Shown in pieces: positions 1-64,000 of a DNA stretch of 64,000 nt. The DNA is from the human T2T-CHM13v2.0 reference genome, Homo sapiens. Both the position numbers and the translations under genes were made by a program. The number at the start of each line of letters is the position of its first letter. The first letter of the stretch is position 1. The notes under the pieces were generated by a model. The model did not search any database and was not told where the DNA came from. It saw nothing but the letters and a program-made list of their open reading frames with translations. Location: the NCBI RefSeq assembly GCF_009914755.1, contig NC_060936.1; one strand, given 5' to 3'.

Positions 1-256
1 TATAAAAACATACAATGCCACCAAATGGTAAGAATAAGTAAGGAGAAGATACTGGTCCTCCCTATATTAATTTTATAAGTTATATAACCACTAAGAAATC
101 ACAATAAGCTTATTCTTAGAACAAAATAAAATGCCTAAAATGTATCAATAGAATAAACAGAAAAAATCCAAAAACATTCTAAAATAAGAAAGAGTATATG
201 TGTATATGGGGGAGGGATACAGAAAGAAGTCTTTCCAGATATTAAAATATACTACA

Positions 257-507
257 GGTCAGGCGCAGTGGCTCAAGCCTGTAATCCTAGCACTTTGGGA
301 AGCCAATATGGTGAAACCCTGTCTCTACAAAAAATACAAAAAAATTAGCCGGGCATGGTGGTGTGTGCCTGTAATCCCAGCTACTTGGGGCTAAGGCAGG
401 AGGATCACTTGAGCCCAGGAGGTTGAGGCTGTGGTGAGCTGAGATCCCACCACTGTACTCCAGTCTGGGTGACAGAGTGAGGCCCTGTCTCATAAACCAG
501 AAAAAAA
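257..507 (+). mobile_element. Alu with internal left-arm deletion
   Basis: Alu consensus jumps from cactttggga to gccaatatggtg. Confidence 0.9.
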
Positions 508-1535
508 TATATACTATAAAAAGAATATAATCTAGAGCATGCCTCCTTGGTGGTGGGGAAACAAATTATAGCTCAACGAAGAATGAGAAACTCCAGATAC
601 AGACCCTAATACTAAATAAAACAAATGATTTTAAAAAATCATCTATAAGGTGAAGAAAAATAAGAAATATTTTCATTAGTATTGTGTCACATAAATATAT
701 CGTTGATTTCAACAAGTGAAAATGTTAATTTATCATTTAGAAAACTGATAAGATTTCCTTAACTGATTAAGAAGAATCCTTTTATAATGAAAATATAATC
801 AACCAATAGGAGAGATACCTTAATCATCATCTCAACAGCACCAAAAAAGCAACAATACTTTCATTTCAAAACATGTTCAATTTTTTTTTGCAGAAACCTA
901 TTTTAGTTTACAGTACGTACTGAAATAACAGTCACGATCAACTTATGTCCTCAAGGTTATACCACAACACTTACAAAGAAAAGAAAATGAATTCTTCATC
1001 CTTTTACACGGAGAAATAAATGTGCTTCAGAGATCAGTAGGTACAGTGAACCACAAAGGAAAGGACACCCACTTTTATAATATAATGCAAGAAAAAAAAG
1101 CTGTTTATTTATACCTCTTAAAATTTGAAACAGAGAAAATAAAATGCTAATTATCCAGATGAATCTCAAAAATATCATTAAAATCGTATTTTCTAAAAAG
1201 AAGACATTGCTAATGTATCATTCTGTATTTCCAGAATTTTTGAAAATTCACTTCTCCTTAATGGATAACCTAAAATAACGTTTCGCAAAAAATTAAAATA
1301 AAATGTTTCACAGAATGCGAACAACTATATTACATATCTACATTGGGATAAAAATTAAAAAAGAGGAAATATTCACAGACTGCAATTTATGAATGCAAAG
1401 AAGTAACTTTCTTACAAGTGTCACGTGTCTTCATGAAAATTTTTAAATGGGCATTTACTCCACTTGATATGTATGTGTATTAACATATACCAACACACAT
1501 ATTCACAAGTATATTTGTATTTTTTAAATGATTAC

Positions 1536-1669
1536 CTCCATTGAGATCCGTCTATGTATACGATTTCTGAGACAAACACCTGTAGGTGACTGGACTTCAT
1601 CAGATGATGTCCCAGAAGCTTGGTCACTCTCACCATCTGATCCCATTTTTAGATTTTCATGAACAATAT
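1536..1669 (-). CDS. CDK17: CDK17 exon 4, (D)[44 protein letters not shown]
   Basis: Acceptor ttttgatatag|AT, donor GAG|gtaatc; 134 nt, cumulative CDS 417 nt = 139 codons; PCTAIRE-family [10 protein letters not shown] motif. Confidence 0.97.
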
Positions 1670-2420
1670 CTATATCAAAAAATGAGACATTAAAAGAGAT
1701 ACATTATATTCTAATATATAATTTATTATCACTATGGGTAAAATATAGAAGGCCAACGAGTAAAAATCACAGCATAAAAAGTCATTTACATTCTGGGTGC
1801 CACAGGTATGCAGTTAATAGATGAAAACATGACTCAAATGTCTTAAAATAGTATGAAATCTTTTTACACTTTCAAATTATGAAAAAAATTAACATTCAAG
1901 TTATTATCAAGGGTTGAGTAATAAAATTATAAACTGGAAATAATATCTCTGAGAATGAGCCAGTTCTTTCATTTTCTAGATCTGGGAACTGAGACTTGAA
2001 AGGTTAAATGACTTTCAAAAGTTCACAAAGCTTAGATGCAGAGCTGGAATAGACACCTGGTCATCTGCCTCTTATTTAGTATTCTTTCAATTAAATAATG
2101 TGTCACTGGGTCTATGGTTAAATGGAGCTAATTCTTGGAATATTCTTTAAAACACCTCTTAAAAGCTTCTAATGCAGTTTCTCCTCCCTGCACCCCCAAT
2201 GTTAAAAATAAAACAATAAAAAATTATTCACTGAATATCTATTTTGTACCAGAACTACAAAAACAAGTTTATGATCTTCAAATACTCAAAAATCTGTTCA
2301 GAGCAAAAACATACTACAAAAAAGGTGGGTTATGGCATGCTTAATAGAGATAAAAGTTAAATGGAAGTAGGGGGAGGAAGATAAATTCCATTTGAAAATA
2401 TTAAAAACAGACATATACTG

Positions 2421-2830
2421 TTTTGTTTTTGAGACAAGGTCTTGCTCTGTTGGCCAAGCTGGAGTGCAGTGACACAACCATGGCTCACTGCAGCCTCTAC
2501 TTCCCAGGCTCAAGCAATCCTCCTGCCTCCCAAGTAGCTGGGAGTACAGGCACCCATCACATCTGGTGTTTTGTTTTGTTTTATTTTATTTTATTTTTTT
2601 TGTAGAGACAAGGTTTTGCCTTGTTGTTCAGGCTCATCTTGAACTTGTAGCCATTTATGCCTAGTGTTCCATTATTGGAAGCTAAGCATGTGGGAGCTAC
2701 TTATATCCTACTGCTCAAGGTCATCACCAAGGTCTGATTGCAAAAATTCAAAAAACTGCAACTTCAGGAATCCACCCACCTTGGCCTCTCAAAGTGATGG
2801 GATTACAGGCATGAGCCACCACATCTGGCC
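2421..2830 (-). mobile_element. AluJ-like, split by MER85
   Basis: Antisense Alu sequence on both sides of 2651-2768. Confidence 0.88.
2651..2768 (+). mobile_element. MER85 (piggyBac/PGBD3-derived MITE) nested in an Alu, 3' TIR incomplete
   Basis: CCATTTATGCCTAGTGTTCCATTATTGGAA...CAAGGTCTGATTGCAAAAATTCAAAAAA matches recalled MER85 consensus. Confidence 0.85.
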
Positions 2831-4156
2831 AAGTTGTATACTCATATACCTGCATTTGTCAGTCATTATCTAATAACCCAGCAAGAAGAGTGTACTAGGA
2901 AACAAATGCTGGATCTCTAGAACTCCTCTCTTGCCACTATTACTTTCTATACACGTATTCATTTTCCAGAAAGAAGCATGTTGTTTCATGCTGCAGTGCT
3001 TTAACACACTTTTTTTCTCGTTTTTAAAAGATGCCTTTTCCTATTTTATCAACTTTGTGAGATCAGGCTTAGTCTTCAAACTATGCTCATGTGTCATCAC
3101 TCAGTGAAGTCTTTTCTAATCTCAGACACAGTTGACTACTGTGCCCCCACCCACTGCACTGAAGAACATTTTTTGGTGCATGTGATTTTATAAGATCCTT
3201 GGGGATGGGATTTAGCTTGTTCACTTTTCTATTTCCAGAACTTAACCAACTGTCTGGCACTCAGAAGGTGCTTAACAAGTATTCAAGGGAACTGCATATT
3301 AACTAACAATCAAGGAATGGCCTAGATAACTAGATCTCTTTTTCAAATAAAGTTATATAAAATATCAATGTGTGAGACAATTGTATTTTATAAGTATAAA
3401 TGTTAACTTTTAATAATATTTACATATAAAATCATGAGGACTGCTTAGATTAAGGAGAAATTTGAACTCAAGGGTCTTATATCAACTCTATCTTAAAACT
3501 CACTTTATGTCTGTATTTTTGTCTTGGTTAACTCAATATTAAGAAAACTCCAATTAATATTCATAAGCAGTTGCAAATGGTAATGGATTTTTAATAGCTC
3601 AATATGTAATCTAAGAATACACTTCAGTTATGTTGAGATTTCCATAGAAATTTTATGGTGATATGTGAACAAAAAATTAATTTGGCAGCAAAAGTAATGT
3701 ATTGGTGATTGATTCCTAACCTCTTAAAATTTGGTATATAACACATCTAAGGTCCTGTATTCATTTCTGTCACACCTTCAAAATGTTAAAAATAATTTAA
3801 TCATGGCTTCCATTTCTAGTGAGATATGAAAATCTCCCTTTCCTCAAGAAAATGTTGACTAAAATACAATATTTTAAAATGCACAGCTAAATGTGCAAGA
3901 ATGTATTGGTAATACCTAGGAAGCAAAAACAAAGAGAGGACTGAAAACCCAAAGCTGTTATACATAAATTGACTCTATCAGTGTCTTAGGAGAGGCTGCT
4001 GATGTTGATGAGAAGGTCCCTGGGTTTACCTTCCACATTGGGATAAAAAATGAAGCCCTGGGTTTCTGAGTTACAAGTGAGACCTTCCCACAGAAAGGCT
4101 CAACTCCCAAAGTGCTACACTTTTGAGACTTACAGGGTACATTTAAAAAAAAAATC

Positions 4157-5064
4157 AGAGGGAGGAGCCAAGATGGCCGAATAGGAACAGCTCCGGTCTA
4201 CAGCTCCCAGCGTGAGCGACGCAGAAGACGGGTGATTTCTGCATTTCCATCTGAGGTACCGGGTTCATCTCATTAGGGAGTGCCAGACAGTGGGCGCAGG
4301 CCAGTGTGTGTGCGCACCGTGCACTAGCCGAAGCAGGGCGAGGCATTGCCTCACCTGGGAAGCGCAAGGGGTCAGGGAGTTCTCTTTCCGAGTCAAAGAA
4401 AGGGGTGACGGACGCACCTGGAAAATCGGGTCACTCCCACCCGAATATTGCGCTTGTCAGACCGGCTTAAAAAACGGCGCACCACGAGACTATATCCCAC
4501 ACCTGGCTCGGAGGGTCCTACGCCCACGGAGTCTTGCTGATTGCTAGCACAGCAGTCTGAGATCAAACCGCAAGGCGGCAGCGAGGCTGGGGGAGGGGCG
4601 CCCGCCATTGCCCAGGCTTGCTTAGGTAAACAAAGCAGCCGGGAAGCTCAAACTGGGTGGAGCCCACCACAGCTCAAGGAGGCCTGCCTGCCTTTGTAGG
4701 CTCCACCTCTGGGGGCAGGGCACAGACAAACAAAAAGACAGCAGGAACCTCTGCAGACTTAAATGTCCCTGTCTGACAGCTTTGAAGAGAGCAGTGGTTC
4801 TCCCAGCACGCAGCTGGAGATCTGAGAACGGGCAGACTGCCTCCTCAAGTGGGTCCCTGACCCCCTGACCCCCGAGCAGCCTAACTGTGAGGCACCCCCC
4901 AGCAGGGGCACACTGACACCTCACACGGCAGGGTATTCCAACAGACCTGCAGCTGAGGGTCCTGTCTGTTAGAAGGAAAACTAACAAACAGAAAGGACAT
5001 CCACACCGAAAACCCATCTGTACATCACCATCATCAAAGACCAAAAGTAGATAAAACCACAAAG
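4157..5064. promoter_or_regulatory. L1 5'UTR: CpG-rich bidirectional promoter (sense promoter with YY1 site; antisense promoter pointing in CDK17 sense direction)
   Basis: YY1 motif CAAGATGGCCG at 4169-4179; only clearly CpG-dense segment seen in the window; antisense promoter is established for young L1PA 5'UTRs. Confidence 0.8.
4393..4608 (-). CDS. ORF0: L1 ORF0 (71 aa antisense ORF), intact
   Basis: ORF track MAGAPPPASLPPCGLISDCC...RHPFL; Kozak GCAATGG; donors CCAG|GTGTGG (4503/4502) and CCAG|GTGCGT (4418/4417) present. Confidence 0.9.
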   Translation of the reverse strand: MAGAPPPASLPPCGLISDCCASNQQDSVGVGPSEPGVGYSLVVRRFLSRSDKRNIRVGVTRFSRCVRHPFL

Positions 5065-6072
5065 ATGGGGAAAAAACAGAACAGAAAAACTGGAAACTCT
5101 AAAACGCAGAGTGCCTCTCCTCCTCCAAAGGAACACAGTTCCTCACCAGCAACGGAACAAAGCTGGATGGAGAATGACTTTGACGAGCTGAGAGAAGAAG
5201 GCTTCAGACGATCAAATTACTCTGAGCTACGGGAGGACATTCAAACCAAAGGCAAAGAAGTTGAAAACTTTGAAAAAAATTTAGAAGAATGTATAACTAG
5301 AATAACCAATACAGAGAAGTGCTTAAAGGAGCTGATGGAGCTGAAAACCAAGGCTCGAGAACTACATGAAGAATGCAGAAGCCTCAGGAGCCGATGCGAT
5401 CAACTGGAAGAAAGGGTATCAGCGATCGAAGATGAAATGAAGTGAGAAGGGAAGTTTAGAGAAAAAAGAATAAAAAGAAATGAGCAAAGCCTCCAAGAAA
5501 TATGGGACTATGTGAAAAGACCAAATCTACGTCTGATTGGTGTACCTGAAAGTGATGCGGAGAATGGAACCAAGTTGGAAAACACTCTGCAGGATATTAT
5601 CCAGGAGAACTTCCCCAATCTAGCAAGGCAGGCCAACGTTCAGATTCAGGAAATACAGAGAATGCCACAAAGATACTCCTCGAGAAGAGCAACTCCAAGA
5701 CACATAATTGTCAGATTCACCAAAGTTGAAATGAAGGAAAAAATGTTAAGGGCAGCCAGAGAGAAAGGTCGGGTTACCCTCAAAGGGAAGCCCATCAGAC
5801 TAACAGTGGATCTCTCGGCAGAAACCCTACAAGCCAGAAGAGAGTGGGGGCCAATATTCAACATTCTTAAAGAAAAGAATTTTCAACCCAGAATTTCACA
5901 TCCAGCCAAACTAAGCTTCATAAGTGAAGGAGAAATAAAATACTTTACAGACAAGCAAATGCTGAGAGATTTTGTCACCACCAGGCCTGCCCTAAAAGAG
6001 CTCCTGAAGGAAGTGCTAAACATGGAAAGGAACAACTGGTACCAGCCGCTGCAAAATCATGCCAAAATGTAA
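5065..6072 (+). pseudogene. L1 ORF1p, disrupted by a 9-nt in-frame deletion and CGA>TGA stop at 5443-5445
   Basis: ORFs 5065..5445 and 5512..6072 in the same frame; span 1008 nt vs 1017 consensus. Confidence 0.93.
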
Positions 6073-6135
6073 AGACCATCGAGACTAGGAAGAAACTGCA
6101 TCAACTAATGAGCAAAATCACCACCTAACATCATA

Positions 6136-9969
<3,834 letters not shown>

Positions 9970-10559
9970 ACAATGAGATCACATGGACACATGAAGGGGA
10001 ATATCACACTCTGGGGACTGTGGTGGGGTGGGGGGAGGGGGGAGGGATAGCATTGGGAGATATACCTAAGGCTAGATGACGAGTTAGTGGGTGCAGCGCA
10101 CCAGCATGGCACATGTATACATATGTAACTAACCTGCACAATGTGCACATGTACCCTAAAACTTAAAGTATAATAAAAAAAAAAAATTCACACTTAAAAA
10201 AAAATCTGTCCTGTTGCACAAGGAATTGGACGACAAAGAAAGCTTACTAATCTCAGACTATGAATAAATACTTGAGTACCATCTGACCCAAACAAGAAAT
10301 TACTCACGTCATTAACAAACAAGTGTAGTTCTGACATGACTACCAGTCGGTATTTTCATTTCCATCAAGACAAACGTGAAACAATGATGGCTTGTCAGAA
10401 CTTTACTCATCTGTCAAGGGGGGAAGAGGGATATCTCTCTGCTGATCAGGTAATGTAACAGCGGCAGATACAACATACTTTTCTCCTCCAGCACAATACC
10501 CTTTAAATTTAATCTGCGTTACTAACATTTTCAATACACTGTCTTAGTTCTAGAACAAG

Positions 10560-10738
10560 GGTCTAGAACAAGTGTGGCTTCTTTTTATATGGCCCATGAG
10601 CTAAAAATGTTTTTTGTATTTTTAAAGGATTATTAAACAGAGAAGAATATGCAATGGAGACTGTATGCCCATAAAACCTAAAATATTTATTACTAACTGC
10701 CCCCTTACAAAAAAAAACAAAACAAACCCTGGTCTAGA
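10560..10738. mobile_element. MER58-like hAT-Charlie fragment
   Basis: ggcccatgagctaaaaatg...aaacctaaaatattta...ccctggtctaga. Confidence 0.6.
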
Positions 10739-10756
10739 CAAACAAGAAAACAATAA

Positions 10757-11123
10757 GCCAGGGCCTGATCTGTAGTGTTTTCTGACTTCTCTCTCCATGG
10801 ACAACTTCAGGCTACCAACATGACAACACTGAACATATGGTTGGGAAGAAATGTGCAGTAGCATACCATTATATAGTGTTTTTGACTATAACTAGAACAG
10901 AAAAAAATAACGCCGGTGGCATAGATAATAGTTAAAAGTGGTAAAAAATTAGGAAGCAATGACTTTTGCATATTCATTACCTTTGTTTTTAATTTAGTTT
11001 ACCTATTTGTAAACTTATATAATTTAAAATTTAATAGCTATGTTTAACAACCAGTTTGCAAAGTTCCTGAAACTTTAACAATCATCTCTTATGAACTAGT
11101 GTGAGCCAACTCCAGCATACCAT
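10757..11123 (-). mobile_element. MER63-like hAT-Blackjack element
   Basis: tgtttaacaaccagtttgcaaagttcctgaaa...gagccaactccagcatacca resembles reverse of MER63 5' end. Confidence 0.7.
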
Positions 11124-11355
11124 TCTGTAGAGACACACCTACAGAGATAAAGGCTATATGCAGTTCTCACAGAAAAAATCTCACTGTAGATAAGCTCATA
11201 CTCCCAAAATTAAAGAAACACATTTGGAAATAATATACTATTCCAAGAGTAAGCACATAAAACGAGCAGTAGAATAAAACCCCTAGGAGCTTCAGTAAAT
11301 ATAATTATCTAAGAAGACTATAAAATAGTTGTACTTGAAGTGATTTTAAAAATCA

Positions 11356-11700
<345 letters not shown>

Positions 11701-12162
11701 ACATAAGGCATCATCAAAAAAGGCCAGAGGAATAAACAGAAACTTGCAATTCTTTTTTCTTGGATATTTAAAGACATAATGACAGAAGAAGAAACAATTC
11801 AGGTGATAACCACATATACTATTCATTACAATAGGCTTTATATGGTGATGATCTGAAAAGTTACTGAGGCATTACCCTAAAATAAACACCATCCCAAACT
11901 GCCATTCATCTTGAAATACTGCATCCATTTATTATGGGTTTCATTTCCCTCCTGATGGACAGGTTTTTCAAATATTACTTCCCTGTATTGTCAGCACTAC
12001 TACCTCTCTAGAACTTTCCATCCTTCTGCTATTCCTCTTGATCTCAACTTGATTTTTATCTGACAGAAGAAACGAGATAATAAAAGTTGCTTAATTAAAA
12101 CTTAACTATGTGCATGACGTATAATCAGAAAGGTAAACACAACAGACAAGTAATCAAATTAC

Positions 12163-12327
12163 CTAATCTGCTTCCATTTCTGGGCATTGCCATGAAGGAG
12201 CCAAGGCTCCCTCCAATAACACTGTGTGGTCTCCGCAATGGGGGCTTCTTGAAAGATCCTGTGTACTGGTGGAGGAAGGAATGCATACTGTGAGACGTTG
12301 GAGGCCTGCCATTCTTCACAATAGGCT
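12163..12327 (-). CDS. CDK17: CDK17 exon 3, (E)PIVKNGRPPTSHSMHSFLHQYTGSFKKPPLRRPHSVIGGSLGSFMAMPRNGSRL(D)
   Basis: ORF track 12125..12319; acceptor ccacag|AG, donor TTAG|gtaatt; 165 nt, phase 1-1, in frame with exons 2 and 4. Confidence 0.97.
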
Positions 12328-12686
12328 CTGTGGTTCATAGAATTCGAAAATCATTCCATCATCAGTCCAAGATCCAGGATCACATGAGAAGGATTCAGAA
12401 AGCAAAACAAAAAGTTGTAACAGAGATTAGTACATTTAGCCTCATTGCTTTGCTTAACTATACACAGTATTAAAATTAAAATAGTTTCTCTGAAAAAATA
12501 CTTAAGAAAATACTTGAATATTTTAAGTTGGTCTAATAACCATCTATTTCTTATATAATCAAAAGTGGCTAAGAACCACAAAACTACTAATATACCCAAC
12601 CAAATTTTCATCCATTTGTTTATTTTAGTGTATCTCAAGATTGTTTCCATACCACTCCTCCATTTATTGACTACCTGTGTGCCTTA

Positions 12687-13001
<315 letters not shown>

Positions 13002-13441
13002 ATTAAGCATGCTTTAGAATATAAAAGACATGGTCCCGGCCTAAAGGAATTTACATCCCTGTTTGCTGGACATTCAAAATGGTATGTCAATTAGTGAATA
13101 AAACCGAAGTACCTAAATACATATCAATACAGAGGCTCCAAGTTTATTCCCCTGAATTTGGGATTAATATAAAGAGTTTTTAAACAATCACAGACCCATA
13201 ACCAAGCAGAAACATTAAAAAAATATAATACTTAAAAGCTATTTAATTATGCATGGGGGAGAAACTGTTTTGTAATGTTTATCAGGAATCTCTTGACTCC
13301 TTTCCACCTCCAAAGAAGAGCTCTGATACAGGTTAAAGATACAAGTCTTGTGATACACAATTAGTCTTCTATATTAGAATTTTGTTTTTACTGATAGCAG
13401 CCAAGGAGTTTTAAAAAGAACTGGGCTGCTCTGAATACCTT

Positions 13442-13591
13442 CTTTTTAAAATGAAGCCAACTATTCTTCTGTAGCTAACAATCAGGCATAAGGATACCTC
13501 CTGATCAGGGGATTCCTTTTTAAAATGAAGCCAACTATTCTTCTGCAGTTAACAATCAGGCATAAGGATACCTCCTGATCAGGGGATTCCT
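13442..13591. repeat. 74-bp tandem duplication, 2 copies, 2 mismatches
   Basis: 13442-13515 vs 13516-13589. Confidence 0.95.
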
Positions 13592-14091
13592 CTACCTGTT
13601 TCTCAACTAAGGTTTCTCAACTAAGGACAGGTTGACAGGAGTTGGCTACAAGCCTTAAAGTGAAAGGCTTCTCTCACAAGAAAATCTTAGGATCCGCAGA
13701 ACAGGACCAGGGTATGGGCTCCAGAGAAATGGGCCAAGAAGGCCATGTGGCCTGAGCCTCTACGAATACTGGTTGCCTAAAAGGGTATAAGAAGGATGGG
13801 GCATAAGGGCCCAAAGGCTCACCCAAGGTCCAAGCTATCTAATCTGGGTCAAAGACAGACTGGAGGTAGGGGCAAATGCCTACCTAGTAATACAGAACAT
13901 GTGTCTAAAGTTTCCTGTGATCTGTACATTCCCTGGCAGTACCTAACTGATAAAGAATTTGGGGATCTTAAGTGAAGCAAAATAATCAATGATTTAATAA
14001 TGAATGAAGAGGGGCTATCTGATATAAATGCATAAATAATTACAAACAATGTGGGATAATACAGGCTACAGCATACAATAAGATTTTTCTC

Positions 14092-14258
14092 AGCCAAGCA
14101 TGATGGCATGCACCTGTAGTCCCAGCTACTCAGGAGGCTAGAGTGGGAGGATCACTTGTGCCCAGGAGTTTGCGGCTGCAGTGAGCTAAGATAATGCCAC
14201 TGCATTCCAGCCTGGGTGGCAAAGTAATACCCTGTCTCAAGAAAGAGAAAAGAAAAAT
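14092..14258 (+). mobile_element. Alu right monomer (FRAM/AluJ-like)
   Basis: Single arm with A-rich tail, flanked by aagattttt. Confidence 0.85.
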
Positions 14259-14439
14259 GAAGATTTTTTTCTCTTTCTAGGTTATTTCACATGTGAAATA
14301 TCACAACATTCAAATATTAAAAACAAATTATGCAAATCTTTTGCCTACAGACAACATTTTAGTTGCTCTGTAAAGCTGTCCTGGAGAATACAGCTTGATT
14401 GTTCTGGAGAATATAGAAAAAAAATGGGGATCATAAGGA

Positions 14440-15670
14440 CATACTATTTGATAAACACTATTCTAGGCACTGGGCATCAACTGGTGAACAAAACAAAGTA
14501 CTGATCTCAGAGTGCATAAAACCTAACAGGGAAAAGACACACACACGAAGTCAGGTAATGACAGGCGATATGCAAAAGACTAAAATAGAGGGATGTGGAA
14601 ATGAGTAGCTAGTTATTTTACACTGTATATTGAGGAAAGTTCTCTCTGCTGAGATATTTTTAACAGAAATTTAAATGCAAGAAAGAGCCAGTCAGGGAAG
14701 ATGGTTAAGTTGTGGATAACAGGATATTCCAGATAGAGAAAAAAGCTAATGAAAAGCCGACATATGGCAGAGTTCGACTTGTTAGAACAGTGGTCCTCAA
14801 ACTTTAACATGCTTCAGAATCATCAAGGATCTGTAAAACATGAGATTGCTCGGTCTCACCCACAGACTTCCTGGTTCAGTAGGTCTGGTGTGGAATCTAA
14901 AAATATGTGTTTCTAACAAATTCCCAGGTCCTGCTGACATTGCTGGTCCAGGGATCACACTTTGAGAACCACTGTGTTAGAGGACTAGAAAGAAGGCAAG
15001 TGTAGCTATAGTACCTAACCGTGCGGGCAACAGTGGTACCAGGTGAGACCACAGAGGTAAGGAGGGAACAAGTCATTCAACACTTTATACTTCACCATAA
15101 AAGTTTGAATTTTATTCTCAGATTGGAAGCAGTTACGGTAGCTTTGAAGCAGGAGAGTGATATGATCTGATTCATGTTTCAAAAATATCACTGTGAAGGG
15201 TTAAAGATAGTAGGAGGTAAGGGGGTAGGGAAGACTACAAAAGGTAACACGAGAGATCTATTGTCATGATGAAACAGTTCTTAATCTTGATTGCAGTGGT
15301 TATACGAATCAACACAGGTGAGGACATGACACAGAACTATATTTAGACTTTATTCCAGTATCTATTTCCTGGGTTCTATAGTTACATAAGATGGAACCAA
15401 TGGTGGGGGGATTGGGAGAAGGGTACAAGTATGGGTCCTTTCTATATAATCTTTGTAACTTCCTTTATATTTGTAATTACTGAAAATAATTTTTTAAGAT
15501 ATCATCTTGGTTGCTGTTTGAAAAACAGGCAATAGGGAATCAACAGCAAAAGGAGGAGATTACTACAGTACCCTAAGTAACAAATGTTGGTGGCTTAGAC
15601 TAGGGTGGCTGTACTGAAGATGGAGGGAAGCAGGCAGATTTAGGACATATTACAAAGGCAGAAGCAACAG
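14440..15670 (+). mobile_element. L2 fragments interrupted by MER5A and an L1M 3' fragment
   Basis: Diverged L2-type motifs (ctaggcactgg, tttgaattttattct, tggcttagactaggg). Confidence 0.55.
14788..14975. mobile_element. MER5A (hAT-Charlie)
   Basis: cagtggtcctcaaactt...cacactttgagaaccactg terminal inverted repeats. Confidence 0.85.
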
Positions 15671-15761
15671 GCCAGCAGACACGACTGCTAAATTAGTTTC
15701 ACACACACTCCTACCACCCAGCTTTTAGTCAGCATTTATAGTAAAAACATCTATTCAAATA

Positions 15762-16061
15762 TTTTTTTTTTCTTTTTTTCCAGGCAGGGTCTTGCTCTGT
15801 TGCACAGGCTGAAGTGCAGTGGTGCAGTCACAGCTCACTGCAGCCTCAACCACCTGGGCTCATGTGGTCCTCCCACTTCATCCTCCCCACCATAGCTGGG
15901 ACTACAGGCACACACCATCACACCTGGCTAATTTGTGTCTTTTTGGTAGAGATGGGGTTTTGCTATGTTTCCCAGCTAGTCTCAAACTCCTGGGCTCAAG
16001 TGATCCTCCTCACCTCAGCCTCCCAAAGCACTGGGATTACAATGAGCCACCATGCCTAGCC
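15762..16061 (-). mobile_element. AluJ-like
   Basis: Antisense Alu with T-tract. Confidence 0.9.
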
Positions 16062-16161
16062 CCAAAATATTTTTAAATCTTTACCAGATCAACTGTTAAA
16101 CATATATGAAATATGATGTGTTAATGGACTATAACTGGAATTGTGTATCAGTCACATTGAT

Positions 16162-16681
16162 CAGGGGTCCCCAACTCCTGGGTCACAGACCAGTACTGGT
16201 CCATGGCCTGTTAGGAACCAGGCCAAGAGGTGAGCAGTTGGCAAGTGAGCAAAGCTTCATCTGTATTTACAGCCACTCCCCATTGCTCACATTACTGCTT
16301 GAGCTCCACCTCCTGTCAGATCAGTGGTGGCACTGATTCTCATAGGAGTACTAACGCTGTTGTGAACTGTGCATGCGAGGGATCTAGGTTGCATGCTCCT
16401 TATGATAATCTAACGCCTGATAATCTGTCACTGTCTCCCATCACCTTCAGATGGGACCATCTAGTTGTAGGAAGACAAGGGCAGGGCTCTTACTGATTGT
16501 ACATTATGGTGAGTTATGTAATTATTTCATTATATATTACAATATAATAATAATAGAAATAAAAGGCAAAATAAATATAATATGCTTGAATCATCCTGAA
16601 ACCATTCCCCCAACCTCAGTCTGTGAAAAAACTGTCTTCCACAAAACTGGTCCCTGATGCCAGAAAGGTTGGGGACCACTG
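16162..16681 (+). mobile_element. MER1A (hAT-Charlie), near full length
   Basis: caggggtccccaac...gttggggaccactg TIRs, ~520 bp. Confidence 0.85.
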
Positions 16682-17214
16682 ATACAGATGACTATCATAA
16701 TCATGAGTTTGTAAGTTATTTATGTGGTAAAAAATAGGAAGCTACAATGGTGGGGGTTGGGGGCAGGGAGGAGACAACAGTAAAGTAAAGGAGAGAAAAG
16801 AATTGGGGACAATGCCTAGATTTTTAGTTTTAGTAACTGGTTAAGTGAGCAAAGTTTGAGTAGAGGCAGATTTTGGAGAAAGGAAATCAAGAATTCTGAT
16901 TTGGTCATGTGAAGTCTAAGATTCCCATTACACATCCATGTGGAGAAGACAAGAAGGCATTTAAATATGAATCTAGAGATCCAGATGAAGATCCTAACTG
17001 GAGATTCAGACTTAGGAGTAGTCAACATATATATGGTAGTTGAAATTGTAGGGTTGGAGGAGGTCACCCAAGGAGAGGGTATAGACAGAGAAGAGATTGC
17101 GGCCCATGAGAGAGCCACAATAAAATACAATAAAATATTCTAACACTTCCAGAACTTGAAACTAATTAGCTGGCCAATTCAATAAGATAATAACACTCTG
17201 TATTTTAAAAAGTA

Positions 17215-17535
17215 ATGGAAACCTTGGCGACAATATGCTAAGGGAAATAAGTCAGACACAAAAGGACAAATATTATATGGTTCCACTCATATGAGGTACC
17301 TAGAATAGGCAAATTCATAGACAGTAGAATGGTGGTTACCAGGGGCTGGGGAGAGGAGGGAATGTGGAGGTATTGTTTAATGGGTACAGAGTTTCAGTTT
17401 GGGATGATGAAAAAGTTATAGACATGGGTAGCAGTGATGGTTACGCAATGTAAATAGACACGTATTTAATGCTGCTGAACTGTATACTATAAAATGTTAA
17501 ACTTTGTATTATATATATTTTACCATAACTTTTAA
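17215..17535 (+). mobile_element. L1MB-like 3' end
   Basis: gacacaaaaggacaaatat...gggtacagagtttcagtttggg. Confidence 0.75.
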
Positions 17536-18574
17536 AAAGTAATAGAAATCTATATGAAAAATTGCAGATCTTTTATACTCTATAATTAGTTCCAAGTAAG
17601 GATTTCCAATGATTTTTACCACCACAACATGATAATCATTATGATTCCACTAAGAAACGTTATTTGGCATCTTATTTATCTAGATCTTTTCATTACGTGA
17701 ACTATGATCAGGAACATGCAATTTCATAGCCCAACTTGTAGCCTAAGCCATTCCCTCCTCCCAAACCTGCTCTTTCAAACATTATTACTAGCCTGATCCC
17801 ATTCTAGATCCTACATATATCCAATGGAGTTTATGCCTTCAGCGTCAACCTTTCAAGGAACTTGTGCTATTTGTTGGAGTTAGTCCTCCTTAAACTCCCT
17901 ATGTTATCCACTGTTGTAAAAAACAATTACTGTTATGATGTAACCACAAACTGTCGAAGACAAACTGTCACAGCTAACATGTAAGAGATCAGCAAGATAA
18001 AGAGACCTAGGTGAAAGACAGAGGCTCACAATATCCATAAAACTGGAATTTGTTGACTCCAAACTTGACAAATTGCTCCAGTGTACAAACGGAGCTGTTA
18101 AGAATGAGAATTTGGAATATCAGGAAAACCAGGTCATTTTAATCTTTGCTTTTTGGTGTTACTTCTAATGCTAAATAATCATGATAAGTGACATTCTGTT
18201 AGGTTTATCTGACTACACTTCTTGGGAACATGTACATTAGCTGAAGAATTTCAGTTGGTCAAGAAGTCTCAAGTAGTATATGTGCAATAAAACATAATTT
18301 TACCTTTCTACAACTGTGATTTATTCTCTTCCTCACATTTAAATTGTCACCTATTCTCATCAAATTCAATAATCTCAATATATCGTCCCATTACAAGAAA
18401 AAATAAGTTCAAGGCTATGTAAACACAAGATTCTGAAATATAACTTTCTGTGATAAGTCTTAAAATAGAATTAAGACTTATCAAACATCTGTTCTGCTGC
18501 AGTGACAGCAAAAAAAAAAAAGACATCAAATACATTGAGTGTTTATGAGGGAAAGCTGAAGCTCAGATGAACTG

Positions 18575-19140
18575 AATTTTTTATTGAGATGAAATTCTTA
18601 TAACATTAACCATTTTAAAGTATACAATTCAGTGGCATTTCATATACTTACAATGTGGTACAACCATCACCTCCCTGTGTTCCAAAACATTTTCATATTG
18701 CTAAAGGAGATCCCATACACAATAACCAGTCACTCCTCAGTCTTTTCTCCCTATCAGCCTCTGGGAACCACTCATCTACTTTTTGTCTCTATGGATTTAC
18801 CTATTCTGGATACTTCATATAAATGGAATCATAGAGTATTTTGGGTCTGGCTCCTTTCAGTTTTCAAAGTTCATCTATGCTACAGCACATAGCTCTTCAT
18901 TCATTTATGTATTGAATAATATTCCATTCTATGGACAGACCACATTCTGTTTATCCATTCATCTGTTGATGGGCATCTGGGTTGTTTACACCTTAGCTGT
19001 TGTGAATAGTGCTGCTACAAATATAAATATTTGTGTACAAGACTTTGATTACCTGTTTCAATTATTTGGGGTATATTCCTAGGAACAGAATTGTTGGGTC
19101 ATATAGTAAGTCTATGTTTAACTTTTTGAAGAACTGAGGT
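18575..19140 (-). mobile_element. L1M 3' fragment
   Basis: cattttaaagtatacaattcagtggcatt...tttttgaagaactg. Confidence 0.75.
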
Positions 19141-19167
19141 AAATTAATTTTTGACAGGTGTGTTTGT

Positions 19168-19462
19168 TTGTTTGTTTTTGAGATGCAGTCTAGCTCTGTT
19201 ACCCAGGCTGGAATGCAGGGGTGCCATCTCGGCTCACTGCAACCTCCGCCTCCTGGGTTCAAGCAATTCTCCTGCCTCCTGAGCAGGTGGGGGACTACAG
19301 GCGTGCGCCACCACATTCCATTAATTTTTGTATTTTTAGTAGAGACGGGGTTTCACCGTGTTGGCCAGGCTAGTCTAGAACTCCTTACCTCCAGTGATCT
19401 GCCCACCTCGGCCTCCCCAAAGTGCTGGGATTACAGGCATAAGCCTGGTACCATGCTTGGCC
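19168..19462 (-). mobile_element. AluS-like
   Basis: Antisense Alu flanked by ttgacagg. Confidence 0.92.
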
Positions 19463-20134
19463 TTGACAGGTTTTTAAAAACTGAACATTAAACACTTCTC
19501 AGTTAGTAAAAAGAAAACTGATGGGCTCAAAATTCTTTTTCTTCCAGGCACTACAGAAAAAAATATTTTGTACATTTCAGTTTGGAAATTTTTCTGCAAA
19601 AATTTTATTTCATATTTAGGGAAAGGTGTATTGAGTTAAGGCCAGAATCCTTAAATGAACCAAATTTGCAAACTTTCAACTTTTTTTTTTTTAGCATACT
19701 GAATACAAATTCAGGATTCATCATTCCTTGGGTTCAACCCACCTGTCAATGTGCAAACATACTAGTTTCTATAAATAGACAAAGTAATTTGATTTATAGA
19801 TTTATAACTGAGTTAAAAACCTTCATATATGACTCAGTTATCAAAATAAGAGAGATAATATCTCATTTGGGATATTCTATTGTATTTGGATAGAGGTAGA
19901 GCATGCATGAGTGAGATTATGGGTATAAGTATAACCAAACGCATCATACCCATAATTTCTCCAACATGTTTATAGTATTACCCCCAATTAATGTGTTCTG
20001 GATCTAGAGTATGCATGAGAGCCATGTGCCTAGATATGCAAGAGTAATAGGACTGTGATCATGCCTGTGACTAATCAAGAGACAAGTGATCAAAAATTGG
20101 TCCAAAGGCAGTTTATTCAGGGAAATTATAAACT

Positions 20135-20527
20135 ACTGTTATGTGCCATGTGACGTTTCAGACAATGACAGACATCATATACAACAGTGGTCTCATAAGA
20201 TTATAATGGACCTGAAAAACTCCTATAGCCTAGTGATGCCAGTGATGCCACACCCGCTGTAACATAGTAGCACAATGCATTTCCTTTTCTATGTTTAGAT
20301 ACACTTAGATACACAAACACCATTGTGTTACAACTACCTACAGTATTCAGTACCATAATACACTGTACAGGTTTGTAGCCTATAAGTAACAGGTTGTACC
20401 ATGTAGGCTAGGTGTGTAGTAAGCTATACTACCTAGTTTTGATATACTCTGATGTTTGCACAATGATGAAATGGCCTAATAACGTATCTCTCAGAATGCA
20501 TCCCCACTGTTAAGCAATGCATGACTG
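20135..20527 (+). mobile_element. Tigger3-family (MER7-like) element
   Basis: cataagattataatgga...gtacaggtttgtagccta...gcatgactg|ta. Confidence 0.8.
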
Positions 20528-21597
20528 TATATTCCTCCTACTCCTTCAGCTAGCATTATGCTACTATTTGGCATTAAAGCTCACTTTTGCTTCATAAACT
20601 GCTTACATTGTATGTGAGAAGATAACTTTAAAAGTATATACGTGTCATTCATTATGCTATATTCTCTGTATTCTGGCATGGACTGTGTCTGTGTATGTGA
20701 CCTGTCTAACAGCTTTTATACTCTAAAATATGTTCCACAAGAAAAGAATGTGTTGGAATCAGCTATCAGGCACTGACAGGTGACCAAAAAGGTGTAGAAT
20801 CTCTGTGAAAGCTGTTGGTGAAATCCATGTGCTATTACAGAGAGAAAATAAGCATAGTAGATTATGGTAGCCTATGCTACTAGCAATCTTTGTAACCCAA
20901 GAGGAATCAATGTCTCTTATGACGTCTTGAAGTATTACTTCAAGGTCAAGGAGAAACTCAATAGATCGCCTATTTGCCCTTATTTACTACCTATTAAAAG
21001 TTACTACTGTAATAAAATAAGTTTTAAAAAACATATACAACTTGAGAAAACAAATATTTTTAATCTTTCACCATTTGTTAAAAACAAAGCATGTTTTATG
21101 ATAGTTAATACCAAAATATTCTAGAAAATATGCAATTGGTCTAAAATATTAGCTAAAACATACGTTCATTTTCTTTGACTCATATCTTTTCTTTAGGAAA
21201 AGAGGATTGTCTTGTAGTCAAATACTAAAAATATGTCCCAGAAACCAACCACTAAGATATATACTGTGTTTATTTTATTCCTGATCATCATTGGCAAACA
21301 CATTGGCAAGACCCTTCTATCCTAAGAGTAGGCACACTGCGCTTCCCACCAAAAATTCAATGGGGGGGGGTCCCACCAAAAATTCAATGAGGGGGTCTAA
21401 AAGAGAATTAAGGATTTTGCTCTGTGTATCTAGAATAGGTCCTCTGGCAAGAGGAACAACAGTAAAATCATGATGTTTGAGATTTGACCCAAATGTACAA
21501 TTTTCCCCTCCTACATATAATTATATCCAAATTATTATATTAAATTTCCTACTGAGCCCATCCCTCTCTCCTCCCCACCATGACAAAAACAAAACAA

Positions 21598-21902
<305 letters not shown>

Positions 21903-22933
21903 GGTAGATGTTATCAAGGAAAACCTTAACAAATGAATGAAAGGGTCCTTGCAGAACAGTAGCATTGTTATAGACTCTGAAGTGAAGAAACCTGGGTTCT
22001 AAAGTACTGGTTCTGGAGCTGGGTAACCTTGAGCAAATAATGACCCTTCTGAGTAAAGGAAATAAGAAAACTGAAGCCTGGGTAGAATAAACGGCTTAGC
22101 CAGTCATCAACTAGGAAGTGTTTAAGTGTATCCAAAATCCAAACCTATGACTTTAAAAAGTCCAGAGCCCACTCCACTATACCTTTTCCTCTCTCAAAAC
22201 ATAAGTATGTGCATTCTAGTGGAAGGGGTAAGGGTGTCCATGCTTTCCAGCCACTGCCACAAATCTCTAACAGCAGAATTTCAGGCACAGGTAAGGAAGA
22301 TCTGCCAGATACTCTGCACATCATGACACACTGAAAGCCAGTCACGTAAGTTCCTTCCCAGTTACTACTATGACATCCCTAGGGCTATTTCAGATTTGAA
22401 TATGTAGCCTTCCTCTAGAAATTTCACCAGGATTTTGTATTTAACACACTTAACAAGCTCTTTTTATTTTAACATCTGGATACTACTACTTTATGTTGTA
22501 AAAAGCACTGTCAAATGCATGAAACATTATGAAACTGATGAAGCCACAAACAGAAATTTCACAGACTTCCTATGCACTTTTAAGCTGTATTAACTTGGGT
22601 TATAAGAATAAAAAAAATTAATAGTTATTTAACAATCAAGATAATATTATAAAATGCATTCTTCTTTAAGAACTAGTGAAAAATGGAAGGATATGTGGAA
22701 TAGAACAATTCATCAGGGTTTGAGACCAGGTATCGTAATGTTGGAGTGAGAGGGAAATATTCCAGTTAGTAACCAAACAAAAGTTATATAGTCTTCAATT
22801 TCCTAAGAAACCATGGAATGAGACAGAAATAAACAAAGGGAAGCTATTATGAACTTATCTAAAAAGTAAATTTACATTCTATTCATAAAGTAATTAAAAG
22901 GAGGAAGCATCTCCCCCTATGCCAAATATTTAC

Positions 22934-23051
22934 CATTATCCTTGCTGCTGTTTTCTTCAATAGTCATTTGTTCAGCCAATTCAGACAATGATTCATCAAT
23001 AGTCTGACTTCCTCGGAGTGTGAGGGATAGCCTTCTCTTAAATTTTTTCAT
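22934..23051 (-). CDS. CDK17: CDK17 first coding exon (exon 2), aa 1-39 MKKFKRRLSLTLRGSQTIDESLSELAEQMTIEENSSKDN(E)
   Basis: Manual translation matches the recalled CDK17 N-terminus; ATG at 23051; donor AATG|gtaaat at 22934/22933; 118 nt, phase 1. Confidence 0.97.
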
Positions 23052-23080
23052 CCTATCAATTGAATGTGGCTTGAAAAATC
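23052..23080 (-). other. CDK17: 5' UTR part of CDK17 exon 2 (29 nt)
   Basis: Acceptor ttcttttctttcag|GATTTTTC at 23081/23080, just upstream of the ATG. Confidence 0.88.
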
Positions 23081-23689
23081 CTGAAAGAAAAGAATAAACA
23101 CAAAACTAAAGCTATAAATATTTTACCACTGAAGAAAAATACCGCCTGGGTTTACTGGAAATCTTTAAAATAGGAATATAATGAGGAATTCTCACTTCTG
23201 CCAAACATCACCAAATCCAACCCCTTTTTTAAAAAGATTCACCTACTCCGAATAATGCTGTATTTATTTGGCATCATCAGAAGAGCAGGAATTCCATGTA
23301 ACTAAAGAGTGGGACTTTAAGCATCACAAATAAGTTTAGAAGGATTGGAAATTTTCTTAAAATGTGTATTTTAAAAACCATTATAGTAAAATATCAATAT
23401 TATTTTGATGCTTAGGTTCCATAACATAAATATCAATCATTATATTGGAACCAGCCAGTGATATCTTCAGATATAACAGGGAGGCGGGTGAGGTAATGGA
23501 GGAAGACAAAGAACAATGTTTGACAATTAAACAGCTCCAACAAGAAATTTTCCTTTTTACGCTCTTACACAGCCAGTACATTAGAGTTTGGTTTTGTTTT
23601 TACTTGTTAGGCTTTCAAGTGTCTCTTTCATCCTAAGAGAACCAAGCTTTAGAAGGAAGAAACGAAAGCCAAATTAGCGGGTACTGAAT

Positions 23690-23850
23690 GCCTGCCACAC
23701 AGCAGACACTTTCATATCTCTAATTGTGTCTTCCTAATTCTGAAAGGTAAAGTATACTATCCCATTTTCACACATGAGGAAACGTGCTCAAAGAAGTTCC
23801 CTGACTCATGTCAAACAAATAAATGACAGAACTGAGATTTAAAACCAGAA
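23690..23850. mobile_element. MIR fragment
   Basis: cccattttcacacatgaggaaac core motif. Confidence 0.65.
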
Positions 23851-24395
23851 TTACCATTTACTTTTTCCTTCACACTTTAACATCTTTGAAATCAGAATGT
23901 ATCTCACAATTAATGTGATGTCAAAATGTAACTGACAGTATTTTTTCTTACAGGTACATAAATTAATGGTATAATTCATAGTAGAGTCTTGGATATGATG
24001 AAACAAGGTACTTATGCCAAACCCAAATTCTTGACCCACAATTTCCTTTCTAACTTGGTATTTCTATGATGAGCTGGCTTACCAGATTGCCATGCACACT
24101 ATAACCATTATCCCAACCAACCAAGAGTAAGGGCCGTACAACTCCTCTATATTAAAGTACAGGGGTTTTACCATCCAGCTCCAGATATCTATTTTATAGC
24201 TGTAAATGTTTTGCTTATTTTCTCATTCTAAGGATTTATTCTAAGTAACTGAGTTTACTGAACAGGTAATCTATGCATATTAGTTACAGAATAATTTATT
24301 TTTGCTTAAAAGCTGGGGGGGGAGGTATCACAAATAAACATAAGTAATAATTTTATATTTTACTACTTTCATATTATATTTTAAAATAGAAACCA

Positions 24396-24683
24396 GCTGG
24401 GCATAGTAGCTCATGCTTGTAATCCTGGCATATTGGGAGGCCAAGGCAGGAGGATCTCTTGGGGTCAGGAGGTTAAGACCAGCCTGGAAAACAGCGAGAA
24501 TTTGTCTCTACTGAAAAAAACAAAGAAAATTAGCCAGGCATGGTGGCATCTGCCTGTATGCCCAGCTACTCAGGAGACTGGGGTGGGAGGATCACTTTGA
24601 GCCCATGAATTTGAGGCTGCAGTGAGCTACAAATGTGCCACTGCACTCCAGCCTGAGTGACAGAATAAGATGCTCTCTTAAAT
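24396..24683 (+). mobile_element. AluJ-like
   Basis: Diverged dimeric Alu. Confidence 0.9.
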
Positions 24684-24859
24684 AATGTTTTTTAATAATT
24701 TTTTAAAAATCCACTAAAATAAAAATACCAAAAAATACTAAATACACATTAAAATAGCAAGAGTTGCGACTGCACTTTAATAAGGACTCTTTTCACCCAC
24801 ATGCTCTAAAATAAGAGACATACTTTGGTGAGATATTGAAAAGTTTCTATTCCTTAGCT

Positions 24860-25740
24860 CAGTTTAAAGTCGAGTTTATGCCTAATGTTTTCTACTAACG
24901 TATCCTCCAGTTCACAAATCCTCTTTTCAGCTGTGTCTAATCTGCAGTTAAACCCATCTGTTGTGCTCTTAGTTTTAGTTACTATATTTTTCAGCTCTAG
25001 AATTTCCATTTGACTCCTTCCTGCAGATGCCAGTTCTCTAGTGAAATTCTCCACCTCAGCATCTATTTTCATGAACCGAATACAGTATTTTAAAGCCCCT
25101 GCTTTTAACTCCAAAGTCTGAACAATCTATCAATCTGTTTCTCTTGTCAATTTTCTTCTCTTGATCTTTTTGTATGCTTAGTAATTTTTTATTGTATGTA
25201 AGACATTGTGAGTTATCATATGCATATGTATACGGAAAAAACGTAGAGCCTCCAGATGATGTTACCTTCCTCCAGAAAGGATTTAATTTTTATTTTTTTT
25301 AACAGTCTCTGTAGGAGCAGACTGATGCAATCCAATTGGGACTGAGCTGACTTGAGACTGAGTTTCAGACACTACAAAGATAGGTAGGCCTCTGATTTGT
25401 CCTCACTCTATGGTGTGGCTCTTCACTAGGGCCAGAACAACACCACAACAAACTATTGAAAGCTCCATTCAACTTCCTCAGTCGTTTTTTGCTCATCTCT
25501 TATGCCTTGCTCAGCTTTTATCTTCTTACCCCCAATAGCTTAAGAGCTGGAAAATGGATCAAGAGGAAAACCAGCACAGAGTGTGTCTGTCTCCCTTCTC
25601 TCCTGAATCTTGACTCTTCAAGTGTTGATTCACTGAGAAGCTTTACAATGCCTTCAAAATGATTTTTTCCCCTAGCATTTCTAGTTTTCAGCAGTTTTAG
25701 TCTGTTACAAGTTACTCCATCATAGGCAGAAATGGAGGTT
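24860..25740 (-). mobile_element. Ancient L1M 5'/ORF1 fragment
   Basis: ORF 24854..25114 ELKNIVTKTKSTTDGFNCRLDTAEKRICELED resembles L1 ORF1p coiled coil. Confidence 0.65.
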
Positions 25741-26021
25741 TTGATGTGGATTAGATGAGATAATATATGCACTTCCCAAGCAAAGGAGAAAGTAAACCAT
25801 GAAGTTCATTCCAATTAAGAAACCTGTTAATTGTAGGGTTACTCTAAATGCTATTCTTTACTTCTGATAGTCAACCTTTATAGCTCTACCTTGACAGTCA
25901 GTAACTCATGCCATTTGTTTAAACACACTAGATATTTAAGTTGTACTGAGCTATTGCCACTCTCATCTACCCTTTGTTTCTGTAAGACTTTACACTACTT
26001 TACACTAGAGACATCTTCCTT

Positions 26022-26666
26022 TGTTAGGCTCCCAAATCATCCTGTGCAGTCAAGAAATAACTAGGGAGGCTTGGGGTACTCTAACTCTGCACATTCTGAA
26101 AAAAGCACTAGTCTGTGAGAGGCTCCTGGGAGATAACCTCCGAGCCCTTGGAATATCCTGCCTGATAAGAGTGTCTCTACATAACTGACACCTTGGATCA
26201 TATCAGGTAATCTATATAAACAATATGAATTATGGTTAATGCTTGTTTTTGTATGCCTGGGGCTCTGGCCCACACTATATCAGTTTGATTTCTTAGGTGA
26301 GGAAGGACCTGCAGGAGAGGCTGGAGACTGAGTAACTAAAGTCAGTCATATGAGCACTCCATGCCTATCTAATAGATCCACAGTAATTTTCTTGCACAAC
26401 AAGACTCAGGTGAACTTCCCTGGTTGAAGCTCTTTGCATGTTGTCATAGCCCATGCAACTCCACTGGAAGAAGGCAAATGAAAGCTCACATCTGGATCCT
26501 CTTGGACTTCAAGCTACATACCTTTTCCCTTTGTTGATTTTCATCTGCATCTTTTAGCCATAACAAATCATAACCATGAGTTTAACAGCTTTTCTCTTAA
26601 GTTCTATGAGTCCTTCGAGCAAATCATCAAGCATGATGGGTTGGTCTTGGGGATTCCCAACGCACA
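26022..26666. mobile_element. MER21-like solo LTR
   Basis: ggctcctgggagataacctc...cccttggaatatcctgcctgataagagtgtc...ggtcttggggattccc. Confidence 0.75.
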
Positions 26667-26768
26667 CTCCAAGAAATCTACGTGCCCCAGCAAAAAGTCC
26701 TAAGAGATGGTAGCTCATAACTACCAACATTTCGGACTCCAGCTTTTTCAAACACAGGCATCTAGTCA

Positions 26769-27999
26769 CTAATTTTTGTATTTTTAGTAGAGACGGAGTT
26801 TTGCCATGTTGACCAGGCTGATCTTGAACTCCCGGCCTCAAGTGATCCGCTCACCTCGGCCTCTCAAAGTGCTGGGATTACAGGCATGAGACACTGCGCT
26901 TGGCCCTCAACATGTTATTAATATAATAGTTATTAACTTTTTTTTTGGTGAGCGATAATAAATGTTATTGTCTGAAGCCACTAAGGTTTTTTTTTTTTTA
27001 ATTTTTAAAAAAGTTGTAAAATACACATAACAAAATTCACTATCTTTACCATTTTTAAGTGCAGTTTCAGTGGTATTTATTTCATATTGTTCTGCATCTA
27101 CCACCATTTTCCATCTCCAGAATTCATTTCATCTTGCAAGATGTAAACTCTGTACCCATTAAAGAATAAATTCCCATTCCTGTCCTTCCCCCAGCCCCTG
27201 GCAACCAAAGTCCACTGTGTATTTTACAGTTGCATTATCCGACTATACAGACATCACCACTTCAGAATCTTGCCACACCATTTTTGAATGACCCTTTTGC
27301 TATTTTGCTGACCACGGGACCTGCCTATTGTTCTGGATGACAAATAAGGACAAAAATAACAAAGTATTATAGAAATGTTATTACAGAATTAATTCATATA
27401 ACAGTAACATTCTGTAACACAGAGTAACTATAAATGGATTCAGTATCTATTACAGCACAGAACTGAGCTATCCAAAACTGTAGCCAACAGCAGGCTAATA
27501 AGCACTTGAAAAGTACGTAGTCCAAACTGAGTTGTGCTGCAGCTGTAAAATACACAGTGGACTTTGGTTGCCAGGGGCTGGGGGAAGGACAGGAATGGGA
27601 AGTTATTCTTTAATGGGTACAGAGTTTACATCTTGCAAGATGAAATGAATTCTGGAGATGGAAAATGGTGATAGATGCAGAACAATATGAAATAAATACC
27701 ACTGAACTGCACTTAAAAATGGTAAAGATAGTGAATTTTGCTATGTGTATTTTACAACTTTTTTAAAAATTAAAAAAAAAAACCTTAGTGGCTTCAGACA
27801 ATAACATTTATTATCCCTCACCAAAAAAAAGTTAATAACTATTATATTAATAACATGTTGAGGGCCAAGCGCAGTGTCTCATGCCTGTAATCCCAGCACT
27901 TTGAGAGGCCGAGGTGAGCGGATCACTTGAGGCCGGGAGTTCAAGATCAGCCTGGTCAACATGGCAAAACTCTGTCTCTACTAAAAATATAAAAATTAG
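26769..27999. repeat. Long inverted repeat: arms 26769-27234 and 27538-27999, 303-bp spacer
   Basis: Manual alignment: about 7 substitutions and 4 indel bases over ~465 bp. Confidence 0.96.
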
Positions 28000-28310
28000 C
28001 CAGGCATGGTGGTGCACGCCTGTAATCCTAGCTACTTGGGCTGAGGCATAAGAATCACTTGATCCCAGGGGGCAGAGGTTGCAGTGAGCTAGGATCGTGT
28101 CACTGCACTCCAGCCTGGGTGACAGAGACTCTGTCTCAATCAATCAATCAATAAAATAAAATAAAATAATGTTGAAAAATATTTTAGATGTTTAAGTAAA
28201 AAAATCACCAAAATTAACTCTGCCTTTTAAAAAGTTTTCAAAAAATATGCCTACAAAAATCTTAAAAATTACATATGGGGTGCACATTACATTTCTACTG
28301 GACAATGCTG
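27466..28310. mobile_element. MER33-like element interrupted by an L1M 3' fragment and an Alu
   Basis: agcacttgaaa...tgtaaaatacaca and aaattacatatg...atttctactggacaatgctg. Confidence 0.7.
27863..28168 (+). mobile_element. AluS-like (its left arm is copied inverted at 26769-26905)
   Basis: Full Alu with tail. Confidence 0.92.
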
Positions 28311-29060
28311 ACATAGAGCATTTTATATGCTCTATGTCAGCATGGTTTTAAGAGAGTCTAAGAGAAAAAAATAGAATCACATAAACCTTAACCTTTTCTT
28401 CATATAGTGCATTTGAACAATGTATCAGGGGACATTCTATGCGCTTCTAACTCAGAATAATACGCATGGCACTTATTTCATCATCAAAGAGTGAAGAAAA
28501 TCCTGGTCTATAAAGTAATTTTAACTATACTTATTTTATATTCTGTCAGGAGTAAGAAAGATATTTCTAATTCATAAAAGCAAGAGAAAAATACTTATAA
28601 AGCTAAACCTTACTATAAAATTTTCAAATAAAATCACATCTTCAAATTGTTCCTATTTTTAATCTGTGGTATAATTGTAAAATTTTAATTAAGTTACAAT
28701 GATTTGTAAACACAGATAATAAAGAATTTCATTACCACAGCCTAGATCATTATTAAAGAAAAAATATTCCCAAATGAAATAGGTTCCCTGACATTTCTAA
28801 TTATCTTTAAGTAGAACTGTGCATATCAACTTTTTTCGTTAGCTGAGAACAAAGGCACATATGCTAAACTAAAAACACCTTTTGTGACATAAAAACTACT
28901 ACTTACACTGGCTTTAAGGTTAATCTTTAATATTTACTATAATAGGGCAGTGCTAAATTACTGATTATCTAAAATTGGAACACTCAAGAGTTTGGTTAAA
29001 ATATTTTATCAGTTTAATAAAAATTTTTGAGATTATGAAGATCTTTACACTATCATTTCT

Positions 29061-29372
29061 TTTTTTAACTTTTATGCTCAGGAGTACATGAACATGTTTG
29101 TTATAGAGGTAAACTGCATATATGGGGGTTTGCTGTGCAGATTATTCTGTCACCAAAGTAGTACGTATAGTACCCAATAGGTAGTTTTTTTATCCTCTCC
29201 CTCCTCCAATCTTCACCCTCAAGTAGGCCCCGGTGTCTGTTGATCCCCTCTTTGTGTCCATGCGTTCTCATTGCTTAGCTCCCACTTATGAGTGAGAACA
29301 TGTAGTATTTGGTTTTCTGTTCCTACATTAGTTTGCTTAGAATAAATGGATGAATCTGGAGGCCATCATCCT
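29061..29372 (-). mobile_element. Short older L1PA 3' end with 5' inversion
   Basis: L1 3'UTR antisense, flipped segment 29345-29372, TSD acactatcatttct / acgctattgtttct. Confidence 0.8.
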
Positions 29373-29529
29373 ACGCTATTGTTTCTATGAATATTAAGAT
29401 AGATTAAACAGTGTGACTTAATGGTAAATGACTAAATATTCACATTTCAGTGTAAATGTCATTCTTCAGAGGGCCCTTTTCTGACTCTATTCCTCTATCC
29501 TTAGTTTTTACTCATAGCACTTATCATAT

Positions 29530-29533
<4 letters not shown>

Positions 29534-29563
<30 letters not shown>
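29534..29563. repeat. (CA)n microsatellite
   Basis: About 15 units. Confidence 0.95.
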
Positions 29564-29566
<3 letters not shown>

Positions 29567-30535
29567 TCTCATATATGTACGTGTGTGTACTGCAAAACTA
29601 ATGTTTTTCTAGATGTCAAAAACACTTCTAGCTTTTTGTAATACTTAGATCAAATTTAAAACGGTAAAAGGGCAGTAAAGGGTTACAGAATGACAGCATA
29701 TAACTCTCCATTTAAAGACAGTTGAAAATGTTCAAAAATCAGTTATCAACAATAAGTACATAAAAGGAACATGCAAATATAATGAATTATCTTACTTCGC
29801 CTTGGGCTAAACTTGTTCTTGGATTATCTGCTATACAATTAAGGAAAGGTAAGAATTCTATTTACTTAAGGAATATAGATAATGATTCTAGAATGCCAAC
29901 TCAGTTTGGGCCTTAGGAATAGAAAAATATGCATACCATACACTGTTTTAAAAGAAGATAACAGCTAAAAATACTCCCAAACTAGATGTTCTAGTATGAG
30001 TCTTTACTTGTAAAAATGGTGTTATAGTGTGGTTTTCTCAGCACTTGCAGTAAGAAACTCTTTGCATACAATTTCACCTTATAGTCAAGCTACTCTAATA
30101 TAAAAGGACTTATTAGAGTGGCAATCCACTGTTTATGTTTTTGAAATATTCTTAAAACAATTTTTTGTTAATAATTGCAAAATATTAAAGAAAAGGCTAA
30201 ATATTGTTTTTAAATGACTAAATGACTTTCCTTTAGGTAAATAAGCAAAACATACACGTAGAACAAATCAAGTATTGTGAAGAATAAAATCTAGGATTTA
30301 TTGGGAAACTAAGATTATTCCACGTAATGTTGCTTTTGTCAGTCTTTCTGAAATATCAAACAGAGATAAAGACAGATTTATTTCTTCATAACATTTTCAG
30401 CAACGATGACTATAAATAAAAACTACTGTAAAAAAAGTGAACTCATTAAGTGGCATGTAAGCAAATATTCTGTTATTTTCCCCACAATAATTAAGCCATG
30501 ACAAATACCCAACACACTCTAGGACATGTAAGCTA

Positions 30536-30853
<318 letters not shown>

Positions 30854-30903
30854 TCAATCATGCTATAGGTTTTTTATACAAACACTTAAAATTTTTAATC
30901 CTT

Positions 30904-31211
<308 letters not shown>

Positions 31212-33029
31212 TCAAATCTGAGGCTGATTCTTTTCTTTTGATAGTATGAATAGTGAAACACACAAACTAGAAAAAAAGAAATGTACCAAAGATTTTCCTC
31301 CATTCAAAAATACCACAAGAAAGACAATATTAGTTTATTATGACACTTGAGGTGTAAAATGTCAGAGAAGAATGCTCTAGAGCTTGGTTCTTGTACCAAA
31401 AACAACCAGTAAACTGGAAAAACAACAAGAATCAACTATCTTCCAAGTATGGAACCTAATTAGACACTAAAAACAACCAGGAAAGTGCTTCATGCAGAGG
31501 CTGCTGATCTTGACTCACATGGGCAAACCAGTAGCTACCATTCCCCATTTCTCAGCTTTGCCACAACAGTAAGGAATAGCAGCCCCCATCTCTGGAGCGA
31601 CTTATTAGTGCCATAGCAGGCAGTGGGAGAATTTTGTCCTCCAAAAATTCAAGTTTGAATATTTTGGTCAGTTTGGCAGATCACTGAGAGACAGGCACAG
31701 AGGCAGATGCTTGCCTTTATTTAGGCCCTCTGGGGCTACCGGGCAGGGGAGGCGCACCTGCATCTACTGGAAGATCTAATAAGACAGCACCTTCTTCTTT
31801 AAACCAGATATTGTTATATCATTGTCAGGTCACTGACTTACTACAGAGATAATGTAATAGAAACTTCAGTGACTATACACACAAGAAATACACAGTTTGC
31901 AAAAATGGTTTTGGAAAGTCACAAAGGGATGACAACAGCCTTCAACTAGCCAAGAAAGGCCTGATGAGTGGGAGAATCTGATAACCACAGTTACCACATT
32001 GTACTACAGTGGCTAGGTCTCAACAAATAACCACAAAGCACACAAACAGGAAAGCATGGCCCATTAAGAAAAAAAGCATTTGACAGAAACCTGAAGCAGC
32101 ACAGAATTTGGAATTGCTAGTCAAAAATGTTAAATCAACTGTCCTAAATATACTCAAAGAGCTGAAGGAAATCAGGAAAACAATGTATGAGCAAAACAAG
32201 AATATCAGTAAAGAGACTGAAATTATAAAATGGAATCAAACAAAAATTCCAAAGCTAAAAATTACAATAACTACAATTTAAAAATTCACTAGAGTGGTTC
32301 AACAGATTTGAACAGGCAGAAAAAATGATTAGCAAATTTGAAGACAAGGCAATTAAAATTATCCAGTCTTAGGGATACAAAGAAAAAAGAATGAAGAAAA
32401 ATGAATAGAGCCTGATGAACCTACCGGACAGGGACACTATCAAGTGTACCCACCTACACAGCATAGGAGCCCCCAAAGATAAAAGAAAGGGGGAAATATT
32501 TGAAGAAATAACGGTGAAAAGCTTCTCAAAGCTGATGAAAGACATGAATACATACATCCAAAAATTTCAAATAAATCCAAGAATAAATTCAAAGGAGATA
32601 CAATATTCAGACACATTATATCCAAAGTGTAGAAACCCAAAGACAAATAAAGTATCTTGAAAGCAGCAAGAGAAAAGCAACTAGACATATACATGGGCTC
32701 TTCAGTAAGATTAACAGCTGATGTGTCATCATAAACTGTGATGACCAGGCAGCAATAGGAACGGCATATTTTAAATCCAGAGAGAAAACAAAAAGTCAAC
32801 CAAGAATTTTATATTCAGCAAAACTATCCTTTAAGAATGAAGGAGAAATTTCCAGATAAAAGCCAAGGAAGTATGTTACCAGTAGACCTACTCTACAAGA
32901 AAGATAAAGGGAAACCTTCAGGCTATAATGAAAGGACGTAAGACATAACACTGGTAAAGGTAATTACACAGGTAATTATAAAAGAGAGTATTAACGCACT
33001 TTTGGTTTTTAACTTTTTGCTTTTCTTGT

Positions 33030-33787
33030 TTTTTTAATTATTTTATTGTTGTTGTTTTTGAAGTTCTGGGGTATATGTGCAAGATGAGCAGGCTTGTTAC
33101 ATAGGTAAACATGTGCCATGGTGGTGTGCTGCACTTAACCCATCACCTAGGTATTAAGGCCAACATGCATTAGCTCTTTTCCCTAATGCTCTCCCTACCC
33201 CTGCCCTCCTCCGACAGGCCTCAGTTAAGTGTTGTTTCCCTCCCTGTTTCCATATGTTCTCACTGTTCACCTCCCACTTATAAGTCAGAACATGAGGTGT
33301 TTGGTTTTCTGTTTCTGTGTTAGTTTGCTGAGCATAATGGTTTCCAGCCTTAACCATGTCCCTGCAAAGGACATGATCTCATTCCTTTTTGTGGCTGAAT
33401 AGTATTCCATGGTGTCCATGTACCACATCTTCTTTATCCAGTCTATCAATGATGGGCATTTGGGTTGATTCCATGTCTTTGCTGTTGTGAATAGTGCTGC
33501 AATGAACATACACATGCATGTATCTTTGTAACAGAATGATTTATATTCCTTTGGGTATATACCCAGTAATGGGATTGCTGGTCAAATGGTATTTCTGGTT
33601 CTAAATCTTTGAGGAATCGCCACACTGTCTTCCACAATGGTTGAACTAATTTACATTCCCACCAACAGTGTAAAAGCATCCCTATTTCTCCGCAACCTTG
33701 CCAGTATCTGTTGTTTCTTGACATTTTAGTAATCGCCATTCGACTGGTGTGAGATGTTATCTCATTGTGATTTTGATTTGCATTTAT
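33030..33787 (-). mobile_element. L1PA 3' fragment (~750 bp) nested in the L1M
   Basis: ORFs 33285..33515 and 33446..33739 are ORF2p C-terminus. Confidence 0.9.
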
Positions 33788-34262
33788 CTTAAAAGGTAAA
33801 AAAAATTATAAATCTGCTGCTGGGCACATAAAATATAAAAAGGTAATCTGTGACAATAACAATATAAAAGGGAAGAGACAGAGATATACAGGAGCAGACT
33901 ATTTATATACTACTAAGTTGGTATTATTCAAATGAGGTTACTATCATTTTAAGATGTTAACTATAATCCTCAAGGTAACCACTAAAAAACTAACTATAAA
34001 ATATTACAGAAAAGAAAAAAAACAAAGGAATTAGAATGGTATGCTATTTTAAAAATTAGCAAAGTGCAATAAAAGGGCAAAAATAAAAAAATTAAGGAGT
34101 TAGAAACAAATAAGACATACAGAAAACAATAGCTAACTAGAAAAATTAGTTCTTCCTTATCAGTATTTTAAATGTAAATGAATTAAACTCTTCAATTAAA
34201 AGGCAGAGATTGTCAGACTGGATTTTTTAAAAACCCAATCCACCTAAATGCTGTCTATAAGA

Positions 34263-35142
<880 letters not shown>

Positions 35143-35498
35143 GAGAGAGAAGCACTTTGGATACAAAGACACTAAGAAACTGAAAGTGAAAGGATAGGAA
35201 AAAATATTCCATGCAAATAGTAACCAAAAAAGAGCAAGTGTAGCTATGTTTTTGTCAGACAAAACAGAGTATGATAACAAGACACGAAGGCCATCATATA
35301 TTATAAGGGGTTCGATACATTAAGCTATATCAATTATAAACGTTTACACACCTAAAAACAGAGACTAAAAATATATTAAGCAAAAACAGAATTGAAAGGA
35401 GAAACAGACAACTCTACAATAATAGATGGAGACTTCAATATCCTATTTTAAGTACTGGACAGAAGAACCAGACAGATTTATAAAGAAATACAGGACGT

Positions 35499-35878
35499 GG
35501 CTGGGTGTGGTGGCTCATGCCTGTAATCCCAACACTTTAGGAGGCAGAGGCGGGCAGATCACCTGAGGTCAGGAGTTTCAAACCAGCCTGGCCAACATGG
35601 TGAGAACTCGTCTTTACTAAAAATACAAAAGAAGCTAGCCAGGTGTGGTGGTGCATGCCGGTAATCCCAGCTACTCAGGAAGCTGAGACAGGAGAATTGC
35701 TTGAAGTTGGGAGGCAGAGTTGAAGTGAGCCAGGATCACACTCCAGCCTGGACGACAGAGTGAGACTCTGTCTCACAGAAAGGGGAAGGGAAGGGAGGGG
35801 AGGGGAGGGGAAGGGAGGGGAAGGGAGGGGAAGGGAGGGGAGGGGAGGGGAGGGGAAGGGGAGGGGAAGGGGAGGAAA
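35499..35878 (+). mobile_element. AluS-like whose tail is a (GGGGA/GGGAA)n tract (35780-35878)
   Basis: TSD aaagaaatacaggac / aaagaaatataggac encloses the purine tract. Confidence 0.9.
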
Positions 35879-36481
35879 GAAATATAGGACTTGAACAGCA
35901 CTATATACCTATTGTATTAGACCTATCAGATATACATAGTACACTCCACCTAACAAGCAGAATACACACTCTTCAAGCGCATATGGAACATTCTCCAGGA
36001 CAGGCCATAAGGCAGGCCATAAAACAAGTCTTAATAAACTTTAAAAAACTAAAATCATAAAAAGCTCTTTTCCAATCAAAATGGAATGAAACTAAAAATC
36101 AGAAACAGAAGGAAAACCGGAAAATTTGTGCATATGTGGAAATTAAGCAACATATTCTCAAACAAGCAACTGATCAAAGAAGAAACCACAAGAGATATAA
36201 AAAAGACCCTCATGCAAATGAAAACAAAAACACAACATACATAAGCATATGAGATGTAGCTAAAGAAGTGTAAAGAGGATGTTTATAGCTATAAAAGCTT
36301 ACATTAAAAGAGCTCAATAACCTAACGGTACACTTTATAGAATTAGAAAAAGAACATCAAACAAAACTCAAAGCTAGCAGAAAGAAGAAAATAATAAAGT
36401 CCAAATTGGAGATAAACAAAATAGAGAATAGAAAAAGAATAGAGAAAAAACAAAACAGAAAGTTGGTTCTTTAAAAGATCA

Positions 36482-36777
<296 letters not shown>

Positions 36778-37388
36778 TCAACAAAATAAATTTTTAGCTA
36801 GACTGACTAACAAGAAGAGATTACACTCAAATGACTAAAATCAGAAAGTGGAAACATCACTACCAATTATACAGAAATAAAACGGATTATAAAAGAATGC
36901 TATGAACAATTATATGCTAACAAATTGGATAGCTTAATGAAATAGACAAACTCTTACAAACACACAAACCAGCAAAACTCACAAGAAGAAAGAGACAACC
37001 AAAATATACCTAAGAAGTGAGCTGACAATCAGTATAAAACACTTCCAACCAAAAAAGCCCAGGACCAGATGACTTTACTGGTAAAGTCTACCAAACATTT
37101 AAAGATGAATTAACAACCTATTCCTAAACAACTGAAGAGGGGGTAACACTTCTTGACTTCTATAAGGCCAACATTACCCTGACACCAAAGCCAAACAAAG
37201 ACATCGTAAGAAAAGAAAATTTTACAAGTCAGTATCCTTTATAAATATAGATGCAAAAATCCTTAAGAAAATACTAACAAATTGAATTCGGCAGCTTATT
37301 AAAAAGATTATACCAAATGGGTATATAATGAACCAGGATTTGTCTCAAGAATGCGACGGTGGTTCAACATAAGAAAATCAATTAATGT

Positions 37389-37679
<291 letters not shown>

Positions 37680-38491
37680 GAAAATCAACTAATGTAATAC
37701 ATCACATTAGCAAAATGAAGATAAACCACATGAACTTCTCAATTGATTTAGCAAAAAAAAAAAAAAAAAGGATTTTACAAAATTCAACACCCTTTCATGA
37801 TAAAATCACTCAATAAACAAAAGAGAAAGGAATTTCCTCAACATGAAAAGGCCATATATAAAAACTCACAGCTAATATCGTATTCAATGGTGAAAGACTG
37901 AAAGCTTTTCTCTTAAGATAAAAAACAAGACAAAGATGCCTGCTTTCACCACTTCTATTCAATACCGTGCTGGAAGTTCTAGTCAGAACAATTAGGCAAG
38001 AAAAAGAAATATAAGGCAGCCAAATAGGAAATGAAAAAATAAAACTATCCCTATTTAGAGATGACATGATCTTATATGAAGAAAACCTTAAAGAATCCAC
38101 AAATAAAACCCCATTAGAGCTAATAAACTAATTTCCTTAAGATGTAGAAAGAAAACTGCCATGATGAAATCAGTTGTATTTCTATAGGTTAGCAATGAAC
38201 TATATGAAAGGGAAATTTTAAAAAGAATCCATTTAGAATAGCATCAAAAACAGTAAAATACTTAGGAATAAATTTAACCAATGCAGTGATAGACTTATAT
38301 GCTGAAAATTACAAAATATTGTTGAATAAAATTAAAGAAACCTAAATAAATGAAAGTATATCCCATAGTCATGGATTGGAAGACTTAATATGATGTCAAC
38401 ATTATCCAAATGATCTACAGGTTTAATGCAATCTCTATCAAAATTCCAATGGTGCTCTTTTGCAGAAAAAGAACATGGTCTAAAATTTGTT

Positions 38492-38578
38492 CCGGTTTAC
38501 AGTGAGCTATGATTATGCCACTGCACTCCAGCCTGGGTGATAGTGGGATCCTGTCTCAAATTTAAAAAAAAAAAAAAA
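38492..38578 (+). mobile_element. Alu 3' fragment
   Basis: cagtgagctatgattatgccactgcactccagcc plus poly(A). Confidence 0.85.
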
Positions 38579-41577
38579 GCAAGACAACGACGATATCTTA
38601 AAATTTATATGGAATTCCAAGGAACCTTGAATAGTTTTGAACTAGAAGAACAAAGGTGGAGGTCTTATGTGTCCCCATTTCAAGACCTAATAAAAAGATA
38701 AAAAGCTACAATAATCAAAACATTATGGTATTGACATAAGAATAGATATATATAGACCAACAGAATAGAATTGAGAACCCAAACACAGACTCTCACACCT
38801 GATTTTTGACAAAGGTACCAGGACCATTCAATAGGGAGGGAGCAGTTTATTTAGCAAATGGTGCTGGGAAAACTGGATGTTTTCATGCAAAAGAGTGAAA
38901 CTGGACCATTACCTTACACCATATACAAGAGTTAACTGAAAATGAATCAAAGGCCTAAATATAAGAGTTAAAACTGTAAAACTCTTAGAAGAAATATTCC
39001 TGATATTGGATTTCACAATGATTTCTTAAATATGACACCAAAGGCACAGGCAACAACAAAAAAGACCCCCAAAAACAGACATATTGGACTTTAAATTTAA
39101 AATGATAGTAAAGAGAGTGAAACAACCCACAGAATGGGTTAAAATACTTGCAAATCATATATCTGACAAGAGTTTAATATCCAGAAAGAACTGCTACAAC
39201 TCAACAGCAAAAAACAAACACCCAATTTAAAAATGGGTAAAGGTCTTGAATGTACATCGCACCAAAGATATACCAATGGCCTATAAGCACATAAAAAGAT
39301 GCTCAACATTACTACTCATTGGAGAAATGCAAACCAAAACCACTATGAGATACCACCTCATACCCACTAGGATGGCTACTATCAAACAGAAAGCAGTGTC
39401 AGTGAGGATGTGGACAAACTGGAACACTGATGCAACTGTAAAATGGTGTAGCCATTGTGAAAAACTGGTAGTTCCTCAAAAAACTAAACACAGAATAATC
39501 ATATGACCCAGCAACTCTACTCCTAGGGATATACCAAAAAAAAAAAACTGAAAACAGGGACTCAAACAGATACTTGTACACCAATGTTAATGGCAGCATT
39601 ATTCACAACAGCCAAAAGGTGAAAACAAACTGCCAATCAACGGATAAACAAAATGTGGCATATACATACGATGCCATAAAAACAAATGAAGTTCTGACAT
39701 ATGCTACAACACAGATGAGCCTTGAGAACATTATGCTAAGGGAACTAAGTCAGACACAAAAGGACAAATATTATATGATTCTACTTACATGAAAAAGCTC
39801 TAGAAATAGTTGTGATGGTTACACAAAATTTCAATCTTAATTGTCGTTGAACTTTATGCTTAAAAATAACTAAAATGGCAAATTTTGTTTTGTATATTTT
39901 ATCACAATAAAAACATTTTAACTGTCGTGTTAGCAGGCATTTATATCAGTTTTCCATCAAGCCTAAATATGGTCAATATTTCATTTGAGTGGAGCTTTAC
40001 TGAAATAATTGGCTAAATAATTTCAATATGACCTATACCAATTATGCTGAACACAACAGAATATATCAGGATTAGCGCTTTATGGTTATGATATAGACGC
40101 TCACAAAAGACTGTTGTTGCTCCCAGCTTAACAGTAAGAATGAGCCAGACAAACTATAAAATCATAGTTTTTTAAACTCAGAAAGCTGAGGATGCAAAGA
40201 AAATAAATCAACTAAATTCTAGAGGAACAAGCCCTTTCTGGAAAAGAAAACAGGGCTGGGATCATGGTGAAAGGAGAAGTGAACCTGCAATAGGAGGGGG
40301 AAACCAGCCAACTTTTAACAGACTTTTCAAGGGGAACACGGGGGCAAGATAGATTAAAATCTCAGAAATCTCATTCACAAAGCAAATCTGCACTTTCCCA
40401 ATAGGATCCCTTCCAAGTATTGAAGCTGAATAAGGGAAGGTGAGGCGATGGGACCACAGAATGCTGAGGACAAGGCAGAAGAGCTGAGAGAAACCCCTGT
40501 TCAAGTGGCACACTAAGTGTAAGGTGGCCAAAGGAAGGTGGCAGGGTATTAGTTCAGTGCTCTCTCCAGAGGTAAGGACCGAAGCCAGAAGTGGGGCTAG
40601 AGAGAGAGAAAAAAAAAAAACATGTCCCAGCTGCTCCAAATGCCAACAGCTGTGCTGTGAAACAGAGAGGGATCTCCCACAGTACAACAAACTGGGCTAT
40701 AAAGGCTGGGGTGGGCTATAAAGGATGGCGAGATTGCCTGAATCTCACAGGTACTCAGATGGCAAACTCTAATAAAGGGAGTGTCCTCATCCTGCCTTCA
40801 CAACATCTGATACCAGTGGTAAACTAAAGACAACTAAAACTGCAACAAGGTCCCATCCCAAACTGAACTGACTCAGCCCCTAACACTAGTGACCTGACAG
40901 AATACTTCAGTCTGTACTGTCCTTTTTCACAATGTCTGACAGCAAATAAAAAATCAGAGACCAAGAAACAGAAAAATGTGACCCATAATCAAGAGCAAAG
41001 ATGTAATATGAAGTCTTTCAGTGACAACATTTCAAATTATGGCTATTTTGCTACTCAAATAGATGACAATTTTTTAAAGTATTAGAGTTTATGAAATAGT
41101 TTAATTGGATCAGACACAGGTTTTTGGTAATAAATACTGTTTGTTTTTCCATATAAAGGTATTAAAAGTGGTGTACAGAATTCATACAACATAGAAACCC
41201 CTGTCCCACTACTATTAATAGTTTGGTCAAATCTGGAAAGCTAAATCAAATAAAGTAGAAAAACTATAAAATTTTGCAGAGACTTCATATACTAATAAGT
41301 ATTACTGACACTCCAAATATATTTGGCCATGTAATATCAATGACACTTTTAACACTTTACAAAACCTAATGTTCCAAAAAACATATATAAATACATTCAC
41401 ATGAATTCCATCAGGCCATACATGCTGTTTCATAGGCTGTTTTCCCATGAAGTATTACATTTCAGCTACTTCCCCTCAACTATTTCATGGAGATCCATTT
41501 ATATAAATAAATGTAGCTATACGTCATCTTTCTAAATGGATGTTTACTATTCCATTGTATGGCTATACTATGTAGCA

Positions 41578-41930
41578 GAAATGTCTTATGCTTTGGGTTT
41601 CATCACACAGACATTAAGACAGACATGGTGAGATTTAATAAAATTAATACATTTTACTTCTTCATCAAGAACATTCTTAAGTGAAACTGTTTCTGTTTCT
41701 TTCCCTGTATGTGTGAAGTAAAGAATGCCACTGCCATTATTTTGAAATAAGGAGCCAGAAGTTTTACACACACTGCATATGTACCACCAGAGCAAATGTC
41801 AACAGAGTTTAAAAGGTGGCGGGGGGGGGGCGCGGGTACAAATATTTTAGTATTATGAAAAATTAAGTTTTGACCTTGTGGGCTTTCTGAAAGGGTCTCA
41901 GGATCACAAATCACACTGTGAGATTTGCTA
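41578..41930. mobile_element. hAT-Charlie fragment
   Basis: catcaagaacattcttaagtgaaactg...aaagggtctcagg. Confidence 0.55.
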
Positions 41931-42814
41931 GGTTAGTTTCCCAAGCTGAATTTCAATTAACCTATCTTAGCAAACAGAACATTAATAATTCAATAAGAAA
42001 GGTAATAACTAGTAATAATAGTAACCATAATCAAAATTACTAATTGCTGAGCACAGGAAGTAAGTTTGGGGGAAAAAAGTAAATTAAGGATTGAACCTAT
42101 TGGAACAAATTTAATCTAGAACTCAGAAAAAAAGTCAATGTTTAAAGTGTGAGTCTGAGAGCTGCACTTATATAAAACCAACTGAAGCCAGAAAGGGTAT
42201 GTGTAATAAGAGGGAAGGTCAGAAACTTGACGAATACTTAAAGTTAACAAGTAGACAAGGGCAAAGTGTAATCAACCCAGTTCCAAACAGAATGGATAGA
42301 GACATCAATTCTGACAAGTGAAGAAACATTAGAGACAACCTGGGCTAAGCAATTTATTTTATGATTAAAGAAACAGAGCCTGAAGAGGCTCAAAAAAGTG
42401 AAGTGATCTGGCCAAGTCTCTGAAAGTGAGAGAGTCAGGTCTTAAAATTTCACCTTAGGGATCCCAACTCAATTTTCTTTCCACAGTAGCAAATTTCCAG
42501 AGTTAGGAAGCAACTCTCTTACCTGCTAACTACTGAAGAATTAAAATCTAGCATGAGACAGATTTCAGCAAGAAAATAGCACGTGTATCTCTACTCCTTC
42601 AAACTCTGCTCCTCTTGCAGTCTTCACCATGGCAGTAAATGGATGGTAACTATAGTCTAACATTTGCTCTGTCTTTCCTTTTCTCACATTCCACAATCAA
42701 TGCATCACCAAAGCCTTCAAAATGTATCAAGTCTGATCACATGAACTGCTCAAATCCTGATCCAAGCCCAGCCTCATCATCTCTTTGCTTAGAATTTAAT
42801 GTTTAGAGCATCCA

Positions 42815-43110
42815 ACTGGGCATGGTGGCTCACATCTGTAATCCCAGTGACTCGAGAGGCTGAGGCGGGAGAGCTGTTTGAGGCCAAGAGTTCCAAGACC
42901 AGCCTTGGCAACATAGTGAGACCCCTCCTCTTAGGAAAAAAAATTAAAAATTAGCCAGGCAGGGTGGCACATGTCTGAAGTTCCAGCTACTCAGGAGGCT
43001 GAGACAGGAGGATTACTTGAGCCCAGAAGTTTGAGACTGCAATGAGCTGTGATCTCATCACTGCACTCCAGCCTGGGAATCAGAGTGAGACCCCAACTCT
43101 TAAGAAAAAA
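42815..43110 (+). mobile_element. AluJ-like
   Basis: TSD gagcatcc(t)aact. Confidence 0.9.
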
Positions 43111-43457
43111 ATTTCGAGCATCCTAACTCGTCTTACTGCTCCCACCGCAACACCTCTGCCCTCCCTGCCCCACTGCCCATAGTGTATTTCTATACAGCAG
43201 CCAGAGCAAACATATTAAATCATAAATAACATAATCACTCTTCTTCAAAACCCTACAATGACTGGCACTTACTAAACTGTTAAACTCAAAGTTCTTAAAT
43301 GGTTTATGAGGTCCTGATAAGCCTCATAAATGGCCTGCCCATCTCCTTTTTAACCTCGTTTTCTGCCATTCTGCTCCTACCCATTCCACTATAGCAGCTG
43401 TCTCTTTTTTTGCACTTGCCCTTCCTCTGCTTGGAATGCATTTTCTCCAGATGTTAA

Positions 43458-43914
<457 letters not shown>

Positions 43915-44515
43915 CATATATTGGTCTATTGTCGATTCCCTCCACTAGAATGTGGTCTCCTTAAGAACAGGGAATTAATATATTTTGCTCATTATTGTAT
44001 CCTCAGCATTTAGAACAAATCCTGACACTCAACAGGTGCTCATAAATACCTACAGAATGAAGGAATGATAGCAAATACTAACATAGTACTAGAGATTAGT
44101 CATTTTTTTGACTTAGGCTCTGTCTCCCTGATTGAAGTCAATCTATTAACTGGCAAAGTTTCTGATCACTGTCTCACACAAACTGCTGTGCTTAGGTTTT
44201 CTCCTATATATTAAAAAGTATTATTCATTCATTTCAACAAACATTCACACACAGGCCCTATCATGTCCCCAGCAATATAGGAGGCATTGAGGGCAAAAAG
44301 ATAAAATATTAACTCTGTTAATATTACTTAGTCTTGGGAGGTGTTATATCATTTTCAGAATGAAGTTATTCTGCAAATGAGTGAAACTCCAGGATAATAA
44401 CGATGAATGTTTTCATAATTATTTCAAAGGCCAAAAATTCAAATAATAGCCCACATACTCAAAGTGAACTTTACATGAAAACTGTTTGAGCCATGTGACA
44501 ACATATATAAAATTT

Positions 44516-44780
44516 ATTTATTTTGAGACAGGATCTCACTTTGTCACCCAGGCTGGAGTGCAGTAACGGAATCATGGCTCACTGAAGCCTCTGTTGCCCA
44601 GGCTCAAGCAATCCTTTTGCCTCAGCCCCCCAAGTCGCTGGGACTTACAGGTATGCACCATCACACCTAGCTAATATTTGTTTTTGTAGAGATGGAGTTT
44701 TGAACTCCTGAACTCAAGCAATCCTCCCACCTGGGCCTCCTAAAGTGCTAAGATTACAGGCATGAGCCACTGTGCTAAGT
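44516..44780 (-). mobile_element. AluJ-like
   Basis: Antisense Alu with small deletion. Confidence 0.88.
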
Positions 44781-45390
44781 CTTAAAATTTAATTGGCTGC
44801 CTTTATTAAGCTTGTAGAGATCAAGACATTATAGTTCACTATATTGGAACCCCTACATGAAATGATACCAGCCATTACCTCCTGAGTTCAGTAAGAACTT
44901 AGACAAAAATAACCAGTAGCTGAGAAGCTTCAAACAGGTTTATTAAGGTTGTTTCTCAACACCATCATTTGTATAAATAATCCCCCAGATCCCTCTGACT
45001 TTCACAAGATAATATTTTTCAACTGAAACTTATTTTCATTATTTTCTTTAAACATATTTTTGTATACATTGTCTGCTGGGCAATAAATTAAAATTCAAAA
45101 TATAAAATCTGATTTAAATGTCACTCGGAATGTAGATACTTCCATCATGAATAATAAATTGATTTGCAGATGATAAATCCCCACAGAAAGGGCATTTGTT
45201 TTAAACAGCTGTTCAGTTTCAGAGAATTCAGATAGTGATCTATTAGAAATGTCATCTGATGCTTTTGATAATAATGGTCTTACTCAGAATAGAACCAAGA
45301 GAGCAACTGTAACCACTTGAGATAGTGCCTCATTTTGATATACAAATGGTTATATACAAAAGGGGAAAAAGCCCATTAAAAGGAAGCTCA

Positions 45391-45685
45391 GGCCAGGCAC
45401 TGTGGCTCATGGCTATAATTCCAGCACTTTGGGAGGCTGAGGCAGGAGCATCTCGAGGCCAGGAGTTTGAGACTAGCCTAGGCAACACAGTGAGACCCTC
45501 AATTCTACAAAAAAAATTTTAAAATAGCCAGATGTGGTGTCATGTGCCTGTAGTCCTAGCTACTTAGGAAGCTGAGGCAGGAGAATCGCTTGAGCCCAGG
45601 AGTTTAAGGCTGCAGTGAGCTGTGACTGCACTCCAACCTGGGAGACAAAGTGAGACCCTGTCTCAAAAAACAAACAAACGAAAAC
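45391..45685 (+). mobile_element. AluJ-like
   Basis: Diverged dimeric Alu. Confidence 0.88.
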
Positions 45686-45989
45686 AGGAGAGACGAGAAG
45701 GCAATTATTTTACATCTCAGTTATGTGATGAACACTCTCGGTCGTGAGTGTGCATATAAGTAATGCGTCTCTCAAAGTACAACTACAGAAAGGTTATAGT
45801 AGACTACTGATAATTCTGAGATTCAAATTACCCTACCTAGCCATTTGAAAACCAACCTTTTTAACTGATAAAGCAAGCACTGAGAGGTTACACCTCTGGG
45901 TTGTACATGCCCTACCTTCTCTGTGAGAGCAATCCAGCTTATTTTATCTGGTGAAATGTTAACTAGTAATAATATTAGGCCAGTAAATT

Positions 45990-46500
45990 CAAATTCTTCC
46001 TGAGAAAGGTATCCTGAGATTTTAATCCTGGGTACATATCCAAGAGAAACTGTAACACATTTACCCAAAAATATGAACAGAAATAGTCACAGCAACATGT
46101 CCGTAATAGCATAATACTAGAAACAACCTAAATGTCTATTACAGACCAGATAATAGGTAACAAATTACGGTAATTCATAGAATAGAATGTTATTATACAG
46201 CAGTAAAAATGAATGAACTACAACCACATGCAACAAGGACAAATATTAGTAATGTGATCTTTAACAAAAAGAAGTCCCAGAAGACTACATTTAGTATTTT
46301 TTATAAAAATAAAAACACACAATATATTTACTGTTTAGGTAAACTATATATAATGCTTTTTAAAAATACAAAGGATTAAAATAAAGTTTATGATGACAGT
46401 TACAAATTAGGGAGAGGCAAGGAGAAAAGCACATAAAAAGTTAAGTTACTGACAATAAGAAGTTGGGTTAACAGATATTAATTATTTTATTGCTGTATAA
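45990..46500 (+). mobile_element. L1ME-like 3' fragment
   Basis: ctagaaacaacctaaatgtc...aaaatgaatgaacta. Confidence 0.6.
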
Positions 46501-46695
46501 CTACATACACACACAGATATGCAGATTATGCAGGGACCAGTGAGGATCTTGTCATAAGCCCAGAACTCTGTGCAAACTTGTAAAAAAAAAAAAAAAAAAA
46601 AAAAAAAGTTTAGGGAAAAAAGAATAAAAACAATAGCATAATTAAAAAGTAAAAGTAGATTTTAAGACAGTAAAATGTATACATATATTTATTTA

Positions 46696-47092
<397 letters not shown>

Positions 47093-49054
47093 CTAGAGTC
47101 AAAAGAGTGAATTTCTTTTTCCCAGACCTGCCACTAGGTAACCGTATATTCTCAACAGATGACTTTCCAAAACTGACTGGTCAGATGGCTTTTTTTTTTT
47201 TTCCTGAAACAAATGGCCTATATTTGACATCATTAGGTATAAAATTTGATGTCATCGGGTATGAAATTTGGTCTCTTTTGTAAGATGTATCACTCCATTC
47301 TTGGCTTCCCTTCATTTCTTGGCCCACCAACGTATCTAATACCTGCTACTATTTGGCCCACAAATAAAGCACCTTACTAATCATTCCAGCAGATTCTCTT
47401 CATAATTTATACAGATTATTATAACCACTAAGGACAAACATGAAGATACATACACCATGGGAGAACAACTGTTTTTATCTGAGATGTGTTTATTTGATAA
47501 ATGTTCCTTTAAAGAAGACATTAATTAATACCAACTGTAGCAGTCAGATTTGACTAGGTTATAATAACAAAGATTTTATTCTCTTTCATGTTATACATCC
47601 ACTGAGCACTGACTGGAGGCTCTGCTCCAAGTCTTCAAGGATCTAGGCTGAAGGAGCTGCTACTATGGCAAGAGGATAAACAGTGGCAAAGTACTGTCTA
47701 TACAAACTCACTCAAAGTGTCCATCTGGGGTATTACACATTACTTTTGCTCAGATTTCATTGGCTAAATCAGGTCACATGGCCATGCCTAATTTCAAGTA
47801 GGTAGCAATTCCTATCATATTCCCAAGAAAAAGAATATAGCTAAACAATTTTCACAATTTCATAACATTTTGGCATTTGGAGACAAACACTATATTAATT
47901 AGCATACTATGATGTATTAAAATTCAAGAGTAAACAAAAATAAACACAATTTCTTAAAAAGATTTATACTATAAAACTCAAAGAGCAGATAAAGTTTAAA
48001 CCAAATCCCCATCAAAATTCTGAAAGACAGAAAACAAATTATCTATATCCCTTGATAAGTACATAGAAATTTCAAAGAAATATTTACTTTTTCCTCTAAA
48101 AATCCCTATAAAGTAAACCGAGACATTCAAGCTATCTATAGTCAACAAATCTCCACTATAAAGGAAATAAAGCAGGAACAGACATAGTAATTATAGATTT
48201 GTTTAATTATACTTAGGGGAAGGTAACCTACACTAAAAGGTATTAAGACAGAAATGACACAAGAGCCTATAACATGCACTATGATGGGGGAAGGGATCTG
48301 GAAGTGGGATTTATACAGGCCAAGGTGACCCCACTAAATAATGGAGAGGAAAGTATACTGCAATCAAAATATCTAGAAGTCTTGGAAACTCTCAGCATGA
48401 CCCTGTATCCAGCATACGTTTAGGTACTAATGAAGAAAGTACATTGAAGGAAACAGGGTTCACTCTACAAGCGTAATGGAGGTGGAAGGGTTGACGGGAA
48501 GAGGCCTGATCATTTGAAAGGTATCTTGATAGATGGATTTACATTCTTCCCTGGAACAGTTTTACAAGAGCTGGTAAGATATGCCAGTGAGAATGAGGCA
48601 TATTCAATCTCATTAACAACTGAACTAGAAAAACCTAATCAAGCCTCAGGTAGGTGACTTCTGGAGGGTATCACATAATCTTTGATACCAGGTTAAGATT
48701 TGGTTTAAACATCTCATTTTCTGAAGAATTTTAGATGCCAAAAATTATCAAAATAAGATCCCTCCCTTCATCAGGTAATTTTATCATGACTCACCTAGTT
48801 TATATGAATCCTGTGTTAGGAACTAAGGACAGAGAGACAAAAGACATCAGCACTGGCCTCAAGATGAGAAACACTACAGAAAAGCAGACAACAATGCAGT
48901 GTGATAATGACGTATACCCAGGCAGCTCTGGGACCACAGAAGACATCCAACAGGATACCAAGAACAGGGAAAGGCTCTGCACATTGCAGAGGCTCAGTAG
49001 CTATTAATGTGATCTCCTGGACTTTGGCTGGCAAAGGCCTAGTATTCTGACCAG

Positions 49055-49720
49055 TGTATTAGGCAGGGTTCAGTCAAGAGACAGAAACTACACCTGTAAT
49101 TTTAACAGACAATTTAATAAAAGTTGCTAACCAGGAAAATTGGAGAACTGAAAAGGCAAAAAGGAGGACAGACATGTATCACAGACATAGTAAATGCAAA
49201 AAGCAACTGTCAATACCAGAGCTGAGAGGAACAAAGGGAAGTCGTAGGAACTATGAAAACTCAGAGGCTTGAAGGAGAAACCCTATGAAACTGGGATCCA
49301 GACCTCCGAAAAGAAAACTACGTGTCAAGAGCTTGGAGCGGGGAACTCTGCAAAGCTGGAACCCAGATTTTTCAGAGGGAGGAAATGGCTAGTTGATGCT
49401 GGCATCTCTGAGGGGATGTGATGAAGATGGTTTTATGAGTGTGGAAAAACTGCAAACTGGAACCATTTGCCACTCCTTTTCCTACCAGGGTGAAGCTTTG
49501 TTGCTGTGGAGACATGAACAGGAAGAAGAAGCAAACAAAAAGGAGAAAAGTCCTTTGTCCCTCCTCTTTTACTTTCCTATCTCCATTGGTACCATCTATT
49601 GGCAAAATCTAACAGGAAACTAGTTACAAAAGAGAAATATAGTCTGTAGGATCTCAGCTCCAACCTCGCAAAGCAGTTTCAATGGGTAAGTCTGAAGCTG
49701 AAGGAAAATAGCTTAATACC
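49055..49720. mobile_element. Old LTR (ERVL/MaLR-like), family uncertain
   Basis: Starts tgtattaggcagggttcagtcaagagacagaaac. Confidence 0.45.
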
Positions 49721-50430
49721 TGTATGATTTTATTTCTCCATTTTAAATATTTAAGGTAATATTTTGCAAATATTTAGAGTTACAAAATCTAGTTAAACTA
49801 GGCTGTTTGAGTTTTCTCATGACTTATGAGGAAATTAAATAATCAATACCAAAATAACGGTATCTATTTTAATACACCAAACTTTGAAAGAATGACCCTT
49901 CTGTCCTCTATAATAAAGGCAATATACAAATCTTACAAAACGGAATCAAGACCTTAAGAATTGGGGGAAAAAAATTTTTCCCACATCCATGCATACCTAG
50001 ATGGAAAATTGGCATTTATGTGAAAACTTGAAACTCTCACTTATTCAAAAATCATCAGAAGAGAAGATTAATGTGGATTAGTGAAAGGACTGAATTGCTA
50101 AAATTTTAGATGAATGCTATTTCATTACTTTCAAATATAAATAGCTTTTTTCTTTAGACCAAATCTTCTTCTAGTAACTGATTTTGATATTTTTATTGCC
50201 TGAGATGTACTTAGTCTTTCTCTGTAATAGTTGACTTTTTATTAATATTTATCTTGAAACAAACAGGCCACATTTCACCAAATCTATAGAATATAGCATT
50301 ACTGAATAAACGAAAGAAAAAATGCTGGAAATTAAACTATGACTTCATGTGTCCTTTCATGGACTTTTTAAAACTTAGTCAAATAACTAATAAGATGATA
50401 AGAACATAAGATAGTTACAGCACACTTTGA

Positions 50431-50728
50431 TTTTTTTTTTCTTTTTTTGAGACAGAGTATCACTGTCACTCAGGCTGGAGTGCAGTGGCCCCACATCGGC
50501 TCACTGCAACCTCTGCCTCCTGGGTTCAAGTAATTCTCCTGCCTCAGCCTCCTGAGTAGCTGGTATTACAGGCACACACCACCATGCCTGGCTAATTTTT
50601 CTATTTTTAGTAGAGACGGAGTTTTACCACATTGGCCAGGCTGGTCTCAAACTCCTGGCCTCAACTGACATGCCCGCCTCAGCCTCCCAAAAAGCTAGGA
50701 TTACAGGTATGAGCCACCATGCCCAGCC
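50431..50728 (-). mobile_element. AluS-like
   Basis: TSD cactttgattttt. Confidence 0.92.
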
Positions 50729-51378
50729 TCCACTTTGATTTTTATAAAATCTTGGTTTTGAAAATAACTATATTAGAGGATTCTCTAATATCCTATCTGT
50801 AAAACTTCATCTGTAAATCACCCAACAGTAAATATTTTAGGCTTTGTGGGCTATATACAGTCTCTGCTAAATACTTTTAAGCAACCTTCAAAAATGTAAA
50901 GCAATTCTTAGCTCTAGAGATGTATCTTTGGCCCTTGGCTCTAACCACATACAATTTTTTTATTTTGGAAAGCAAGCAGTCCAAATGTAGCCCACAGCAA
51001 TGATGGTATTAATGAGAGGACACCAAACATCAAAGCAGTTTTGGTCTTGGAGGAATGTATTTCACCTATCATTCTGCTGGTGGAGTTAGGGGGATGGAGG
51101 GTTCAATACTGACTAAAATGATTTCTACACCATAAATCAGATGTTCTAGATGTGTCTTCTCAGCATCCAAGGTACAGTGATGAAAGAAGAAAGACCTCAC
51201 ACATTTATCAAGAATTCATGAGCTCTTTGACCTTAAAAAAATACTTGAAGGGACAAAGATAATTACAGAAATGACTCACAGATATACACTCTATATATCT
51301 AATCAAAGTTCATACCACTTCCAGTTACGAAAGTAAGAAAACAAGTCATCAATTAGCATTTTAAAATTAGAACCCCCT

Positions 51379-51678
<300 letters not shown>

Positions 51679-51773
51679 TTAGAGCCCCCTGTGCAGGGGT
51701 TCCACAGAACTCTAGTATTCTATGAAGTGCTACTTTTTCAAGAGATTGTGACTTTAAAAAATAAATATTGTTG

Positions 51774-52070
51774 GGCCAGGTGTGGTGGCTCATGCCTGTA
51801 ATCCCAGCACTTTGGGAGGTCAAGGCGGGCAGATCATGAGGTCAGGAGATCAAGACCATCCTAGCTAACACAGTGAAAGCCTGTCTGTACTAAAAAAAAT
51901 ACAAAAAATTAGCTGGGTATGGTGGCATGTGCCTGTAGTCCCAGCTACTCTAGAGGCTGAGGCAGGAGAACTGCCTGAACCTGGGAGGTGGAGGTTGCTG
52001 CGAGCTGAGACATGCCACTGCACTCCAGCATGGGCGACAGAACGAGACTCTGTCTCAAAACAAACAAACA
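51774..52070 (+). mobile_element. AluS/Y-like
   Basis: Full Alu, (AAAC)n tail. Confidence 0.92.
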
Positions 52071-52149
52071 CATAAATACTGTTTTTTGAACTTTACACAT
52101 CTCAAAATGCTAGAGGTTCACAGTGCGAGAAGGCAACCAAGTAGCCCCA

Positions 52150-52720
52150 TTAGCAACTTCTGTCTTTCAGTCCCTTACAGCATAATCCTCTTTAGAATTT
52201 CACATAAACTGGATCACATAAGGATATGTACTCTTATACACGTAACTTCTTTACTTGGCATAAGAATTCTGAGATTAATCTATGTTGTTCTGTGTATCAG
52301 TGGTTTCTTTATTTTTATTGCCTAAGAGTATTCCACCACTATATGGATATGACACATTCTCATTTGCTTGTTAACAAACATTGGGTTGTTTTCAGTTTTT
52401 CAATACTGTAATTAAATTTGCTATGAACATTCTTGTATAATCATTTTATGGACAAATGTCTTCCTTTCTGTTGGGTAAAATACCTGAGTAAAACTGCTGA
52501 GTCACATGGCAGATGTATGTTTAACTTTCTAAAGAATTCCTGGTTTTCCAAAATGGCCACACCATTTTGTATTCCCACCAGCAATGTGTTCCAGCAATCC
52601 AGATCTTCAAAAACACAGGTATTACCTTTTAAATTTTAGCCACTCTGATGAACAGTATATCACCATAATTCTAATTTGCATATTCCTGGTGACTAATGTC
52701 GCCAATCATCTTTTCATGTC
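52150..52720 (-). mobile_element. L1M 3' fragment
   Basis: attcccaccagcaatgtg...aatttgcatattcctg. Confidence 0.7.
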
Positions 52721-53967
52721 CTTCCCCCTATCCATTTCATTGAGGACTCCAATCATACTTATGTTCAATCATTTGGCTGTGTTCTGTTTGGTTTTTGGCT
52801 GCTCTGTTCTTTTCCCATCGTTTTCTCCTTTGTGCTTTAAATATATCCTCCTTACAACAACCACTCTCAGCTGAGTACCATCAAGAAATACGGCACATAC
52901 TACAGGAAATCACTTCCATAGGCTTGCTCTTTACTTGAGTCCCTAAAAACAGAAAATATTTTTCTCTATGTTTCACAAATGAACTTCAACAATTTCCTTG
53001 AAAACAAAATTACTGGGCTGGGAATTTGGTCCTACCTTTAGTTTCATCAAGCACCATGGAAAAGCAATAAAGTATATTCAAGGACTCAGGAAGACCTCAC
53101 AAATATGAGACAGGATCAAGGTATATAAAAAAGGTGCAGAACTTGGCAAAAGCATTACTTGGTTACCAGGAAATTTTCAGACACTGAAGTTTTGTCTGTT
53201 TATATATATCACAAATAGGTTTGCCAATCTAATAATTTCTGAATGTCTATACATTATATTAATATTTTCTGTACATTTATCCATAAAAATTAAAGAGTTT
53301 TAAATTGTCCTTAAATATATATTCAATGTTAAATAAAAATAAAATTGCTTTTTTCTCAAAGATGAGATATTTGATAATGGTACATTATCTTCCCTATGCC
53401 AATCATTAAAATAATTATTCCACAAAGTTGATAATTCATTCATCAATTTAAAAATAACATGAATAACATCACTATATACCTAGCTTTATGGAGTTTACAG
53501 AGTCTTTACATCCATCATTTTATTTGACTCTTAAAACAATTCTATGAAGTAAAAAAGATAAATTTACCATTCCTATTATATAAAGGAGAAAACAAAAGCT
53601 CAAAACTTAAGACTCACCCAAGAGTCACTATTTAGTAAACCCTGATAAGACAAAATGCAAATCCTGTGTGTTCCTTCACTAACCTCACACAAATAAGCTG
53701 GCTGATGTGTAGATTATGAGGGAAACACAAAATGCCTTTCCTTTCAATTTTTGTGAAATTAAGCAATATTCTTGAATAGTCAGAACCCTCTTGATAATCT
53801 TTTTCAAAAGAAAAACTACACCTAAAAGCAATTTTAGCAATATCAAATTATATGAAAGTTAACAAATTTCACTTACTATGCTACCAAAATGTGTTTGACA
53901 AATTATTTCCTAATGAGGTCAACTTATCTGATTTTTCTCTTACGTATTTTTAAACTAGGTTTATAGA

Positions 53968-54094
53968 AGCTGGGCATGGTGCCATGCACCTATCATCCCA
54001 GCTACTTGGGGGGCTGAGGTGGGGAGACTGTTTGAGCCTAGGAGTTCAAGACCAGCTGGACAGCATAGCAAGACCCTGTCTCAATTAAAAAAAA
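53968..54094 (+). mobile_element. FLAM-like Alu monomer
   Basis: Single monomer; TSD aaactaggtttata. Confidence 0.85.
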
Positions 54095-55270
54095 GTTTTT
54101 ATTTTTAAAAACTAGGTTTATATGAGCAGATAATACTATAAATAGTACTTCTACAGGAGACCTATAAGCATTCCTCCTTCCTCCTTTGGTAGGCCTGTGA
54201 ATCTCTCTCCTTTGGCAGAATCAAAAGACAAATTCCAGACTCAATTCCACAATTAGTAAGGAAAATTTTTCTACTGCTGGTTACATTTCAACACTTCTGA
54301 GAAGAGATTTCAGACACCGGGAAGGCCAAAAAGCCTCTAGCAAATACCTTCCATTGCTATCCACCTTTCCTAGACTGGCCATGTATTTTTAAATGATATC
54401 AAGTTATTTAAAATTATTAACAAACTCTTTTTGAGAACAGTACTGGCAAGTGTTAGACATTCCACCAGAGAACTAGGCTACATCCATTTATTGTATGAAC
54501 ACAGATGTTACCCTTCCTACACAGCAGGCCATTTTAGTCACTTCTTTTGTAAGCAGTATGACCCAGTCCCTCATATAAGGGAAAGTAAAATATCCATCTG
54601 AAAACCACTCTTAGTTCTAGGTATAATAAATCACAGCCGCTATCATATATCTCATACATTAGTATATCTAGTGTATCACAGTATCTAGGACAAACAGACA
54701 TCAAGTAAAAATTATCTCTGAAAAACAAGTGAAATTATAAGCAGCTTAAACAGCACTGTCCCAAATTTTTTAAAAAATCAGTTCGTAGTACCTCATGCTT
54801 GTTTAAATTGTTTGACTAAGGCTAACACCCACAGTTTGATCCTTTTTTATAAATCAGTCAGATTTTCAACCAGTGACATAATATACCCATAACTCTGGAC
54901 AATCAGAGGTAGTAAATATTAATATGTTATCAGTGGTCTTATAAGGATTTAACCAAGATTATAGATAGCTCAATACCATCAATTATCAGGAAGGTACACA
55001 AACATATGTGACTTCTCCTAAATATCTGGATCTTTTTCTCTTTTTTCTGAGTAGAAAGATATCAACTACACAAGTCAGTAAAATTTTAATAGTTATAAAA
55101 CACCTACGCATATTTTAACCTCCTTATTTCCTTTTCTTTCCTCATTTCATGACATTTCTAACTAAAGACCTTTGCTCTTACTTATTTCACTGTAACTCAG
55201 TATGTCCTCCAAGTCAAGCACGGAGACTTCTAGCAAAGTAGTAGTTCCCTTTCTTATTAAGAAATCTTAT

Positions 55271-55602
<332 letters not shown>

Positions 55603-55940
55603 TCAAGTCTGAGGTTAATTTCTTCAATTACTATTTAGTGCTCACATTCTGAGCATTAGAATTTGTTACTAACAGTCGAAATAAGAAAATGTGAATTATA
55701 CTTAATGAACTAGAGCAGATTCAGAACTATTATTTAATATTACTCTCAGTTATGAATGGGAGAAAAGAGTACAATTACAACTTAAGAAGTGAGAACTGCT
55801 CACAATTCTCAGTCCCTCTTATCAATCCAGTAACTTACAGTGTTCCATATGTGAGATTACCTATCCTGGCATGTGAGTCACAGCAGAAGCAAAGTTGAAA
55901 TCTCTAGAAAATAAACTTCAGTAAAACTTTTATATTAATG

Positions 55941-56077
55941 AGCTGGGCACAGTGGCTCATTCCTATAATCCCAGCACTTTGGGAGGCCAAAGCAGGAGGA
56001 TCACTTGAGCCCAGAGTTCAAGACCAGCCTGGACAACACAGCAAGTCCTCATCTCTACTTAAAAAAAAAAAAAAAAA
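55941..56077 (+). mobile_element. FLAM_C-like monomer
   Basis: Left monomer directly followed by poly(A). Confidence 0.85.
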
Positions 56078-57012
56078 TCCCTTATAGTGACTGGTAGGGA
56101 TATTCAGAGAATAATGGGAGGCCTAAATTTACCAAAAGAAAGCATGCATTTAAAAACGTATACATCAAAAAACACTGGTCTGCCATATAACACAGGTAAG
56201 AAATGTCACACTGCAGTATGATATTTCAAGAAAAGGGTGAGTTTACGAACAGTCCAAGTCTATTTCATCTAGGCTGCATCTATATGAATGGCCTAGGAAA
56301 AGTTCAATAGGAAAAAAAAAAGAGTGTGTGGAAGGGAAGGAATTATTTCTCTATTCAACACAGAACAGTAGATTAAGACTAATGTTCCTTGTATTCCAAG
56401 GGAAAACTGGAAGATGGTATTCTGAATCTACCTAAGTTATAAAGAAAATCAGGAGATCACAATCTTTAGATGTGGCTATATCTTCCCATGTATTTTTGTG
56501 GCTAGATGTTAGGAAGTGACTGAACTGTTCCCTCTTGTTCCCTCTTTCAAAGGTAGGAAATGAGAGGTTATCCTGAGGTCAGGAGCTTCTAATGTGGCTC
56601 TTGATTTAAATTGTGTGAACTTGCTCTACTCCAGGATGAAAGCAATCATGACCAGATCAATGTGCTCTGCAGCTGGCCAGTCAGCTGCTCCAGAAGAGGC
56701 AGCCAGCAAAAGAGCTCTGGAGCCCTCTCTGGGCACCGTGCCTCCTAAAATTTGAGCACAGGCCAATCTTGTTGCCCCTCATTCTTAGACGGCATTTTCA
56801 GTTCCCTAATAAGTAAAATAAATCTAAGTAGGAAATATCCTCCTTTTAATATTCCAATTGTTGAAGTGTTCCACATTTTCGTCTAATATTCACTAGAAAA
56901 TGAAGTATTTTGACACTTTGATATGAAACCATAATACTGGCTCCAGAGTCTGCCTTAGAAGCATCAGCTGATTCCTTGGAAGAGGAAATTTAGAAAGAAG
57001 CTACTCTAAGAC

Positions 57013-57035
57013 GGGGGGGGGGGGGGGGGGGGGGG
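57013..57035 (+). repeat. G23 homopolymer
   Basis: Direct count. Confidence 0.95.
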
Positions 57036-57706
57036 CACAATGAATAAGGCTGGAAAGGAGCACAACAGAGTCCCAAACCCTAGGTAACTACAAAGTCTTC
57101 TTTAAAGAAACAGTTTGAATATAAAATGTCATGATAGTTGCTGGAAGCTACAAGTGGTACTATGAAATTGCTGTATTATTCCAATTTTACTACAAAATCC
57201 ATGTTAAAGTTTGAAAAAGGGCTTCAGTCCCACTACTGACTTTCAAGTTAGAATTCAAAAAGTAGGCCTGTGATAGGTGTATTCACTAAAAAACAAGAAT
57301 CTGGTGAATCAACTAACTCAGGACCAGTCCACTAATCAAATTGGTAATTCAAACAATCACAAAAAAGAAAAAAAAAGTATATATCTATATACATATCTTT
57401 ACAATTATGTACCTTAAACATGTTAACTTAAAACACTCAAATGCACTGATTTTTTGCTGTGAGATGAAGGCCTGTATTCATGAAAGGAATTCTTTACATA
57501 AACCAACACAGTCTCTACCATTTCTGGTTGATTTCTTTAAAAGTAAAGAAAAAACTTGACAACACTAAGAAAAAGGAAAAAAACAAATTAAGTATTTCTT
57601 ATAAATGAAAATTGTGTTGAGCAATCTATCAGCCCATCCAGTTATTAATAATGTCATAGATACATCTCATGTATATGTGGTGAGGATTTCTTTTTAAAAA
57701 AATGTT

Positions 57707-58118
57707 GGCTGGGCACAGTGGCTCATGCCTATAATCCCAGCACTCTGGGAAGCCAAGGTGAGCAGATCACTTGAGGTCTAAAGTTTGAGACTAGCCTGGA
57801 CAACACGGAGAAACCTGGTCTCTACTAAAAACACAAAAATTATCCAGGCGTGATGGTGCATGCCTGTAGTCCTAGCTACACTTGGTGGCTGAGGCATGAG
57901 AATCGTTTGAACCCGGGAGGTGGAGGTTGCAGTGAGCCAAGATGGGGCCACTGGGCTCCAGCCTGGGCGAGACTCTGTCTCAAAAATAAATAAATAAATA
58001 AATAAAATAGGTCTGGCGCGGTGGCTCACGCCTGTAATCCCAGCACTTTGAGAGGCTGAGGTGGGCGGATCACGAGGTCAGGAGTTCAAGACCAGCCTGA
58101 CCAATATGGTGAAACTCC
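57707..58118 (+). mobile_element. Full Alu followed by a 3'-truncated Alu left arm (58010-58118)
   Basis: Second copy stops at gtgaaactcc with no tail. Confidence 0.9.
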
Positions 58119-58745
58119 TTAACTGTTTCTTTAGTTTAAGCACAAGATTATGAACACCCCAGGGAAGGATATTTTGCTATTTTTGTTTTAAAATCCCCAT
58201 TTATTTGTGAAGGAACTGGCTCTAAGAAGCCGCGAGTGTAAGAGCTGGACAGAAGGAAAGAACGGAGGGCATTTTAAAAATAAAAAAAGTCACTGCAGAG
58301 TAACAAGGAAGACACAAATCTTATCAGGTGTTTAGGATATTCTGCAAATTTAACCAAAATGTATGTGAGAAAATTGGAACATGTGTCAGGCAATGTTTTC
58401 TTCCAAAACTCCTACTAACAGCAAGATTTGATTAGCAACTGTATATTGCTTTAATTTATTTGGTTCACACCGAAGTCTTATGAGTTGGTATTACTCTACC
58501 CATTTTACAAAAGAGGAAACATTCCAAAATGTGAATACATTTTCCTGAAATGATACAGCTAGCAAGCCTTGCCTTTTCCAATCAAAGCCTATGGCTCCAA
58601 CTATTTATAGTAGAAGTTACCTGCGAGTAACTTCCACAATGGAATTTAATGAGTTACTACAGCTTGACAGAAACAGCCTGTAAGAATATGCAATTCAGAG
58701 CAAGATCAAAAGTAGGATAAGCAACCCACTTCATTTTGCTCTAAA

Positions 58746-59162
58746 GCAGAGATTCTCCAAGTATGTGTGGTCTGGGGAACCTTTATGGGAGCATCCTGAG
58801 GTAAAAACTATTTTTATAAAATACTAAGTTATTTGCCTTTTTTACACTTCTCTCACCGGTGTACAATGGAGTTTTCCAGAGACTACACTGAATATTGTAA
58901 TAAACTAAAAGGCAAAAGCAGATGTGTGAATCCGGCTGTTTTCTATTTAGCTTGAAATTAAAGAGACTTGCAAATATGTAAAACAATGCTATTCTCATAT
59001 TTTTGAAAATAGTTTTTTTAAGATTTGTTAACTTCGTAATGTTTGTTATTTTTAAGTAAATTACAATTTTTTGTAACCTAAGGTTTCTGTTTTCGTATCG
59101 TTTCTGAAACGTTTAAGAGTATAAACAGGTCCTGAGACCAAAAAGGTTGAAAACTCACTACC
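58746..59162. mobile_element. hAT-Charlie derivative
   Basis: aatggagttttccagagactaca...ggtcctgagaccaaaaaggttga. Confidence 0.6.
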
Positions 59163-59722
59163 CTAAAGCTATTCTCAACCAACCCTCAGATCTGAAATCA
59201 GATCTTCTAAATTGGTTTACTTACCAGGATCAAGTGGGCTATGTAAATAAAAACTTCCTGGGTTTCATCGTATTATAAACTCCTTAAGGAAAGAAACATA
59301 TTTTTAAAATCTTTGTGTCCCTCCCTGCCCCCACTGCATCACTCATATCCCCCCCTTAAAACACTGTTGTATCAAGCCAGATTATTTCTCATTGTGTATT
59401 TCTAAATTAACATTATACTTTATCCTCTAATTAGCATAAGAGATTCTACAATACCAGATTATCTCAAAATGAACTGAAGAGGAATGTCACAGAACAAAGC
59501 TGAAAAGATCAGACTTCACCACATGGTGACATATCATGACCCACTGACGTAAAGATATCCCGTGAAGCCCAGCTAATTGTTCACCCTTTAACCACCTCCT
59601 AACTCCAACAATAAAAAATTAAAACAGCATTTTAAGGGGCATCATTTTAATAGGAAGAACTAAATATATATTTAAATATTTAAAAGGCCACATTTGACAG
59701 CTACTGTAAGAATGAAATTTCA

Positions 59723-59963
59723 GCAGGGCACAGTGGCTCAAGCCTGTAATCCCAACACTTTGGGAGGCTGAGGTGGGCGGATCACCTGAGGTCAGGAGTT
59801 GGAGGCCAGCCTGACCAACATAATCTCAGCTACTCAGGAGGCTGAGGCAGCAGAATCACTTGAACCCAGGGGGCGGAGACTGTGGTGAGCCGAGATCAGG
59901 CCATTGCACTCCAGCCTAGGCAACAAGAGTGAAACTCCATCTCAAAAAAAATAAAAAGAAAAA
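59723..59963 (+). mobile_element. AluS-like lacking its central linker
   Basis: ctgaccaaca|taatctcagc; TSD aagaatgaaatttca. Confidence 0.9.
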
Positions 59964-60187
59964 GAATGAAATTTCATTTCCCTTCAAAAATAACTGAATT
60001 ATTACATGACATATTTTTCAATCATGATCAAATAGTATTATGTATTGCCTCTTATGTTTTTAAACTGCAAATCTCACAAAATCACCTACTTTCTAAATAT
60101 TCATGTAGGTTTCATTAAGAATGTTCTTAGCATACTTGGCACAAGGTAAATATGAATTTGCTTATCATGTTAAAAAGAGGGGGGACG

Positions 60188-60209
60188 GAGAGAGAGAGAC
60201 AGTGTGTGA

Positions 60210-60240
<31 letters not shown>

Positions 60241-60241
60241 T
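60188..60241. repeat. (GA)n/(GT)n compound microsatellite
   Basis: Direct. Confidence 0.92.
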
Positions 60242-61512
60242 ACAACTTTCTAGTCTTTCTCTCCAAGAGGCATCTGAACTGGACAAATGCTATTTTGTCA
60301 TTCTGTAATTTATGACAATAATAGTTATAACATCTTTTAAAAACTAACACTATTAAAGCCTTTATAAGACAAATTCTACTAAGTAGTGGCCAACTTTCCA
60401 TGGCAACAGTAGAAGACTTGGCAACATATTAAAAATGCCAGCATTCTTCAATCTTCTGGTAAAGGTTTTCTTTGGGGGAAGAAGAGCTGTGAAGGAAAAA
60501 AATCTCCCTCTTATATGGCCAGTTAATTTCAAAGATATTGAAAAGGCCTCAAAATAGAGTCTTCCTAGGGCCGAATCAATTGATCTCAAAACTATAAAAC
60601 TACCATTATCTTCAGAAAAGCTTTTTTTGTGATTTGGTGAGGGGTGGGAGGCACTCTAATCCTCCATCACATTACTTGCTAAGTGGAAAATTAGAAATTG
60701 TTCACATACCAATCCTAACAGGAAGGGAGCATAACAATGAGCCAATTTCCAAGCATACTCTATCATCTTTATAAGATCTAAGGTAAAGGCCAAATTGTAG
60801 ATTTTCACCAAAACAGTAAGAAAAGGTGTACCTGAATAATCAACTGAAAAAAAATACTCCACAGCCACTTTTTTTCAGAGGTTTTCATTTTTATTTGCAG
60901 AACTCTCTATTCTTCTAATTTTACTTATTTAGGAAACCTCAGTATATTATAAATAGAAAAAATAAAGAAATTAACACAAAGTGAAGAAAAAGAGGGTAAA
61001 ATATGCATATACATTACAAATGATAGCCTTTAAAAAATGTTGAAAGATTTCCTATGAGGATATAGAAAAGCATTTTAAAACAGTAATATTTGAATTAACC
61101 AGAATTCTGACAAACAGAATATTGTTTGGGCTATCTGAATTTTCCATTAGGTGAATTAAATGGATTCTAGTTAACCAAAGGATGGCTTTATGAGCCTAGA
61201 TTCTCTCTTTGCTTCATTATTGCTTACTACCTATTCAGTCTTCTCAAAAGCTTAGAGGTTAACACATCACTACATTTAATTAACACCTACAGTGAAATGT
61301 TAATTATGGTACACACAACTTTGGCACTAGTGATAAAGAGTTTATAGCACATAGGAAGTTCACTTTCTTTAAGAGAAACTGAGAATAAGTCCTAGGGTAA
61401 GCCTAACCTAGGTTCAAATCCTGATTCCTTCATTTAAACACTAGAGAGACAGTGAGAAGTATGACACTGAGAAAACTGCATTTAGTTTTCTCTTCAGAGA
61501 AGGCAATTAACA

Positions 61513-61826
61513 GGCTAGCTGCGGTGGCTCCCAAAGTGCCTGTAATCCCAGCACTTTGGGAGGCCTAGGCAGGCGGATAACCTGAGGTCAAGAGTTGGAT
61601 ATCAGCCTGGCCAACATGGCGAAACCCCGTCTCTACTAAAAATACAAAAAATTAGCCGGGCGTGGTGGCAGGCACCTGTAATTGCAGCTACTAGGGAGGC
61701 TGAGGCAGGGGAATCACTTTGAACCTGGGAGGCAGAGGTTGCAGTGAGCCGAGATTGCGCCATTGCACCCCAGCCTAAGTGACAAGAGCAAAACTCCATC
61801 TCAGAAGAAAAGAGAGAGAGAGAAAA
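61513..61826 (+). mobile_element. AluS-like
   Basis: Full Alu; TSD aattaaca. Confidence 0.92.
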
Positions 61827-61847
61827 GAATTAACAATTACCTCAATG

Positions 61848-62194
<347 letters not shown>

Positions 62195-63717
62195 CTAAAT
62201 CAGAATGCATGTATTGTACCTAGCACACAGTAAGCATTTAACATATACTATTTTTGCCACTGTATACTCCCAAATTATGAACATCTGATTTATGTTCTGT
62301 ATATAAAATTGCAAGCTACATATCACTAACCCTCTTTCCCCATTAACAGCCAAAATGAGAAATTAAGTAACTTTCATGGAGCAACACGGCAGCCAAATTG
62401 GTAAAATTATTTCTATGAAAATATTATCAAATTCAGATAACTAATCTGCAAACACATTTTCCCACTAGGCAATTCTTAGGTGAAGAATGTCATGAACTGA
62501 ATAGTTCTGTGAACAGCCGTTATTTTGTACATGCGTAGAAAAATTGTTAAGTAAAAATTAATCTCTGGGGCCAACAGGTCATTCTTCACCTAGCCTTACA
62601 AGAACTTTGTGTTCTGACCCCACTACTTTTCAGCTCCATCTCCAGAGATACACAGTGAGTGCTTCATTGCCTCAAAGAAATTATTTGTAGCTTCTATTCC
62701 CTTAAGGTGTTTTGCTCAGGCCTCTTAACTTTGCACAAGCATATCCCTCTACCAGGAACAATTAACCCCTTCCCCTTCATCCCATTCTCTGACCTCTTGG
62801 CAAATTCTTATACTTCCTTTATAAATTTAGTCAAATGCCCCTTCTTCCTAAGAAGCAACATCAGAGATCTCAAGACTCTGTGGAAACCAGGAAAAGGGGG
62901 GAACTAATTTACTTCTCCACAGAAGTAAAGTAAGTTCAGATGGGCTGAATACCAGTCAAGCAGTAAGCTTTCAAGCAAGTGAGGTCATGAGAAGAGCCCA
63001 TCAGAAATAAATGAAACAACACAATGCTACAGCCACTCCAAAGGCAGAAAGGTACATATACTTGGATCTACTGTAATGCACAAATATATTCTTGTCCATC
63101 CCAATCCTAATCCACCTAAGACTTTCTCCACATCAGCACCAGTTCATCTCAGCACTGCTGAACAGTCACACAACAGAACAGTTTGATCAGCGAACCTAAA
63201 TGGGCCTCAACACTGGCCAATAATCTTACTATATTTCTCTGCTGCACTTGGTCTCCTACTCTCCCCAATGTCTACTTCAAACTATCTCCACCATCCACAA
63301 TTATATGATGACCCTTTCCCTAACCCATACAGTGTGCCTGTGTGTATACATATGTACACAAAAATGAGTTAAACATAGAGCTTTCAGGTAGAAATTTCCT
63401 GAACTAACCTACACCAGTTATCTTCACTGCTCCTTGCCTATAATTATAGGAGTTTGACCAGTCCTTCATTATCCTAAACACATTTTCCTTGGCTTCTCTA
63501 TAACAATATCTTGGTTTTCTTCCAACCTCTCTGGCCACTCCTCTGCAGATTTATTCCACCCCTTTACCCCACCCTCAGCCACACATACACACACACCAGT
63601 GTGGCCTAAGTCCTGGCACAAGCATTTTTCTTCAATGTTTCCTCCTTAGGCAAGCTCATTCTGGGTGGACAACATCTACACACAGTGACTCCCAAATTTC
63701 CATCTCTGATCCTAACC

Positions 63718-64000
63718 TTTTTTTTTTTTTTTTTTTTTGAGACAGAGTTTTGCTCTTGTTGCCTAGGCTGGAGTACAATGGCGCGATCTCAGCTCACTGC
63801 AACCTCCGCATCCTGGGCTCAGCTCACTGCAACCTCCGCATCCTGGGTTCAAGTGATTCTCCTGCCTCAGCCTCCTGAGTAGCTGGGATTACAGGCACCC
63901 ACCACCACGCCTGGGTAATTTTTTGTATTTTTAGTAGAGATGGGGTTTCACGATGTTGGCCCGGCTGGTCTCAAACTCCTGACCTCAGGTGATCCACCTG
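63718..64000 (-). mobile_element. AluS-like with internal 30-bp duplication, runs off window
   Basis: T-tract then antisense Alu. Confidence 0.92.

What the first reader, a model, noticed from the sequence alone, without database searches (positions are those of the whole stretch)
1536..4608. L1 antisense promoter and intact ORF0 are in phase with CDK17 exon 4: predicted ORF0-CDK17 kinase fusion
Seen: the L1PA2-like element is antisense to CDK17, so its antisense promoter fires toward exon 4, which lies ~2.5 kb beyond the L1 5' end. ORF0 is intact (ATG 4608, GCAATGG). Its first donor GAGCCAG|GTGTGG (last exonic base 4503, ORF0 nt 106) is phase 1, and exon 4 begins in phase 1 (|AT ATT). The junction reads GAG CCA G|AT ATT GTT and recreates CDK17 Asp95, giving [50 protein letters not shown]... 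Established: young L1PA antisense promoters make chimeric transcripts and ORF0 donors can fuse to neighbouring exons. Inference: an ape-lineage CDK17 isoform with aa 1-94 (including the basic KKFKRRLS segment) replaced by 35 L1 residues, with the downstream kinase exons in frame, expressed when this L1 is demethylated. ORF0 is intact although ORF1 and ORF2 are broken, but a 216-nt ORF can survive by chance.
Basis: partly seen in the sequence, partly recalled or inferred. Interest (0 to 1): 0.9.

Follow-up and report, generated by a model that had tools for sequence, protein, structure and literature searches.

The report
Possible L1 ORF0–CDK17 fusion, unproven
A young L1 retrotransposon lying backwards in an intron of the kinase gene CDK17 could, on paper, supply a new start that splices in frame onto the next CDK17 exon, but this is an expected by-product of how such elements are built and nothing available here shows that the transcript is made.

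Summary
The sequence observation holds. A full-length L1 of about 6.03 kb (window ~4158-10186, + strand) lies antisense in CDK17 intron 3. On the minus strand it carries an intact 71-aa ORF0 (4608..4393). The donor CAG|GT, with last exonic base 4503, falls at ORF0 nt 106, which is phase 1. CDK17 exon 4 (1669..1536) also starts in phase 1. A 4503-to-1669 junction would restore Asp95 and stay open through exon 4.

None of this is specific to the locus. 30 of 30 young L1 copies fetched from the same genome have a 71-aa ORF0, and 27 of 27 checked have the same three donors. Matching phase has a 1-in-3 chance. The in-frame donor is the weakest of the three by a U1-pairing proxy, and the other two donors hit a stop three codons into exon 4.

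ORF0 fusion to host exons is an established kind (Denli 2015, seen only as cited). CDK17 is absent from the supplements of three L1-antisense catalogues. No main text links it to an L1 chimera. No RNA data could be queried.

Verdict: a valid but ordinary and untested prediction.

The parts
4158..10186 (+). Full-length L1 (about 6.03 kb), antisense to CDK17, in intron 3. It is flanked by a ~17-nt near-perfect direct repeat at 4139-4156 and 10190-10206. ORF1 and ORF2 are broken.
   Evidence: The 5' end and poly(A) were read and the ORF pieces. The ORF2 C-terminal piece 8401-9969 is 509 of 522 residues identical to human L1 ORF2p chains in the PDB. Private divergence is 1.13%, and the copy groups with the older copies.
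4609..4760 (-). Stretch upstream of ORF0 on the antisense strand, roughly L1 nt 452-603. From recalled literature, this is where the L1 antisense promoter and its start sites are placed. It contains no ATG.
   Evidence: Searches found no ATG on the minus strand from 4900 to 4609. The copy has two private substitutions here, at 4745 and 4694. Promoter activity was not testable.
4393..4608 (-). L1 ORF0: 71 codons plus stop, with its ATG in the context G at -3 and G at +4.
   Evidence: It differs from the common state of 29 other copies at three residues (14, 25, 51).
4495..4505 (-). Donor 1, CAG|GTGTGG. The last exonic base is 4503, at ORF0 nt 106, phase 1. This is the only donor in frame with exon 4.
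   Evidence: The U1 duplex proxy is -7.1 kcal/mol, the weakest of the three L1 donors.
4410..4420 (-). Donor 2, CAG|GTGCGT. The last exonic base is 4418, at ORF0 nt 191, phase 2. Joined to exon 4, it reaches a stop after three exon-4 codons.
   Evidence: -7.8 kcal/mol.
4347..4357 (-). Donor 3, CAG|GTGAGG. The last exonic base is 4355, beyond the ORF0 stop. If it is used, ORF0 is a complete upstream ORF.
   Evidence: -11.6 kcal/mol, the strongest of the three.
1536..1669 (-). CDK17 exon 4 (NM_002595.5). It has the acceptor ...TTTTTTGATATAG|AT and starts in phase 1. It holds Met103 in the context A at -3 and G at +4.
   Evidence: Hub annotation.
1670..4502 (-). Would-be intron of the chimera, 2,833 nt. 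On the minus strand it holds 7 AATAAA/ATTAAA hexamers and 6 acceptor-like sites whose pyrimidine tracts are at least as rich as exon 4's.

Best explanation
This is an old, fixed-looking L1PA2-type insertion in CDK17 intron 3. Its antisense strand carries the standard family equipment: the region assigned to the antisense promoter, ORF0 in a strong start context, and three CAG|GT donors.

The first donor is phase 1 and so is the next CDK17 exon. A transcript starting in the L1 5'UTR and spliced 4503-to-1669 would therefore encode 35 ORF0 residues followed by CDK17 from Asp95 to the native stop.

I think this is a latent, coincidental possibility of a known kind and not a selected isoform. The L1 5'UTR keeps its CpGs and is probably methylated and silent in most tissues. 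Where it is de-repressed, antisense transcripts would split between three donors and several possible acceptors. The in-frame product would be at most a minor species.

Shown here: the sequence anatomy, the frames, the family-wide conservation of the parts, and absence from three catalogues.

Inferred: promoter activity, methylation control, donor choice, and low abundance.
For: - Anatomy and frames.
- Family-wide features, not locus-specific ones: 30 of 30 fetched L1 copies have a 71-aa ORF0. 27 of 27 checked have identical donor 9-mers for donors 1 and 2, and the same 8 bases read at donor 3. This copy has 20 CpGs in the 411-nt stretch, against 18-22 in the 26 other copies tabulated.
- Chance: a phase match is 1 in 3 by arithmetic.
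- Competing donors: 4418 and 4355 pair with U1 at -7.8 and -11.6 kcal/mol, against -7.1 for 4503. Both give a stop three codons into exon 4.
- Competing acceptors: 6 acceptor-like sites and 7 poly(A) hexamers lie before exon 4.
- Literature on rarity: observed ORF0-exon fusions are few, 57 of about 3,200 ORF0 loci, as quoted in a passage of Criscione 2016.
- Catalogues: CDK17 and PCTK2 are absent from Criscione 2016 (988 EST-supported transcripts, 10 files, none cut), Xu 2023 (8 files) and Jonsson 2019 (DNMT1-knockout neural progenitors, 5 files).
- Full-text searches: 0 papers for CDK17+ORF0, 0 for PCTK2+retrotransposon, and 0 for CDK17+transposable element+alternative promoter. The only human TE paper returned mentions CDK17 for an unrelated polymorphic Alu last exon (passages). 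One search also returned a sheep pituitary transcriptome paper, listing only.
Against: - All three L1 donors score at least as well as CDK17's own donors of exons 2-4 on the U1 proxy (-5.3 to -6.7 kcal/mol). Donor 4503 is therefore credible.
- Exon 4 is a constitutive exon only 2.8 kb away and is the first annotated exon downstream.
- The in-frame product would end at the native stop and so escape nonsense-mediated decay. The out-of-frame products would not, which could enrich the in-frame product at steady state (inference).
- RefSeq marks 3789-5052, spanning the L1 5'UTR start, as 'enhancer' features (hub annotation). This hints that the copy is not always silent.
- Absence from EST-era and gene-list catalogues is weak evidence. 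The list of 57 fusions in Denli 2015 and several newer locus-level catalogues could not be opened.
- The U1 proxy and the acceptor scan are crude heuristics of my own, not trained splice-site models.
Confidence: 0.6

Rival explanations
1. The L1 antisense promoter at this locus makes a real ORF0-CDK17 mRNA through donor 4503. It is translated into a CDK17 whose first 94 residues are replaced by 35 L1-derived residues. This would be a lineage-restricted kinase isoform with altered N-terminal regulation, expressed where the L1 is unmethylated.
For: - The frame is exact and open through exon 4.
- The ORF0 ATG is the first ATG for any start site between 4900 and 4609, and it sits in a strong context.
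- The donor is no weaker than CDK17's own donors on the U1 proxy.
- The fusion keeps the native stop, so it should be stable (inference).
- ORF0-exon fusions exist elsewhere (passages).
- RefSeq 'enhancer' features overlie the L1 5'UTR (hub annotation).
Against: - No transcript, CAGE or peptide evidence could be obtained.
- CDK17 is absent from three catalogues and from all main texts searched.
- The phase match is 1 in 3, and all parts are generic to the family.
- Two other donors that pair better with U1 give out-of-frame products.
- Nothing shows selection on the arrangement.
Confidence: 0.12
2. Antisense transcripts from this L1 do reach exon 4, but mainly through donors 4418 or 4355. ORF0, whole or with a 3-codon tail, then acts as an upstream ORF. 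The RNA is either degraded by nonsense-mediated decay or re-initiates at Met103 in exon 4, giving an N-terminally truncated CDK17 with no L1 residues.
For: - Donor 4355 has the best U1 pairing (-11.6 kcal/mol), and 4418 is better than 4503.
- Both are closer to the acceptor.
- Both frames stop after three exon-4 codons.
- Met103 has A at -3 and G at +4.
Against: Donor usage is not measured. The U1 proxy ignores context and enhancers. Re-initiation after a 66-71-codon ORF is usually inefficient (general knowledge, recalled).
Confidence: 0.15
3. The L1 5'UTR at this locus matters, if at all, as a cis-regulatory element (enhancer or chromatin boundary) for CDK17 or its neighbours. It makes no spliced chimera.
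For: RefSeq functional-element rows call 3789-4421 and 4422-5052 'enhancer' (hub annotation). The copy keeps 20 CpGs in 411 nt, like other young copies.
Against: I could not see the experiment behind those RefSeq rows. Enhancer calls on young L1 5'UTRs can reflect multi-mapping or the bidirectional promoter itself (inference).
Confidence: 0.1

Closest known systems
L1 ORF0 and ORF0-exon fusion proteins (Denli et al. 2015, Cell 163:583). The paper is not held; I saw it only as summarised in passages of PMC4908685 and PMC4859970.
   Same: A 70-71-aa ORF on the antisense strand of a primate L1 5'UTR, downstream of the antisense promoter. It has two internal splice donors that can join it to downstream host exons. 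This copy has the ORF and both internal donors, and one donor is in frame with the next host exon.
   Different: The published cases rest on observed RNA, ribosome or peptide data. Here there is only sequence compatibility. Whether CDK17 is among the 57 reported fusions could not be checked.
L1 antisense-promoter chimeric transcripts (Speek 2001; Criscione 2016, PMC4908685, passages and supplements seen). One example is L1-MET (PMC12032326, abstract start seen in the listing).
   Same: An intronic full-length young L1, antisense to the host gene, that could start a transcript running into downstream host exons and encoding an N-terminally altered or truncated host protein.
   Different: No EST-supported transcript for CDK17 or PCTK2 appears among the 988 of Criscione 2016. 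For L1-MET the transcript is documented.
'Gene-breaking' by antisense intronic L1 (Wheelan 2005). I saw it only as mentioned in a figure legend of PMC4859970.
   Same: The same topology: an L1 antisense in an intron, whose antisense promoter can drive the 3' part of the gene as a separate unit.
   Different: The other half of gene-breaking, upstream transcripts ending at poly(A) sites on the L1 antisense strand, was not examined here. No transcripts are known for either half.

Membership tests
L1 ORF0 locus | An ORF of about 70 aa on the antisense strand of a primate L1 5'UTR, at about L1 nt 450 down to 236 | tested here: met
   71 aa at 4608..4393 on the minus strand, which is L1 nt ~451 to ~236 counting from a 5' end at ~4158. 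It is 96-97% identical to the ORF0 of 29 other copies. The L1 coordinates of published ORF0 are recalled, not from a call.
L1 ORF0 locus | A start codon in a strong initiation context | tested here: met
   G at -3 and G at +4. No upstream ATG within 290 nt.
L1 ORF0 locus | Two splice donors inside the ORF | tested here: met
   CAG|GT at ORF0 nt 106 and nt 191, identical in 27 of 27 copies checked. Their use at this locus was not testable.
ORF0-host exon fusion (expressed) | The donor phase equals the phase of the downstream host coding exon | tested here: met
   Donor 4503 is phase 1 and exon 4 starts in phase 1. The join is open through exon 4. Donors 4418 and 4355 do not match.
ORF0-host exon fusion (expressed) | An observed RNA junction from the L1 donor to the host exon | not testable with these tools
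   No RNA-seq, EST or CAGE resource was available. The indirect evidence is negative: CDK17 and PCTK2 are absent from the supplements of three catalogues.
ORF0-host exon fusion (expressed) | Translation of the fusion, by Ribo-seq or a peptide | not testable with these tools
   No such data were reachable.
L1 antisense-promoter chimeric transcript | A transcription start inside the L1 5'UTR on the antisense strand | not testable with these tools
   Only the sequence is present. It is 98% identical over 411 nt to other young copies, with two private substitutions at 4745 and 4694.
L1PA2 subfamily | A full-length element of about 6.03 kb with the short 5'UTR of about 900 nt shared by L1HS, L1PA2 and young L1PA3 (recalled) | tested here: met
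   5'UTR 4158-5064, about 907 nt; element about 6,029 nt.
L1PA2 subfamily | Diagnostic substitutions and an age between L1HS and L1PA3 | tested here: inconclusive
   23 private differences in 2,032 near-unanimous columns (1.13%; 0.59% outside CpG). In 11 of 23 split columns the copy carries the minority state; 13 older copies each share 7-10 of these 11, and the near-identical youngest copies at most 1. ORF2p piece 97.5% identical to L1HS ORF2p. No Dfam or RepeatMasker call was possible, so young L1PA3 is not excluded.

The most novel reading that the evidence does not exclude
The 4503-to-1669 junction is really used in pluripotent, germline or neural cells of humans and of the other apes that carry this insertion. 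It would yield a translated PCTAIRE-family kinase in which an L1-derived 35-residue head replaces the native basic N-terminus. That would be a lineage-restricted, methylation-gated CDK17 isoform with its own localisation or regulation.
Probability: 0.08. Interest if true: 0.6.

Novelty: new member of a known kind. Interest (0 to 1): 0.25.

Why it matters
If the fusion were made and translated, it would be a concrete case of a retrotransposon-encoded peptide remodelling a conserved brain- and testis-expressed kinase in apes only. It would be testable with one junction search and one peptide.

As it stands, its main value is as a calibration. Every young full-length L1 antisense in an intron carries the same ORF0 and donors, so about a third of them will look 'in frame' with the next coding exon through the first donor. 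Such predictions need RNA evidence before they are interesting.

Tried and rejected
1. The search for homologous proteins with ORF0, lengths 'longer'. It gave 2,241 hits. The 120 listed are 131-289 aa, carry no Pfam domain and mostly cover nearly the whole of ORF0. They look like unspliced read-through ORFs from primate DNA. The database does not hold spliced eukaryotic isoforms, so this says nothing about a fusion.
2. Rfam scan of window 1-12500 at gathering thresholds: 0 matches, so no structured RNA explains the region.
3. Denli 2015 by PubMed id: not held.
4. The search of earlier findings and paper reading from then on answered that they were closed. As a result the supplements of Garza 2023 (PMC10619931), Pinson 2022 (PMC9396940), Lanciano 2024 (PMC10879037), Honda 2020 (PMC7746726) and PMC12791003 were not examined, and any of them might list this locus.
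5. A search with the term 'L1' failed because the term is too short. I replaced it with PCTK2+retrotransposon, which found 0 papers.
6. I considered whether ORF0 intactness beside broken ORF1 and ORF2 signals selection, and rejected it: 30 of 30 copies are intact.
7. I considered that the 'recreated Asp95' is meaningful, and rejected it. It only requires that both upstream exons end in G.
8. I ran no structure or complex prediction. The fusion is not a sequence of the window as such, and a fold would not bear on whether it is expressed.
Full report
**What is there**

On the + strand, a full-length L1 runs from about 4158 to the end of its poly(A) at 10186. Its first bases include the ...GGAGGAGCCAAGATGGCCG... 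start. It is flanked by a near-perfect ~17-nt direct repeat at 4139-4156 and 10190-10206, with one mismatch and one extra A (read). These are the marks of a single target-primed insertion.

ORF1 starts at 5065, so the 5'UTR is about 907 nt. ORF1 is in two pieces and ORF2 in at least three. The ORF2 C-terminal piece (8401-9969) matches human L1 ORF2p chains in the PDB over all 522 residues, with 13 differences.

CDK17 runs on the minus strand. The L1 is therefore antisense to it and lies in intron 3, between exon 3 (12327..12163) and exon 4 (1669..1536).

**Check of the observation**

- The minus strand has an ATG at 4608, with G at -3 and G at +4. It opens a 71-codon frame that ends at 4393.
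- No other ATG occurs on that strand between 4900 and 4609.
- The donor CAG|GTGTGG has its last exonic base at 4503, which is ORF0 nt 106 and phase 1.
- The CDK17 coding parts before exon 4 add to 283 nt, so exon 4 begins in phase 1.
- Exon 3 ends in G and base 4503 is G, so the junction codon is again GAT (Asp95).
- The join, computed by coordinates, is open through the whole of exon 4. From there the frame is the native one.
- Residues 1-94, which would be lost, include KKFKRRLS at residues 2-9.
- The L1 5' end is 2,488 nt from exon 4, and the would-be intron is 2,833 nt.

**Is it more than chance, and is it special to this locus?**

No on both counts. A phase match has probability one third.

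I searched the window's own assembly with the 411-nt ORF0/antisense-promoter stretch. It gave 3,280 first-look candidates, of which 40 were scored and 30 loci fetched, including this one. All the others are about 98% identical.

- All 30 carry a 71-aa ORF0. One search found 27. The other 3 had a changed base just after the ATG and were confirmed.
- The 27 checked for donors carry the same three CAG|GT donors.
- This copy has 20 CpGs in the stretch, against 18-22 in the others.
- It has six private substitutions (4745, 4694, 4569, 4535, 4456, 4383). None touches the ATG or a donor.

ORF0 being intact beside broken ORF1 and ORF2 is therefore what a short ORF in a ~1% diverged copy should look like.

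**Age and subfamily**

I compared the first ~2.1 kb of the element across the 30 loci.

- This copy has 23 differences at 2,032 columns where at least 27 of 30 copies agree. That is 1.13% overall and 0.59% outside CpG. It is among the most diverged of the set, which includes copies with 0-0.05%.
- In 11 of 23 columns that split the set, it carries the minority state. Thirteen older copies each share 7-10 of these 11 states with it. The near-identical youngest copies share at most 1.

This fits a pre-L1HS element with the short 5'UTR, i.e. 'L1PA2-like'. A young L1PA3 is not excluded, because no repeat library was available. The 'ape-lineage' dating is plausible but could not be tested, since no other primate genome was reachable.

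Three good donors follow the ORF0 start, not one.

| Donor (last exonic base) | Position relative to ORF0 | U1-pairing proxy (kcal/mol) | Frame into exon 4 |
|---|---|---|---|
| 4503 | nt 106, phase 1 | -7.1 | in frame |
| 4418 | nt 191, phase 2 | -7.8 | stop after three exon-4 codons |
| 4355 | after the ORF0 stop | -11.6 | stop after three exon-4 codons |

CDK17's own donors of exons 2-4 score -5.3 to -6.7 on the same proxy. All three L1 donors are thus credible, but the in-frame one is the weakest and lies farthest from the acceptor.

With donors 4418 or 4355, ORF0 behaves as an upstream ORF. CDK17 could then be made only by re-initiation, for example at Met103, which has A at -3 and G at +4.

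Between the L1 donors and exon 4, the minus strand also holds 7 poly(A) hexamers. It holds 6 acceptor-like sites with pyrimidine tracts at least as rich as exon 4's. Examples have first exonic bases at 3915 and 2869, the latter followed by a strong donor in an Alu arm.

These are crude heuristics of mine, not trained splice models. They show only that 4503-to-1669 is one route among several.

**What is known**

[quoted passage not shown] I saw this in passages of PMC4859970. Passages of PMC4908685 state that 57 of about 3,200 ORF0 loci were seen fused to a gene exon. The primary paper (Denli 2015) is not held, so I could not check whether CDK17 is among the 57.

CDK17 and its old name PCTK2 do not occur in these supplements:

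- Criscione 2016: 988 EST-supported L1 antisense transcripts, 10 files, none cut.
- Xu 2023: 8 files.
- Jonsson 2019: DNMT1-knockout neural progenitors, 5 files.

Full-text searches gave the following:

- CDK17+ORF0: 0 papers.
- CDK17+antisense promoter+LINE-1: 3 records, all versions of one paper. It mentions CDK17 only for a polymorphic Alu last exon (passages).
- CDK17+L1PA: the same paper.
- PCTK2+retrotransposon: 0 papers.
- CDK17+transposable element+alternative promoter: 0 papers.
- CDK17+chimeric transcript: the same paper plus an unrelated sheep study.

After the paper reader was closed. Newer locus-level catalogues listed (PMC10619931, PMC9396940, PMC10879037, PMC7746726, PMC12791003) were not examined.

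**Mechanism I commit to**

This is an ordinary young L1 in an intron, whose generic antisense equipment happens to be in phase with the next exon. In most tissues the CpG-rich 5'UTR is probably methylated and silent (inference). Where it is de-repressed, antisense transcripts may reach exon 4 through a mix of donors. The in-frame ORF0-CDK17 message would be a minor, unselected by-product.

I put about 0.6 on this. The rivals are:

- About 0.15 on chimeras that mainly use the out-of-frame donors.
- About 0.1 on a purely cis-regulatory role. The RefSeq 'enhancer' rows at 3789-5052 in the hub's table hint at this, but I could not see the underlying evidence.

- Exon 4 is the first annotated exon downstream and is close.
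- Only the in-frame product would escape nonsense-mediated decay.
- Negative catalogue look-ups are weak evidence.

**Novelty and verdict**

The kind is known. The CDK17 instance is not in any text or supplement I could search, so if real it would be a new member of a known kind. Without RNA evidence it is a correct piece of frame arithmetic, with about a one-in-three prior of arising at any such locus. Interest is low to moderate. One junction query in public RNA-seq would settle it.

Noticed in passing
window 2440-2870, minus strand: An Alu in the same orientation as CDK17. Its left arm appears interrupted by roughly 115-130 nt of non-Alu sequence (about 2670-2790). NCBI's mask covers only 2386-2759. 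The left arm carries a strong donor-like site, AAG|GTGGGT (last exonic base 2780, U1 proxy -11.0 kcal/mol), preceded by an acceptor-like site (first exonic base 2869).
   Followed up: partly
window 3721-3915, minus strand: The best pyrimidine tract in the interval (18 of 20 Y, then TAG) sits upstream of first exonic base 3915. It is followed 195 nt later by the donor-like site GAG|GTTAGG (last exonic base 3721). This is a possible cryptic exon for antisense L1 or CDK17 transcripts. It lies inside the RefSeq 'enhancer' row 3789-4421.
   Followed up: no
window 4622-5017, minus strand: A 131-aa ATG-initiated ORF on the L1 antisense strand ends 14 nt upstream of the ORF0 ATG. It would be upstream of ORF0 only for transcripts starting beyond L1 nt ~860. 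It is probably a chance ORF in GC-rich sequence.
   Followed up: no
L012, L018, L022, L023, L025 (own-genome loci): Among the 30 nearest L1 copies, five show 0-1 private differences in ~2,040 columns of the first 2.1 kb. These are very recent L1HS-type insertions in this assembly.
   Followed up: no
window 8346-8353: NCBI's repeat mask breaks for a few bases inside the L1, close to the ORF2 frame break between the pieces ending at 8255 and starting at 8401. This suggests a small indel there.
   Followed up: no
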